From Candidatus Vogelbacteria bacterium (lineage in GTDB: Bacteria > Patescibacteriota > Minisyncoccia > Phycocordibacterales > XYD1-FULL-46-19): a DNA stretch of 64,000 nucleotides. The position numbers and the translations under genes were made by a program. Below the pieces are notes generated by a model. The model was given only the letters and a program-made list of their open reading frames with translations, did no database searches and was not told where the DNA came from. Location of the stretch: the NCBI GenBank assembly GCA_016188295.1, contig JACPIA010000004.1:42478-106477 (forward strand). Direction: 5' to 3'. How positions within the stretch are numbered: the first letter of the stretch is position 1; each line of letters begins with the position of its first letter. Below, in pieces: positions 1 to 64,000 of the stretch.

Positions 1-2
1 TT

Positions 3-1496
3 GCTTGGCAATATCCGGGGCGATCACGCCAATGGATGATTGTGGCGCTGGTTACTCTGATGCTTTTAATTGGCGGATTTATTTTAGCTCGAGACACTGC
101 TTTAATTAAAAACAGCCCAGTGCTGGCTCGTTTCGCTTCGATCTCGGCTACGGAGGCTACTACTCAATCACGTCTAATTATTTGGCAAATGAGTTTGAAG
201 GGAGTAGTGGAACGGCCTCTCTTTGGTTGGGGCCAAGAAAATTATGGAGCAGTCTTTGATAAATATTATGATCCGCGCTTATGGCGTCAGGAGGCTTGGT
301 TTGATCGCTCACACAATGTGTTACTCGATTGGTTGGTCGCTACCGGACCAATCGGCTTGTTGGCTTATCTCAGTTTGTTTGCTGGGGGATTATGGTTACT
401 GTGGCGACGACTCTCGTTTGCTGACTGGCTCGGCTCACCGGTCGCTAAAAGTTTAACCACCGGTTTATTGGCGGCTTACTTTTTTCAAAATCTGTTTGTG
501 TTCGATAACTTGATGAGTTATTGTTATTTTTTTCTACTTTTAGCTTACTTGCATCAAGCTTCAATTAAAAATAACCAAGAGACAAATCCTAAAAATTCAA
601 TAACTATTACTCCATTAGTTTGGGGAACGGTCGCAGTGGTGGTGATGATCGTCGGTAGCGTGATCTATCTAGTCAATATCGCGCCTCTGGCCACCGCTAG
701 CGGTTTAATCAAGGCAATGCGCGGTAATAGTCAACCACTAGAAAATTTAGTCTGGTTTCAAAAAGTAATCGACTATCAATCACCACTCGGTGATCGGGAG
801 CTCCGGGAGCAATTACTTAATCGAGCCGAAGCGGTAGTTCGCGACGAGCGTTTGTCTGTTGAGCAACGTCAAGCTTTTGCTGGTTATGCTTTTAAAGAGA
901 TGGAGCAGATCGTTACCCGGAATCCGGAAGATGCCAGACTGTTGCTGTTAGCTGGTAATTTTTTAAGTCACTTTAATCAGTTTGATTTAGCGGCTACTTA
1001 TTTAGAACGAGCGCGTCAATCGTCTCCGACCAAACAGCTAATTTTATTTTCGATAGCCTCTAATTATGCCGCTAAAAAAGATTATATTAAGGCCGAGGCG
1101 GCTGTCCGTCAAGCTTATGAATTAGACCCGACTTATTTAGAAGCGCGAAAATTTTACGGTTTGATTTTATTAATGAATGGCAAAATCCAAGCCGCTCGCG
1201 ATTTATTGATACCGGAATATGGGACGATTGCCGTGCCTGATCCGCAGTATATAAACTGGTTTGCGCAGACCCGCCAATATAATTTAGTCCTAGAGAGTTG
1301 GCAAAAATTGGCTCCGACAAACCCTAATAATGTTCAATATCAATTCTCACTGGCGGCCGCTTATCTGGCGGTTGGCCGTCGTACTGAAGCGATCACTACC
1401 ATTGAACAAATCATTGCCAAATTCCCCAACCATGAGAAACAGGGCCGAGAGTTGATTGACGATATTAGAGCCGGACGCAATATATTAGGACAATAA
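3..1496 (+). CDS. O-antigen ligase (Wzy_C)-like membrane protein with C-terminal TPR repeats, 5' partial
   Basis: Frame is open from position 3. Motifs 'SRLIIW...RPLFGWGQENY...DRSHNVLLDWLV..G.IGL', several TM helices, then helical TPR-like repeats. Confidence 0.8.
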   Translation, partial: AWQYPGRSRQWMIVALVTLMLLIGGFILARDTALIKNSPVLARFASISATEATTQSRLIIWQMSLKGVVERPLFGWGQENYGAVFDKYYDPRLWRQEAWFDRSHNVLLDWLVATGPIGLLAYLSLFAGGLWLLWRRLSFADWLGSPVAKSLTTGLLAAYFFQNLFVFDNLMSYCYFFLLLAYLHQASIKNNQETNPKNSITITPLVWGTVAVVVMIVGSVIYLVNIAPLATASGLIKAMRGNSQPLENLVWFQKVIDYQSPLGDRELREQLLNRAEAVVRDERLSVEQRQAFAGYAFKEMEQIVTRNPEDARLLLLAGNFLSHFNQFDLAATYLERARQSSPTKQLILFSIASNYAAKKDYIKAEAAVRQAYELDPTYLEARKFYGLILLMNGKIQAARDLLIPEYGTIAVPDPQYINWFAQTRQYNLVLESWQKLAPTNPNNVQYQFSLAAAYLAVGRRTEAITTIEQIIAKFPNHEKQGRELIDDIRAGRNILGQ

Positions 1497-1521
1497 AATT
1501 TGACCTTTCGACAAGCTCAGG

Positions 1522-1550
1522 TTGACTTTTAACTATAAATTTGCTAGGCT
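1522..1550 (+). promoter_or_regulatory. sigma70-type promoter for a putative sRNA
   Basis: TTGACT (1522-27), 17 nt, TAGGCT (1545-50) with an extended TG. Confidence 0.55.
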
Positions 1551-1556
1551 ACCAGA

Positions 1557-1639
1557 GTGAGGGTTGAGACTAGATATTTATATTCGGTCTAGACACCAAA
1601 ACGACGATCACAAACCCCCGCCTCTGGCGGGGGTTTGTG
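1557..1639 (+). ncRNA. candidate ~80-nt small RNA
   Basis: Lies between the promoter and a GC-rich hairpin. Nucleotides 1596-1608 are the exact complement of 1697-1709. Confidence 0.35.
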
Positions 1640-1640
1640 A
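1608..1640. terminator. hairpin / probable terminator
   Basis: tcacaaacccccgcc tct ggcgggggtttgtga, perfect 15-bp arms. Confidence 0.7.
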
Positions 1641-1663
1641 TATACTAATTAATAGTTTGCACT

Positions 1664-1735
1664 CCGGCATGGCCAGCGGCAGCGCTCACATAAAACATCG
1701 TCGTTTTGGAGCTTGTCTTCCGCTGGCCATGCCGG
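1664..1735 (+). promoter_or_regulatory. long 5'-leader hairpin
   Basis: ccggcatggccagcgg (1664-79) pairs with ccgctggccatgccgg (1720-35), plus inner gctc/gagc and aaaac/gtttt stems. Confidence 0.6.
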
Positions 1736-1764
1736 GACGGAAATATTTTATTGTTTTTAAATTT

Positions 1765-1920
1765 ATGCATTATCCTTGGATGATTATCGCTTTACTGGTG
1801 ATTTGGATATCAACAATTTTGTTGTTGGTGATTAACCAGTCGCCTAATGCCGACTGGTTTTTAGGTGGCGCAATTGTTTTGACAATTATTCTCACTTGCA
1901 TCGGATTTTTAACTTCGTAA
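1765..1920 (+). CDS. small two-TM membrane protein (51 aa)
   Basis: MHYPWMIIALLVIWISTILLLVI..WFLGGAIVLTIILTCIGFLTS. ATG 1765 is preferred over the upstream TTG. Confidence 0.6.
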   Translation: MHYPWMIIALLVIWISTILLLVINQSPNADWFLGGAIVLTIILTCIGFLTS

Positions 1921-2052
1921 GTTATCCACATTTTTAAGTGCTAAGTCATTGTGATCACATTTTTTTTGCGCGATACTTAAAGTAAGTAGAGTAGTGGCCA
2001 GAGTGGTCGAAGTTACTACATCACTTTAATAAAAAAAATCTGAGAAACAATT

Positions 2053-2121
2053 ATGGCTAAAAAGAAAAAGGCTAAGAAGGCAAAATCTTCAAAGAAAAAG
2101 TCTTCTAAGAAGCGCAAATAA
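2053..2121 (+). CDS. 22-aa Lys-rich basic peptide
   Basis: MAKKKKAKKAKSSKKKSSKKRK, followed directly by a terminator; below the ORF-track size cutoff. Confidence 0.6.
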   Translation: MAKKKKAKKAKSSKKKSSKKRK

Positions 2122-2135
2122 TTCCATTGGGAGTT

Positions 2136-2167
2136 AGACCGCCCTCGCTAAACGAGGGCGGTCTTTT
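2136..2167 (+). terminator. intrinsic terminator
   Basis: agaccgccctcg ctaaa cgagggcggtct ttt. Confidence 0.8.
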
Positions 2168-2201
2168 GTGTTATACTTCACCCGTATAAATTAATCTAAT
2201 T

Positions 2202-4691
2202 ATGTCTTTATTCGGCAATCTTTTTGGTGATCATAGCGAGACGATATTAAATAAGCTGGCTTCCAAAGTCCAAGCCATTAATGATTATGAGGAGCAAATC
2301 AAAATACTTACCCCTGAAGCGTTAAAGGCGAAGACCGCCGAATTTAGAGACCGTTTAAAAGCCGGTAACAGTCTCGATGATCTGATTGCCGAAGCGTTTG
2401 CGGTGGTACGTGAAGCTGCGCGCCGGACCTTAGGACAACGTCATTATGATGTTCAATTATTGGGCGGTTTGGTATTGCATCAAGGAGCCATTGCTGAAAT
2501 GAAAACCGGCGAAGGTAAGACCTTGGTGGCCACTCTACCGGCTTATCTAAATGCTTTGTCCGGACAAGGGGTGCACATTGTTACGGTTAATGATTACTTG
2601 GCGCGTCGCGATGCGGTCTGGATGGGGCAAATTTATGATTATTTAGGTTTGTCGGTGTCAGTACTTAATAGTCAGATTTCATATTTATACGATCCTAATC
2701 ACCAAGATCAAGATATTGCTCGTGATACCGAAGGCTCATTTAAAGTTTTGCCTCAATTTTTGCGCCATTGTAATCGTCAGGAGGCCTATCTGGCGGACAT
2801 TACCTATGGTACCAATAATGAATTTGGTTTTGATTATCTCCGAGATCACTTGGTTTATAATAATGGTGACGTAATGGGACGTTTCCAAGGGACGGATCGA
2901 GTGTATCCTTTTGCCATTATTGACGAAGTGGATTCGATTTTAATTGATGAATCGCGAACACCACTCATTATTTCGGCGCCGGTAGCTAATGCCGAGAGTT
3001 GGTATGCCACTTTTGCTAATATTGCTCGCCGATTAAATGAGGATGATGATTTTACTATTGACCATAAATTAAAAGCGGTCTCGTTGACCGAGGCGGGGAT
3101 TGAAAAAGCGGAGCAGGCTTTGGGGATTGAAAATATTTATACTGATAAGGGCATTAAATACGTGCATCATTTAGAGACGGCTACTAAAGCTAAAGCGCTT
3201 TATCAGCGCGATAAGGAGTATGTGGTTAAAGACGGAGAAATAATCATTGTTGATGAATTTACCGGGCGCTTGCAACCGGGACGCCGGTGGTCCGAGGGCT
3301 TACATCAAGCGATTGAAGCTAAAGAGGGAGTTAAGGTGCGCGAAGAATCGCGGACCTTTGCCACTGTAACATTGCAAAATTATTTTAGATTGTATCAAAA
3401 ATTAGCCGGTATGACCGGTACCGCTAAAACTTCAGCGGAGGAATTTCGTAAAGTGTATGGATTAGACGTAGTAGCGATACCATCTAATCAAGTATCGCGC
3501 CGCCAGGATTTACCAGATGTTGTTTTACAGAGTGAAGCAGCTAAATTTAGAGTCATTACTAAACTAGTCAAAGAATTGCAGACTAAAGGCCAGCCGGTAT
3601 TAGTGGGCACTGTCTCGATTGAAAAAAATGAGTTGCTCTCGGCTCATTTTCGTCAAGCGGGCATTGCTCACAAAATTTTAAATGCCAAAAATCATGAGGA
3701 GGAAGGGGTAATCATTGCCGCTGCGGGTGCTAAGAGCTCGGTGGTGATTGCAACTAATATGGCTGGTCGGGGCGTTGATATTAAATTAGGCGGAACAATG
3801 CCGGATGAAATTAAAACTCGCGAGATCCAAGAACTAGGCGGTTTATACGTCATCGGTACCGAGCGTCATGAGGCCAGGCGGATTGATAATCAGCTCCGTG
3901 GCCGGGCCGGACGCCAAGGGGATCCGGGAACGACAGTGTTTTATCTTTCACTTGAGGACTCATTGATGAAGATGTTCGGTTCGGATCGGATTAAGAGTTT
4001 GATGACTAAATTATCGATCCCCGAAGATGAACCGATTACCCACTCCTTAGTGTCCAAATCTTTAGAGGGGGCGCAAGAAAAAATTGAAGGACTTAACTTT
4101 GATACTCGTAAACACTTGCTGGAGTATGATGATGTGATTAATCATCAGCGGGTGACGATGTATGAGCGCCGTCAAAAAGTGTTATTTGGTAAACGGAGAG
4201 AACTTGAGGAGTTTGTGGCTCGTGCTCAAGAAATTTTAGCTTGGACTGAAGAAGAAATCGTTAATTTTAAGCAAGTTTTTAATCAAAAAGAAGTAGAGTT
4301 TGGTACCGATAAATTAGAGGCCAGTCTGCGCACGCTTATTTTACAAGTTATTGATTTATATTGGGTGGAGCATTTAGAAGCAATTGATTATTTGCGCAGT
4401 AGTGTTCGTCTGCGGGCTTATGGTCAACGAGACCCATTAGTGGAGTTTAAGCGTGAAGGGTTGCGTTTATTCAAAGATTTAGAGGTTAATATTTTTGCCG
4501 AGGCGCTTAAATTAATTCCCAACCTAGGTGTTGCTCCCGTTAAAGCCGAAGAGGTGGCGATCGGAACCACTGGACCAACCGAGCCCGGTACGACAGTTGG
4601 TCATCCCACTGTCGCCAAGGCTGTGGTGGGTAGAAATGATCCCTGCCCTTGTGGTTCAGGCAAAAAATATAAGAAGTGTCATGGGGCTTAG
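2202..4691 (+). CDS. secA: preprotein translocase ATPase SecA
   Basis: [32 protein letters not shown]-terminal [22 protein letters not shown]. Confidence 0.99.
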
Positions 4692-4696
4692 TCTTT

Positions 4697-5338
4697 ATGA
4701 TTGAAATGATGATTACTTTTATTCGCGAGGTACTCTGGCCACTAGGAGCGGGAGGAGTTTTAGCGGCCGGATTTTTAGAAGAAGTGATAGCGCCGATTCC
4801 ATCAGCATTAGTGATGCTTAGTGCAGGCTTTTTATTTTTGACGATGCCGGTGTCGGTCAGTTTTGTCAGTACGTTAATTTTAAAATTAATTATCCCGATT
4901 ACTATCGGCGTGGTGGCCGGTTCGATGATTTATTATTATGTGGGTTATGTTTTTGGTCGGCCATTTATTGAGCGTTATGGTTGCTGGCTGGGTGTTGGTT
5001 GGCCAGATGTCGAGCGCTTAGATCAGCGACTGCAACGCTCTAACCGTGATGAGCTGGTGTTATTTAGTCTGCGAGTTTTTCCCTTAATCCCTAATATTGC
5101 AATTAATTTAGGTTTTGGTCTGGCCCGCTATCATTGGCGTAAATTTTTAGTGATTATCTTAGCCGGTACGGCTGTTAGAGTTTTTATTTTAGCGATCATT
5201 GGTTCACTGGCCGGTAATTTATATTCAACCTACGCCGATTTAATTAACCGGTTTGAGAACGGTATTTTTGCTATTTTAATTATTTCTATTTTAATTTTTA
5301 GCAGTTACCGTTTAATTAAACAATATAAATTACGATGA
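4697..5338 (+). CDS. DedA/VTT family membrane protein
   Basis: 'E..APIPS..VML.AG', 'GS...Y..G...GR', 'R..P'. Overlaps the uppP start (ATGA). Start codon uncertain. Confidence 0.85.
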   Translation: MIEMMITFIREVLWPLGAGGVLAAGFLEEVIAPIPSALVMLSAGFLFLTMPVSVSFVSTLILKLIIPITIGVVAGSMIYYYVGYVFGRPFIERYGCWLGVGWPDVERLDQRLQRSNRDELVLFSLRVFPLIPNIAINLGFGLARYHWRKFLVIILAGTAVRVFILAIIGSLAGNLYSTYADLINRFENGIFAILIISILIFSSYRLIKQYKLR

Positions 5339-6120
5339 CCTGGTCTCAGATTTTAATTTTAAGTATAATCGAAGGTGTTACTGAGTTTTTGCCGGTGTCT
5401 TCGACTGGACATTTGATTTTAGTGACTAGACTGCTAAATATCACGAGCTCGCCCTTTGTGACCTCGTTTACTGTCGCAATTCAACTGGGGGCGATTATGG
5501 CGGCGGTCATTTTGTATGGATCAAAATTATGGCACAATAAAAAATTGGCCTCCTTGGCGGTGATCGGCTTTATCCCGACCGGTATCATTGGTTTTTTATT
5601 TTATAGTTTGGTGATTAAAAAATTGCTCACTAGTCCGTTAGTGGTGGTGTGGACTTTAATCATCGGTGGCTTGTTATTGATCTTATTTGAACGGTGGTAT
5701 CAAAAACATTTCCAAAATATTGAGACTAAAAATTTAATGGATTTGACTTGGTCGGATGCGGTGATTATTGGTTTGGTCCAAGCTATTTCCATTGTTCCTG
5801 GCGTCTCGCGCTCGGCCGCCACCACTTTGGCCGGCCTCGCGCGCGGTTTTAGCCGTGAGGCCGTTGTTGAGTTTTCCTTTTTGCTCGCTATCCCGACAAT
5901 GCTGGCGGCCACCAGTTATGATCTGTTAAGACACGGGTCGATCTTTAACGACAATGAGTGGGGGGCATTGTTTTTAGGGGGATTTATTTCGACTATTGTC
6001 GCTATCCTTTCCATCAAGTGGCTGATAAAATTTATCCAAACTAATTCTTTTGTTATTTTTGGTTTTTATCGCATTGTGATCGGCCTTATCTTTGCCTTAT
6101 TTTTGATTGGATTTTTTTAG
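5335..6120 (+). CDS. uppP: undecaprenyl-diphosphate phosphatase (BacA)
   Basis: EGVTEFLPVSSTGHL, PGVSRS, FSFLLAIP. Confidence 0.97.
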   Translation: MTWSQILILSIIEGVTEFLPVSSTGHLILVTRLLNITSSPFVTSFTVAIQLGAIMAAVILYGSKLWHNKKLASLAVIGFIPTGIIGFLFYSLVIKKLLTSPLVVVWTLIIGGLLLILFERWYQKHFQNIETKNLMDLTWSDAVIIGLVQAISIVPGVSRSAATTLAGLARGFSREAVVEFSFLLAIPTMLAATSYDLLRHGSIFNDNEWGALFLGGFISTIVAILSIKWLIKFIQTNSFVIFGFYRIVIGLIFALFLIGFF

Positions 6121-6211
6121 GCGCCAGTTATCCCCATGGACCTTTAAATTATAAGGTTTTTTGACGCTCGCTGGTGGTATAATTAAGGGTAGATTTCTGA
6201 CATAAAAGAGG

Positions 6212-9200
6212 GTGATTACTGTATTAAAACAATTAATACGTCAGATTGTACCTTACCTTCTCTTTTGGATTGATCCCGCTTTAATTCGGGCTGTTTGTCG
6301 TGTTGTTATTTTTATTTTAATCACTATTACGTTAGTAACTCCAAGTATTACTTTAGCCGTTTTTAATCAGCAAATAAATTATCAAGGCAAGCTAACTGAT
6401 AGCAGTAATGTGGCGGTATCTGATGGCAATTACAGTATCGTGTTTAGTTTATATACCGTTTCTAGTGGTGGCTCTAATGTCTGGACTGAAACCAAAACAG
6501 TGACGGTTACCAATGGTCTATTCAGCACAATGTTAGGTTCGGACACAGCGCTTTCATCGGTTGATTTTAATCAAACTCTTTATTTAGGAGTTAAAGTGGG
6601 TTCCGATTCCGAAATGACACCGCGCAAGACTATCGGCACTGTCCCGGCTGCCTTCGAGGCGGACAAACTCGATGGCTTAGATTCTTTAAGTTTTATCAAT
6701 TCAGCTACTACTACTTTACCTAATGTCTGGAGTATGAGCGGGTTGGGCCAAGTAGGCTCATCGAGTGCGACTACGACGGCACTGGGTAATTTAGCTGTTA
6801 TTGGCACCACCATTTTTAATGGTTTAGTCAGTGGTTATCAGCAAATTTCGGCCCCGTTTTTCACCGCCACCTCCACCACTCAAGCCTCCACTTTCCCCTT
6901 GTTCACCGGCACCACTGCTACGATTACCAATGCCACCACCACCACCCTCTTCTCTACTACTGCTTCTTCCACCAATCTCTTTACTTCCAACTTCACCTTA
7001 TGCTAATGGCGGAACCAATGCCACTTCCTTCGGTACTAATCTACTCACTTACTTTGACGGCACTCGTCTCACTTCCACTTCCAGTCCAACGGTTGGATAT
7101 GTGGTGGCGACTACGACCACCGCTACCTCAACTTTTTATGGCAATGTCCATATTATTGGCAATTTACAAACATCAGCTAGTTCGACCGCTGCCGGTCAAG
7201 CTAGTTTCACTTATGTGCCGGTTTTGGCGCATTCTTTTGGTGCTTGGGTCACCGGTGCGACCGGTGCCAATGCTCATGATTCGACGATCTATATCAATCC
7301 CGCCACCGCCGCTTCGGATACCAACTTGCTTGGTGCCGCTGTCGGTGGAGCCGTTAAATTTTTAATTGATGCCGAGGGTGATGTTTTTGCTAATTCCTTG
7401 ACTTTAGCCGGCAGTCAAACAGTCAGCACTTCCAGTATTTCCACTCTAATTGTGGAGAACAATTCTTTCCTGGGTGATGCCGCCAATAGTGACTGGACGC
7501 ATATCAAAGGCTCGGCGTGGGTGGAGAGTAATAAATCCAGTGGTGCTTCGTCCACCGCTTTGACGATTACTCAAACCGGCACAGGTAATATTTTACGCTT
7601 GGCTAGTGATTATAGTACGGCTAACCCTTTCTTTCTGGTTACGGCCGCCGGTAATGTGGGAGTTGGCACCTCTAGTCCTTACGCACCACTTGCGGTCGTC
7701 GGTCAAGCAGTGGCCGCTTATTTTACGGCAACGACCAGTGTGGCCTCAACTTTTCCTTATGCTTCGACTACGGGTTTAACTGTTTCCAGTTTGGCTTCCA
7801 CGACTAATTTGTTGATTTCTAAAATTGGTACTAGCACTCAAGCTTTTGCGGTTGGTTCGGGGTTGATCAGTAATTTAGATATGTTAGGCGGTGATCTATA
7901 TATTGGTGGTGATGCCGAGGTTGATGGCGTACTGTATGTTCAAGGTCAACTGATTTCTTCTGGCTCCTCCGAATTTACCGGCGCGATTACTTTTACTCGG
8001 GTACCGACCTTGCCTCACACTTTTACCTCGTGGGCGATTGGGACAGCTAACTCTAATGTTTCGGACGCTACGGTCTATATCAACCCCGCTACGGCTGATG
8101 CCGACACCAACTTATTTGGCTTGGCGGTGGGCGGGTCGGTCAAAACAATGATTGATGCTGAAGGTGATATTTTTGCCAATTCCTTAACTTTGTCTGGTGG
8201 ACAGACAGTCAGTACTTCAACTATCTCCACTCTAATCGTTGAGAATAATTCTTTCCTTGGTGATGCCGCTAGTAACGACTGGACTCACATCAGAGGCTCA
8301 GCGTGGGTCGAAAGCAATAAATCCAGTGGCGCTTCCACTACTGCGCTCACGATTACGCAGACTGGTACTGGTGATTTCTTTCGTATCGCCAGTGATTATA
8401 ATGATTCCGTGCCTTATTTTGTCGTCAAAAATTCCGGCAATGTCGGTATTGGCACTACCTCGCCTTACACTAAATTATCAGTCGATGGTAAGGGGGTGTT
8501 TAACCAAGATGTTAGAGCGGACTACTTCACCGCCACCTCCACCACTCAAGCCTCCACTTTCCCCTTGTTCACCGGCACCACTGCTACGATTACCAATGCC
8601 ACCACCACCACCCTCTTCTCTACTACTGCTTCTTCCACCAATCTCTTTACTTCCAACTTCACCTTATGCTAATGGCGGAACCAATGCCACTTCCTTCGGT
8701 ACTAATCTACTCACTTACTTTGACGGCACTCGTCTCACTTCCACTTCCAGTCCAACGGTTGGATATGTGGTGGCGACTAGTAGCAGAGCTTCGATCTTAC
8801 CTTATGCTTCCACTACCGCCTTGACTATTTCTGGTACCGGCTACTTTGCTGGTTCCGGCATTTGGAATTCGGCTGGTAGTGTGGGGGTGGGTACTACTTC
8901 ACCATCAGTAAAGTTAGAGGTAGTCACTGGTACGTCAGGGACGGAAAATCGGTTCTTGGTTGATCCCGCTACTACTAATGGCTCTAATCGTACTTTGCGC
9001 TTTAGTCGTTTAGGTGATGGTTGGGGGATTCAGTCTGAATACACTAACACTGGTGCTGTCCGCGATTTATCACTCCAAGCTTCTGGCGGCAATGTTGGTA
9101 TTGGTACTTCCACTCCAGGAGTAGCGCTGGATATTGTCGGGTCTTTTGGCACCAAACCTACGGCTATCAGCGGTACACTTTTGGCTTTATCTAATACTCT

Positions 9201-12114
9201 GTCCACTGCTAATAATACTTACGCTTCCCTTATTTCTGGTAATGCTGCCGAAGCTGGTATTTATCTTGGTGATCAAAATGATGTAGACATTGGCGGAATA
9301 ATTTATAACCACACTAATAATTATCTGGGTTTTCGTACTAATAATACTGCCGATCGACTGATTATTGATTCTAGTGGCAAGGTGGGGATCAATAAATCAG
9401 CTCCCGCTACCACTTTAGATGTGGTGGGGACGGCTAGTTCCACCGGTCTCCAAGTTAATGGGACAGGTAATATTCAAGGATCAGGGGATGCCAACCGTTT
9501 GACTATAGACTCGGCTTCTGGTAGTTCTGTTTTGAATATTATTAACTCCGGTCACGGCGAACATAGCGCGATTCAATTTACTCGTGAGCGATCCACTGGT
9601 CCGGGAATTGCCTCAGGCTTTATCCGCAGTCCCAGCAATACCGCTAACAACTTTGGTAAATTGGAATTGGGTGCGTTTACGTCTGGAACCTACGCGACCG
9701 CTTCTAGCTCGGTCGGCAGTCTTTTCCGGCTCAATAGCGATGCTTCAGCCTTATCCGGCGGTGCTTACGCGGAATTATTCCGTGCCAGTACCGCCGATTT
9801 AACGGAAAATTGGCTTAGTTTTAATATGCTCAATTCGGCTACGACGGAAACGACTTACTCCCAACTGCGGACGATTTTAACCGCTTCCACTACTGGCGAC
9901 GGTTCTCTGGCTTTCTTGACCAGAAAAGCCAATACCCTGACCGAAGCGATGCGGATTGATCACAACAGTCGTCTGGGAGTCGGTACTTCTACTCCTAACT
10001 GGTTATTGCAGGTGGCCGGGACGCGACCGTCGTTTGCGCTCTCGGATACGGCGGGTGGGACTAACCTTAAACACTGGCTCTTGTCTTCACAGGGAGGTAA
10101 TTTGTACATTGCTACTTCCTCGGATGCTCTGGCGACTAGCACCACGGCGGCTTTGACGGTCAGTGCTAATGGTTACTTGGGTATTGGTTCAACCACGCCC
10201 GCTTACGCTCTCTCGGTGACTGGCGGTTTGTTTGCTACTGCTTCCTCCACAATGATGAATGGGATCAATTTAACTGGCGGTTGCTTTGCTATTAGCGGAA
10301 CTTGTTTAGTCGGCGGTGGTAGCGGGACGGTCAATTCGGGAACGATTAACGGCTTGGCTTATTACACCGGATCGACAGCAGTCAGCTCGGCGGGGACTAA
10401 TCTCTTTTGGGACAATACTAACACTCGTTTGATGTTGGGGCATATTAATCGGGGAATCAATAATTTAACCGCTTCGACGACTTATATCGGTCAAGGATAT
10501 GATGGTACTGGCGCCGGTGATGCTGGTGGTAATACTTATATTTCTAATGGTGGTGATGCTACTGGTGCTGGTAATAGTGATGGTGGCGCTGGGGGGATTA
10601 TTACTATGGTTGCTGGTGGGCTCAAGACTGGGAGTGGCAGTGATGGCAATGATGGCATCGTCAATATCGGTAATAGCGCGGGCAGTAGAAATGCGATACT
10701 TAGTGTCTACGGCACTGCCACTACGACTGATGATTTGTGGGTTTTAGGTGGAGATATTAACTTGGCTCTCACGACGGCTTCGGCCCTGACGACTAATTTA
10801 TCTAATGGTAAAGATGTCGCTGGTGCTGCTGGTTTGGCCGGGACAGTTAATCTGGCAATCGGTGGTGAGGGTACTGGGGCTTCTGGTGATGGCGGTGCTG
10901 GCGGTACAGTCAATATCGCCAATGGCGGTATTGGTGATGGTGATGATGGCGGTAATGCTGGAACAGTTTATCTGGCTGTCGGTGGTGAAGGTGATACTGA
11001 TGCTGGAAATGTGGGTGGTGATGGCGGGACAGTCTTAATGGTTACAGGTGGTACAGGCAATACTAATGGCACAGCCGGTAAAGTGGGTATTGCCACTTCT
11101 ACTCCGTGGCGTACTTTGTCGGTAACCGGGTCAGTGGGATTTGATGGATTGACGACCAATACCGGTGCGGCCGCCGCTTCTCTTTGTTTATCATCTGCTA
11201 ATGAAGTAACCAAAAACACCGATAATGAGACCTGTCTGGCCTCCTCTTTGCGTTATAAAAATAATGTAACGGATTTAGCGACAGACACTGACCTCCTTGA
11301 TCAATTACGCACCGTCTCTTTTAATTATAAAAACGAATCTGATCCGCTAACCCATTACGGCCTAATCGCCGAGGAGGTGGCGGCTATTGATACGCGTCTT
11401 GTGAGTTATGATGATGAAGGTTTGGCTAATGGTATTCGCTGGTCCCACTTGACCACCCTGTTGATTAAACGAACCCAAGAGCAAGAGCAGAGGCTGGACG
11501 AATTATCTAGTTTGATTAGCGGTGGTGATATGTTAGCTAGACTGTGGACTTTAGATGAGACGACGGGAAACATCAAAGCGTTCGCGGTGCTCGATTTGAA
11601 TAATTTTGAACTTAGAAATGTCAAAGCGATCACCAGTGCTTCAGGTAAATGGAGTATTGATGATAATGGTAAATTAATTACGGAAGATATCGAGACTAAA
11701 CGTTTGTTAGTCGAAGAGGGTGTTACTACTCGCGACAAAGCCTCCGGCGATTATTATTGTATCTATGTGGAGAATGGAGTAGTTAAAACCGCCGCCGGTC
11801 GTTGTGAAGATTTGGAGGAAGAAGATAATGGGAATAATGATGACAGTGAGCCAGAGCCTGAAGAACCAGAAGAAGAACCGGAATTACCACCGACACTGGA
11901 GCCGGACGCTCCGGTGGATACTCCACCAACAGAAGAAGTACCTAACCCTGAGCCGGAACCAGAGCCCGAACCGGAACCAGACCAAGAGCCACAATCAACA
12001 CCTCTTGTCGAGGACTCGCCCCCAGATCCAATACCAGCTAATAATGAGGACTCTCCTCAAAATCCAATTCCCGAGGAGAGTCCTCAGAGTCCAGAACCCG
12101 AGCCTACTTCCTAA
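6212..12114 (+). CDS. large exported trimeric fibre/adhesin with peptidase S74 intramolecular chaperone; split in three frames (6212-7006, ~7000-8672, ~8666-12114)
   Basis: N-terminal TM/signal then 'INYQGKL...TVTNGLFSTMLG...EMTPR' domain; repeated 'GNVGIGTTSP' fibre motifs; S74 'SSLRYK...GLIAEEV...coiled coil' at ~11240-11520; acidic Pro/Glu tail. Two +1 frame breaks at the same repeated sequence. Confidence 0.75.
6860..7113 (+). repeat. 254-bp direct repeat, copy 1
   Basis: Identical by eye to 8526-8779 (offset 1666 nt); contains the frame break. Confidence 0.95.
8526..8779 (+). repeat. 254-bp direct repeat, copy 2
   Basis: Identical by eye to 6860-7113. Confidence 0.95.
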
Positions 12115-12322
12115 AGGACATGTCCTATAGAGACCTTTATAATTAGCCCTAGTTTAAGCTAAATGGGTTTTGGTTGGTTGTTGGCTAATTCAAGTCAGTT
12201 AAATTTATCTTGACTTTATTGACTTAGTGTAATAGTAATAATCTGAATATAGCTCTTTTTTGACATAGCTCTTTTTGGGAAGTTTGCCTTTTTATTGATT
12301 AGTTAAAGGATTTTCTAAAAAG

Positions 12323-13822
12323 ATGCTGGCAAAATCAGCTAATTTTACTCTCACCAATAAAACCCTAACTTTAGGGTTAATTGTCGTGTTGGCTGGTGTC
12401 TTGACTTGGTCGTTAGTTTGGCCGGTCGTAGTTCAAGCGGCGGAATTGACCGCCGAGGAAAATACCTTTACTACTACGGCGCTACCACCAGTCGATGATC
12501 CTGATGATTCTCCTGATTCAGTGGAATTGGTCGATACGGAAAACACTTTTAGCACTCAAGCTGAAGGTGGCGAGCCGGCTGAGTCAACTGTTGGCGGGGA
12601 AAATTCTTTCACCACCGCTCAAGTATTGATTGTTTTGCCGGCGGTGGGTATTGAGAGATCATTCACCACTACTAACGCCAACGCCCCGTCAGCGTTTGTT
12701 ATCAGCGCTGAATCGTCATTTACTACCACGAGCACTACTAGCGGCAACGGGACTAAAGAAATTATCTCGGCTGAACAGTCATTTACTACTAGTGTTGATG
12801 GCGGTGGCGGAGGCGAGACTGAAGAGGTGGTCTCTGGCGAGTCGAGCTTTACCACCACTAATAACGGTGGAACCGCGACTAATCGAGTAATTTCGACGGA
12901 GCAGAATTTTACCACTTCATCTGGTGATAATGATGATGATACGGACGATGACACTGATAATGGTGGTGGCGGTGGTGGTCATCGACGGCGTCCGCCAGTC
13001 GAATTGCCGGCCCAATGTTCGCCGTATCTGCTTAAATTTATAAAATGGGGGGCTAATAATGATCCACTAGAGGTCCGCAAATTACAGTATTTTTTGCGCG
13101 ACTTTGAGGGTTTTACTGATATCCAAGTAACCGGTATTTATGATCGAGCTACTTACGAGGCGGTAACTATTTTCCAAAAACGTTATATTAACGATGTGCT
13201 CTCGCCGTGGGGTATCATTGACTCGACGGGTTATGTATACATTACGACCACTTTAAAAATAAATTACATCGTCTGCGGTATTGAGCGACCGATCGCTTTA
13301 GATCTCCGCGAGCGTTATCGAGTTGCTTTAGAGCGCGGTGGCGAATTTAATCTTGATGAATTAGTAGCTACTACTACCACATCAACCACTACCGCCCCGG
13401 TTAAGGCTGGATTTCTCCAAGCGGCCGCTGTGGCTTTGCTTGATTTTGCCAAGTGGCTAAATTGGTGTTACTTGTTGTCGCTGTTACTTTTAATCGTCAG
13501 TGTTATCCTGATGCTGTTGTGGCGAGAAACTAGGCGTGAGCGCGATAAGGCGCGAAGGGAAAAAGAGTTAGCTCAAGCCTTATTGACGGCGGTCACGCGT
13601 GATCATACCGATACCGCTAATGATGCGATGCCGATGTCTGAGGCTTTATTATCCTCCAGTCTGTTCCATCCCGCTCCGCTTGATGAGGAGGAACCGGAAT
13701 TGCCTCTTGAATCATCTATAGAGGCAGAACCAGTTTTGGATGAGAATTTGGATGAAGCGGTGGCCGAGTGGCAGGAGATACCGGAGTCTGAAGCCGTCGA
13801 CGACAAATTGACAAGCAACTAA
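12323..13822 (+). CDS. exported repeat protein with 8 ExSFTT strands, peptidoglycan-binding-like domain and C-terminal TM anchor
   Basis: Signal peptide ending VQA; 8 repeats; 'EVRKLQYFL...VTGIYDRATYEAVTIFQKRY' resembles PG_binding_1; TM helix, then an acidic tail. Confidence 0.75.
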   Translation: MLAKSANFTLTNKTLTLGLIVVLAGVLTWSLVWPVVVQAAELTAEENTFTTTALPPVDDPDDSPDSVELVDTENTFSTQAEGGEPAESTVGGENSFTTAQVLIVLPAVGIERSFTTTNANAPSAFVISAESSFTTTSTTSGNGTKEIISAEQSFTTSVDGGGGGETEEVVSGESSFTTTNNGGTATNRVISTEQNFTTSSGDNDDDTDDDTDNGGGGGGHRRRPPVELPAQCSPYLLKFIKWGANNDPLEVRKLQYFLRDFEGFTDIQVTGIYDRATYEAVTIFQKRYINDVLSPWGIIDSTGYVYITTTLKINYIVCGIERPIALDLRERYRVALERGGEFNLDELVATTTTSTTTAPVKAGFLQAAAVALLDFAKWLNWCYLLSLLLLIVSVILMLLWRETRRERDKARREKELAQALLTAVTRDHTDTANDAMPMSEALLSSSLFHPAPLDEEEPELPLESSIEAEPVLDENLDEAVAEWQEIPESEAVDDKLTSN

Positions 13823-13950
13823 AGGTCTGGTAGTAATCAAATCAGGAGGACTCAAAACAAAGTATTGCTTTGACTTTTGAGAGCCAACATTTCTGCACCC
13901 TGTCGGCGTGGAGATGTAGTGAGAACTTTGTAAACAGAAGGAGAGATGAG

Positions 13951-15582
13951 ATGAAGATGCGATTGGTATTACCAGCACTGGTCGCTCTGGCTAGTGTACT
14001 GGTCGGGTGTCCGGATGATCGGATTATCACTATTACTTGGAACGGTGATCCGATTACGGTTGGTCCACAATTGGGCGGCACCGGCGGTGTTATTGAGGTG
14101 AATGGTGTGACGATTGAATCGGCCGTGGCCGATTACACCTTCACTCACCCCGCTCTGGCGGGAGTGATCGGTCATATCGATTTGGCTACCGGCACTCCGT
14201 CGGTTGACGCAGTGCCGACTGATAAAAGTGGCGACGTGATCGCTATTGCCCTTATCACCATTGGCGCTTTTATCGATCTGGCGGGCGAGCAACATGTTTT
14301 CCCATATTTCGACAATAACGCCACTAGTGGCGCGGTATTCGTGCCGTTTGGTCCGGGCCTTGAGACGGCTGTTGTAAAACTGGGTCTTAGCGACAGTAGT
14401 GAGCGGCTTATTGTTTTGGTGGCCGCCGCCGAAGATCAGTTTGACAGCGATGGTGACGGTTTGCCGGATGGATGGGAAAATTGTGCTGGACTCAACGCCA
14501 ACAGTCCAACACCACCCAATGGCAACGCCAGCGATCCTGACGGCGATGGCTTAACTAACTGGGTTGAATTTATCCATTGGTCTCGTCCGATCGAATGGCT
14601 AAGTTGTAGTGATGGGCCGATTGGGCCTAATCCGCTCGATGCGGATTCGGATGATGACGGTTTCGATGATGGCGAAGAAGTGGATGAGGGGACGGATCCG
14701 ACGGATCCGGATGATTATCCCATCACGCCGCCAGACCTGGTAGTAGAATTATCATTTACTCAGACCAATCCGAGTGATTCAGCTATACGAGTAAATGAGA
14801 ATTTGATTTTTACGGCCACAGTAACTGGAGCCGTATCGGATCAGGAACTGGACTTTGACTGGTCGGTTGATGAACAGATTGTGCCATCAACGGGTGCAGT
14901 GTTGATTACTAGTTTCAATATCGCTGGCGATCACTCGGTAACGGTAACCGTCACCGATGGTCTCCAACGATCGGTTACGGACACTCGATCATTTGAGGTG
15001 ATGAATAGTGTTTCTGATAATTTTCAGGTGCACTTATTAATCAGCCCAATCAGGAGTGTCTATGTGGTTGGCGACAGGGTTCAGATTACCGCTACTCCAT
15101 CTAATGCCGTTGGTAGTGTCAGTTACCGTTGGTTCCTTAATGGGACTGAACTGACTGGATTGAATAGCTCTAATCCGATCCTGTCTTGGGTTTTCGTTAA
15201 CGCAAACCCACAAGATAAAGTCTTTAAAGTAATAGCGAAAGATGCTTCGGACTTGGTAGCTGAAGCAAATCTAGTTGTTACTGTGAGAATTAAGGTGCCG
15301 GCGACAATTAGGATCACCTCGCCGATTCCGGTGGGATCAAGTAATCCTACTTTCAATCCCGGCGAAACAATTGAGTTAAGTGCTGAGGTTGGAGGGGATA
15401 TACCACCAGATGCTTTTGTGAACTGGTTTACACCATGGGCTACTCACCCATCGGGTTTGGATACTAGTGTGGTAGTTCCTAATCTATTAGGTTCGAACTA
15501 CCTCTACGTCTTTTTGCGGTCAGCGGATAATACCATTTTGGCTTCGGATAGGGTCTGGATCCAAATTGATCCGGCTGATTAA
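13951..15582 (+). CDS. putative lipoprotein with Ca-binding Asp-rich (DxDGDG) repeats and PKD/Ig-like domains
   Basis: SD AAGGAG at 13938-43; lipobox LVG-C; DSDGDGLPDGWE, DPDGDGLTNWVE, DSDDDGFDDGEE; three Ig-like repeats. Confidence 0.7.
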   Translation: MKMRLVLPALVALASVLVGCPDDRIITITWNGDPITVGPQLGGTGGVIEVNGVTIESAVADYTFTHPALAGVIGHIDLATGTPSVDAVPTDKSGDVIAIALITIGAFIDLAGEQHVFPYFDNNATSGAVFVPFGPGLETAVVKLGLSDSSERLIVLVAAAEDQFDSDGDGLPDGWENCAGLNANSPTPPNGNASDPDGDGLTNWVEFIHWSRPIEWLSCSDGPIGPNPLDADSDDDGFDDGEEVDEGTDPTDPDDYPITPPDLVVELSFTQTNPSDSAIRVNENLIFTATVTGAVSDQELDFDWSVDEQIVPSTGAVLITSFNIAGDHSVTVTVTDGLQRSVTDTRSFEVMNSVSDNFQVHLLISPIRSVYVVGDRVQITATPSNAVGSVSYRWFLNGTELTGLNSSNPILSWVFVNANPQDKVFKVIAKDASDLVAEANLVVTVRIKVPATIRITSPIPVGSSNPTFNPGETIELSAEVGGDIPPDAFVNWFTPWATHPSGLDTSVVVPNLLGSNYLYVFLRSADNTILASDRVWIQIDPAD

Positions 15583-15602
15583 ATTGCTTCCTCACCACCT
15601 CC

Positions 15603-15668
15603 TCGACCAGCTCCGGATGGATGCTGGTCGAACCCCGGTTTTGTCTCAATGACAGGCCGGGGTTTTTC
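15603..15668 (+). terminator. hairpin plus intrinsic terminator
   Basis: tcgaccagc..gctggtcga, then aaccccggt..gccggggtt followed by a T-run. Confidence 0.65.
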
Positions 15669-15773
15669 TTGCATTATTTTGAGAGGTGTGGTAGTAATAT
15701 GGCAACTTATTGAAGGGTGTCATTATTCGTAAATAAGCCTTATTTTACAAGCTAAATTATCAAATAAATCATT

Positions 15774-16397
15774 ATGTTCAATAAATTTGCTCAAATACTT
15801 ACTTTTAGTCTAGTTTTGGCTATCGTGGTTAGTTCGGTAGTACCGGTTGGGGTTTTGGCTCAAACTGCTCTAGTTGCTAATATCACTGCGCCAGCCAACA
15901 ATAGCACTGTTACCGTTGGTCAGGTAGTTAATTTTACAGCTACAGCATCAGGCGGTACTAGCCCTTACGCTTTTGTGTGGGATTTTGGTGCCGGCTTAAC
16001 TGGTAGTATTAGTCAAAATCCAAGCCAGACTTTTACTACTGCCGGCGCACGGACTATTACTCTAGTCGTAACTGATATTAATGATGTGTCAGTTACCCAA
16101 ACCATCAATCTTACAGTTGCTGATACTAGTAATCCAACCTTAGCGATCTCTAATATCCGGATTGAGAATGTCACTACTTCGGGGGCGACTCTTAAATGGA
16201 CCACCAACTTGCCGTCCACTAGTCGGGTAATTTATGACACCCAGTCTCACTCTACTTTGGGTACTGCCCCTAATTATGATTATGCTAATTCAACCGCTAC
16301 TTCGGATACCGCCACTAAGGTTACTGAACACACTGTCACTCTTTCGGGTTTGAGTGCTAACACCCAATATTTTTTCCGAGTTATTTCCGAAGAGTAA
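15774..16397 (+). CDS. secreted PKD + Fn3-like (purple acid phosphatase N-terminal type) protein lacking the last Fn3 strand
   Basis: Signal peptide ending VLA; PKD 'VNFTATASGG..PY.F.WDFG'; Fn3 'ATLKWTT...HTVTLSGLSANTQYFFRVISEE*'. Confidence 0.8.
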   Translation: MFNKFAQILTFSLVLAIVVSSVVPVGVLAQTALVANITAPANNSTVTVGQVVNFTATASGGTSPYAFVWDFGAGLTGSISQNPSQTFTTAGARTITLVVTDINDVSVTQTINLTVADTSNPTLAISNIRIENVTTSGATLKWTTNLPSTSRVIYDTQSHSTLGTAPNYDYANSTATSDTATKVTEHTVTLSGLSANTQYFFRVISEE

Positions 16398-16417
16398 GTT
16401 AGATATTACTGACGATT

Positions 16418-16448
16418 ACAAAACCCCTCGCCGAGCGAGGGGTTTTGT
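16418..16448. terminator. intrinsic terminator
   Basis: acaaaacccctcgc cga gcgaggggttttgt. Confidence 0.8.
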
Positions 16449-16464
16449 TGTACTATAAAAGCTT

Positions 16465-17838
16465 ATGAAGGCGACTATTGGTCTCGAGATTCATACTGAG
16501 CTTAAGACGGTCACTAAGATGTTTTGCCGGTCCAAAAATGATCCGGATGAAAAGCGGCCTAATGTCAATATTTGCCCGATCTGTCTGGCTCACCCCGGCA
16601 CTTTGCCGGTGATCAATCAGGAGGCGGTCAAGCATGTATTGCGTGTCGGTTTAGCGGTTGGTGGACAATTGGCTGATTACACCGAGTTTGATCGCAAAAA
16701 TTATTTTTATCCGGACATTCCCAAGGGTTATCAGATTAGTCAATACCGATATCCGCTTGTTACGGGAGGTTCACTTAAAGGAATTACTTTAACGCGCATT
16801 CATTTAGAGGAGGACACGGCGCGTTCTCAACATGATGCTAAAAGTGGTAGTAGTTTAGTCGATTATAATCGGGCAGGGGTGCCGTTGATGGAGTTGGTTA
16901 CTGAGCCGGTAGTAGAGAGCGCAGCCGAAGCTGGTGCTTTTGCCCGCGAGTGGCAACTTTTATTACGCACCTTAGGAGTTAGTGAGGCTAATATGGAAAA
17001 GGGTGAAATGCGCGTGGAGGCCAATATTTCCCTCGATATGGGTACTAAAGTGGAAGTTAAAAATTTAAACTCCTTTCGCTCAGTGGAACAGGCGATAGGT
17101 TTTGAACTAAAGCGACAAAAAGAAGTTTTAGAAAAAAGGGAAAAAGTGGTCCAAGAGACCCGCGGTTGGGACGAGGTTAAAGGGGTTACCTTTAGTCAGC
17201 GACTTAAAGAGTCGTCACATGATTATCGTTATTTTCCCGATCCTGATTTGCCTAAATTGCGCCTTGGTCAGATTGCCGAGTTTGCTAACTTACAACAAAC
17301 TTTACCAGAGTTACCAGTCGCTAAACGGACCCGTTTAACTAGTTTAGGTCTTAAGCCTGAAGACGTGGAGTTGCTAGTCAGTGATCTAATATTAGGCCTC
17401 TGGTTTGACGAGGTAGTTAAAAATTTATCTCAAGAAGATTCAGTTTTAACGGCGATTAATTACACCACCTCTGATTTGCAGAGTGCTCTCAAGACGGGAG
17501 CTAAATTACCAGAGCCGGCTCACTTTGCTGAGTTGATTAGTCTGATAGTTGGGGGAGAGGTGTCTTCTCGTGGCGCTAAAGATATTTTGGCGGTAATGCT
17601 AACTGATGGGGGTGCACCTCGCGCCATTGCCCAAGCTAAAAACCTATTCCAATCAAGCGATACTGATACCTTGGCTAAAATTATTGAGCAGGTGATTGCT
17701 GATAATGCCACCGTGTTTTCCGATTTTAAATCCGGTAATGATAAAGTATTGCAATTTTTAGTTGGTCAGGGAATGAAGATTAGTGGCGGTAGTGCGAATC
17801 CCCAGCTCTTAATGGATTTATTTAAAGCACGAAGGTAA
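16465..17838 (+). CDS. gatB: Asp/Glu-tRNA amidotransferase subunit B
   Basis: IGLEIHTEL.T.TKMFC, FDRKNYFYPD, RIHLEED, YRYFPDPDLP. Confidence 0.98.
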   Translation: MKATIGLEIHTELKTVTKMFCRSKNDPDEKRPNVNICPICLAHPGTLPVINQEAVKHVLRVGLAVGGQLADYTEFDRKNYFYPDIPKGYQISQYRYPLVTGGSLKGITLTRIHLEEDTARSQHDAKSGSSLVDYNRAGVPLMELVTEPVVESAAEAGAFAREWQLLLRTLGVSEANMEKGEMRVEANISLDMGTKVEVKNLNSFRSVEQAIGFELKRQKEVLEKREKVVQETRGWDEVKGVTFSQRLKESSHDYRYFPDPDLPKLRLGQIAEFANLQQTLPELPVAKRTRLTSLGLKPEDVELLVSDLILGLWFDEVVKNLSQEDSVLTAINYTTSDLQSALKTGAKLPEPAHFAELISLIVGGEVSSRGAKDILAVMLTDGGAPRAIAQAKNLFQSSDTDTLAKIIEQVIADNATVFSDFKSGNDKVLQFLVGQGMKISGGSANPQLLMDLFKARR

Positions 17839-17868
17839 CTTAATCTACAAATTACAACACATCTTTAC

Positions 17869-18614
17869 CAAAACCAAACATTGAATGTTTAGTTTTGAAA
17901 TGGAAGAACTATTTCTAATTCTTTTATTTTTGCACTACTAGTCTTTACTTCATTTTCGTATTCTTTTTGGTCTGCAAATTGACTCAAGATTAATTCGGTG
18001 TCCAGTAGATTATTCCACCGATTGGTGTCTATATAATCTTGGTAACTAGACCATGGGTATGATTTTTCTTTATTTATCCATTTAGGGTTATCACGGCAAT
18101 TACGGTGAATGTATGTTGAGGCATAAAGTAATTGATCGTTATCTTTGATGCGTACTGATTGGAATCGATTTTGGAATAAGTGACCACTTCCTTTGTATTT
18201 AGTATTAAAATATTTAGTGTAACTATTAGATATTCTCTGCATGTATTTTGATATTCCTCTATCCTCTATTTCCTCGACTAATAAATGGAAATGATTGGGC
18301 AAAAGAGCAAAAGCTTGCAATTTGACTGTCCTTCTATTAAGAATTTTATTATGTTTGTCTTTATCAAAACCAAACATTGAATGTTTGGTGTAGTGGGTAA
18401 TATGGTCACTAATATTGTTAATTGTCTCCGGTGATTGAAAGTAGAGAATCAAGAATAAAAATCTAACCCAATCTCTATTATCGAGAAAAATATCACGTTT
18501 CATTACTCCACGATTGTAGATATGGAATATCTCACTCACAACTAAGTCATCTTTGGGCATCATCATTTATTATATTATCTTTAGAATAAAAACCAAACAT
18601 TCAATGTTTGGTTT
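17869..18614 (-). mobile_element. REP-associated tyrosine transposase (RAYT/Y1 HUH) with cognate palindromes; CDS 17889-18566
   Basis: HIYNRG, PNHFHLL (HUH), YIHRN (catalytic Tyr), YPWSSY; AT-rich. Palindrome CCAAACATT(G/C)AATGTTT(G/A)G at 17869-97, 18369-89 and 18590-614. Confidence 0.88.
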
Positions 18615-18663
18615 GAGGGTAGTTTGGTTACTTTATTAAATAAAATTTGGTATCATTATATTA

Positions 18664-19686
18664 ATGAGTATTGTCAGAGTCTCGATAAATGGACTAGGAC
18701 GCATTGGTCGCGCGTTTTTAAAGTTGGCAATTATCAATCCAGACCTTGAGGTGGTGGCGGTTAATGATTTGGCGACGCTAGAAAATTTAGCCTACCTTCT
18801 TAAATATGACAGCGCTTACGGTCACAGTGGTTTAGAAGTGGTGGTTGGTGATGGCGCTTTAATAATTAACGGTAAAAGTATTAAAGTGTTGAGTGAAAAA
18901 GATCCGGCTAAATTACCCTGGCAAAATTTAAAGGTTGACGTAGTGGTCGAGTCCACTGGTATTTTTGAGGAGTATACTAAAGCTAAAGCCCACTTGGATG
19001 CCGGGGCGCGTAAAGTGGTTATTACCGCTCCGGCTAAAGGGGAATCGGTAGCTGGGGTCCAAAGTGGTACAGTGTTAATGGGTATTAATGAGGCTAACTT
19101 AGCGACTTGCCAGATTAGTTCTAATGGCTCTTGTACCACCAATTCGGCCAGTCCCTTAATCCAAATTTTAGATGAAGCGATTGGGATTGATAAGGCTATT
19201 TTAAACACTGTTCATGGTTATACTGCCAGTCAAAGATTAGTCGATGGCCCGGATGTCAAAGATTTCCGCCGCGGCCGAGCCGCGGCGGTCAATATCGTTC
19301 CCTCTACCACCGGGGCGGCTATCGCCGTGACCGAGGCCATTACTCAATTAGCAGGTAAATTTGATGGGGTAGCGATCCGGGTACCGGTAGTCACTGGCTC
19401 AATTGTCGATGTTACCTTTATTACTAAACGGCCAACTACCGTGGTTGAGATTAATAATGCTTTACAGCAAGCGGCTAGCGCCCCACGTTGGCAAAAGTGG
19501 TTTGCGGTGACCAATGAACCACTCGTTTCTTCCGACATTGTGGGCAATCCCTACGCCTCATTAGTTGATTTAAATTTAACTAGAGTGGTGGGGGGAAATT
19601 TAGTTAAAGTGTTGGCCTGGTATGATAATGAACTGGGGTACACCCACACTCTCATTGATCACGTCATCAAAACCGGCCAAATTTAA
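18664..19686 (+). CDS. gap: type I glyceraldehyde-3-phosphate dehydrogenase
   Basis: INGLGRIGR, SNGSCTTN, AWYDNE. Confidence 0.98.
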   Translation: MSIVRVSINGLGRIGRAFLKLAIINPDLEVVAVNDLATLENLAYLLKYDSAYGHSGLEVVVGDGALIINGKSIKVLSEKDPAKLPWQNLKVDVVVESTGIFEEYTKAKAHLDAGARKVVITAPAKGESVAGVQSGTVLMGINEANLATCQISSNGSCTTNSASPLIQILDEAIGIDKAILNTVHGYTASQRLVDGPDVKDFRRGRAAAVNIVPSTTGAAIAVTEAITQLAGKFDGVAIRVPVVTGSIVDVTFITKRPTTVVEINNALQQAASAPRWQKWFAVTNEPLVSSDIVGNPYASLVDLNLTRVVGGNLVKVLAWYDNELGYTHTLIDHVIKTGQI

Positions 19687-19689
19687 ATA

Positions 19690-20154
19690 ATGAAAATTTT
19701 TTTGGGGGCAGATCATGCGGGATTTGAGTTAAAAGAGGAGCTTAAAATTTGGCTCAAAGGGCTAGGTTATGAAGTGTTTGACGAGGGCGCGTTTGAGAAA
19801 AAAGAGCAAGACGATTACCCCGCCATAATGCGGATAGTAGCCCAACAAATTATCGCTAATTCGGACAGCCTTGGTATTATTTTGGGTGGTTCAGGACAAG
19901 GCGAAGCAATGGTGGCTAATCGAATACGGGGAGTCCGGGCCGCCGTTTACTACGGCGGCCCGGAGGAGATTATTCAATTATCCCGATCGCACAATAACGC
20001 TAATATTTTGTCGTTGGGTGCGCGTTTTATTACTACTGACGAAGCTAAACAGGCGGTTAAGTTGTGGTTGGAGACACCCTTCTCCGACAAGGAGCGACAT
20101 ACACGCCGCGTGGCTCAATTTGATTGTGCTAATTCTAATTTACCTGATTTTTAA
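19690..20154 (+). CDS. rpiB: ribose-5-phosphate isomerase B family
   Basis: GADHAGFELKE, DDYP, HNNANILSLGAR, RH.RR. Confidence 0.93.
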   Translation: MKIFLGADHAGFELKEELKIWLKGLGYEVFDEGAFEKKEQDDYPAIMRIVAQQIIANSDSLGIILGGSGQGEAMVANRIRGVRAAVYYGGPEEIIQLSRSHNNANILSLGARFITTDEAKQAVKLWLETPFSDKERHTRRVAQFDCANSNLPDF

Positions 20155-20156
20155 TT

Positions 20157-20798
20157 ATGGTTGAGATTGTCCCGTCGATTATTGGTCGCTCTTTTGCTGA
20201 TATTCAAGCTAAAATTACCACGCTTGAGGGTTTAACTACTTGGGCTCAATTAGATATTGCCGACGGCCACTTTGTTGACAATACCACTTGGCAAACGCCA
20301 GACGATTTAGAGTTTGTTAATGGTCAGTTAAAATTAGAGGCGCATTTAATGGTCGAGCAACCCGAGGAGGTGGTAGCCGCGTGGTTGGCGGTAGTTGATC
20401 GTTTAATCATTCACTATGAGTCGACCGACAATTTAGATGAGATTATTAGTGCCGCCTCCACTCGACGAGTAGAGGTGGGGATAGCTCTATTACTGGAGAC
20501 ACCACTGGATTTGGTCCGACCATGGCTCGATAAAGTCAAAGTGATACAATTGATGGGTATTAAGCGCCTTGGATTTTATGGGGAGGCGTTTAATGAAGGT
20601 GTGTTAGAACGGATTATTACGCTCCGCTCGTGGTGGCCGCATGGTATAATTGCGGTTGATGGTGGTATTGGTGCGGATACCGCGCCGCAAGTGCTCGCGG
20701 TTGGTGCTAATCGATTAGTGATTGGCTCGGCCATTTGGCAAAGCGACGATCTAAAAAAAGCACTTAAGCATTTCCAATCTCTAACTTCCAATTTCTAA
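20157..20798 (+). CDS. rpe: ribulose-phosphate 3-epimerase
   Basis: PSI, DIADGHFV, AHLMV, VDGGI, GSAI. Confidence 0.92.
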   Translation: MVEIVPSIIGRSFADIQAKITTLEGLTTWAQLDIADGHFVDNTTWQTPDDLEFVNGQLKLEAHLMVEQPEEVVAAWLAVVDRLIIHYESTDNLDEIISAASTRRVEVGIALLLETPLDLVRPWLDKVKVIQLMGIKRLGFYGEAFNEGVLERIITLRSWWPHGIIAVDGGIGADTAPQVLAVGANRLVIGSAIWQSDDLKKALKHFQSLTSNF

Positions 20799-20804
20799 AA
20801 TCAA

Positions 20805-21674
20805 ATGGATCATCTAACTGATGAAAAAATTTTGAGTCTAATCGCACAGGCTAATCAGATACGCCAATCGATTATTGAGATGCTTTTGGTCGCTGGCTCC
20901 GGGCACACTGCCGGACCCTTGGGGATGGCCGATATTTTTACTTATTTATACTTTCATAAATTAAAGCATAATCCTAAACAGCCAGATTGGCCGGAGCGGG
21001 ATCGCTTGGTACTCTCAAATGGTCACATCTGCCCGGTATTGTACGCTACTATGGCGCATGCCGGCTACTTTCCGCTCGCTGATTTAACAACCTTACGTAA
21101 GTTAGGCAGTAAGTTGCAGGGTCATCCTCATCGCGAGTGGTTGCCAGCTTTAGAAACGAGCTCTGGGCCGTTGGGGACAGGACTCTCGCAAGCGGTGGGT
21201 ATGGCTTTGGCACTTAAGCTTGATCAAGGTCGCACTAGTGAACAAATGGTTTATTGTTTAATGAGTGATGGTGAGTTTGAGTGCGGTAATACTTGGGAGG
21301 CCATGATGTTGGCGGGTAAACAAGGCTTTCATAATTTGGTGGTGATTATTGATCGGAATAATATTCAAATCAGTGGTTTTACCGAGGAGGTGATGCCACT
21401 GGAACCGCTTAGAACTAAATTAGAATCTTTTAATTGGCATGTGATCGAGATTGATGGCCACAATTTTGAAGCGATTGACGCCGCGGTCGGTCAAGCTAAA
21501 GCGGTGTTTAATAAACCGACGGCCATTATTGCTCACACTATCCCAGGTAAAGGGGTGGCTGACTTTGAGCGTCGCTTTGAATGGCATGGCAAACCACCAA
21601 ACGCGGCGGAAGGAAAAATGGCGTTAAAAGAGTTACGTACTTTGGGTGGTAAAATTAAATCCGAGCATGAGTAG
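20805..21674 (+). CDS. transketolase, N-terminal subunit
   Basis: SGHTAG, DRLVLSNGH, LQGHP, TPP motif SDGE...DRNN. Confidence 0.93.
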   Translation: MDHLTDEKILSLIAQANQIRQSIIEMLLVAGSGHTAGPLGMADIFTYLYFHKLKHNPKQPDWPERDRLVLSNGHICPVLYATMAHAGYFPLADLTTLRKLGSKLQGHPHREWLPALETSSGPLGTGLSQAVGMALALKLDQGRTSEQMVYCLMSDGEFECGNTWEAMMLAGKQGFHNLVVIIDRNNIQISGFTEEVMPLEPLRTKLESFNWHVIEIDGHNFEAIDAAVGQAKAVFNKPTAIIAHTIPGKGVADFERRFEWHGKPPNAAEGKMALKELRTLGGKIKSEHE

Positions 21675-22671
21675 TCAAAATCATTTAACTAAGGAGCAAA
21701 AATTAAACTCAAAATTATTTGAGCTTTCTGTCGAGCAAGTACCGATCCGGAGTGGTTTTGGCGAGGGCTTAGTCCTAGCAGCTGATGAAGATAGAAATAT
21801 TGTCGGTCTGTGTGCCGATTTAGTCGAGTCGACTAAGATGCTCGCTTTTGCGGAAAAATATCCAGAGCGCTTTATTGAGCTGGGGGTGGCCGAGCAAAAT
21901 TTAGCCGGGGTGGCCTCGGGGTTGGCGGCCATGGGTAAAATCCCATTTATTACCTCATACGCGATGTTTAGCCCGGGGCGCAATTGGGAGCAAATTAGAA
22001 CGACTATCACTTACAATAATCGGCCGGTTAAAATCGTCGGCTCACATGCTGGCGTCTCGGTGGGACCCGACGGGGGGACGCATCAAGCGCTTGAAGATAT
22101 TGCGATTATGCGAGTGTTGCCTCGGATGATGGTGGTGGTGCCATGTGATGCTTTAGAGGCTAACCGAGCCACACGGGCGATCGCTAAGACCAACGATCCC
22201 ACTTATTTAAGATTAGCACGAGAAAAGACACCAATTATTACCACCAACGACTCACTATTTAAATTAGGCCAAGCTAATATGTTGTGGGAAGATGAAAAAC
22301 CGGCAGTGGTGATTATTGCTTGTGGACCGCTAGTCTACAATGCTTTGCAAGCGGCGCGGAAATTATTGCCCGAGGGTGTAGGTGTGACGGTGATCAATAA
22401 TCACACTATTAAACCATTAGATAACAAAACTATTTTAAGTGAAGTGAAACGAACTGGCGCGGTGGTGACGGTAGAAGAACATCAACAAGCCGGTGGCTTA
22501 GGTAGTGCGGTGGCTGAATTGCTGGCCACTAATTATCCGGTGCCGATGGAGTTTGTGGGGGTCAAAGATGAGTACGGTCAGTCAGGGACGCCAGCCGAAT
22601 TGATTGAAAAATACGAATTGGGAACCGAGGCGATTATTGAAGCGGTGCAGAAAGTGCTAACTCGAAAGTAG
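21667..22671 (+). CDS. transketolase, C-terminal subunit
   Basis: GVAEQN, GPDGGTHQALEDI, TVEEH..GGLGS. Confidence 0.93.
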   Translation: MSSQNHLTKEQKLNSKLFELSVEQVPIRSGFGEGLVLAADEDRNIVGLCADLVESTKMLAFAEKYPERFIELGVAEQNLAGVASGLAAMGKIPFITSYAMFSPGRNWEQIRTTITYNNRPVKIVGSHAGVSVGPDGGTHQALEDIAIMRVLPRMMVVVPCDALEANRATRAIAKTNDPTYLRLAREKTPIITTNDSLFKLGQANMLWEDEKPAVVIIACGPLVYNALQAARKLLPEGVGVTVINNHTIKPLDNKTILSEVKRTGAVVTVEEHQQAGGLGSAVAELLATNYPVPMEFVGVKDEYGQSGTPAELIEKYELGTEAIIEAVQKVLTRK

Positions 22672-22725
22672 TTTACATTTTAATACTTTTTCAATACCCA
22701 TATTTTTACGTCGAATCTTGATTGT

Positions 22726-23712
22726 TTATATTTGTTTAGGTCGGTAATCGGCGGGAGCGGAAACGAGATAATGTTCTAATTCTTGGCGGGTGAGGAGACC
22801 AGCTTGGGCGCCGATTTTTTGGACCACGCTCATCGAGTTAATCGGCGCCCACATTAGCGCTTCGAGCACCGTTTTACTTAAAGCCAGCGCCGAGACAAAG
22901 GTTGAGGCATAAGCGTCACCGGCTCCAGTGCGCTCTTGAGGTGGAGCAATGTCGGGGTAAGGTGGCATAAACCATTTGGTGTTGTCTGCTAAAACATAAG
23001 CGCCCTTAGGGCCATCAGTAATTAACACTATTTTTGGCCCCAATGCGGCCAGTTGAGTTAATAACTCCGGGATCTCGCCAATTACACCTAAAATCTTTTC
23101 GGCTTCTGTTTTATTACAGATAAATACTTCGGTGCGTTTATAAAGTGCAGCCAAAGCTTCTTTGCCTAATTTGATTTGGAAGGTTCCCGGTTGAAAGGCG
23201 AGTTTAACATCAGTATGAGCTGTTAAATAAGTGGCGATTTGGGTGTGAAAGTCAGTTGATGTTTCACCAAGTGAACTCAAATACAACCACTTAGGCTCAC
23301 CAATGTCAGATAAATTGTAAGGGTAAACTTCATGCTTAATTAAAATCGTCCGCTCAGCCTCGTAAGAGAGGACGTAGTGGTAATTAGTTGGTAACCCCGG
23401 ATTAGTGGCCACAAAATCGGTCGCCACTTTTTCGCCTTGTAAGGTTTTAATAATTAATTCGCCGTTTTGATCTTGTCCCACATTACTCACTAAAGCGCTG
23501 GCCAATCCTAAACGAGCTGCACTCACCGCCGCATTAGCACTATTACCTACCGCTGGCACCACCGTGACGGACTCATAAGGGATTTTCTCGCCAAAGGCGA
23601 CGCACAACTTACATTGCTCTTTATTGAGATCACAATTAATCTCGGCGTCTTTAAGTTTAATAAAAGCGTCAACTACCGTATCACCAATAGCCACTAAATC
23701 GTAATTAGTCAT
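22726..23712 (-). CDS. PfkB-family carbohydrate kinase
   Basis: GNSANAAV..ARLG, TDGPKG, TGAGDAY. Confidence 0.92.
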   Translation of the reverse strand: MTNYDLVAIGDTVVDAFIKLKDAEINCDLNKEQCKLCVAFGEKIPYESVTVVPAVGNSANAAVSAARLGLASALVSNVGQDQNGELIIKTLQGEKVATDFVATNPGLPTNYHYVLSYEAERTILIKHEVYPYNLSDIGEPKWLYLSSLGETSTDFHTQIATYLTAHTDVKLAFQPGTFQIKLGKEALAALYKRTEVFICNKTEAEKILGVIGEIPELLTQLAALGPKIVLITDGPKGAYVLADNTKWFMPPYPDIAPPQERTGAGDAYASTFVSALALSKTVLEALMWAPINSMSVVQKIGAQAGLLTRQELEHYLVSAPADYRPKQI

Positions 23713-23729
23713 GATATACTCCAGTATAT

Positions 23730-24587
23730 ATGAAAAGTTTGCGTGAGGTAATACAAGCGGTGGTGGTCAGCAAGACGGCGGTCGGGCACTTTAACTTTTG
23801 CGACATGGTGGGCTTGTATGGTATTGCTCAAGCGGCGAGGGAAAAGGGTGTGCCGGTGATTTTAGGCTTATCTGAAAGTGAGCGTGACTTTGTGGGGGTG
23901 CACCAAGCTGTCGCCCTCGTGGACTCGCTTAGGACCCAATATAATCAGGAACTTTTTTTAAACGCGGATCACACTAAAAGTTTAGAAAAGGCTAAAGAAG
24001 CGATCGAGGCTGGTTTTGATGCTGTCCTTTTTGATGGTAGTGGACTCTCATATGAAGAAAATGTCCGCCAAACCAAACAAGTGGTGGAGTATGCCAAAGC
24101 GGCTGGTCGAGAGGTGATCGTGGAAGGAGAGCTTGGTTATATTGGTATGTCATCACAAGTGCTGACCGACATCCCTGTGGGTGTGGATTTGACTGATGGT
24201 TTAACAACTGCCGAGGAGGCGGCCAAATTTGTGGCCGAGACTGGGGTCGACTTACTGGCGCCAGCCGTGGGTAATATCCATGGCATGCTCGCTGGGCGGC
24301 CAGATCCAAGCCTTAATCAAGGGTTAGTCCAAAGCATTGCCGAGGCGGTAAAAGTGTCTCTAGTACTCCATGGAGCCTCTGGTAATAGTCCGGAGGATAT
24401 TAAGGCTGCGATTGCCGCTGGGGTGGCCATCGTCCACGTTAATACTGAGCTTAGGGTGGCTTACCGGGATGCTCTTAAACGGACACTTCAGGCTGAGCCG
24501 GACGAAGTGGCTCCTTATAAAATCTTAAAACCGGCCATCCAGGCAGTGGCCGAGGTGGTGGCCGCTAAGCTCGCAATTTTGAGCTAA
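23730..24587 (+). CDS. fba: class II fructose-bisphosphate aldolase
   Basis: NADH, VEGELG, AVGNIHG, LVLHGASG, VNTELR. Confidence 0.93.
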   Translation: MKSLREVIQAVVVSKTAVGHFNFCDMVGLYGIAQAAREKGVPVILGLSESERDFVGVHQAVALVDSLRTQYNQELFLNADHTKSLEKAKEAIEAGFDAVLFDGSGLSYEENVRQTKQVVEYAKAAGREVIVEGELGYIGMSSQVLTDIPVGVDLTDGLTTAEEAAKFVAETGVDLLAPAVGNIHGMLAGRPDPSLNQGLVQSIAEAVKVSLVLHGASGNSPEDIKAAIAAGVAIVHVNTELRVAYRDALKRTLQAEPDEVAPYKILKPAIQAVAEVVAAKLAILS

Positions 24588-24611
24588 GTGTGGTAAGATC
24601 GATCTGTTAAT

Positions 24612-24683
24612 CGCGGGGAGGAGTAACGGTTGCTCGCAAGGCTCATAACCTTGAGGTAGTGGGTTCAATTCCCGCCCCCGCAA
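24612..24683 (+). tRNA. tRNA-Met(CAT), initiator type
   Basis: Cloverleaf CGCGGGG...CCCCGCAA with C1:A72 mismatch; anticodon loop CTCATAA. Confidence 0.9.
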
Positions 24684-24696
24684 CAAGTATTTTCGG

Positions 24697-24770
24697 CGCA
24701 GACGACGAGACTTGAACTCGCAACCTCTCCCGTGACAGGGGAGTGCTCTAACCAGTTGAGCTACGTCTGC
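24697..24770 (-). tRNA. tRNA-Asp(GTC)
   Basis: GCAGACGTAGCTCAACTGGTTAGAGC..CTGTCAC..GTTCAAGT..CGTCTGCG. Confidence 0.93.
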
Positions 24771-24821
24771 AAACGTTACTTATCCTAGCGTGTTTGAGTC
24801 ATTTTTTCAACCGTACCTGCT

Positions 24822-25007
24822 TTACTTTTCTCTATCCCCAAAATACCCCTTAAGTTGCTTTTTTACAAATCGATGTCCAGCGCCACTTTTTAAAAATTTC
24901 TCTCGACCGAGGGTATCACCTTTGTTTAAATACATTTCAGCATAAATCAACCTTTATACCAAAGTCTTATCTATTTGGTCCTCAAGTATATACACAACAA
25001 ACGACAT
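24822..25007 (-). pseudogene. decayed GIY-YIG nuclease
   Basis: MSFVVYILEDQIDKTLV*RLIYAEMYLNKGDTLGREKFLKSGAGHRFVKKQL: both ends of a small GIY-YIG protein, central part deleted, internal stop. Confidence 0.7.
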
Positions 25008-25105
25008 AACTCGTAAAATAAAATGGATTTTTTCCATTTTATCACGAGACACGTAAAACACTGGGTCCTCATGGCTGCGCCACGTGAACACGCAGTGTTT
25101 TTACG

Positions 25106-25182
25106 TGGTGCCGATGGCTGGACTCGAACCAGCGACCTAGCGCTTATGAAACGCTCGCTCTAACCACCTGAGCTACATCGGC
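25106..25182 (-). tRNA. tRNA with CAT anticodon (elongator Met or Ile2)
   Basis: GCCGATGTAGCTCAGGTGGTTAGAGC..TTCATAA..GTTCGAGT..CATCGGCACCA. Confidence 0.9.
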
Positions 25183-25263
25183 AATTTACCAATTAATCCA
25201 TAAAATAGGCCAAAAATCAAACCAGGGCTTGCTTTTTGTTTGCATTTATGCTAATCTAAAAAA

Positions 25264-25384
25264 GGAGTTCCATCCTCGGTAGTGTTAGAGTTGACGAGCT
25301 CCGAGCCTCCAAGCTGCCGGTCTCCCCCTGGGCCGGCAGCCAATTTTTTAACCAATCCCCCAGCTATTACAGTGGGGGTTTTTA
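25264..25384 (+). ncRNA. candidate ~120-nt structured RNA
   Basis: Promoter TTGCTT-17-TAATCT (25229-57), two hairpins, terminator at 25355-84; no ORF on this strand. Confidence 0.4.
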
Positions 25385-25449
25385 GTTGAAAAATTGCGCT
25401 AAATGTAATACTATATTTGTTGTGTTTTTTGAAAATTACATAAGTCAAA

Positions 25450-25525
25450 GCCAATGTAGCTCAGCTGGTAGAGCATCCCCATGGTAAGGGGAAGGTCCCC
25501 GGTTCAAACCCGGGCATTGGCTCCA
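25450..25525 (+). tRNA. tRNA-Thr(GGT)
   Basis: Cloverleaf, anticodon loop ATGGTAA, encoded CCA. Confidence 0.93.
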
Positions 25526-25539
25526 GAAAAATTAAACGC

Positions 25540-25612
25540 GCCACCTTAGCTCAGCTGGTAGAGCAATGCTTTCGTAAAGCAAAGGTCCCCGGTTCGACTC
25601 CGGGAGGTGGCT
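25540..25612 (+). tRNA. tRNA-Thr(CGT)
   Basis: Cloverleaf, anticodon loop TTCGTAA, no encoded CCA. Confidence 0.92.
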
Positions 25613-25613
25613 C

Positions 25614-26486
25614 ATGAAGGATCTTAAAAATAAGATTGTTAAATTAGAAGCCCAAATGATGGAGGCGGATTTTTGGGCTGATAAAATTAGGGCTCAAGAG
25701 ATTATTAAAGAACTCTCCGAGCTTAAAGACAAATTAGCGGGGCAGGGTAAATATGATGTTGGTAACGCTATTTTAACTCTTTTGGCTGGGGCCGGCGGTG
25801 ATGATGCCGAGGATTTTGTAGCGATGCTCTACGAGATGTATTCGCGCTTTGCCACTCGGCGTGGTTTTAGCCTGAAAATTATCCATAAAAATGTCAATGA
25901 CCAGGGCGGTTATCGCAATATTACCGCTCTAGTCGAGGGTAAAGGAGTCTATGGTATACTAAAAAAGGAGTCAGGAGTACATCGTCTGGTACGACTGTCT
26001 CCATTCAATAGTAAATCATTGCGACACACCTCATTTGCTCTAGTGGAAGTGATACCGGAGTTGCCAAAAGTGAGTGAGGTGGAAATCCTTGAGGCTGATT
26101 TGCGTCTTGAGTTTGCCCGCTCCAGTGGTCCCGGTGGACAAAATGTTAATAAGCGTGAGACGTCAGTCCGGGTGGTCCATATCCCCACCGGCCTGGCCGT
26201 CCACTGTGAATCCGAACGTTCCCAAGCGCAAAATAAAGAGCGAGCGCTCCAGATCTTGTCCGGTAAATTGTATAAAAAATTATTGGAGGCAAAAGAAAAA
26301 GAATCTAATACTATGAAGTTGTCACAAACAACCGATATTGAGTGGGGTAATCAGATTAGGTCTTACGTGTTACATCCATACAAATTAATTAAGGACCATC
26401 GCACTGGTGTTGAGGAGCGTGATGTAGATAAGGTGTTAGAGGAGGGTAATTTAGACGAGTTTGTTGAGGCGGAACAAAATATTTAA
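25614..26486 (+). CDS. prfB: peptide chain release factor 2 (short N-terminal domain)
   Basis: RLSPF (SPF motif), GPGGQNVNK, WGNQIRSYVLHPY. Confidence 0.95.
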   Translation: MKDLKNKIVKLEAQMMEADFWADKIRAQEIIKELSELKDKLAGQGKYDVGNAILTLLAGAGGDDAEDFVAMLYEMYSRFATRRGFSLKIIHKNVNDQGGYRNITALVEGKGVYGILKKESGVHRLVRLSPFNSKSLRHTSFALVEVIPELPKVSEVEILEADLRLEFARSSGPGGQNVNKRETSVRVVHIPTGLAVHCESERSQAQNKERALQILSGKLYKKLLEAKEKESNTMKLSQTTDIEWGNQIRSYVLHPYKLIKDHRTGVEERDVDKVLEEGNLDEFVEAEQNI

Positions 26487-26492
26487 ATAATT

Positions 26493-27173
26493 ATGATTTA
26501 TTTTGATAAAGTGAGTAAGGTTTACCCGGGTGATGTGGTCGCTTTAGCTGATCTCTCTTTTGCAATCGAACCAGGTGAGTTTGTTTCGGTAGTGGGCCAT
26601 TCGGGCTCGGGTAAAACCACTTTAATTAAGATGATTTTAGCCGAGGATGTACCATCGATGGGCCAGGTTTTTTTTGAATCGTCGGATATTCATAAACTTA
26701 ATCATAAAGAATTACCCAAATTACGGCGGCGGATTGGTAGTGTCTTCCAAGATTTTCGATTGTTGCCTAATAAAACAGTATACGAGAATATCGCTTTTAC
26801 CATGGAGGCGGCCGGGCGGACGGATGAGGAAATTGCCTCCGATGTGCCACATGTTTTAGAATTGGTTGGTTTGGGGAATAAATTATGGAGTTTTCCCCGC
26901 GAGCTCTCTGGCGGTGAGCGTCAGCGGGTGGCCATTGCCCGAGCGATTGTTAATCAGCCCGATTTATTAATTGCCGATGAACCAACCGGTAATCTTGATC
27001 CTCTTAACGCTAATGACATTATTCAGATTTTTAAAAAAATTAATGACATTGGTACCACGGTGTTGCTAGCCACTCACGACAAAGGTATTATTGACTCGTT
27101 AGGTCGGCGGGTATTGACTCTAGAGAACGGTCGTTTGATCCGTGACAATAAACAAGGACGTTACGTTTTGTAA
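26493..27173 (+). CDS. ftsE: cell division ATP-binding protein FtsE
   Basis: GHSGSGKTT, VFQDFRLL, LSGGE, ADEPTGNLD; upstream of ftsX. Confidence 0.93.
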   Translation: MIYFDKVSKVYPGDVVALADLSFAIEPGEFVSVVGHSGSGKTTLIKMILAEDVPSMGQVFFESSDIHKLNHKELPKLRRRIGSVFQDFRLLPNKTVYENIAFTMEAAGRTDEEIASDVPHVLELVGLGNKLWSFPRELSGGERQRVAIARAIVNQPDLLIADEPTGNLDPLNANDIIQIFKKINDIGTTVLLATHDKGIIDSLGRRVLTLENGRLIRDNKQGRYVL

Positions 27174-27186
27174 TTAATTATCTATT

Positions 27187-28092
27187 ATGCGCACCATCAT
27201 TAAACGAATTTTTAAATCAGGTTTCATTAATTTTTGGCGCAATGGAGTGGTTTCGATCGCTTCTATTTTAGTGATGACAGTAACGCTGTTTGTGATCGGC
27301 TCATTGGTTTTAGCGGCCGCTTTCCTCTCGGCCTCACTAACTGAAGTGCAGAGTAAAGTCGATATCAGTGTCTCTTTTAAGGTGGATGCTTCTCTTGAGG
27401 AAATTAAAGCTTTACAGCGAGACTTGATGGTCCTGCCGGAGGTCAAAGAAGTGGCGCTCTCGACTCGTGAGGAAGAATTAACCTTATTTAGAGAGCGACA
27501 CAAAGATAATAATTTATTACTCCAATCACTCGATGAGGTTGGTAATCCGTTCGGAGCCCGGCTCAATATTAAGGCGGTCAATCCAACCCAATATGAATCG
27601 ATCGCTACTTTTTTAACTAATCAAGACTCGGATAGCGCGGCTATTATAGATCAAGTCAGTTTTAAAAAAGATGTCGTCGACAAATTGCTCGCGATTACCA
27701 ACTCATTGCGTCGAGTTGGTTTAGCCGTTAGTATCGTGCTGATCATTACCTCAATTTTGGTGATGTTTAATACCACTTCGTTAGCTATTTATATTGCGCG
27801 CGAGGAGATTTCGGTGATGCGTTTGGTTGGAGCAGAGACCAGTTACGTCCGGGGACCGTTTATGGTCGAGGCTATTATCTCGGGATTAATTGCCTCGTTA
27901 GTGGCGATGCTCTTACTTTACCCGGCGGTATTATGGGTTCGTAATGCCACCCTTGGAGTCTATGGCGGAATCAATTTACTGTCTTATTATTTAAGTAATT
28001 TCTTTTATCTCTTTTTAATGTTATTGACTGCTGGGGTGACACTAGGAGCAGTAGCCAGCTTTTTAGCTATTCGTAAGTACATGAAGGTCTAA
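27187..28092 (+). CDS. ftsX: cell division permease FtsX
   Basis: Four TM helices; REEISVMRLVGA...RGPFMVE. Confidence 0.92.
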   Translation: MRTIIKRIFKSGFINFWRNGVVSIASILVMTVTLFVIGSLVLAAAFLSASLTEVQSKVDISVSFKVDASLEEIKALQRDLMVLPEVKEVALSTREEELTLFRERHKDNNLLLQSLDEVGNPFGARLNIKAVNPTQYESIATFLTNQDSDSAAIIDQVSFKKDVVDKLLAITNSLRRVGLAVSIVLIITSILVMFNTTSLAIYIAREEISVMRLVGAETSYVRGPFMVEAIISGLIASLVAMLLLYPAVLWVRNATLGVYGGINLLSYYLSNFFYLFLMLLTAGVTLGAVASFLAIRKYMKV

Positions 28093-28096
28093 ACTT

Positions 28097-29749
28097 ATGG
28101 CCGCTAAAAAACACAAATATATCTTCGTCATCGGAGGCGTGATGTCAGGTGTCGGTAAAGGAGTAACTACTTCGTCAATCGGCAAAATTTTACAAGCGAG
28201 AGGATTTAGGATCAATGCCATGAAGATTGACCCTTATTTAAATGTCGATGCCGGGACAATGAATCCAATTGAACATGGTGAGGTCTTTGTTCTTGACTCT
28301 GGACTGGAGTGCGATCAAGATATGGGTAATTACGAGCGTTTTTTGGATACTTCGATTCCGGCCGAGAATTATATGACCAGTGGTATGGTCTATAAATATG
28401 TAATCGACAAAGAGCGGGCGCTCGAGTATGGCGGCAAATGTGTGGATCCGGTACCTTTTATTTGTGGCGAGATTTTACGACGGATCAAACTCTCGACCGA
28501 GAAGACCGACTCCGATATTACGGTGGTGGAAATTGGCGGTACCGCGGGCGAATATCAGAATACTTTATTCATTGAAGCGGCTCGGATTTTAAAACTTAAA
28601 CATCCGGACGATGTAGTGTTTGTGTTAGTGAGTTATTTACCAGTACCTGACAAAATAGGAGAAATGAAGACTAAACCGACTCAATATGCAGTGCGGACTT
28701 TAAATTCTTATGGTGTTCATCCTGACATTATTGTTGCTCGGAGTGATCGACCGCTGGATAAAAAACGGAAGGAAAAAATCGCCTTTTCCAGTAATGTGCC
28801 AGTGGATAATATTATCTCTGCCCCGGACGTGGATTCCATTTACGATATTCCTCTTAATTTTGAAAAAGACGGATTATCAACGACCTTGCTTAAATTACTG
28901 AAAACTAAACCTAAGCAGACTGATTTGGCGGAGTGGCATCGTTTTGTTACTAAATTAAAAAAAGCTAAAGATGAGGTTAAAATTGCTATGGTCGGCAAAT
29001 ATTTTAAAACCGGTGATTTCATTCTCTCTGATGTCTATATCTCGATTATCGAGTCGCTTAAGCATGCCGCCACCGCCAATGGTAAAAAATTAAAATTAGA
29101 GTGGCTCTCGGCGATGGATTATGAGGAAACTCCTCATAAATTAAAAGAGTTGTCTGGTTTTGATGGTGTTTTGGTGCCTGGTGGCTTTGGCGAACGCGGG
29201 GTGGAGGGTAAAATTAAAGCCATTCAATATGCCCGAGAGAATAGTATTCCCTATTTTGGCTTATGTTATGGAATGCAATTGGCGGTGATTGAATATGCTC
29301 GTCATCTGGCTGGACTTAAAGATGCGCATACTACTGAGGTTAATCCTGACACCCAGTCGCCGGTCATTGATATTATGGAAGACCAAAAAGAGAAAATGGC
29401 CACTAAAAATTATGGTGGCAGTATGCGTTTAGGAGCTTACCCCGCTAGTTTAAAAGTCGGTACCATTGCCCGCGAGGCCTATAAGGCGGAAAAGATTAGC
29501 GAGCGTCATCGTCATCGCTTTGAGGTTAATCCCGCTTTTGTTAGTGTGTTGGAGGAGAAAGGATTGGTCTTTTCTGGCACCTCACCGGATCGCCGTTTGA
29601 TGGAAATTGCTGAATTACCTAAAAAAATTCATCCGTTTTTTGTTGGGGTTCAATTTCATCCCGAGTTTAAATCATCACCACTTAAACCTCATCCGCTGTT
29701 TGTCGCTTTTATCAAAGCTGCCGCCGAGCGCGCTAAAAGACGTCAATAA
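28097..29749 (+). CDS. pyrG: CTP synthase
   Basis: GGVMSGVGKG, KIDPYLNVDAGTM, GLCYGMQ, QFHPEF. Confidence 0.98.
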   Translation: MAAKKHKYIFVIGGVMSGVGKGVTTSSIGKILQARGFRINAMKIDPYLNVDAGTMNPIEHGEVFVLDSGLECDQDMGNYERFLDTSIPAENYMTSGMVYKYVIDKERALEYGGKCVDPVPFICGEILRRIKLSTEKTDSDITVVEIGGTAGEYQNTLFIEAARILKLKHPDDVVFVLVSYLPVPDKIGEMKTKPTQYAVRTLNSYGVHPDIIVARSDRPLDKKRKEKIAFSSNVPVDNIISAPDVDSIYDIPLNFEKDGLSTTLLKLLKTKPKQTDLAEWHRFVTKLKKAKDEVKIAMVGKYFKTGDFILSDVYISIIESLKHAATANGKKLKLEWLSAMDYEETPHKLKELSGFDGVLVPGGFGERGVEGKIKAIQYARENSIPYFGLCYGMQLAVIEYARHLAGLKDAHTTEVNPDTQSPVIDIMEDQKEKMATKNYGGSMRLGAYPASLKVGTIAREAYKAEKISERHRHRFEVNPAFVSVLEEKGLVFSGTSPDRRLMEIAELPKKIHPFFVGVQFHPEFKSSPLKPHPLFVAFIKAAAERAKRRQ

Positions 29750-29750
29750 A

Positions 29751-29789
29751 CGAGGACTCTCTCCTCGGTATCCGAGGAGAGAGTCCTCG
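29751..29789. repeat. nested palindrome / bidirectional terminator-like hairpin
   Basis: cgaggactctctcctcgg tat ccgaggagagagtcctcg; each arm is itself a hairpin. Confidence 0.8.
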
Positions 29790-29793
29790 GGAG

Positions 29794-31050
29794 TTACTCC
29801 ACAAAAGTGAGAGCAAAGCCTTTGGCCCCGGCCCGGCCGGTCCGGCCAATTCGATGGACGTAGTCATCATAAGTGGAAGGAAGGTCATAGTTGATGACGT
29901 GACTCACCCTGGTAATATCCAAACCTCGAGCGGCCACATCAGTCGCAACTAAAATTTTAGCGTGACTGTCTTTAAATAATTTAAGCGCTTTTTGGCGTTG
30001 ACCATGATTTTTGTCGCCATGGATGGACTCGGCGGCAAAACCGCGTTCTTTTAAAGCGCGCGACAAACGCTCGACGCCAAATTTAGTTTGACCAAAAATG
30101 AGGACACGATCAAAGCCTGGTTTAATTAATAAGTTATGCAAAACATCAATTTTATTTTGACCAGATGGAATACGCACAATATCTTGATCCACTTGCTTGG
30201 AGGTCTCACCAGTTTTAACCGAGACGCGCGCTGGCTCTTTAAGGAAGGCGCCGATTAAAGTTTCAATCTCGCGCGACATTGTCGCTGAGAAGAAGAGCGT
30301 GTGATGCACTGCCGGCATACCGGCCACTAAAAAGCGGACCTCATCGATAAAGCCCATATCAAGCATTCGATCAGCCTCGTCTAAAACAATACTTTGGTAA
30401 AAAGAGAGGTTAATCACTTTGCGCTCGATTAAATCACGCAAGCGTCCGGGTGTGCCGATTAAAAAGTGATGGCGGCGGGAGAGGGCATTAATTTGCCGGC
30501 CGATGGGTGCGCCACCCACCACACAGACGCCAAAAATATTTAAGCCGGTAGTAAAACCACGAAGTTCGTCCTCAATTTGGATCGCCAACTCACGCGTGGG
30601 TACTACTACTAAAATGCGTTGGCGCGGATCCATAATCACTTTGTTGATAAGAGGGATTAAAAAAGCGGCGGTTTTACCGGTGCCGGTATTAGCAATACCA
30701 ACTACATCCAAACCACGCAATACGTGAGGGATAATTTTATCTTGAATCGGGGTTGGTAACTCATAGTCCTTATCTAAAATATTTTTCTTTAACCGGTTAT
30801 CAATACTAAAGTCGGTAAATTTATGCTCGGGGACAAAGTGCTCTACCGCCTCGGTGATGACTGCTTTATTAATAAAGCGGGAGACGTCGATGTGTTGGCC
30901 AAATCTCCGCCGGTTGGCGGAGTTATTGCCGCCACCACGCTTTCCGCCAGTGGGCGGATTAAATCTACCGCCGCTTTTGGGGCGGGAGTGAGGACGACTA
31001 AAACGACTAGCGGACCCGCCACGATGGGGCGAAGAGTGCTTATTATACAT
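29794..31050 (-). CDS. DEAD-box RNA helicase
   Basis: PTPIQ, TGTGKT, PTREL, DEAD, SAT, HRIGRTGR. Confidence 0.96.
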   Translation of the reverse strand: MYNKHSSPHRGGSASRFSRPHSRPKSGGRFNPPTGGKRGGGNNSANRRRFGQHIDVSRFINKAVITEAVEHFVPEHKFTDFSIDNRLKKNILDKDYELPTPIQDKIIPHVLRGLDVVGIANTGTGKTAAFLIPLINKVIMDPRQRILVVVPTRELAIQIEDELRGFTTGLNIFGVCVVGGAPIGRQINALSRRHHFLIGTPGRLRDLIERKVINLSFYQSIVLDEADRMLDMGFIDEVRFLVAGMPAVHHTLFFSATMSREIETLIGAFLKEPARVSVKTGETSKQVDQDIVRIPSGQNKIDVLHNLLIKPGFDRVLIFGQTKFGVERLSRALKERGFAAESIHGDKNHGQRQKALKLFKDSHAKILVATDVAARGLDITRVSHVINYDLPSTYDDYVHRIGRTGRAGAKGFALTFVE

Positions 31051-31171
31051 AGATTCTGACGTTGTAATTAACTGATATATGGGTGAGACCCACGTATCGG
31101 TCTTACAAGAGACGTCAGATGAGATTCACTTAGTTTTGAGTATATATTATCTCCTTAAATAAGTCAATGTT

Positions 31172-32959
31172 TTAGTCTTCTTTTTTTCTTTTGACTTTAG
31201 AACGTTCGGCTTCAGTGAGGAATTGTTTGCGCAGGCGGGTACTGGTGGGGGTAATTTCTAAATACTCGTCATCAGTCATGATTTCCAACCCTCGCTCAAT
31301 AGTAATTGGGATCGGTGGAGTGAGGAAAATATTTTCATCAGAACCACTAGCTCGCATATTGGTTAATTGCTTGCCTTTAGTCGGATTAACTACCATTTCC
31401 TCGCCTTTGGCGGTGTTACCCACCACCATTCCCTCATAGACTTCGGTGTTGGCGCCAATGTAAAGAGTACCTCGAGTTTGCAAATTAGCGAGAGAGAAGG
31501 CCAATGCTTTACCACCAGTCATCGAGGTCATCGAGCCCACTTGTCGCTTCTCAATCTCACCAGCGTACGGTTTGAAGCCGATAACTCGGCTGGCAAAAAT
31601 TCCCTCCCCTTTAGTGTCAATGATAAATTGACCGCGGTAGCCCAAGAGACCACGAGTCGGCCCTTCAAAAGTCAGGCGTATCCTCGATCCATCGGGTTTC
31701 ATATTAGTCATTTGGACAGCGCGCTTAGACAACTTTTCAATCACCACGCCTTGCATCTCACTCGGTACCTCAATGGTGGCCTCCTCAAATGGTTCACTTT
31801 TTACCCCATCAATGTCTTTAATAATTACCCGTGGTTGTGACACTTGAAGCTCATAACCCTCACGACGCATATTTTCTAACAAGATCGCAATATGGAGTTC
31901 ACCTCGGCCAAAGACTTTAACGACGTCATCCTCAAAGTCGACACGCAGCCCCACATTCACTTCTAACTCTTTCAGTAAGCGTTCTCTGATTTGGCGACCG
32001 GTCACAAATTTACCTTCTCGACCAGCAAAAGGGGAGTTGTTGACTAAAAAGTTGAGAGCAATGGTTGGCTCATCAACGTGGATCACAGGCAGGGTCTCGG
32101 TGTTAGAATTATCACAAATGGTGTCACCAATATAGATATTAGGTAGACCGGCAATTAAGACAATATCACCGGCCTCCGCTTGTTCGGTCTCAACGCGTCT
32201 AATCCCGTCAAAAGTAAATAGTTTGGTGATACGACCGTTTTCGCTCTCATTGTTTGCTTTTTTAACTAACACCTGGCTACCGGTTTTAACGACTCCCTCG
32301 TAAACACGAGCGATCGCTAAGCGACCTAAAAAGTTATCATAACCTAAGTTAAAAGGTTGAGCTTTAAGTGGGGCGTCAACGTTGTGAGGCGCGACCGGTA
32401 CCTCTTCTAAAATTGCATCCAAAAGTGGTTCTAGATTTATGCGCGGGTTAGTGAGTTCCCGCATCGCTACACCCTCTTTACCAATAGCGTATACGGTTTT
32501 AAAGGCCAGTTGATCCTCGGTGGCGCCGAGATCAAAAAATAATTCTAAAATCTCATCATGGGCGCGAGCAGTGTCGGCGGCGGGTTTATCAATTTTATTT
32601 AAAATCACAATTGGTTTATGGCCAATCTCAAGTGACTTTTTAAGCACGAAGCGAGTTTGGGGCATCGGACCCTCTTGAGCATCGACTACCAATAACACCG
32701 AATCGATCGAGCGGAGCACTCGCTCGACCTCTGAGCCAAAGTCGGCGTGGCCTGGGGTATCCACGATATTGATCTTAGTATCTTTGTATTTAATCGAGGC
32801 ATTTTTAGCATAAATCGTAATACCTCGCTCTTGTTCTAAGGCATTGGAGTCCATACTAGCTCCGTCAATTACAGCACCAGTCTGACGTAAAATAGCATCA
32901 GTTAAAGTGGTTTTGCCATGGTCCACGTGGGCGATGATGGCGATATTTCTTGTATTCAT
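31172..32959 (-). CDS. typA: translational GTPase TypA/BipA
   Basis: AHVDHGKTT, DTPGHADF, GRGELH, NPTKGKQLTNMRASG. Confidence 0.97.
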   Translation of the reverse strand: MNTRNIAIIAHVDHGKTTLTDAILRQTGAVIDGASMDSNALEQERGITIYAKNASIKYKDTKINIVDTPGHADFGSEVERVLRSIDSVLLVVDAQEGPMPQTRFVLKKSLEIGHKPIVILNKIDKPAADTARAHDEILELFFDLGATEDQLAFKTVYAIGKEGVAMRELTNPRINLEPLLDAILEEVPVAPHNVDAPLKAQPFNLGYDNFLGRLAIARVYEGVVKTGSQVLVKKANNESENGRITKLFTFDGIRRVETEQAEAGDIVLIAGLPNIYIGDTICDNSNTETLPVIHVDEPTIALNFLVNNSPFAGREGKFVTGRQIRERLLKELEVNVGLRVDFEDDVVKVFGRGELHIAILLENMRREGYELQVSQPRVIIKDIDGVKSEPFEEATIEVPSEMQGVVIEKLSKRAVQMTNMKPDGSRIRLTFEGPTRGLLGYRGQFIIDTKGEGIFASRVIGFKPYAGEIEKRQVGSMTSMTGGKALAFSLANLQTRGTLYIGANTEVYEGMVVGNTAKGEEMVVNPTKGKQLTNMRASGSDENIFLTPPIPITIERGLEIMTDDEYLEITPTSTRLRKQFLTEAERSKVKRKKED

Positions 32960-32988
32960 GATGTAGAAAGATTACTATACCTAATATT

Positions 32989-33672
32989 ATGAGGATTAAC
33001 AAGTATTTAGCCAATCAGGGTTTGAGTACTCGTCGTGGCGCCGATGAGCTTATCGAGCGTGGTTTAGTGCTAATCAACGGCCGTAAGGCCAAACTAGGAG
33101 ACAAGGTGAACGAGACCGATAAGGTGGAACTTAAACCCCAGACTAAGAAAATAACTTATCGCTACTTTGCTTATCATAAGCCGCGCGGAGTAGTCACTCA
33201 CTCGCCCCAACTAGACGAGCTAGATGTGCTTGAGGCTAGTGGTCTTAAAAACGTCTTCCCGATTGGTCGCTTAGATAAATCCTCCACCGGTTTGATTATT
33301 TTGACCAATGATGGGCGAGTAACGGATCGTCTGCTTAATCCCAGTAAAGAGCACGAGAAAGAGTATGAAGTAACCGTGGCCGAGGTGTTGAAACCGAGTT
33401 TTGAAGATAAAATGTCTCGCGGTGTGCGACTAGAAGATTATACCACTAAACCGTGCCAGGTGATCGTTTTAAACGACTATACTTTTAGAATTACTTTAAC
33501 TGAGGGTAAAAAACATCAGATCCGCCGGATGTGCGCGGCTCTAGGTTATGTTACTCGTGACTTAAAACGAACGCGAATTTTGAATCTTAAATTAGCCAAT
33601 ATGCGCGCTGGCACTTACCGTGAAATTCACAGTGGCGAATTGGCATCTTTTTTAAAATTATTAGGATTATAA
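32989..33672 (+). CDS. RsuA/RluB/RluF-family pseudouridine synthase
   Basis: N-terminal S4 domain, GRLDK, EGKKHQIRRM. Confidence 0.93.
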   Translation: MRINKYLANQGLSTRRGADELIERGLVLINGRKAKLGDKVNETDKVELKPQTKKITYRYFAYHKPRGVVTHSPQLDELDVLEASGLKNVFPIGRLDKSSTGLIILTNDGRVTDRLLNPSKEHEKEYEVTVAEVLKPSFEDKMSRGVRLEDYTTKPCQVIVLNDYTFRITLTEGKKHQIRRMCAALGYVTRDLKRTRILNLKLANMRAGTYREIHSGELASFLKLLGL

Positions 33673-33717
33673 TTTATTTTGGGAATTAATTAATTTTATG
33701 GCATAGTCTATACATAT

Positions 33718-33788
33718 TGCCAGATCGTCTAATGGTAGGACATCGCCCTCTGAAGGCGAGTATCTTGGTTCGAATCCAAGTCTGGCAG
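33718..33788 (+). tRNA. tRNA-Gln(CTG)
   Basis: TGCCAGA TC GTCTAATGGTAGGAC..CTCTGAA..GTTCGAAT..TCTGGCAG. Confidence 0.93.
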
Positions 33789-33791
33789 CCC

Positions 33792-33820
33792 TTGCATATA
33801 CCCCTAGGGGGGTATATAAT
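33792..33820 (+). promoter_or_regulatory. promoter with CsoR-type operator
   Basis: TTGCAT-17-TATAAT overlapped by ATATACCCCTAGGGGGGTATAT (C-tract/G-tract pseudo-palindrome typical of CsoR sites). Confidence 0.85.
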
Positions 33821-33829
33821 ATAAAATAT

Positions 33830-34096
33830 ATGGAAAACAAAAATAAAAAGAGACTGGTACGGCGACTAAAACTCATTGAGGGTCAAATCAGAGGCCTCCA
33901 AAAGCTAGTCGAGAATGATACTTATTGTATTGATGTAATTACCCAAACCTCAGCAGTGAAACAGGGGTTGTCTAACATTGAGGATTTATTACTTGAAAAT
34001 CATCTTGATCGTTGTGTCCATCATCAGATGAAAACTGGCCAAATGATCAAAGCCAAATCCGAGATCATCAAAGTTTATAAGTTAAAGCGAAAATAA
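33830..34096 (+). CDS. csoR: CsoR/RcnR metal-sensing repressor
   Basis: RLKLIEGQIRGL, C.DVITQ, HLDRC. Confidence 0.9.
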   Translation: MENKNKKRLVRRLKLIEGQIRGLQKLVENDTYCIDVITQTSAVKQGLSNIEDLLLENHLDRCVHHQMKTGQMIKAKSEIIKVYKLKRK

Positions 34097-34097
34097 T

Positions 34098-36392
34098 ATG
34101 CAAACACAAACATATAGAGTCAAAGGAATGCATTGTGCCTCCTGTTCGGCGATCATCGAAAAGACTTTTAAAAAGATTGAAGGTGTGCATTCTGTGGAAG
34201 TTAATTACGGTACGGAAAAAGCAAAAATTTCTTTTGACTCTTCAAAGACCAACCCCCACGACCTGTCCAAACACATCAAATCTCTCGGTTATTCATTAGA
34301 CATTCCTACTATTGCTGAAGAAATGGGAATATCTCCAGACGAACACGCGACACACGTGGGATTCAATCAGTCTAAAAAAGAAAAGCTTGCAGAAGTGACA
34401 GATATGCGAGCAAAGGTATTTTCTGCTATCCCGCTCGCTACTGTTGCCGCCCTGGTGATGGGTTGGGATATTCTCGCTCAATATGGTGTCGTAGCAGAAA
34501 TGAGTTACACAATCAAAGAGTTTTTCCATCATTTGCTCCCAATACTGGCCACTTATGTCTTATTTGTGGTCGGTAAGCCCTACCTACTTGGTTTTTATAG
34601 ATTCTTGCGATATGGAAAGGCTAACATGGACACCCTTATCGGCATCGGTACCGTTGCCGCTTTTCTGTACAGTTTTACAGTCACCGCTTTTGAAGAAGCT
34701 CTTCGATCTTTCATAAATGTCGATTACCAATATTATGATGTGACAATCGTGGTCATTACTTTTATTGCGCTTGGTAAGTATCTGGAGGCTCGATCTAAAA
34801 TAAAAACAGGTGATGCGATTGAGAAACTGCTCAATCTTCAAGCTAAAACCGCTCTGGTTATTCGGGATGGAAGAGAGATAGAAATTTCAGTTAATGATGT
34901 CAAACATGGAGACTTAGTTATTGTCAAGCCCGGTGCCAAAATTCCAGTTGATGGCGTAATAATTGAAGGGAGGTCTTTTATTGATGAGTCGATGGTGACT
35001 GGCGAGCCAATGCCTGTATCGAAAAAAGTTGATGATGGTATTGTGTCTGGGACGATCAATACAAGCGGTTCCTTCACTTTTAAAGCGACTAAAGTCGGAT
35101 CCGAAACACTTCTGGCTCAGATCATAAAAATGGTTGAGGCCGCTCAAGGCAGTAAGGCTCCAATCCAAGCACTGGCAGATAAAATTTCAGCGGTCTTCGT
35201 CCCTATTGTTCTAGTGATTGCCTTTCTTGCTCTCGGCGGATGGCTCATTGTCGGGTCGCAGTATCTGGGATTTTCTCAAGCTTTATCGTTTGGTCTAGTA
35301 TCGTTTGTTGGCATTTTAGTGATCGCTTGTCCGTGCGCTCTAGGATTGGCTACGCCTACTGCAATCATTGTTGGAGTGGGTAAAGGAGCCAAAGAAGGAA
35401 TACTGATTAAAGATGCCGCCACACTGGAGAAATTGCATAAGGTAAATACGGTCGTTGTAGACAAAACAGGCACGATTACCAAAGGTAAACCGACATTGGT
35501 TGATATACAGAATCTTTCTGGCCTAAAAAATGACGAGATTGTGTCTATTCTTGCTTCTCTCGAAAGGAAATCAGAGCATCCGATTGCTCATGCGATTGTT
35601 AATTATGCAGAGGAGAAGAATATCTCTTTTGCAGATGTTTCTAATTTTGAGAGTATTCAAGGTAAGGGTCTCAAGGGAACGATAAATGGCACAGAATACT
35701 TTGTTGGTAATACAAAACTCATAAGCGACCTGAGGATCTCATTTGATGGTTCAAAATTGAATGAATTTACTTCGCAAGGTAAGACACCAGTTATTCTGGC
35801 GACAAAAGAAAAAGTGTTGGGTTTTGTGATGGTGGCTGATGAGATAAAACAAGAATCAAAGCAAGCAGTAACCGATCTTCACCAGTTAGGTATTAAAGTG
35901 GTAATGCTCACCGGAGATGACGAACAAGCGGCCAAACATATTGCTTCGTCGGTAAATATTGATGACGTTGTTGCTCATGTCCTACCACAAGATAAGCTCG
36001 AAAAGATAAAAGTTTTGCAATTACAAGGTCGAGTGGTTGCCATGGCCGGTGATGGAGTAAATGATGCTCCCGCTCTGGCTCAAGCGGATGTGGGTATCGC
36101 CATGGGGACTGGGACAGATGTGGCAATAGAGTCGGCTGGTATTACGCTTCTTGGCGGCGATATTTCAAAATTAGTCAAGGCGATTAAATTGTCGAAGATC
36201 ACTATGAGAGGAATTAAACAAAATCTCTTTTGGGCTTTTGTCTACAACATCGTTGGCATTCCACTAGCAGCCGGCATCTTGTATCCAGTCTTTGGCTGGC
36301 TTTTGAATCCGGTGTTTGCTGGTTTTGCTATGGCCATGTCGAGTGTCTCGGTGGTGTCGAATTCACTTAGGATTAAAGCAAAAAAAATATAA
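34098..36392 (+). CDS. copA: Cu(I)-translocating P1B-type ATPase
   Basis: GMHCASC, TGE, CPCALGLATP, DKTGT, SEHP, GDGVNDAP, YN, MAMSS. Confidence 0.95.
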   Translation: MQTQTYRVKGMHCASCSAIIEKTFKKIEGVHSVEVNYGTEKAKISFDSSKTNPHDLSKHIKSLGYSLDIPTIAEEMGISPDEHATHVGFNQSKKEKLAEVTDMRAKVFSAIPLATVAALVMGWDILAQYGVVAEMSYTIKEFFHHLLPILATYVLFVVGKPYLLGFYRFLRYGKANMDTLIGIGTVAAFLYSFTVTAFEEALRSFINVDYQYYDVTIVVITFIALGKYLEARSKIKTGDAIEKLLNLQAKTALVIRDGREIEISVNDVKHGDLVIVKPGAKIPVDGVIIEGRSFIDESMVTGEPMPVSKKVDDGIVSGTINTSGSFTFKATKVGSETLLAQIIKMVEAAQGSKAPIQALADKISAVFVPIVLVIAFLALGGWLIVGSQYLGFSQALSFGLVSFVGILVIACPCALGLATPTAIIVGVGKGAKEGILIKDAATLEKLHKVNTVVVDKTGTITKGKPTLVDIQNLSGLKNDEIVSILASLERKSEHPIAHAIVNYAEEKNISFADVSNFESIQGKGLKGTINGTEYFVGNTKLISDLRISFDGSKLNEFTSQGKTPVILATKEKVLGFVMVADEIKQESKQAVTDLHQLGIKVVMLTGDDEQAAKHIASSVNIDDVVAHVLPQDKLEKIKVLQLQGRVVAMAGDGVNDAPALAQADVGIAMGTGTDVAIESAGITLLGGDISKLVKAIKLSKITMRGIKQNLFWAFVYNIVGIPLAAGILYPVFGWLLNPVFAGFAMAMSSVSVVSNSLRIKAKKI

Positions 36393-36394
36393 AT

Positions 36395-37408
36395 ATGCAT
36401 ACAAAAAATTATACCTTCCATATTTCTGGTACTCATTGCCCCTCATGCAAAATCTTTATTGAAGACACTCTCAATCAACAAATCGGCATTCAACAGACGT
36501 ACGTTGATTTGAAACACGAAATTATCTCGATCGAAACCACCCTGGATGAGAGTCAACACCAGCTGGCGGAGATACTAACAGAGAAGATTAAACGTAATGG
36601 CTACTTTCTTTCCGTTGAGAAAAAAGCTAAAACTAATAGTGCTAATGGAGTAATCTGGCGGGCATTGCCAATCGGACTGGCTCTTCTGGGATTGTTTTTT
36701 ATCATCCAAAAGTCAGGGGTGCTGAATTTTGGTTTAGGTGGAACCGTAACGCCAATCACCAGTTTTATAATTGGCTTAGTAGCGTCCGTCTCAAGTTGTC
36801 TAGCGATGGTCGGAGGATTGGTTTTATCTCTTTCCGCCACGGTGTCACAGGACAAAATAAGTGACGTCAAACCAATGATGCTTTTCCATGGAGGCCGTCT
36901 TATCAGTTTTGCGGTATTTGGCGGTTTGCTTGGTGCGATTGGCGGGGCTATTGGCATCAGTTTTACCATCACCGCGATACTGGGGATTATTGCATCAGTC
37001 GTAATGATTGTACTCGGACTTAATTTGGTAGGAGTGTTTAAGAATAACCTGATCGCTTTACCATCGGGAGTCTTTAGTTTTTTCCGTCAAATGGAGCACA
37101 AGACGATAGCCCCGTTATTGATTGGTGTCGGTACTTTTTTCCTACCATGTGGCTTTACTCAAGCGATGCAAGTGGCCGCCTTGGCTAGTGGTTCATTTTT
37201 TTCGGGATCTCTGATTATGACGGTTTTTGCTTTAGGTACGCTTCCAATGCTGGCTTTGCTATCGTTTGGTTCCGCATCGTTCGCTGGATCAAAATATGCT
37301 CCGCTTTTCTTCAAATCGGCGGGAGTTTTAGTGATTGGTCTCGGAGTCTTTGCTTTTTTGGCCGGATTGGCCGGATTGGGTATTATTGATCCTTTATTCA
37401 ACATCTAA
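36395..37408 (+). CDS. HMA-domain / DsbD_2-type membrane protein
   Basis: GTHCPSC, SSCLAMVGG, FFLPCGF, FALGTLP. Confidence 0.85.
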   Translation: MHTKNYTFHISGTHCPSCKIFIEDTLNQQIGIQQTYVDLKHEIISIETTLDESQHQLAEILTEKIKRNGYFLSVEKKAKTNSANGVIWRALPIGLALLGLFFIIQKSGVLNFGLGGTVTPITSFIIGLVASVSSCLAMVGGLVLSLSATVSQDKISDVKPMMLFHGGRLISFAVFGGLLGAIGGAIGISFTITAILGIIASVVMIVLGLNLVGVFKNNLIALPSGVFSFFRQMEHKTIAPLLIGVGTFFLPCGFTQAMQVAALASGSFFSGSLIMTVFALGTLPMLALLSFGSASFAGSKYAPLFFKSAGVLVIGLGVFAFLAGLAGLGIIDPLFNI

Positions 37409-37426
37409 TTTTATTAATCACAGTTT

Positions 37427-37825
37427 ATGCTAAAAAGTACTATTATATCCTTTGTCGTCAGTATTGCTCTCGTTGGGGGGACCTTTTATCTTATCTCCGA
37501 CAGGTCGGCATTTTCGAATAGCGAAATGGTACCATCACAGAATATCGAGATCAAAGATGGTGTGCAGTATGTGACTATAATCGCAAAGGGCGGTTATTCT
37601 CCGCGGGTCACTTCAATCAAAGAAGGACTGCCCACCAAGTTGGTTGTAAAAACAGCTGGTACTTACGATTGCTCGGCTTCGCTGATCGTCCGCTCGGTTG
37701 GTTTCCAAAAAATATTACCACCAACCGGTGAAGAAGTTATTGATCTGGGCATCTTAAAATCGGGCGAGAAAGTATTGGGTGTCTGCGGAATGGGAATGTA
37801 CAGTTTCCAAATCAAAGTAAACTGA
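37427..37825 (+). CDS. cupredoxin-like domain protein
   Basis: GGYSP, DC, CGMGMY. Confidence 0.82.
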   Translation: MLKSTIISFVVSIALVGGTFYLISDRSAFSNSEMVPSQNIEIKDGVQYVTIIAKGGYSPRVTSIKEGLPTKLVVKTAGTYDCSASLIVRSVGFQKILPPTGEEVIDLGILKSGEKVLGVCGMGMYSFQIKVN

Positions 37826-37937
37826 TCAAGCTGAGCTTGTCGAAGCTTAACACGCTATGCTATGCTAGGCAGGTATTAAGAAACGCAGCCCGAGTCGAGT
37901 CTCTCTATACATCTATAAGCAAACTAAAAACAATACA

Positions 37938-38135
37938 ATGACTGGTACAATCAAAACTTTGACGGAGAAGGGATTTGGCTTTATTGCTCGCGAAGGCGAG
38001 GCTAAAGACCTCTTTTTTCACTCTAAGGAGTTAGTGGGTGTTACCTACGATGAGCTCAAAGTTGGCGATACGCTAACTTTTGAGGTGGTCGATGGTGAGA
38101 AAGGCCCGGCGGCAGTAAACGTCTCCCGCGCCTAA
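37938..38135 (+). CDS. cold-shock protein
   Basis: KGFGFI, DLFFH, KGPAAVNV. Confidence 0.96.
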   Translation: MTGTIKTLTEKGFGFIAREGEAKDLFFHSKELVGVTYDELKVGDTLTFEVVDGEKGPAAVNVSRA

Positions 38136-38139
38136 CGCT

Positions 38140-38183
38140 CACAAAAAACCACCCTTCGACAAGTTCAGGGTGGTTTTTTTGTG
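38140..38183. terminator. bidirectional terminator
   Basis: cacaaaaaaccaccct..agggtggtttttttgtg between convergent genes. Confidence 0.8.
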
Positions 38184-38196
38184 AATAATGTTTAAT

Positions 38197-38922
38197 CTAA
38201 TGTAATTGCCCGTAAACACAAATACTGCGGCGTTTGGCCGGACGACCACGGATGAGGTGACGATGCGATTTAACGATTTTGTGAATGGTAAAATGAGGTG
38301 CGAGCAAATCAATTAACTCTCGCTCGTTAAAGGCGTGTTCGGCGACGCCGATTTTAGGATGGATGTAGGAGCCTGGCTCATCAGCCGGGTGCTCGCGCAA
38401 TAGTCGTTTAGCATGCTCATCCTCGTCGAGCAAAAAAGTTTTAATAAATAAATAACCTCCTGATTTAAGGACGCGGACAATTTCATTAAGCACTTTGGCT
38501 CGCTCTGGTGTGGTGAGAAAGTGGGAGGTCATCATATCTAACACTAGAGCTTGAGAGGCGGTGGCAAGCGGCAAGGGCTCGGCAATCGAGCGTACCTGAT
38601 AAGTTAGATCTAAGCCTTTGCTGTTGGTTAGCGCTTGATTAATAGCCTCGCGAGCAATATCATAACCAACACCGTTCATTCCAAACTCTTTAGCCAAGTA
38701 AATTAAATTACGACCGTTGCCGGCGCCCAAGTCGAGGACGGAATTATGCTTATGTAAAACGCGCTGGCCGCTCTCGCGGATCAACCAACGGGTAAATTTG
38801 ATCAAATCCTCACTGGGGTTGTCGGACAGAGCCAGATTTTGGGCGTATTGATATTCCTTATTCCAAAAACCGGCGACTGGTTTTTTGCCCTCACGTTTAT
38901 AATGGCGAAAGTTTTTCTTCAT
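38197..38922 (-). CDS. class I SAM-dependent methyltransferase
   Basis: VLDLGAGNGRN, RVLKSGG. Confidence 0.88.
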   Translation of the reverse strand: MKKNFRHYKREGKKPVAGFWNKEYQYAQNLALSDNPSEDLIKFTRWLIRESGQRVLHKHNSVLDLGAGNGRNLIYLAKEFGMNGVGYDIAREAINQALTNSKGLDLTYQVRSIAEPLPLATASQALVLDMMTSHFLTTPERAKVLNEIVRVLKSGGYLFIKTFLLDEDEHAKRLLREHPADEPGSYIHPKIGVAEHAFNERELIDLLAPHFTIHKIVKSHRHLIRGRPAKRRSICVYGQLH

Positions 38923-38947
38923 TACGCTCCATGCTACACTGCTTGCT

Positions 38948-39694
38948 ATGGCCGGTCAATTAACTTTTATTTATGGAAAACACGCTTTGTTTGAGGCTTT
39001 AACCAGTGTCCCTCACGTGGTAGAGCGAGTTTTTGTGGTACCACCATTTAATGATGGACGATTAAACGAGTTGATTAAACGAGCAGGCATTAGTTTAACT
39101 AAAGTCCAGGCTAATACTTTACCGCGAGGTATTGATCCGACAGTGGTGCATCAAAATGTGATTGCCGAAATATCAGTTAAAAAATTAATGTGTCAATTTG
39201 ATCATTTTATCGAAGAGTTGATGGTAACTTCAAGCACCGCTTTAGTGTTACTGGGAGAAATTGAGGATCCGCAGAATGTCGGAGCGATTATTCGGAGCGC
39301 GGCCGCTTTGGGCGCGGCGGGGATTTTAATTTCCGAGCATCATCAAGCTCAAATTAGTGGTGCGGTGATTAAAGTGTCGGCGGGGATGGCGTTTAAAATC
39401 CCTTTAATTGCAATCAGCAATATTAATCACACTTTGCGCGAGCTCAAAGATAAGGGTTTTTGGATTTATGGATTAAGTGAGACGGCGGAGATGTCACTAG
39501 CCAGCGAACGTTTTGATCGGCCGAGTGTTTTTGTGTTGGGTAATGAGAGTGAGGGGATACGTCAAAAAACGCTTGAGACTTGCGATATTTTACTTAAAAT
39601 CCCGATTAGTTCTCATGCCGACTCCCTTAATGTCGCCACCGCCGCCGCTATAACGCTTTACGCTTGGAGTACTCAACATCCACAGGTTTTGTAA
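38948..39694 (+). CDS. TrmH/SpoU (RlmB-like) RNA 2'-O-methyltransferase
   Basis: YGKHA, DPQNVGAIIRSA, GNESEG, SLNVA. Confidence 0.93.
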   Translation: MAGQLTFIYGKHALFEALTSVPHVVERVFVVPPFNDGRLNELIKRAGISLTKVQANTLPRGIDPTVVHQNVIAEISVKKLMCQFDHFIEELMVTSSTALVLLGEIEDPQNVGAIIRSAAALGAAGILISEHHQAQISGAVIKVSAGMAFKIPLIAISNINHTLRELKDKGFWIYGLSETAEMSLASERFDRPSVFVLGNESEGIRQKTLETCDILLKIPISSHADSLNVATAAAITLYAWSTQHPQVL

Positions 39695-39796
39695 TAAAAA
39701 ACTTTACATTACTTATTTTTTAGTCTATATTCCATAGTTGGAGGGTCGCCTGGGCGACCCCATAACAATCAGGTCTTTTACTAAGGAGAATTATAA

Positions 39797-40447
39797 GTGG
39801 GAAAATATCAGCCTCGTTTGTTGCATCTTCATCCGCTACGTCTCTTACTGCTGGTAGTATCGCTTCCTGGAGCGGGAAAGGGGACTCTTTACAAAAACGT
39901 CTTGGCGCGGATTCCCGGTTTGAAATATTGGGAATGTAGCGCTTTACTCCGAGAGGTATACGGGCAATTCAATGGGAATAGTCTGTTTACTGATGATCAG
40001 GTTTGGGGTGTTTTACAACCAACACTGCATAGACTGGCAACCGCTACCGGATATAATCTGTATTGTCTTGATGGAGCGGTGCGTACCGGAGGTCAAGCTA
40101 AGCGGATGATTGATTGGGCTCGTGCCAATCACTGTTCTTTGATTATTTTGCATCAGGATGTTTCCGAAGAAGAGTGCCTCCGGCGGATGCTGGAACGTGG
40201 TCGCAACGGTGAAAGGACCGAGGAACAATGTCGCGTTAGGATGGGTAATCTTTTACCGGGGACCAAGAAGGCATTGAAAGTCCTACGGGCGGAGACGGAC
40301 ATCGCTCTCTATGTACCTGTTGATGGAGAAGGGAGTGCCAGCCAGACAGCAGAAAATGCTATCAAGCGTTTAAGGAAAGTGGGAATCACTGTTGCTACTG
40401 ATCCCATTAGTCGTCTATCACAAGCGTTTACTGGATCAGGTAGCTAA
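39797..40447 (+). CDS. divergent adenylate/nucleoside monophosphate kinase-like protein
   Basis: PGAGKGT P-loop, LDG.VRT..QA, RGR; SD AAGGAG and GTG start. Confidence 0.7.
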   Translation: MGKYQPRLLHLHPLRLLLLVVSLPGAGKGTLYKNVLARIPGLKYWECSALLREVYGQFNGNSLFTDDQVWGVLQPTLHRLATATGYNLYCLDGAVRTGGQAKRMIDWARANHCSLIILHQDVSEEECLRRMLERGRNGERTEEQCRVRMGNLLPGTKKALKVLRAETDIALYVPVDGEGSASQTAENAIKRLRKVGITVATDPISRLSQAFTGSGS

Positions 40448-40448
40448 G

Positions 40449-40865
40449 TTAGAAATTATTTTCTGTCCGACTCGGAGCTTTGCTCCGAGTCGGTTTTTTG
40501 TTGTTTAAATTAGCAATTAAATAATCTAACTTCTTTTCTAAACTGATCAAGTGGTCTTCATCTTTATCTAACTCTTTTTCCGTCTTCTCAATCAGTTTCT
40601 TTTCCCCCTTCAAGCCCGAAATAATAATATGATCGCCAATAAACATCGAGACAAATACGCCGCTAAAAAGCATAATCAGACTGCCGATAATAATCGACAT
40701 TGGGCCGCTCATGAACGGATAATTGTCGGCGGTATGCCAGACACCACGCCAAAAAAGCACTACTCCCACTCCGGTAACAAAAGCGTACCAAATTGGCCGA
40801 TGACTTAAGTAGCCACGGATATTATCTTCCGTGTGATCAAAAAAAAGTTTTAGTGATTTAAACAT
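40449..40865 (-). CDS. hypothetical membrane protein
   Basis: Two TM helices, GVVLFWRGVW motif, coiled C-terminus. Confidence 0.75.
   Translation of the reverse strand: MFKSLKLFFDHTEDNIRGYLSHRPIWYAFVTGVGVVLFWRGVWHTADNYPFMSGPMSIIIGSLIMLFSGVFVSMFIGDHIIISGLKGEKKLIEKTEKELDKDEDHLISLEKKLDYLIANLNNKKPTRSKAPSRTENNF
40467..40499 (+). terminator. terminator for the kinase-like gene, inside the 3' end of the convergent CDS
   Basis: ccgactcggagc ttt gctccgagtcgg tttttt. Confidence 0.7.
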
Positions 40866-40870
40866 AAATT

Positions 40871-41320
40871 TTAAAATAAATTATCTACTACTTCTTTAAC
40901 AACGGCACCATCGGCAGTACCACCACTAGCTTTAATAATTGCGCCGATTAAAATACCGGCTTTGGTTTTGTCAGTCACCTTAAGCTCTGTTTTTTTAGTC
41001 TCGGCGATTTTAATAATCTCTTCGCGCGACATTTGGGCCGGCAAGTAAGTTTGGAGAATGACCATCTCGGCGGTCTCATTGGCGACTAGATCGTCACGTC
41101 CACCCGCTTTAAATTGCTCAATCGAGTCTTGACGCTGGCGGGCTGCTCGCTTAATTACCGTTAAAGTTTCCTCATCGTTTAACAACTCATCCGGCTTACG
41201 ACTTTTGGCTACCAGCTCATTAGTCAAAGCCGAGGAGAGTCCTCGGACAACCGCTAATTTAACCGAATCCTTAGCTTTCATCGCTATCTTGATTTCATCT
41301 TTAATTTGTTGATGTAACAT
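40871..41320 (-). CDS. GatB/YqeY domain protein
   Basis: AMKAKD, RQDSIEQF..GGR.DL, YLP.QMS, ADG. Confidence 0.92.
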   Translation of the reverse strand: MLHQQIKDEIKIAMKAKDSVKLAVVRGLSSALTNELVAKSRKPDELLNDEETLTVIKRAARQRQDSIEQFKAGGRDDLVANETAEMVILQTYLPAQMSREEIIKIAETKKTELKVTDKTKAGILIGAIIKASGGTADGAVVKEVVDNLF

Positions 41321-41361
41321 ATAGAGACTATTGTACCAAAATTACGTTATACTGCCACTAT

Positions 41362-44295
41362 ATGGAGCTTAATGAGGGGCAAAAGCAAGCGATTGAGGCC
41401 GTGGAGGGTCCGGTAATGGTGGTGGCAGGCCCGGGTACTGGCAAGACTCAAGTGCTTACTTTACGCATTGCCAATATTTTGCGAGTGACCGATACGGCAC
41501 CGGCTAATATTTTGGCCCTCACGTTTACTGAAGCGGCAACGGCTAATATGCGGAGCCGTTTGGCCGAGATTATTGGTAGTCGAGCTTATGCTGTAGTCAT
41601 TAACACCTTCCATGGTTTTTGTAATAGCATTATCCGCGAGTATCCAGAGCATTTTCCCCGGATTATTGGCTCGCGCCCAATTACCGAAGTTGATCAAGTT
41701 AGATTAGTCGAGCAATTAGTTGGTCAGTTGTCACTTAATTTACTTAAACCCTTTGGTGATCCGACTCTGTATGTCCGCTCGCTTGTGGCGGCGATAAATG
41801 ATTTAAAACGTGAGGGCGTGACGCCAGAAAAATTTGCTATTTTAGTAGGTGAGGCTAAAAACGAATTAAATTCTCGTGAGGATCGCCTCCACACCAAAGG
41901 GGCGTATAAAGGCAAAATTAAAGGAGAGGTGTTGAAAGCAGAAAAAGATTTAGCCAAAAATGAAGAGTTGGCTCAAGTGTATATTGCTTATCAAAACAAA
42001 CTAGCAATAGACAAAGTCTATGACTACAATGATATGATTATGGAGGTGCTCGCGGTATTACAAGATGACGAAATTCTAAGGCAGATTCTTCAAGAAGAGC
42101 ACCAATATATTTTAATCGACGAGCATCAAGATACCAATAATGCTCATAATAAAATTATTGAGCTGCTAGCCAGTTTTCACTCTGAGCCAAATTTGTTTGT
42201 GGTAGGCGATGAGAAACAGGCGATATTTCGTTTTCAAGGGGCGTCGCTCCAAAACTTTTTATATTTTAAAAAGTTATACCCTAATGCTTTATTGATCACT
42301 CTGACCGACAACTATCGTTCTCAACAAACCATTTTGGATGCCGCTCATAGTTTACTACCAGCAACAGTGGCCACTGGTGGGATAGAGGTTAGATTAGCGT
42401 CTAAAAGTGCTCACCTAGTAGCGCCCATTTTAGTCGCCGCTTTCAGTAAGCCCGAAGTCGAGCAATTTGCTATTGCTAGTTTAATTAAAATTCAAATTGA
42501 AGCTGGTACACCAGCGGAAGAGATTGCTGTACTTTATCGCGATAATAAAGACGCCTTCCTTATCGCTCGGGCTTTAGCACGGATAGGGATTAATTATATT
42601 ATTGAGTCCGATCAGGATTTATTTACTCAAAGTGACGTGCGACGTTTACTCATTATTTTAGAGGCGGTGCATCGTTTTGGTGATGATGAACCTTTAGCTA
42701 AATTATTGCATTTAGATTTGTTTAAGTTAGATCCGTTGTTGGTTTACCAAGTAATCCGTCGGGCCGCTCAGACGCGACAACCACTGTACCGATTAATTAA
42801 AACCGATCCCGATTTTAAAGCGATTTACGCTAAATTGGCTAATTGGCGGAAGTTGGCGACCAATGAGAATTTGTTGACTCTGTTTGAACAAATTATCTGG
42901 GACTCTGGCTTATTAAATCAAATACTAACCGCGTCAAACGCGACGGAGCGTTTTGAGTCAATCAGTCGTCTAGTGGTTGAAGTGGGTGTATTACTCGAGA
43001 GTCACCCAGAAGCTACCTTAGCCGACTGGTTTAATTATTTAGCCACAGTCCAAACTCATGGCTTGTTAATTAAGCATTCTCGGGCGGGTGGCATGCCGGG
43101 CAAAGTTCGGCTAATGACCACCCACCGGGCCAAAGGTTTGGAGTTTGATCAAGTCTACATTATGGGAGCTTACGACGGCCACTTTGGCGGCAAAAAAATG
43201 CGCGAGCTAATTAAATTATTGCCCACTGTTTATGGTGCTAAGGCTGGCGATGAAGCGGATAGTAATAGTGATGAGCGGAGATTATTTTATGTGGCATTGA
43301 CGCGAGCACGTAAGGGGGTAATGGTAAGTTTTGCTAAAGAGAGTGTTTCGGGTAAAGAGCAATTACCTTCGCTCTTTTTAACTGAGATTGGGGAGGAGTT
43401 TAAACAAGATTTTGATACCACCGCTCTGGAGGCTAAATTTGAACAGCAAAAAACCGAGTTTATGGTTCCTGTTCAAGTCAAAAATGAGCCTGGCCCCGAT
43501 CGGGATTTTATCCAAACTATTTTTACCGAACAAGGCTTGTCCGTTTCCGCACTTAATAATTATTTAACTTGTCCGTGGCGCTACTTTTATCGTAATTTGA
43601 TCCGCTTGCCCGAGGCTAAAGCGGCCAGTGCTTTGTACGGTACCGCAGTACACAATGCTTTAGCCGATTTATTTAGACGCTTGCGTAGTGAGCCAGTGAC
43701 TAAAGAGGAATTACTTGCTGGTTTGGAATATCATTTGCGACGCCAACCCCTTACCAAGCAGGCCTTTGATCAAGCACTGGCTAAAGGTAAAAAAGCGCTG
43801 GTTGGTTGGTATGATAAGTATGCAGTTGATTGGAACGGCAGAAATTTTTTAACTGAATTTGATATCAAGGGTGTGTTATTAACACCGGAAATTAAGTTAA
43901 ACGGCAAGATTGATAAATTGGAATTTACGGGTAGTGGCAATCAAGTATTAGTGACTGATTACAAAACGCGCCAACCATTAACGTCACGCGAGATCAAGGG
44001 AGAAACAATCGATGACGATGGTAGCTATTTCCGCCAACTTGTTTTTTATAAATTACTGCTTGATCGTTATGACAATGGCAAATATCAGATGGTGATGGGG
44101 GAGATTGATTTTATCGAGCCTAATTCTAAAGGTGATTACAAAAAAGAGCAGTTTGAGATTTCTGATCTAGATAATAAAGAATTAGTCGAGACGATTAAGT
44201 GTGTAGCAAGTGAAATTACGACCCTCGCTTTTTGGTCTAAGCGTTGTGAAGACAAAGATTGCCAATATTGCGCTCTCCGTAATCTAATTAGTTAA
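41362..44295 (+). CDS. UvrD/SF1 helicase fused to a PD-(D/E)XK nuclease
   Basis: AGPGTGKT, DEHQD, GDEKQAIFRFQGA, HRAKGLEF, YVALTRA; C-terminal CP..Y, GKIDK, DYK, C...C..C. Confidence 0.93.
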   Translation: MELNEGQKQAIEAVEGPVMVVAGPGTGKTQVLTLRIANILRVTDTAPANILALTFTEAATANMRSRLAEIIGSRAYAVVINTFHGFCNSIIREYPEHFPRIIGSRPITEVDQVRLVEQLVGQLSLNLLKPFGDPTLYVRSLVAAINDLKREGVTPEKFAILVGEAKNELNSREDRLHTKGAYKGKIKGEVLKAEKDLAKNEELAQVYIAYQNKLAIDKVYDYNDMIMEVLAVLQDDEILRQILQEEHQYILIDEHQDTNNAHNKIIELLASFHSEPNLFVVGDEKQAIFRFQGASLQNFLYFKKLYPNALLITLTDNYRSQQTILDAAHSLLPATVATGGIEVRLASKSAHLVAPILVAAFSKPEVEQFAIASLIKIQIEAGTPAEEIAVLYRDNKDAFLIARALARIGINYIIESDQDLFTQSDVRRLLIILEAVHRFGDDEPLAKLLHLDLFKLDPLLVYQVIRRAAQTRQPLYRLIKTDPDFKAIYAKLANWRKLATNENLLTLFEQIIWDSGLLNQILTASNATERFESISRLVVEVGVLLESHPEATLADWFNYLATVQTHGLLIKHSRAGGMPGKVRLMTTHRAKGLEFDQVYIMGAYDGHFGGKKMRELIKLLPTVYGAKAGDEADSNSDERRLFYVALTRARKGVMVSFAKESVSGKEQLPSLFLTEIGEEFKQDFDTTALEAKFEQQKTEFMVPVQVKNEPGPDRDFIQTIFTEQGLSVSALNNYLTCPWRYFYRNLIRLPEAKAASALYGTAVHNALADLFRRLRSEPVTKEELLAGLEYHLRRQPLTKQAFDQALAKGKKALVGWYDKYAVDWNGRNFLTEFDIKGVLLTPEIKLNGKIDKLEFTGSGNQVLVTDYKTRQPLTSREIKGETIDDDGSYFRQLVFYKLLLDRYDNGKYQMVMGEIDFIEPNSKGDYKKEQFEISDLDNKELVETIKCVASEITTLAFWSKRCEDKDCQYCALRNLIS

Positions 44296-44427
44296 TGTCA
44301 AGGCAACGCCTTGACATCTCAAGGCTTAACCCCGAAGAAAAGGTGTAAAATAAGGGTTATTTGATACAGAGGACCGTCCTCTGTGGTAAAAGCTTGACAA
44401 ATTACGGGGGTTTGCTATACTGGAAAT

Positions 44428-44657
44428 AGGGTGGATGAAGTCTGTATGCTTATATGATCCCGGCTAGCGGATAGACATTCACCCTTCACCTCTTTCACCT
44501 CGGTAGCACCTTGGTGATTAACGAAGAATAAACACTGAATATAGGGATCGACAGTGGTTGTGTGTCGGACGGTTTTAGTCATTATTATGGACTAAAAACT
44601 GTTGGCGGGCAGCAACCCGAATTCCCCCTGCGAAGGCGCACTGCGGGGGGAATTTTT
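44428..44657 (+). ncRNA. candidate ~230-nt multi-hairpin RNA with possible kissing loop
   Basis: TTGACA-16-TATACT (44394-421), five hairpins, terminator at 44620-57. Confidence 0.55.
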
Positions 44658-45832
44658 TATTTAGTATCTTGTAAGCGATAAGTGGGGATGAGGCCGATAA
44701 ACATCAATAGGCCAAGAGCGTAAAAGATATGGGAGAGAAGAAAGTAAACTAAAAAAGTACTGACAGCGAGTGGGGCAATAATATAAGAGAGTGGGATGGC
44801 ATCACGAGAGAGGCTGACAATTGAGGTGTCATTGCTATCGATTTTTTTAAATAGATAGATCTCCTTCATTGCTTCAATAGCACTCGCACCGACACGAGTC
44901 ATAAATAATAAAGCACTCCAGATGACCAATGATTTAGTCGCCACTAAGGGAATAAATAAAGTACTTAAACCGGCAATAACTAGACCGGTGGCTAAAATTT
45001 CTTTTTCTCCTATCCAGCGGTCGGCTAGACGGCCAAGTGGATACTCAAATAAAACAAACGGCAATAGCATGATAGTAAAGACCACCCCAAGTTCCGACCA
45101 AGAGAGACCGATGGTTTGGATTAAATAAAGTGGTGAATAAATTACCATTACGGCATAAAAAAAATTGAGCAATAAATCAATAACTAAAATTCGGCGCAAA
45201 TTACTGGTTTTGATATCCGTCCGAGTCAGTAAACCAATTATCACACTTAATTGAGAGCGACCTAAATACTTAGGTTTAGCCTCGGCACGGGAAAGGTAAT
45301 GGCCGGCCACGTATAGGAGTGGCACTAACATCAATGCGGCTAAAAAATAAAGGCTACTAAAACCCCAAGCAGTAATCATTACTCCAGCCACTAATGGTGA
45401 GAGTAACCAAGCAACATTAATAATGGTTAAAAACAATCCCCTAATTTCACCGGTTCGCTCATCGGTTGAGAGATGCTCAAGATATAAGTCCAAGGTAAAG
45501 CGGAGTACAAACATCGCTGCATAATAAAAACCAAATAAGCCCAAGGCCCACCATTTAATACTCGGCGCGGACGAGAGTAAAACCAATGAGAGTAAGGTCA
45601 AGCTGGCTACTCCGGTGGTGATAGCAATATTACCAAACCATTTAATTAGCGTGGGAGTGATGGCTAAGGCAATGATAGCGGTGATTGAGGCTAGAGTGTA
45701 AACGAGGCCAACTTTCTGGTCAGAGACGACTGTGGCCAAAAATGAAGAGTTGACGTAGGCTGGCAAAGCAGTCGCTACGGCGACGGCAAATCCAGCGACG
45801 TAAGTAAATAAACGAACACGGGCAACAGGCAT
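44657..45832 (-). CDS. MFS transporter
   Basis: About 12 TM helices; G.LADR.GEK motif. Confidence 0.9.
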   Translation of the reverse strand: MPVARVRLFTYVAGFAVAVATALPAYVNSSFLATVVSDQKVGLVYTLASITAIIALAITPTLIKWFGNIAITTGVASLTLLSLVLLSSAPSIKWWALGLFGFYYAAMFVLRFTLDLYLEHLSTDERTGEIRGLFLTIINVAWLLSPLVAGVMITAWGFSSLYFLAALMLVPLLYVAGHYLSRAEAKPKYLGRSQLSVIIGLLTRTDIKTSNLRRILVIDLLLNFFYAVMVIYSPLYLIQTIGLSWSELGVVFTIMLLPFVLFEYPLGRLADRWIGEKEILATGLVIAGLSTLFIPLVATKSLVIWSALLFMTRVGASAIEAMKEIYLFKKIDSNDTSIVSLSRDAIPLSYIIAPLAVSTFLVYFLLSHIFYALGLLMFIGLIPTYRLQDTK

Positions 45833-45841
45833 TGTTTATTA

Positions 45842-47692
45842 TTATACCTCAATCAGTACTGGTAAGATAATTGGTCGTTTGTGAGTTTTTTGGAAGAGAT
45901 ATTTACCGACGTCCTCACGGATCGCATTTTTAACATAGTCAAAGTTAATTGGATTCATCTGGCGTGTGGAGTCCTCGATTACTTTTTTAATTTGACTGCG
46001 CACTTGACGGAGTAAGTCTTGTGACTCTTTTAAGTAAATAAAGCCGCGGGATATAATGTCGGGCGACTTGCGCACTTGGCCGGTTTTTAAATCTACCATC
46101 GCAATAATTACAAACATACCGTCTTGAGCCAGCGCTTGGCGATCACGAATGACCACTTCTTGGACATTACCAGCCCCTAAACCATCAACCATCACCACTT
46201 TACTAGAAACGGTTTCTTTGTGGGCAAAAATCCGTCCGCCTTGATCGGCAATCTCAATTACCATCCCATTATCTGGGACAATGGCATTTTTTTCTTCTAC
46301 TCCCAAACGTACCGCCATATCGGCATGGACCCGGAGCATTGAATGATGGCCGTGGACCGGAATAAAAAACTTAGGTTTTAACATTTTATGGATCCACTCC
46401 AACTCACCTTGGTAAGAGTGTCCCGAGGAATGGACATCAGCAATACCATAGTGAATGATTTTGGCACCTTGGCGGGAAAGATTGTCTTTTAATTTCTGCA
46501 CACTCTTTTCATTCCCGGGGATCACTGATGAGGAAAGTAAAATAGTATCTCCTTTTTTTAATTTAACGTGCTTATGCTCTTTAGTGGACATTCGCATTAG
46601 GGCGGCAAACTCGTCTCCTTGAGCGCCGGTAGCTAAAATGACAATCTTATTTTCCGGATAATCGCCAATTTGCTCAGCGGGGATAATGGTCTCTTTGCGC
46701 ACTTTTAAAATACCGAGTTCTTTGGCGATCTCGACATTGTTGCGCATCGAGCGACCCTCTATTACTACCTTTTTGCCTAAATTCTCGGAGGCTTGGACCA
46801 TATACACAATTCGTTCAAACATTGAAGCAAAAGTACCGATCACAATTCGACCCGGGACATCGGCGATAATTTGACGCAAATTTTCTTGGACCTCACGCTC
46901 AGGGTAAGAGAAGCCGGGTTTTTCCACGTTGGTGGATTCAGCGACCAAAAGCAAAGTCTTTTCTTTACCTAATTTTTCAAATGTTTTAAATTCGCTTTCC
47001 ACCGGAATATTGTCTTTAGTATCAATCTTAATATCGCCGGTAAAAATCAAGTTGCCGTAAGGGGTATCGATAATAACTCCAAACGAATCGGGGATCGTAT
47101 GAGTAACGGTAAAAAAGCGGATTTTAAAGTGGCCTAGAGTAAGATGTTGGTGTGGCTCAATAGTTTGGATGTCCAGCGCCGGCAGCTGAGGAAACTCTTC
47201 TTGGCGTTTTTTAATCATTACCGCCGAAAGTAAAGTGGTGTAAAGCGGCGGATTGCCAATCTTAGGCATAATGTAGGGAATGCCACCAATGTGGTCCAAG
47301 TGAGCGTGAGTAATTATTACGCCTTTAATGCGATGCTTATTGGTTTCTAAATAAGTGGCATCCGGGATAATATAATCGACACCTGGTGTATCGTCATTAG
47401 GAAAGGTGAAACCCATATCGACTACTAAAATATCGCCTTCATATTCAACGGCAGTCATATTTTTGCCGACCTCCTCAACACCACCTAGAGGGATGATCCG
47501 GATATTACCGGACTCAAGTGCTGGTAAAGCTTTAGCGCTACCGGAGCGTGGCCGCAACGCTTGATTTGGTCGCGGAGGCATCCGTCGTGGCTGGCGTTTA
47601 CCTCCGCGACCACCGCCGATAGCGGGACGAGCGACGGAGTGCGGGCTGTGAGGTATTGGAGTGGTGGCAGCGGGAATTTGATCGGGAGTCAT
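45842..47692 (-). CDS. rnj: ribonuclease J
   Basis: PLGGVEEVGKN, THAHLDHIG, HSSGH, PVHG. Confidence 0.97.
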   Translation of the reverse strand: MTPDQIPAATTPIPHSPHSVARPAIGGGRGGKRQPRRMPPRPNQALRPRSGSAKALPALESGNIRIIPLGGVEEVGKNMTAVEYEGDILVVDMGFTFPNDDTPGVDYIIPDATYLETNKHRIKGVIITHAHLDHIGGIPYIMPKIGNPPLYTTLLSAVMIKKRQEEFPQLPALDIQTIEPHQHLTLGHFKIRFFTVTHTIPDSFGVIIDTPYGNLIFTGDIKIDTKDNIPVESEFKTFEKLGKEKTLLLVAESTNVEKPGFSYPEREVQENLRQIIADVPGRIVIGTFASMFERIVYMVQASENLGKKVVIEGRSMRNNVEIAKELGILKVRKETIIPAEQIGDYPENKIVILATGAQGDEFAALMRMSTKEHKHVKLKKGDTILLSSSVIPGNEKSVQKLKDNLSRQGAKIIHYGIADVHSSGHSYQGELEWIHKMLKPKFFIPVHGHHSMLRVHADMAVRLGVEEKNAIVPDNGMVIEIADQGGRIFAHKETVSSKVVMVDGLGAGNVQEVVIRDRQALAQDGMFVIIAMVDLKTGQVRKSPDIISRGFIYLKESQDLLRQVRSQIKKVIEDSTRQMNPINFDYVKNAIREDVGKYLFQKTHKRPIILPVLIEV

Positions 47693-47700
47693 ATATTTTA

Positions 47701-49476
47701 TTATTTTATTATTTTATTATTTTTTGCTTGAAATATTTTCCAAACCAAGTCGGTATTGATATACCAACGGTAGATGTCGTTAAAGCGCTCATCGGGCCGT
47801 GTGAGTTTGTCTAAATTAACGCCTTGGATTTTTTCTGGTAAGACATAAATAAAGTAAGGAGCGTAAAGTAAGATTGCCGGAACGTCAGCCTTAATTAAAT
47901 TAGCCGCTTTGGTATAATTAACGTTACGACTCTCGGTACTTACCGCGGTTCGGCCATCCTCTAATAATTTATCGACATTAGAGTTGGTGTAGAGAGCAAT
48001 ATTAAGTCCGGGATCTAAACGTTGTGACGAGTGCCAAAAGGAGAAAGGGTCGGGATGACGGCCGACAATCTCACCGAATAATAAGGCATCATATTTACGC
48101 GGTCGAATACTGTTTTGATTTAGATCACCAATCTCAAAAATCTTAACTTCAACTTGGGCGCCAAATTTTTGCCACATTGACTGGAGTAATAAAGCAGTGG
48201 TTTTAAGATCGGTGACGTCCGAGGTGGTGATCGAGAAAGCCAGCGGCGTTCGGCCGGTTTTGGTGGTTTTAACCCAAATACCTTGGGTGTCTCGTTTCCA
48301 ACCCGTGCTGATTAGTAGCGACTCGGCACGAATAAGGTTGGTGGTCGTGGCTGTACTTGAGGCGTTAATGATTGTCAATGGATTGATCGGATTGATTACC
48401 GGCAAGCCAAAACCGCCTAGTACTTGGTCAATAATTTGCTGGCGATCAGTGACTAAATCTAAAGCTTGGCGTACTTCCTTGTTCGCTAAGACCGGCGCTT
48501 GGTTTTGATTAAAAAAGACACCAAACATCCGCGGTAAGGGAGTGGTGCGGACAGTAATATTTTTTTGCTTCAGTAATTTAATAATCTCCGGAGAGACGGC
48601 ATTTATCGCTGTGATTTCACCGTGATCAAAAGCGGTTAAAAGTGCCTGCTCATTTGGGTAAAAGTAAAGTCTAATTTGGCTGAGGTGCACTTGGCCCAGA
48701 GCAAAATGTTTAAAGGGCGAGAGCTCGTAAAAAATGGGGATACCCGAGCGATCACGCTTAATTGTTTTAATTTGATATGGTCCGGTACCGACTGGATTAG
48801 TATTTAAATCACTCGCGACAAATTGTTCGGTTGTAACCTCGCTCCATAAATGTTTTGGTACCAAACCCATAGTGGTATTTTCCAAAAAATTGGCAAACGG
48901 TTGTTTTAAAGCAAAACGGACGGTGTAAGCATCAACCGCCTCCACCTTAACTCCTTCCCATGAGGCGCGTTTGGTGCTCTTAATCATAGGATCTTGGGCT
49001 CGCTCGACGCTAAAGACAACATCGGCGGCAGTTACTGGTTCGCCGTCATGCCAGATCAAATTAGGCCGTAAAGTAAAGGTATAAGTTTTAGCATCGGTAG
49101 AAACAGTAAAAGATTCAGCTAGATCGGGAATGATTTCGTCACCTTGAGCTCGCATTAATCCCGAGTAGACTAAGGTGGCCAAGTCACGATCAGCGGTAGA
49201 GTTGGCTAGTAGTGGATTAATAAAGCGGGGTGAGCCGATCACTCCCTCATAAAGACTACCACCGGTCGTTGGGACTGCCACCATAAACTGGCGATTAAAA
49301 GTAGTTATTAGTCCAATTAGACCAATTATTCCCACCATTACTAAAATAGCCAACAATAATTTTTGTGTCCGTGGGTAAGTGTGAGGGGCGGTTATTAACG
49401 CCTCGTGTCCGGGGTAGTGCGCCAAATGTTTGATCGTGCCCCAGACACTCATTAGTAAAGAGGGTTTTAATTTCAC
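47701..49476 (-). CDS. ABC peptide-binding protein (SBP family 5), membrane anchored
   Basis: PDLAES..S.D..TYTFTLR...WHDG, PVGTGPY. Confidence 0.9.
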   Translation of the reverse strand: MKLKPSLLMSVWGTIKHLAHYPGHEALITAPHTYPRTQKLLLAILVMVGIIGLIGLITTFNRQFMVAVPTTGGSLYEGVIGSPRFINPLLANSTADRDLATLVYSGLMRAQGDEIIPDLAESFTVSTDAKTYTFTLRPNLIWHDGEPVTAADVVFSVERAQDPMIKSTKRASWEGVKVEAVDAYTVRFALKQPFANFLENTTMGLVPKHLWSEVTTEQFVASDLNTNPVGTGPYQIKTIKRDRSGIPIFYELSPFKHFALGQVHLSQIRLYFYPNEQALLTAFDHGEITAINAVSPEIIKLLKQKNITVRTTPLPRMFGVFFNQNQAPVLANKEVRQALDLVTDRQQIIDQVLGGFGLPVINPINPLTIINASSTATTTNLIRAESLLISTGWKRDTQGIWVKTTKTGRTPLAFSITTSDVTDLKTTALLLQSMWQKFGAQVEVKIFEIGDLNQNSIRPRKYDALLFGEIVGRHPDPFSFWHSSQRLDPGLNIALYTNSNVDKLLEDGRTAVSTESRNVNYTKAANLIKADVPAILLYAPYFIYVLPEKIQGVNLDKLTRPDERFNDIYRWYINTDLVWKIFQAKNNKIIK

Positions 49477-49505
49477 AACAAATTAGTGATTAATTTTTTA
49501 GAGAT

Positions 49506-49736
49506 TTAAATAAAAAGGGAGATGAGAGCTAAAACGACAAAAATAATCGCTAAACTGATGGTGCTATAAAAGAGGATTTTTTCCGAACCACGTTTAGTAT
49601 GGGTAATGCCACCGCCTTGGGATGAGCCAAAAGCACTACCTAAACCAGCCTCACTTTGTTGGAAGAGGATAGCGGCAACTAATAGGACCGAGACAGTAAC
49701 TTGGGCCCAAGGCAACAAGAGGCGGAGCAATTCCAT
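49506..49736 (-). CDS. secG: preprotein translocase SecG
   Basis: ILFQ..AGLGSAFG...RGSEK, two TM helices. Confidence 0.93.
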   Translation of the reverse strand: MELLRLLLPWAQVTVSVLLVAAILFQQSEAGLGSAFGSSQGGGITHTKRGSEKILFYSTISLAIIFVVLALISLFI

Positions 49737-49827
49737 GCGTTACCTATTGTACCAAATATCAATCGAGATGCAAGTTTTGTGACCGCCCTTTACTTTTTTA
49801 AGGTGTCGAGTATACTAGACCGGATAT

Positions 49828-50490
49828 ATGGAGACATTAACCGCTGAGGTTCGTACTATTTTTGGTAAACAATTAGCCCCTTATCGCCAGGTGGGCAAAT
49901 TACCCGTGGTCGCTTATGGTGGCAAAAGTGAAGCTAAACCACTTTTCCTTTCAATTAAAGAATTTAAAAAAGTATTTGCCAATGCTGGTGAGTCTTCGAT
50001 TGTTTCGGTAGCTATGCCCGAGGGTATCAAAGAAGTGCTCATTCACGGTGTCGATTTTCATCCAGTTACTGGTGAGCCGATCCATGCTGATTTATTACTC
50101 GTGGATATGAATAAGCCAATTAGGGTTAGTGTTCCGCTCGAGTTTACCGGCGAATCGCCAGCGGTTAAAGACTTGGGTGGCGCTCTCATTAAAGTACTGC
50201 ACGAAATTGAGATTGAGGCTTTGCCTAAAAATTTACCTCATAATTTAATTATAGATATTTCCAGTTTGGTTGCGCTCGACAGTCAGATTTTAGTCAAAGA
50301 AGTAGTGTTACCAGCGGGTGTCACTTTAATCTCGGAGCTGGAGGGGGTGGTCGCTTCGATCACTACTGCCGGTGAGGAGATCAAGGAGGAAGAAGAGCCG
50401 GTTGACCTCTCGGCGATTGAAGTGGAGCAAAAAGGTAAAAAGGATGAGGAAGAAATTGGTATTCCTGATGCCATTCCTACTGCTGAATAA
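49828..50490 (+). CDS. rplY: 50S ribosomal protein bL25/Ctc
   Basis: PVVAYG, HPVTGEPIHADL, LP..LP..L..DIS.L. Confidence 0.94.
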   Translation: METLTAEVRTIFGKQLAPYRQVGKLPVVAYGGKSEAKPLFLSIKEFKKVFANAGESSIVSVAMPEGIKEVLIHGVDFHPVTGEPIHADLLLVDMNKPIRVSVPLEFTGESPAVKDLGGALIKVLHEIEIEALPKNLPHNLIIDISSLVALDSQILVKEVVLPAGVTLISELEGVVASITTAGEEIKEEEEPVDLSAIEVEQKGKKDEEEIGIPDAIPTAE

Positions 50491-50517
50491 CTTAAATTGA
50501 TCTGATATAATAAGTTG

Positions 50518-51840
50518 ATGGGCAAAAACCATTGGCTTTTAGTTTTGATATTCAGTTTGGCGATCTGGCCCACTTTAGTAGTGGTGGCGCAAACTAATGA
50601 ACAAAAAGTGGCTCAACAAGCAAAATTAGAGGCTGAGCTAAGAAAGGTCGAGGCCGAAATTGCGGCGCAAACTAAATTATTACAGGCTAAACAAAAAGAA
50701 ACCGCCTCGATTACTCGCGATGTTTCTATTTTAACTTTTCAAATTAATACCGCTAAATTAAATATCCAAGCCAAACAATTGGAAATTAAACGTTTAGGTA
50801 CTGATATTGGTAAGAAAACCCAAGTAATTGGGACACTGATCTCTAAAATCGATCAAGGAGAAGAGTCTTTGTCTGAGTTGCTGCGTAATTATCGCCAACT
50901 TGATGATATTTCACTGGTAGAGGTGGCACTAGCTGATAATTCAGTCTCCAATTTGTTTGGTGATTTTAATACCTTTGATTCAATTCAAGCGTCGCTACAT
51001 CAATCCTTCAGCTATATTCGTGACACTAAGAGCGAGACCGAAAAACAAAAAAGTACTTTAGAGAGTCGTCAAGCGGCCGAGATCAATGCACGTCAGATAA
51101 TTGAAAATGAAAAAGTCAAAATCGAGCGCGCCGAAAAGGAAAAGAAAGCCCTCTTGGCTATTAGTAAAGGGCAGGAAAGCCAATATCGTGACATTTTGGC
51201 TTACAAACAAAAACAAAAAGAAGATATTCGTAATGCTCTATTCCGTCTTCGAGGGGTCTCGACCAGTATTTCTTTTGGTCAGGCTCTTGATTATGCTACT
51301 GCAGCTTCACAAAAGACTGGCGTTCGCCCAGCTTTGATTTTGGCGATCTTAACTCAAGAAACTAACTTGGGGCAAAATATTGGTACTTGTAATCGCCCCG
51401 GCGATCCACCTGAGAAGCATTACACGCAAATTATGAAGCCGACTCGTGATCTCGCCCCTTATTTAGAAATTACCAAATCTTTGGGTCTTAATCCGGAGAT
51501 CCAACCACTTTCTTGTCCATATGGTAACGGTTATGGTGGCGCCATGGGTCCGTCACAATTTATTCCCTCAACCTGGGTGCTTTATCGGGATCGGGTAGCG
51601 GCGATTACTGGCAACCGGCCGGCTAATCCTTGGGTGCCACGAGACGCCTTTACCGCCACCTCTTTGTTGATGTCTGATTTAGGGGCGGCTAGTGGTGATT
51701 ATGCCTCTGAGCGCCGAGCGGCGCTGAAGTACTATGCGGGTGGTAATTGGCAAAACCCAGCCAATGCTTTTTATGGTAATTCAGTAATGAGTTTTGCCAC
51801 TACTTATCAGTCACAAATCGATATCTTGCAAGCTAAGTAA
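50518..51840 (+). CDS. secreted coiled-coil protein with lytic transglycosylase domain
   Basis: Signal peptide, CwlO/PcsB-like coiled coil, [20 protein letters not shown]. Confidence 0.85.
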
Positions 51841-51863
51841 TTCTCTGGTACTATAGCCACATT

Positions 51864-52073
51864 ATGAAAGCGGACATTCATCCCGTTTATCATGCCGAGG
51901 CCAAAGTAATCTGCGCTTGCGGTAATAAGTTTAGCATTGGCTCCACTAAAGAAAAGATCGAGGTGGAGATTTGCAGTGCTTGTCACCCGTTTTTTACCGG
52001 TTTAGATAAGGTAATGGATACTGCCGGCCGAGTAGAGAAGTTTAAAGGCCGAGCCGCTAAAAAGAAAAAGTAA
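51864..52073 (+). CDS. rpmE: 50S ribosomal protein bL31
   Basis: [27 protein letters not shown]. Confidence 0.97.
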
Positions 52074-52079
52074 CTCTAT

Positions 52080-53060
52080 ATGGATGAGCTTGAACGCTTT
52101 CGCGGCAATCCTCGCACCGCGTATTTGGTGGCTGAGTATGATCGGTTAAAGGTCAAAATTAATGAGCTGGAAACAATCGCCTCCACTGAGGAGGCGATGC
52201 AATTATTAGCCCAAGCAGAAATAGATTCACTTAAGGAACAACAAAGACATTTGTTAATATTACTGGAAGAGATTATCGCTAAAGAGGTCAAGGAAGAGGA
52301 GGAGGAGGAGGAGGTGAAAGAGATTATTATGGAGATCCGAGCTGGTGCCGGCGGTGAGGAGTCGGCTTTGTTCGCCGCTAAGTTAGCGGCCATGTATGAG
52401 CGCTATGCCTTAACGCGTGGTTGGCAATTTACTATTATTGATGTCTCTAAGAGCGAGCTTGGCGGTTATAAAGAGGCGATGTTTGAGATTTTGGGCCGAG
52501 GTGTTTTTGATGATCTTAAATTTGAGCAAGGGGTGCATCGGATTCAGCGTGTTCCTCCGACCGAGAAACAGGGTCGCGTTCATACTTCCACCGCTTCAGT
52601 AGCTATTTTACCCGTGCGTCAATTCAGTAAAATCATTTTAAATCCATCAGATTTGGAAATCACTTTTTCGCGCTCGGGCGGGGCGGGCGGGCAAAATGTT
52701 AACAAAGTAGAGACGGCGGTTCGTATCCTCCATAAACCCACGGGGCTAGTGGTGCGTTCGCAAAGCGAGCGTTTTCAAGCGCGGAATAAAGAAAAAGCCT
52801 TAGAAATTTTACAGGCTAAATTAGCGGTAGTTCAAGAAGAAACCGAGGCCAAAAATTTATCAGTGGAACGTAAAAGTCAAATTGGTACTGGCGACCGCTC
52901 GGAGAAAATCCGGACCTATAATGTGCTCCAAGATCGGGTAACCGACCACCGGGTCAAAGAGTCTTGGCATGGCATCGAGACGATTTTTGAGGGTCAAATC
53001 GACCGAATCATCCAAGCCTTTAAAAATATGGAGGTTGTGGATAACAATCCAACCTCTTGA
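52080..53060 (+). CDS. prfA: peptide chain release factor 1
   Basis: QRVPPTE (PxT), [18 protein letters not shown]. Confidence 0.95.
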
Positions 53061-53088
53061 TCAACTGTCGTGCTACTATAAAAGTACT

Positions 53089-54693
53089 ATGTGGCGGTTT
53101 ATCTTGGTCGGCAGTGTATTTTTAATATTAATCGGTGGTTTTTTTATTAATACGGCCGTTGCCGCGCCACTTGATCTATCGGGTTGGGCTTGGAGTTCTA
53201 ATATTGGTTGGATTAGTTTTAATTCAGCCAATAGTCCTGGTGGCTCACCGCAGGGCTTTAAGGTCCAATTACTTGATGTCGATGCTAACGGTAATCGGCC
53301 ATTAGTCGGCTATGCTTGGAGCTCTAATATTGGTTGGATTAAATTTGATTCCTTTTTAAGTGGTCCGACGATTGCTGCAAATGACTCCCCGTTTCCGGCG
53401 AGATTGACTAATACTGGTTTGATTACTGGTTGGACTCGAGCATGTAGCATTTTATCGACTAACTGTAGTGGAGTGATGATTGCGAATACTAGCCGGGGTG
53501 GTTGGGATGGTTGGATTAAAATGAGCGGTATCAATCCTAATTATGGCGCTAATATTAACCTCCAAACCGGTATTGGTAGTGGTATGGCCTGGGGGTCTGA
53601 TATCGTTGGTTGGATTGATTTTAGTAGGGTTAGACTCGGAGTTTTGCCAGTGCCAGGCGTTACTTTAGTCGCCAATCCGACATCAGTTAATCTAAATAAC
53701 ACCACTCAATTAACTTGGACCGCTACTAATGTCAGTAGTTGCTTGGCTAGTGGTGGTTGGAGTGGTGTTAAGTCAATTGCCGGTGGCGTTGAGACTAGTG
53801 TTCCATTAATTACTAATACCACGTTTAGTATCTCTTGCGTACCGACTGCCGGTGGGCCCAATGTTACTGCTAGCGCTAACGTGACAGTCACTACGCCGGG
53901 TAATGGTTGTGACGATCCTGATGGTTGTCCACCTGATGGCGGCGATAATAAGACTTTAACTGTCAAGGTAATCGGGGATAGTACTATCAGTGGTAAAGCA
54001 TCCGGTAGTTTTGGGGAATGTACTAGTGCTCAAAGTCAATGTTCTTTTAACATAAGAACTAATACTTCGATATCGATTGCGGCCATTATCACCTCTAATT
54101 TCACACCTGAAGCCACAATTACCTGGTCTGGTAATAAGCCAAGTTCTTGTACTTTTGCTCTAGGGGTAAATCGATCAGATTGTACTGGTATCCTGATGGA
54201 TCGAGACCGCACGATTATCATAAACTTTAATGACGATGATGTATTGGAATCAGCCGAATTAACGGTTAGTTATGATTCATTAACCCGCAAAATTAAAGCT
54301 ACTGGTATTAATGTCGGTTCCACTAATCCCCAAAGTGAGTTTAGAAGTACTATCGCTAAAGTACTGTTTAGTAGTAGTGGGGTTACAGAGGTTAGTTTAA
54401 ATTATGATGCTGGCTCATTGACCGACATCAGTGATCGTCATCTATGTTCACCGGTGAATGGTAAGTTTGATCGGGGTGTTATCAACTCTGGACAGACAGC
54501 TCAATTCCAAGTTATTTTCCTAGACCGTTGTTCGGCCACCCCAACTACTAACTCGTACTACAGTATCGATAATACTAATGGCGACTTCCCGATCTATGTT
54601 ATAGCTAATTGGAATGATTCTGCTGGCAATCCCCAATATCGAGCGGTGACCATCCCACTGCAATATACCGAAAATATTACTAATCAGCCCTAA
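53089..54693 (+). CDS. secreted protein with Trp-rich G(W/Y)AWSxxxGW repeats and Ig-like domains
   Basis: Signal peptide; GWAWSSNIGWI, GYAWSSNIGWI, GMAWGSDIVGWI; Cys-paired Ig-like domains. Start re-set to ATG 53089. Confidence 0.75.
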   Translation: MWRFILVGSVFLILIGGFFINTAVAAPLDLSGWAWSSNIGWISFNSANSPGGSPQGFKVQLLDVDANGNRPLVGYAWSSNIGWIKFDSFLSGPTIAANDSPFPARLTNTGLITGWTRACSILSTNCSGVMIANTSRGGWDGWIKMSGINPNYGANINLQTGIGSGMAWGSDIVGWIDFSRVRLGVLPVPGVTLVANPTSVNLNNTTQLTWTATNVSSCLASGGWSGVKSIAGGVETSVPLITNTTFSISCVPTAGGPNVTASANVTVTTPGNGCDDPDGCPPDGGDNKTLTVKVIGDSTISGKASGSFGECTSAQSQCSFNIRTNTSISIAAIITSNFTPEATITWSGNKPSSCTFALGVNRSDCTGILMDRDRTIIINFNDDDVLESAELTVSYDSLTRKIKATGINVGSTNPQSEFRSTIAKVLFSSSGVTEVSLNYDAGSLTDISDRHLCSPVNGKFDRGVINSGQTAQFQVIFLDRCSATPTTNSYYSIDNTNGDFPIYVIANWNDSAGNPQYRAVTIPLQYTENITNQP

Positions 54694-54735
54694 ATTTGGT
54701 TGCGAGCGGTCTGGCTCCGTGTTAGACTAGCCCCT

Positions 54736-55503
54736 ATGTCTACTGATACCCCTAAAACCGAGAGTGCACCCGTGATTAAAGAGTTGGCCAGACTCGGGGC
54801 TCATTTTAGTTACTCGCGCCGCAGCCGGCATCCTTCAACTAAGCGCTTTATTTTTGGTTTCCGTAATCGGGCTTCCATCATCGATCTTCACAAAACAGCT
54901 ACAGCTTTAGATGAAGCTAAAGTTTTGATTAGAGAATTAGTCAGTAAGGGTAAGATGGTGATGATGGTTGGTACCAAATCTGAAGCCCGCGAGGCAGTGG
55001 CCCAAGTTGCTGAATCGGTGAACCAACCTTATGTTAACGAGCGTTGGTTGGGTGGTACTTTGACTAACTTTAAACAAATGCGCAAGCGGATTGATCGTTT
55101 GGCCGAACTTAAAGATAAGGGCGCTAAAGGTGAGCTCTCGGTCTATACTAAAAAAGAGCGATCTTTGATTGCTAAAGAGGTTGCAGACTTAGAGCGTTAT
55201 TTTGGTTCGCTTAGCTCAATGACTGGTATTCCAGGCGCTTTAATTGTAGTTGATCCTAAAGATGAGGCTATTGCCGTGGCTGAAGCGCACCAACTTAATA
55301 TTCCAGTGATTGCCTTGTGTGGCTCAGATTGTAATCTTTCGCTGGTTACCCACCCTGTGATGGTTAATGATAATAACAAAGCGACTATTAGTTTTATACT
55401 TAAAGATTTAGCCGCGGCCTATATTGAGGGTAAAGCCCTAGCGGTTAAAGCCGCGGCCGAGGCAGCCACAGTTGCTCCAGCCGAAACAACTACCAATGCT
55501 TAA
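54736..55503 (+). CDS. rpsB: 30S ribosomal protein uS2
   Basis: GAHF, VGTK, RWLGGTLTNF, AVAEA..L.IP. Confidence 0.97.
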   Translation: MSTDTPKTESAPVIKELARLGAHFSYSRRSRHPSTKRFIFGFRNRASIIDLHKTATALDEAKVLIRELVSKGKMVMMVGTKSEAREAVAQVAESVNQPYVNERWLGGTLTNFKQMRKRIDRLAELKDKGAKGELSVYTKKERSLIAKEVADLERYFGSLSSMTGIPGALIVVDPKDEAIAVAEAHQLNIPVIALCGSDCNLSLVTHPVMVNDNNKATISFILKDLAAAYIEGKALAVKAAAEAATVAPAETTTNA

Positions 55504-55951
55504 TACTGATCAAATTAAAGCTCTGCGCGAAGAGACCAGTATCTCGGTGGCCGAATGCAAAAAGGCGCTGGAAGAGGCGGGAGGTGATATGGACAAAGCG
55601 CGAGCCTTGTTACGGGAGCGGGGAGCAGTGATGGCTAGTAAAAAAGCTGATCGCGCTTTAGGTGCCGGCACCGTGGGCTCGTACCTCCACGCCAATGGCG
55701 CCATGGGAGCGTTAGTGGTGCTCCACTCTGAGACCGACTTTGTGGGTGGTAATCCGGAGTTTAAAGCTTTTGCCGCCGATTTAGCGATGCACGTGGCGGC
55801 AATGATGCCACCTAATCGTGAAGAATTTTTGGGACAACCCTTTGTTAAAGATCCGAGTCAAACCATTGACCAGTTGATCCAAGGGGCGGTCCAAAAGTTT
55901 GGTGAGCGAATTGAGATTGGTCAGTTTACTAGACTGGATTTGACCGTTTAA
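55496..55951 (+). CDS. tsf: elongation factor Ts (short form)
   Basis: LREET...ECKKAL, SETDFV, KFGERIEI..F.R; follows rpsB. Confidence 0.95.
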   Translation: MLNTDQIKALREETSISVAECKKALEEAGGDMDKARALLRERGAVMASKKADRALGAGTVGSYLHANGAMGALVVLHSETDFVGGNPEFKAFAADLAMHVAAMMPPNREEFLGQPFVKDPSQTIDQLIQGAVQKFGERIEIGQFTRLDLTV

Positions 55952-55975
55952 CTTGATTTAATCTTTTACATTTTT

Positions 55976-56371
55976 ATGTTATTTTTTACTTGGCTTTCAA
56001 TAACTGCTTTTGCCACCGTTAGCGTTTTGGTGTATAAGCAAGCTTGTGACTTGCGGGCGGGGGTTGTCTTAGTTGATAACTCCTACTCATTTGGTGGAGC
56101 CTTTGATCGTAAGGTGGATGATCTTGCGTTTTATTTAGCGGTATTTACTAAGGAATTTTTTCGTCGGACATTAATGCTTAGTTTGCTGGTGTTACGTCGA
56201 ATAATTGCTGAAGCTCGAGCCAGAGTAATCAAGGGGGAGAAGCGCTTTGCTCACTTTGTGGAGAGTTTACATGGGCGTCACTCGCTCCGCTCGCCCGAGT
56301 CCGTTTCCCATTTTTTGCGGGAGATCAAAGATCACGCTGATCAACTCAAAGCTAAAGCTCAAACCCGCTAG
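55976..56371 (+). CDS. hypothetical membrane-anchored protein
   Basis: N-terminal TM helix; no recognised motif. Confidence 0.65.
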   Translation: MLFFTWLSITAFATVSVLVYKQACDLRAGVVLVDNSYSFGGAFDRKVDDLAFYLAVFTKEFFRRTLMLSLLVLRRIIAEARARVIKGEKRFAHFVESLHGRHSLRSPESVSHFLREIKDHADQLKAKAQTR

Positions 56372-56405
56372 TTATTGTCAAGGTCTCACCTTGACAATAG
56401 AATTT

Positions 56406-56478
56406 GCCGCTCTAGCTCAATTGGTAGAGCAACTGTTTTGTAAACAGTAGGTTGTCGGTTCGAGTCCGACGAGCGGCT
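56406..56478 (+). tRNA. tRNA-Thr(TGT)
   Basis: Cloverleaf, anticodon loop TTTGTAA. Confidence 0.94.
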
Positions 56479-56480
56479 CA

Positions 56481-56567
56481 TTGGTAGCCCCGACGATCAG
56501 AATGTCGGGGTCCCGACCGAAGCGTCGGGAAGCAACTGTTTTGTAAACAGTAGGTTGTCGGTTCGAG
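56481..56567 (+). pseudogene. partial duplicate of tRNA-Thr(TGT) interrupted by a 43-bp double-hairpin element
   Basis: 56531-67 equals 56428-64 (37 bp); ttggtag at 56481-87; insert at 56488-530. Confidence 0.8.
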
Positions 56568-56828
56568 CGAAGTCGCAAAACCTCGGCTAATTCTTTTTAA
56601 AATTCCTTATTTTTCAACAACGAGGCTTAGCCTCGTTGTGTTGAGCCTCGAAGCGAGTCGGATAAATTTTTTCTTAGGTTCATATAACCACTCCAGTTTT
56701 GTAGAAAAAGATACAGGATCTCTCTTTTCACTTGATTTTTTTGGCATTTCTTGTAATGTGATTTTGGCATCAAGCTCGACAATTGGGCTTAAATCGTACA
56801 TTTCTAACCAAAGAAGGAGGACGGTTGT

Positions 56829-57788
56829 ATGAATATTCGAAGTTTCCGACAAATGCTGGAGAATCAATGGTCTCGCGGTAACTTTGTCTGCGTCGGGCTC
56901 GACAGCGAGTTTGGTAAGATTCCTGAGTCCGAGCACATAAGAGGTAACAATTACGGTGTAAATATTGCCAGAACCATCGCCGCGTTCAATCGTGCAATCG
57001 TGAAAGCGACGGGGGGCTTCGTGTGTGCTTACAAGCTGAACACTGCGTTCTACGAGGCGAATGGCGACGAGGGTATCGGTGCTTTGCAACGAACCATCGC
57101 GGATATCCACGCCATCGCGCCGGACGTTCCGGTGATTCTCGACGCGAAGCGTGCAGACATCGGCAACACCAACGCTGGTTATGTGGATGCGGCGTTCGGC
57201 TTCCTGCGTGCGGATGCGATCACAGTGCATCCGTATCTCGGAGCCGAAGCGCTTCAGCCATTTCTCGCGCGAGCGGAGAAGGGCATAATCGTGCTTTGCC
57301 ACACATCCAATCCGGGCGCGGGCGAGTTTCAAGACCGAGAAGTCGTATTGACCTTTGATGAACTTTCCACAGTTGTCGGTGATGCCGATCTGGCCAATTA
57401 TCTGATTGGGGAGATGGGTTGGAGCTATCCGACTGGCGGTTATCGGATACCAATGTACCAGTATGTAGCGCTTCGTGTATCGCGACATTGGAACAGAAGT
57501 GACAACTGCGCGGTCGTTGTCGGCGCCACGTATCCGGAAAAACTTCGGGCGGTACGCCGTATTGTCGGTGATATACCGATTCTCATTCCCGGTATCGGCG
57601 CGCAAGGTGGCGACGTGGAGAAAATTGTCTCCGCGGGCAAGAACAACTGCGGACAGGGCATGATCATCAACTCCTCGCGTGGTATTATCTTTGCTTCACA
57701 AGGAGCGGACTTCGCAAAAGCGGCTCGTCGCGAGACGGAAAGACTCCACGATTCCATTATCCGGTGTCTTAATCACACCGGTAATTAG
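56829..57788 (+). CDS. pyrF: orotidine-5'-phosphate decarboxylase (subfamily 2)
   Basis: VCVGLD, YKLNTAFYE, LDAKRADIGNT, VVGATYP, PGIGAQGG, NSSRGII. Confidence 0.95.
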   Translation: MNIRSFRQMLENQWSRGNFVCVGLDSEFGKIPESEHIRGNNYGVNIARTIAAFNRAIVKATGGFVCAYKLNTAFYEANGDEGIGALQRTIADIHAIAPDVPVILDAKRADIGNTNAGYVDAAFGFLRADAITVHPYLGAEALQPFLARAEKGIIVLCHTSNPGAGEFQDREVVLTFDELSTVVGDADLANYLIGEMGWSYPTGGYRIPMYQYVALRVSRHWNRSDNCAVVVGATYPEKLRAVRRIVGDIPILIPGIGAQGGDVEKIVSAGKNNCGQGMIINSSRGIIFASQGADFAKAARRETERLHDSIIRCLNHTGN

Positions 57789-57799
57789 TGATAATGTCG

Positions 57800-57836
57800 A
57801 CTGGTTCGCTGTTTATAGCGAACCAGTTTTCTTTTT
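57800..57836 (+). terminator. intrinsic terminator
   Basis: actggttcgct gtttat agcgaaccagt followed by a T-run. Confidence 0.75.
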
Positions 57837-57880
57837 ACCAGGAAACCCTACTCGGAAAGGGCCTATCCAAAGCCACTCGA

Positions 57881-59008
57881 CTATCTTATTTCCGCTTGGA
57901 ATTGCGTTTTAGTCTCCGTTTCGATTTTTTGGTGGAGGGGGTCGATTTCGTCCGTGGTTAAAGTCCGTTCCGTCGAGCGGTAAATGATGCGATAAGTGTA
58001 ACTGATTTTATCGGCGCCAAACTTGGCCACATTTTCGTATTTGTCGAGTAAAGTCACTTCCTCAATTAAATTACCACCAATATCGCGGATTAAATCAAAA
58101 TAATTATTTGGCACAAAAGTATTAGGCACAATAAACGAGATATCTCGCGTAACGCTTGGATATTTAGATACTTCTTTAAATTTATTACCAAGTTTTAACT
58201 GACGCTTAACGCGTTCATCGTTAGACCACAAAAGACGAATATCCGGCAATTCCATACTAATAATCGCCAAACGTTCAAGACCAAAACCAAAGGCCCAACC
58301 GTTATAGCTGGTAACGTCCATATTGGCTAGGACGGATTTACGGACCATACCACCGCCTAAAATTTCCACCCATTTGCCATCAACTTCTACCTCCGCCTCC
58401 AGTGATGGATCAGTGTAGGGGAAGGTATCTGGATTAAACCGATATTTAATCTCGGGGCCAAAAATACTTTTAATAATCTCAGACAAAGCGTTTTTTAAAT
58501 CTTCGATAGTTAATGTTTTCTCACTATCTGGTACTAAATACCAACCACCCATTTGGTGAAAGATGTTCATGTGGCGACGATCGATCTCATCTTTACGATA
58601 CACTTTACCGTAACAAAGAGTACCGAGAGGTTCTTGATTGGCAATTCTTATTTTTATTTGGGGTTCGTTTAAATAGTAATACCAAAAGACGGTATCGTGG
58701 GTACGCAGAATATTTTTATCATCTACATAATAAGTATCACTCTTAGAGCGAGCCGGATGGTCCGGAGCAAAATTAAATAAATCAAAACTGACGCTCGCCG
58801 GCACGATTTCTGGGATATCAATGACATCAAAATCAGCTAAAATTGGTACAGCTTTAACGCGTTTTACCATCTCTTCTAATGGACTACCTAAAGTACGAGA
58901 AAGATCGGGCATCGTCAAGTAACGTTCAATTCGCCGAGCCTCGGTGTCAGTCCGGGCCAGCAAAATATCTCGTAATTTGTTTTCTCTGTGATTAATCTTA
59001 ATTTCCAT
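57881..59008 (-). CDS. pheS: monomeric (organelle-type) phenylalanine-tRNA ligase: alpha catalytic domain + FDX-ACB
   Basis: DHPAR..DTYY, YRKDEID..H..FHQ, FPYTDPSLE, GWAFGFGLERL, then YPSVTRDISF...YRIIYRSTERTLT. Confidence 0.9.
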   Translation of the reverse strand: MEIKINHRENKLRDILLARTDTEARRIERYLTMPDLSRTLGSPLEEMVKRVKAVPILADFDVIDIPEIVPASVSFDLFNFAPDHPARSKSDTYYVDDKNILRTHDTVFWYYYLNEPQIKIRIANQEPLGTLCYGKVYRKDEIDRRHMNIFHQMGGWYLVPDSEKTLTIEDLKNALSEIIKSIFGPEIKYRFNPDTFPYTDPSLEAEVEVDGKWVEILGGGMVRKSVLANMDVTSYNGWAFGFGLERLAIISMELPDIRLLWSNDERVKRQLKLGNKFKEVSKYPSVTRDISFIVPNTFVPNNYFDLIRDIGGNLIEEVTLLDKYENVAKFGADKISYTYRIIYRSTERTLTTDEIDPLHQKIETETKTQFQAEIR

Positions 59009-59063
59009 CAGTTATTTAAATCTAGCAAATTATTAGCCGATTTGCTATAATCAGACTATAAAT

Positions 59064-61118
59064 ATGGCTAAAACAAGCGCTAAGGCTGGCTCCTACGGGG
59101 CGGACGATATTCAAGTTTTGGAGGGTCTGGAACCAGTCCGCAAACGTCCCGGGATGTATATTGGTTCAACCGGGCCTGAAGGTCTCCAGCACTTATTGGT
59201 GGAGATTTTTGATAACTCCCGCGACGAGGCGATGAACGGTTTTGCTGACGAAATTGAGGTGGCTATTTTACCTGGTAATGCTGTGCGCGTGGTGGATAAT
59301 GGTCGCGGTATCCCAGTCGACGTCCATAAAAAGACCAAAGTCTCCACTTTAGAGACAGTGATGACCGTACTCCACGCGGGTGGTAAATTTGAAAACGAAG
59401 GTTATAAGATTTCTGGTGGTTTGCACGGAGTGGGTGCCTCGGTGGTCAATGCTCTATCTAGTTGGCTTAAAGTGATGGTCTATCGCGATGACGGTATTTA
59501 TATCCAAGAGTATAGACGTGGCAAAAAAGAGTACAACGTTAAAAAAGTCGGCTCCACCAAACAGACGGGGACGATTATCACTTTTCAGCCGGATGATACC
59601 ATTTTCTCAGAAACGATTTATGATTGGTCACGAGTGGTCAGTCAATTGCGAGGTCAAGCTTACTTGGTTAAAAAATTAAGAATTAGAGTAATTGATGCCC
59701 GTAATTACATCGGCAAAATTAAAGCGGATGAAGTATTTTATCTTAAAGAGCTTGATTTGCCGGTGTTATCTGAGACATTTTACTTTGAGGGGGGATTACT
59801 TTCATTGGTTAAATTTTATAATCAAAAACAAAAGCCTATTCAAAAAGAGATTTTTTATATCGAAAAGGAAACTAATAATATTATGGTGGAAGTGGCCCTG
59901 CAGTACATCGACGATATTACCGCCAAAGAGATTAGTTTTACCAATAATACCAACACCCCCGAAGGAGGGACACATTTAACCGGCTTCCGCACTGCGCTAA
60001 CGCGCACCCTTAATGACTATGCTCGTAAAAATAATTTACTTAAAGATAATGACGAGAACTTTACTGGCGATGATGTTCGCGAAGGTATTACCTCGGTAGT
60101 GTCGGTCAAATTGCGCGATCCCCAATTTGAGGGGCAGACTAAAGCTAAGCTTGGCTCGGTCGAGGCTCGCGGCGCGGTGGAGACCGTATTTGGCGAGGCC
60201 TTCACCTTTTTTTTAGAAGAGCATCCGGAGGACGCTCGGGCCATTATTGGTAAAGTAATTTTAGCGCTTAAGGCGCGTAAAGCGGCTAAAGCGGCCAAAG
60301 ATAGTGTGCTTCGTAAGGGAGCACTCGAGGGTATGACTTTGCCGGGTAAATTAGCTGACTGCCAAACGCGCAATATGGAGGAAGCAGAGCTATTTATTGT
60401 GGAAGGAGATTCGGCTGGTGGCTCGAGCAAGCAAGGGCGTGATCGTCGGACCCAAGCGGTGTTACCCCTTAAAGGCAAAATTTTAAACGTGGAGAAAGCA
60501 CGGCTAGATAAAATGCTTGACTCCAAAGAGGTTAAGTCTTTAGTAATTGCTTTAGGTACCGCCATTGGCGATGTGTTTGATATTTCTAAATTGCGCTATG
60601 GTAAAGTCATTATTGCCACTGATGCTGATGTTGATGGCGCTCATATTCGTACCTTGTTATTAACTTTATTTTACCGCTATTATCGACCGTTGATCGACAG
60701 TGCTCACATCTATATTGCGCAACCACCACTTTATAAAATCAAAAAAGGTAAAGACATTCGCTATGCTTACAGCGATCTTGAGAAAGATAATGTGATTAAA
60801 GAGCTGGGTGGCGAAGTAGTGACTGGTCAAGAGGCGTTAACTGGTAGTGATGAGGAGGCCGAGGATGAAGCCGAGAAGGAGACTAAAATCAAACGAGTAA
60901 CTAAAATCGCTATTCAGCGTTATAAAGGTCTGGGAGAGATGAATCCGGAGGAACTCTGGGAGACGACTATGGATCCGGCGCGCCGGATTTTAAAACAAGT
61001 TACTGTAGAAGAGGCGGAAGAGGCCGACAAAACTTTTGACATTTTAATGGGTAACGAGGTTGAGCCGCGCCGGATCTTTATTCAAACCCACGCCAAATTA
61101 GCTAATTTGGATATTTAA
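59064..61118 (+). CDS. gyrB: DNA gyrase subunit B
   Basis: RKRPGMYIG, GGLHGVG, EGDSAGG, PLKGK, TDADVDG, RYKGLGEMNP. Confidence 0.95.
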   Translation: MAKTSAKAGSYGADDIQVLEGLEPVRKRPGMYIGSTGPEGLQHLLVEIFDNSRDEAMNGFADEIEVAILPGNAVRVVDNGRGIPVDVHKKTKVSTLETVMTVLHAGGKFENEGYKISGGLHGVGASVVNALSSWLKVMVYRDDGIYIQEYRRGKKEYNVKKVGSTKQTGTIITFQPDDTIFSETIYDWSRVVSQLRGQAYLVKKLRIRVIDARNYIGKIKADEVFYLKELDLPVLSETFYFEGGLLSLVKFYNQKQKPIQKEIFYIEKETNNIMVEVALQYIDDITAKEISFTNNTNTPEGGTHLTGFRTALTRTLNDYARKNNLLKDNDENFTGDDVREGITSVVSVKLRDPQFEGQTKAKLGSVEARGAVETVFGEAFTFFLEEHPEDARAIIGKVILALKARKAAKAAKDSVLRKGALEGMTLPGKLADCQTRNMEEAELFIVEGDSAGGSSKQGRDRRTQAVLPLKGKILNVEKARLDKMLDSKEVKSLVIALGTAIGDVFDISKLRYGKVIIATDADVDGAHIRTLLLTLFYRYYRPLIDSAHIYIAQPPLYKIKKGKDIRYAYSDLEKDNVIKELGGEVVTGQEALTGSDEEAEDEAEKETKIKRVTKIAIQRYKGLGEMNPEELWETTMDPARRILKQVTVEEAEEADKTFDILMGNEVEPRRIFIQTHAKLANLDI

Positions 61119-61159
61119 ATTTTGTAGCAGACCTTAAATTAAAAGATTACACACTGATA

Positions 61160-61203
61160 CAAGTGTACCGCTAATCCGCATATGCGGGCGAATGGTACAC
61201 TTG
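61160..61203. repeat. 44-bp interrupted palindrome, copy 1
   Basis: caagtgtacc-N6-ccgcatatgcgg-N6-ggtacacttg. Confidence 0.8.
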
Positions 61204-61207
61204 GTTT

Positions 61208-61756
61208 TTAGAATAGTTTAAAATGTAATTTTAATTTGGCTTCGTTGGTCGGTTTCAGTAATTCGGCATAATTAACGTAAGGCCGTAATTCAAAAAACTC
61301 AATCACAAACTCAACTTCTTTTTGGCAAGGATATGGATAGATAAAGGCCGATTTTTGCCATTCATAAAATCCAAGTTCTTTTAGCTTCTCCCGCAAGGCG
61401 TCTCGGCCTTTGTTATTTTTATTAGGAATGTCGTAAATAACTAATCGCCACTTTTTGTCCCAACGGAGAGGCTTGGGGATTTTTATTTTGTCTAAATCAA
61501 AAGAATGGGCAATTTTTTCTCCAGATTTAGTGAGAGTGATAGTGATTGTTCCGTCTTTGTGTTCCCTGTAATCAATTAATTTTTGATGGTGGAAGTCGCT
61601 AAGTGCTCTATAAAGAGCGTGTCGATTAATTTCTTGCCAAGCTTTAGTGGTCTGACGTAAGACTAAATAATATTGTTTAGGAGATCGAGTAAGTGATAAA
61701 ACGGTACCACTAGCCAACAGTAATAGTATTTTCTTTTTAGTATCACTTTTTAACAT
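61208..61756 (-). CDS. wHTH + Cas2-like (PaaX central domain type) protein
   Basis: 'LT..G' winged helix, then WDKKWRLVIYDIP..R.ALR.KL.ELGF..QKS. Confidence 0.85.
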   Translation of the reverse strand: MLKSDTKKKILLLLASGTVLSLTRSPKQYYLVLRQTTKAWQEINRHALYRALSDFHHQKLIDYREHKDGTITITLTKSGEKIAHSFDLDKIKIPKPLRWDKKWRLVIYDIPNKNNKGRDALREKLKELGFYEWQKSAFIYPYPCQKEVEFVIEFFELRPYVNYAELLKPTNEAKLKLHFKLF

Positions 61757-61792
61757 TGGTTTTCAGTACCTTATATTTTCTCTATATTCTCT

Positions 61793-61836
61793 CAAGTATA
61801 CCAGATTTACATATATGCTGGGAAATGGAATACTTA
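61793..61836. repeat. 44-bp interrupted palindrome, degenerate copy 2
   Basis: caagtatacc-N6-acatatatgctg-N6-ggaatactta; 29/44 ungapped identity with copy 1. Confidence 0.65.
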
Positions 61837-61867
61837 CTCTTTATTACTAATTACTTAAGCCTTATAT

Positions 61868-63601
61868 TTAAACCCGATTTTTAATTTCGGTAGTTAATTT
61901 GGTGAGAAGGTCGGGGAGGGAGAGGACGGCTTTGTCGCCCGAGCGGGACTCGAGAGTGAAGGTGGCGGAATCTTTTTCCTTATCGCCAATGACAATAAAG
62001 TATGGATATTTTTTAGTTTTGACTTCACGAATACGTTTACCTAAAGTGTCATCGGCCGGCAACATCTCTACTCGGACATTTTCCAGTTTTAATTTAGTCG
62101 CCACTTCATCGGCATAACTTTGGTGATTATTCGCCACGGGCAAAACAGCGATTTGTTTAGGTGAGAGCCAGAGGGGGAATTGGCCACCAAGGTGCTCAAT
62201 CAACACTGCTAAAAAGCGCTCAATGGAGCCCATAATCGCAGCGTGGATCATTACAATACGCTCTTTTTTGCCCTCTTCATTAGTACAAGTAAGATCGAAA
62301 CGTTCAGGCATATTCATATCCAATTGAATTGTGGCGACTTGCCAAGTGCGGCCCAAAGAATCTGAACTCATAAAATCGATCTTTGGCCCATAAAAAGCAG
62401 CTTCACCAACAGCTTCTGGCGCGGTAAAACCTTTTTCCGTCACTAATTCTCTTAATTCTTGTTCGGATTGTCGCCAAGTATCGGCACTACCTAAATATGA
62501 CTCCATATTGGTAGGGTCGTGAAGCGAAAGGCGTGGTGATAATTTAAAGCCAAAGACGCCATAAAACTCCATAATAATATCCCAGATTTTAGTCATCTCT
62601 TCTTTCACTTGAGTTTGGCGGCAAAAAACGTGAGCATCGTCTTGGGTGATTGCTCGGACGCGAGTGAGGCCACTAAGTTCACCTGATTGCTCATCACGAT
62701 AAACTTTCGTCGTAGTAGCGTAACGTTGGGGTAATTCTCGATAACTCCAGCCTTTGCGATCATAAATTTGGGTGTGATGTGGACAATTCATCGGTTTGAG
62801 CACAAATAAATGGCCCTCACGAGTATTGATTTTAAATAATTCATCTTTAAATTTATCCCAATGACCACTGGTCTCGTATAATTCTTTTTTAGCGAGGTGG
62901 GGAATATCTACTCGTTCATAATCACGCATTGAACGTAGTGACCAGACAAAACCATCAAGTAAATCACGGAGTAAAGTACCGGTGGGGGTCCAGAGTGGTA
63001 AGCCCCCACCAACCAAGTCGGAGAAGGTAAACAAATCCATCTCTTTACCTAACTTACGGTGATCTCTTTTTTCGGCCTCCTCGCGCATGGTTAAATAATC
63101 AGTCAACTCTTGTTGAGAGTTAAAGGCTAAGCCGTAAATACGGGTAAGCATTTTGTTTTTTTCATCACCGCGCCAATAGGCGCCAGCTAAACGTTCGAGG
63201 CGGAAACTCTCTGGATCAATATTACTTAAATTATCACTATGGCCACCGCGGCATAAATCGGTAAATTCGCCAGAGGTGTATAAAGTAATTTTTTCACCCT
63301 TAGTTTCGATCTCGTCAATTAATTCTAATTTGTAAGGATTGTTGGCAAAAAGTTTTTTAGCTTCGGCGGCATCAACCTCCTGGCCACTAAACGCGGTCCA
63401 ATTTATGAGGAGTTTCCTCATAGTGGTTTCGAGCTTAGCTAAATCCGGCTCTTTTAAATTATCAAAATCATAATAAAAACCATTATCAATCGCTGGACCA
63501 ATCGAGGGTAAAGCCTCCGGGTAGAGCTCTTTTACTGCCGCGGCCAGTAAGTGGGCGAGAGAGTGACGCTGTTTAGTTAGACTGTCGTCCATAAAAACCA
63601 T
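61868..63601 (-). CDS. thrS: threonine-tRNA ligase
   Basis: RHSLAH, DLCRGGH, RDHRKLG, KPMNCP, GSIERF. Confidence 0.98.
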   Translation of the reverse strand: MVFMDDSLTKQRHSLAHLLAAAVKELYPEALPSIGPAIDNGFYYDFDNLKEPDLAKLETTMRKLLINWTAFSGQEVDAAEAKKLFANNPYKLELIDEIETKGEKITLYTSGEFTDLCRGGHSDNLSNIDPESFRLERLAGAYWRGDEKNKMLTRIYGLAFNSQQELTDYLTMREEAEKRDHRKLGKEMDLFTFSDLVGGGLPLWTPTGTLLRDLLDGFVWSLRSMRDYERVDIPHLAKKELYETSGHWDKFKDELFKINTREGHLFVLKPMNCPHHTQIYDRKGWSYRELPQRYATTTKVYRDEQSGELSGLTRVRAITQDDAHVFCRQTQVKEEMTKIWDIIMEFYGVFGFKLSPRLSLHDPTNMESYLGSADTWRQSEQELRELVTEKGFTAPEAVGEAAFYGPKIDFMSSDSLGRTWQVATIQLDMNMPERFDLTCTNEEGKKERIVMIHAAIMGSIERFLAVLIEHLGGQFPLWLSPKQIAVLPVANNHQSYADEVATKLKLENVRVEMLPADDTLGKRIREVKTKKYPYFIVIGDKEKDSATFTLESRSGDKAVLSLPDLLTKLTTEIKNRV

Positions 63602-63605
63602 TCTA

Positions 63606-64000
63606 TCAGAGCGCCTTCATTTGGTCGACTACGATCGAGGGCTCGCCATTACGATAAGACAGACGACCTTTAACGGCGACGCATTTTTCCGGCGAACATA
63701 ATTCGCGGTTATCAGCTAGAATTTTACTAAACACTACCAACTCAATACTATCAGTATAATCAGTCAGACGGACAAAAGCCATTTTGTCTCCTTTTTTAGT
63801 TAAAATCTCTTTTACTTCTTCAATTAGACCAGCTATCACTACTATGGCACCATCTTTTTCGGTTTTGGCTTTTTTAATATTATTGTGATTGTCTTTGAAT
63901 TTATCTTTAAAACGATCGAGGGGATGACCACTAATATATAGACCCAACAAATCCTTTTCCCACGCTAAACGATCCACATCACTAACTTCCATGGTGGTTA
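63606..64000 (-). CDS. dnaE: DNA polymerase III alpha subunit, C-terminal part (runs off the window)
   Basis: EKDLLGLYISGHPL, TKKGDKMAF..L.D OB-fold. Confidence 0.92.
   Translation of the reverse strand, partial: TTMEVSDVDRLAWEKDLLGLYISGHPLDRFKDKFKDNHNNIKKAKTEKDGAIVVIAGLIEEVKEILTKKGDKMAFVRLTDYTDSIELVVFSKILADNRELCSPEKCVAVKGRLSYRNGEPSIVVDQMKAL

Follow-up and report, generated by a model that had tools for sequence, protein, structure and literature searches.

The locus lies within a 64,000 nt stretch of Candidatus Vogelbacteria DNA (the window) and comprises three genes on the forward (+) strand: a scaffold, or donor, gene (12323..13822), a middle gene (~13951..15582) and an acceptor gene (15774..16397). 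The 499 aa scaffold consists of a signal peptide, eight orphan G-strand repeats, a Gly/Asp linker, a PG-binding-like domain, a transmembrane helix and a cytoplasmic acidic tail. Hydropathy identifies two hydrophobic segments, at residues ~16-39 and ~376-404. Together with the sequence it places the signal peptide at ~aa 1-39 (12323..12439, +), with cleavage probably following V-Q-A, and together with an AlphaFold model the membrane anchor at ~aa 381-403 (13463..13531, +). The PG-binding-like domain (13016..13276, +) is helical and bounded by Cys232 and Cys318, both in invariant columns; it has a pLDDT of 77-94 and a Pfam match to PG_binding_1 (PF01471) at residues 250-288 that exceeds the cut-off. 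Structural comparison of the scaffold gave no Foldseek match at E 0.001, and only PG-binding clusters, all below 0.9, in the ESM Atlas.

The donor array (12443..12919, +) is defined by the motif E-x-x-F-[TS]-T, with repeats starting at nt 12443, 12524, 12584, 12638, 12695, 12758, 12824 and 12884 and the Glu at residues 46, 73, 93, 111, 130, 151, 173 and 193; across the family, the consensus is [VI]-S-x-E-x-[SNT]-F-T-T. When scaffold residues 40-200 were shuffled in 100,000 rounds, at most three motifs appeared, against the eight of the real protein. The open reading frame, hydropathy, motif count and Pfam match are all in agreement with an initial sequence-only reading of this DNA, which had described an exported, membrane-anchored protein with eight motifs and a PG domain.

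The 207 aa acceptor has a signal peptide, a PKD domain (~aa 34-116) and strands A-F of an Fn3 domain (~aa 122-207; 16137..16394, +), the last delimited by homologue alignment, an AlphaFold model and the complex model described below; strand G is missing. Pfam matches are to PKD_4 (residues 41-115), to positions 2-67 of the 84 in the fn3 model and to positions 8-81 of the 93 in Pur_ac_phosph_N, with gathering cut-offs exceeded for PF16656 (35.6 bits, cut-off 30) and PF00041 (26.3 bits, cut-off 25). The AlphaFold model (pLDDT 88) has strand E200-206 as its last element, such that a complete set of seven strands, A to G, is found neither in the profile matches, which stop at 81/93 and 67/84, nor in the model. 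That the protein ends directly after strand F, as originally proposed, is therefore borne out. A sequence search of the PDB returned weak Fn3 matches only (best E 0.031), and Foldseek generic Ig/Fn3/PKD tandems. No donor motif is present in any frame over the 90 nt beyond the stop codon, consistent with the earlier claim that no leftover G strand is encoded there. The terminator placed after this gene by the same reading coincides with a terminator-like hairpin 3' of the TAA stop (~16418..16448, +; -24.1 kcal/mol, z -5.65), although a simple terminator scan did not call it; a promoter scan performed at chance level.

The middle gene is an addition to the earlier two-gene description of the locus. 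It encodes TSP3_bac repeats and PKD/Ig domains behind a lipoprotein-like signal, assigned by its lipobox pattern. It has no match above 14 bits to the donor profile, and the slot it occupies varies from genome to genome.

Conservation of the G-less end and the candidate donor array

The two architectures, their conservation and co-occurrence, and the existence of fused intact forms can be established at the level of sequence. Among 70 database matches to the acceptor, 69 (113-363 aa) finish one to three residues past strand F, while the seventieth lacks such a strand; seven of 11 longer matches end in the same way, their extra PKD/Ig domains being N-terminal. Arginine 202 and Ser205 are invariant in all 49 aligned homologues. 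All 33 genomic copies examined have a TAA stop, and the 90 nt that follow are free of donor motifs in every frame. A strain-specific truncation, which had been named beforehand as the outcome that would count against the proposal, is ruled out by the 69 of 69 Fn3-bearing matches with this end, as is recovery of strand G through read-through or frameshifting by the 0/33 loci with a motif after the stop. An assembly artefact was also rejected, because numerous assemblies made independently share these ends. In these genomes, a further PG-Fn3 family, unrelated to this one, retains its G strand in four of the five copies read.

The G-less gene was found in 30 of the 43 genomes of the family, 24 of which also have a complete or partial donor array, and both genes are present in five genomes of a second family; these counts, which include kin genomes and hence are not independent, bear out the association expected at the outset. 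In three genomes (G023, G061 and G217) both genes have been kept despite lying on different contigs or loci. Arrays without an acceptor match occur in G015, G027 and G032, in each of which the contig ends within the locus. Conversely, G003, G005, G008 and G030 have an acceptor but yielded no scaffold; in these four, a contig end lies close by, upstream of the acceptor. Four of the 43 genomes have an intact Fn3 domain in place of the G-less one, fused in three of these four to the same PG/TM anchor. G012, G018 and G025, where no G-less gene could be found, encode a single chain in which a Gly linker joins Fn3(A-G) to the same PG-binding domain. A single fission origin is not borne out, since an Fn3 tree (58 rows, 87 columns; bootstrap not settled) takes five to seven switches between the G-less and intact states.

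Glu, Phe and Thr are invariant across 40 aligned donor repeats, with degenerate examples found elsewhere: Phe is replaced in one case and half motifs occur in two others. The spacing of the repeats fits there being room for one domain on each, as only four of 157 periods are shorter than 16 residues.

Proposed donor-acceptor pairing and alternative readings

The donor repeat resembles the G strand of intact relatives: in eight of 10 close intact relatives, a profile built from the repeats alone scored highest, over the full length of the protein, on the G strand, in accordance with the original assignment of the repeats to G strands of the Fn3/Pur_ac_phosph_N type. Pairing with the acceptor was then modelled, using repeat 7 (12824..12859, +) and one copy of the acceptor. 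The repeat is predicted to lie antiparallel to strand F, with a score of 0.77 against 0.01 for the best of three controls; at least 95% of contacts are shared between runs, the partner has a pLDDT of at least 65, and the contacts include Glu of the repeat with R202 and Phe with Y199. The mark for this score is reached by 116 of 157 solved pairs and two of 215 mismatched pairs, and the pass may reflect resemblance to intact Fn3 domains, of which many structures are solved. For this repeat, the model agrees with the proposed complex.

It is likely that the scaffold and acceptor constitute a non-polymerising, multivalent display scaffold based on donor strands, a reading favoured by the G-less ends, the co-occurring arrays, the fused intact forms and the modelled pairing. 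Both proteins would be exported. The C-terminal helix would keep the scaffold in the membrane, which the PG-binding-like domain would adjoin, and eight spare Fn3 G strands would extend past that domain on a flexible string. Each secreted PKD-Fn3(A-F) protein would take one spare strand, antiparallel to its own strand F, with the donor Phe packing on Y199 and the donor Glu pairing with R202, such that the beta-sandwich is completed in trans. As the acceptor itself lacks a donor strand, the assembly should not polymerise; it would instead be a branched brush, with valency set by the number of repeats. The scaffold would most probably fasten numerous copies of the secreted protein to the cell surface. 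We infer that binding occurs in vivo, presumably with several sites occupied at once, and the PKD domains may serve in attachment or adhesion. The further suggestion that other G-less cargo docks on the scaffold found no counterpart in the source genome, in which neither a motif scan nor a protein search detected any.

Alternatively, the repeats might fold by themselves as a beta-solenoid stalk whose Phe residues face inwards and whose Thr ladders line the exterior, their likeness to G strands being only historical and the G-less Fn3 acting separately. In the AlphaFold model of the lone scaffold, each repeat between residues 95 and 200 indeed has two short strands, with repeats 3-8 forming a beta-stack, and the weak fold matches of this model include beta-helices (GlmU and an ice-binding protein). 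Self-folding, acknowledged from the start as a result that would contradict docking, thus appears in the model of the array alone, yet with a pLDDT of just 53-71; furthermore, none of the matches reaches E 0.001, those to beta-helices have probabilities of at most 0.23, and the periods of a single array can range from 11 to 28 residues, the linkers being rich in Pro, Gly or acidic residues. A solenoid, which we consider unlikely, would also leave unexplained both the fused forms and a neighbour always lacking that same strand.

Two other readings seem more improbable still. The open Fn3 edge could be filled by another copy of the acceptor, by an unlinked protein or by one on the host surface, with the repeats as relics or decoys; in its favour are the variability of the middle gene and three assemblies with arrays but no acceptor detected. 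However, relics would not keep an invariant Glu, Phe and Thr, and the scaffold is the only protein in the source genome to exceed 14 bits with the donor profile. It is likewise improbable that pairing is real but transient, with the scaffold acting as a store or chaperone, anchored in the membrane, that binds acceptors and later releases them in the manner proposed for PamC/PamD, even though membrane-anchored strand-donating chaperones have been proposed for Pam pili (PMC13278184, in its accessible portion). There is no final donor for an exchange, the acceptor having no donor motif; the fused forms tie cargo, Fn3 and anchor together permanently; and a chaperone would have no need of so many strands in a row.

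Returning to the display scaffold, whether it exemplifies a general plug-and-socket system seems evenly balanced. In such a system, Fn3 would be split between strands F and G, valency would be tuned by three to 18 strands, any string of Ig/PKD domains could be swapped in as cargo ahead of the G-less Fn3 to give a non-polymeric brush of adhesins that attach to the host, and lineages would switch between split and fused forms.

Comparison with known systems

Donor-strand complementation is known mainly for building linear pili. In the chaperone-usher pili of the Pap/Fim type, an Ig-like sandwich without its last (G) strand is completed in trans by a peptide of another chain. Such complementation is also covered in the accessible portion of PMC13278184. 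The sequence of the acceptor likewise lacks the last strand, completion in trans here being modelled. In contrast to chaperone-usher pili, the fold is Fn3, all donors are in tandem on one membrane-anchored chain, and the acceptor has no donor extension from which a filament could form: beyond the scaffold, no protein of the source genome matched the donor profile above 14 bits. No PapD-like chaperone or usher was found among the three proteins of the locus.

The Pam pili of CPR bacteria, as far as the accessible portion of PMC13278184 describes them, are donor-strand assemblies of the patescibacterial cell surface, and PamR, a TM-anchored donor, forms their base; their pilins are both donor and acceptor, polymerise, and are found mainly in Saccharimonadia and Microgenomatia. 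The present system shares the surface, the donor-strand principle and a TM-anchored donor, but whereas Pam pilins polymerise, the scaffold/acceptor pair splits donor from acceptor. The only Pam protein model to match the acceptor was NF058578 (PamR); the match lies on the PKD part and scores 20 bits, the cut-off being 300.

Cellulosome scaffoldins are anchored and carry tandem docking sites, to which secreted partners bind through a C-terminal module (cohesin/dockerin). The predicted arrangement is similar, with the C-terminal module of the partner docking on anchored tandem sites; however, the docking site is a strand of ~12 residues that would complete the fold of its partner, rather than a folded cohesin, and the cargo is PKD/Ig rather than enzymes. 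No Pfam match to cohesin or dockerin was obtained at E 0.1 in the three proteins. In SpyTag/SpyCatcher and other engineered split domains, a cut before the last beta-strand yields a short tag and a catcher. The same division is seen here, but the putative pair is natural, Fn3-based and multivalent; the fold also differs from that of CnaB isopeptide tag/catcher pairs, with their Lys-Asp/Asn bond and catalytic Glu. A description of such a split-Fn3 array system was not found in the literature searched. PKD/Ig and PG-binding proteins are reported to be highly expressed in other Patescibacteria (PMC10936435); from the accessible portion of that paper, they could not be linked to the present system.

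Both genes are kept across two families of uncultured Patescibacteria, in which host attachment is poorly known. If the proposed reading is correct, the same chemistry gives branched display with a set valency from two genes, and the locus holds a natural tag/catcher pair with a tag of ~12 residues and many natural variants. The partners being small, the claim can be reduced to one peptide and one 90-residue domain.

The truncated Fn3 domain of the acceptor

The 207 aa secreted acceptor protein (15774-16397) consists of a PKD domain and an Fn3 domain, both Fn3 profile matches ending before the end of the profile, and its AlphaFold model finishes with the strand formed by residues 200-206 (pLDDT 88). 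Database matches of between 113 and 363 aa end in the same manner: in 69 of the 70, the serine that closes strand F is followed by only one (five proteins), two (61 proteins) or three (three proteins) residues, the last being an unrelated PKD protein. This rules out a strain-specific truncation of the acceptor. Seven of the 11 longer matches likewise lack strand G at the C terminus and have additional N terminal PKD/Ig domains, the remaining four being long proteins with intact Fn3 domains. Absence of strand G is the rule among these matches. Arg202 is invariant in all 49 acceptors aligned. The titles of the named matches, which may be imprecise, list the Patescibacteria group, Ca. Paceibacterota, Ca. 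Nomurabacteria, Ca. Vogelbacteria and Ca. Saccharibacteria.

The sequence-only reading held that no remnant of the strand is encoded past the stop codon; accordingly, no donor motif was found in any frame of the 90 nt 3' of the stop, which is TAA throughout, in any of 33 genomic acceptor copies. A strong hairpin, missed by a simple terminator scan, follows the acceptor stop, and a hairpin with a T run is present in many of these 33 loci. By contrast, these genomes also encode a separate, unrelated family of PG-Fn3 proteins, which retains its G strand in four of the five copies read; the shortened copy, in genome G019 (L068:4119-4748), stops within the strand, a point in which its four relatives differ.

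The scaffold repeats as candidate donor strands

The positions originally given for the two ORFs and the eight repeat motifs were confirmed. The scaffold (12323-13822) contains eight motifs where 100,000 shuffles gave at most three, far beyond chance, and has a signal-like N terminus, a PG_binding_1 match over the cut-off and a transmembrane helix at approximately residues 381-403; its repeats should therefore lie outside the membrane. It alone among the proteins of this genome exceeds 14 bits with a repeat-only profile, through seven of its eight repeats. Twenty-one scaffolds, having 4 to 18 repeats when counted with a pattern requiring phenylalanine, yielded 178 repeats with the consensus [VI]-S-x-E-x-[SNT]-F-T-T; just four of 157 repeat periods are shorter than 16 residues, and the glutamate is invariant in 40 of 40 aligned donors. 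Fn3 strands A-F are absent from all 18 split-type scaffolds scanned.

Some scaffolds contain degenerate repeats, and in that of G319 (L103:5866-7341) the phenylalanine is replaced by valine or alanine. Donors of G023 and G031 (L053, L066 and L087, genus g22) are strongly acidic, with tyrosine where others have valine or isoleucine, whilst g22 acceptors have a C terminal arginine, a possible case of co-variation.

Intact relatives suggest what the repeats correspond to. The best window for the repeat-only profile falls immediately after strand F in eight of ten close intact relatives (scores between 1.2 and 25.2 bits; those of G019 and G374 do not conform), although eight more distant proteins had either no such window by the search pattern or a poor one. 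In three genomes (G012, G018 and G025), a complete Fn3 domain precedes a scaffold-type PG-binding domain in one chain, its G strand continuing into a glycine-rich linker like that of the scaffold. Sequence comparison thus identifies the donor repeat as the strand missing from the acceptor. By eye, the domain before the intact Fn3 in the fused protein of G018 (L056:3559-6420) also precedes the G-less Fn3 of the secreted proteins P0074 and P0076; this cargo would therefore be common to fused and split forms.

The proposed pairing was also recovered by complex modelling of the Fn3 domain (residues 119-207) with a 31-residue piece containing repeat 7, which scored 0.77 against 0.01 for the best control. 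At this mark, a benchmark passed 116 of 157 solved pairs and two of 215 mismatched ones, counts that are rough for the alignments used. Contact agreement between runs was at least 95% and partner pLDDT at least 65, with the donor antiparallel to strand F in the register 204-14, 202-17 (Arg-Glu) and 199-20 (Tyr-Phe). As the halves of split domains tend to pass through their likeness to solved intact folds, the model supports fit rather than binding. Alternatively, though with low probability, the repeats may fold by themselves, a reading that stays viable given that AlphaFold predicts repeats 3-8 of the lone scaffold to form a beta-stack (pLDDT 53-71); the fold matches of this model to beta-helices were weak only.

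Distribution of split and fused forms

Of the family's 43 genomes, 30 have the G-less gene (the C terminus being read or matched to its end in 29, and inferred from a short frame in G022), four encode an intact Fn3 domain belonging to this subfamily, with no G-less gene found (G012, G018, G019 and G025), and nine have neither. Donor arrays, whole or partial, accompany the G-less gene in 24 of the 30, in agreement with the co-occurrence expected of a donor and acceptor pair. The scaffold was not found in G003, G005, G008 and G030, where the upstream side of the acceptor is close to a contig end; this search covered all of the 30 but G062 and G064. Three of the nine genomes with neither Fn3 form (G015, G027 and G032) have arrays, the contig ending within about 1.2 kb downstream of each; for G015 and G027, the contig that carries gatB begins within or right after murB, with the usual place of the acceptor preceding it. 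A second family, with high-scoring full-length matches in five genomes of a 401-genome sample of the order, has both the G-less protein and a donor scaffold in all five, unlinked in one. These counts carry no statistic, kin genomes not being independent.

Intact domains are interspersed with G-less ones in the Fn3 tree, a weak one of 87 columns, giving six changes of state (5-7 in bootstraps), and strong branches force at least two. A single fission event is therefore unsupported, and re-fusion of split forms is possible.

Proposed assembly and neighbouring genes

In the most probable reading, each exported acceptor captures one spare scaffold strand: this would finish its own Fn3 fold, the outcome being a brush of PKD domains held by a single membrane anchor. 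Such an assembly could not extend as a pilus, because the acceptors carry no donor. As PKD/Ig surface domains usually function in attachment, the brush may bind a host or surface. The suggestion that other G-less cargo would also dock found no support, as no second such protein was found in this genome.

Chaperone-usher pili, which use donor-strand complementation, share the working principle of the pair, and the cellulosome scaffoldin shares the layout of the scaffold; in membership tests, however, the system qualified neither as one of these nor as a Pam pilus. Donor-strand pili that polymerise have been described from other classes of CPR bacteria (PMC13278184). No published description of the scaffold and acceptor system was found in a search of mostly open-access literature.

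A third, lipoprotein-like gene, outside the original claim, sits between scaffold and acceptor. This slot (13951-15582) and its equivalents in related loci hold a variable lipoprotein-like cassette, the ends of which are unrelated between genomes, or occasionally two small genes. The overlapping frames at 6831-8672 and 8239-12114 share a duplicated stretch and have a terminal Peptidase_S74 chaperone domain; they look like a single very long fibre-like gene split by frame changes, which could reflect either repeat assembly error or real slippage. Inserted between gatB and gap is an ORF with an H-x-H motif (17889-18566) that seems to resemble a REP-associated tyrosine transposase.
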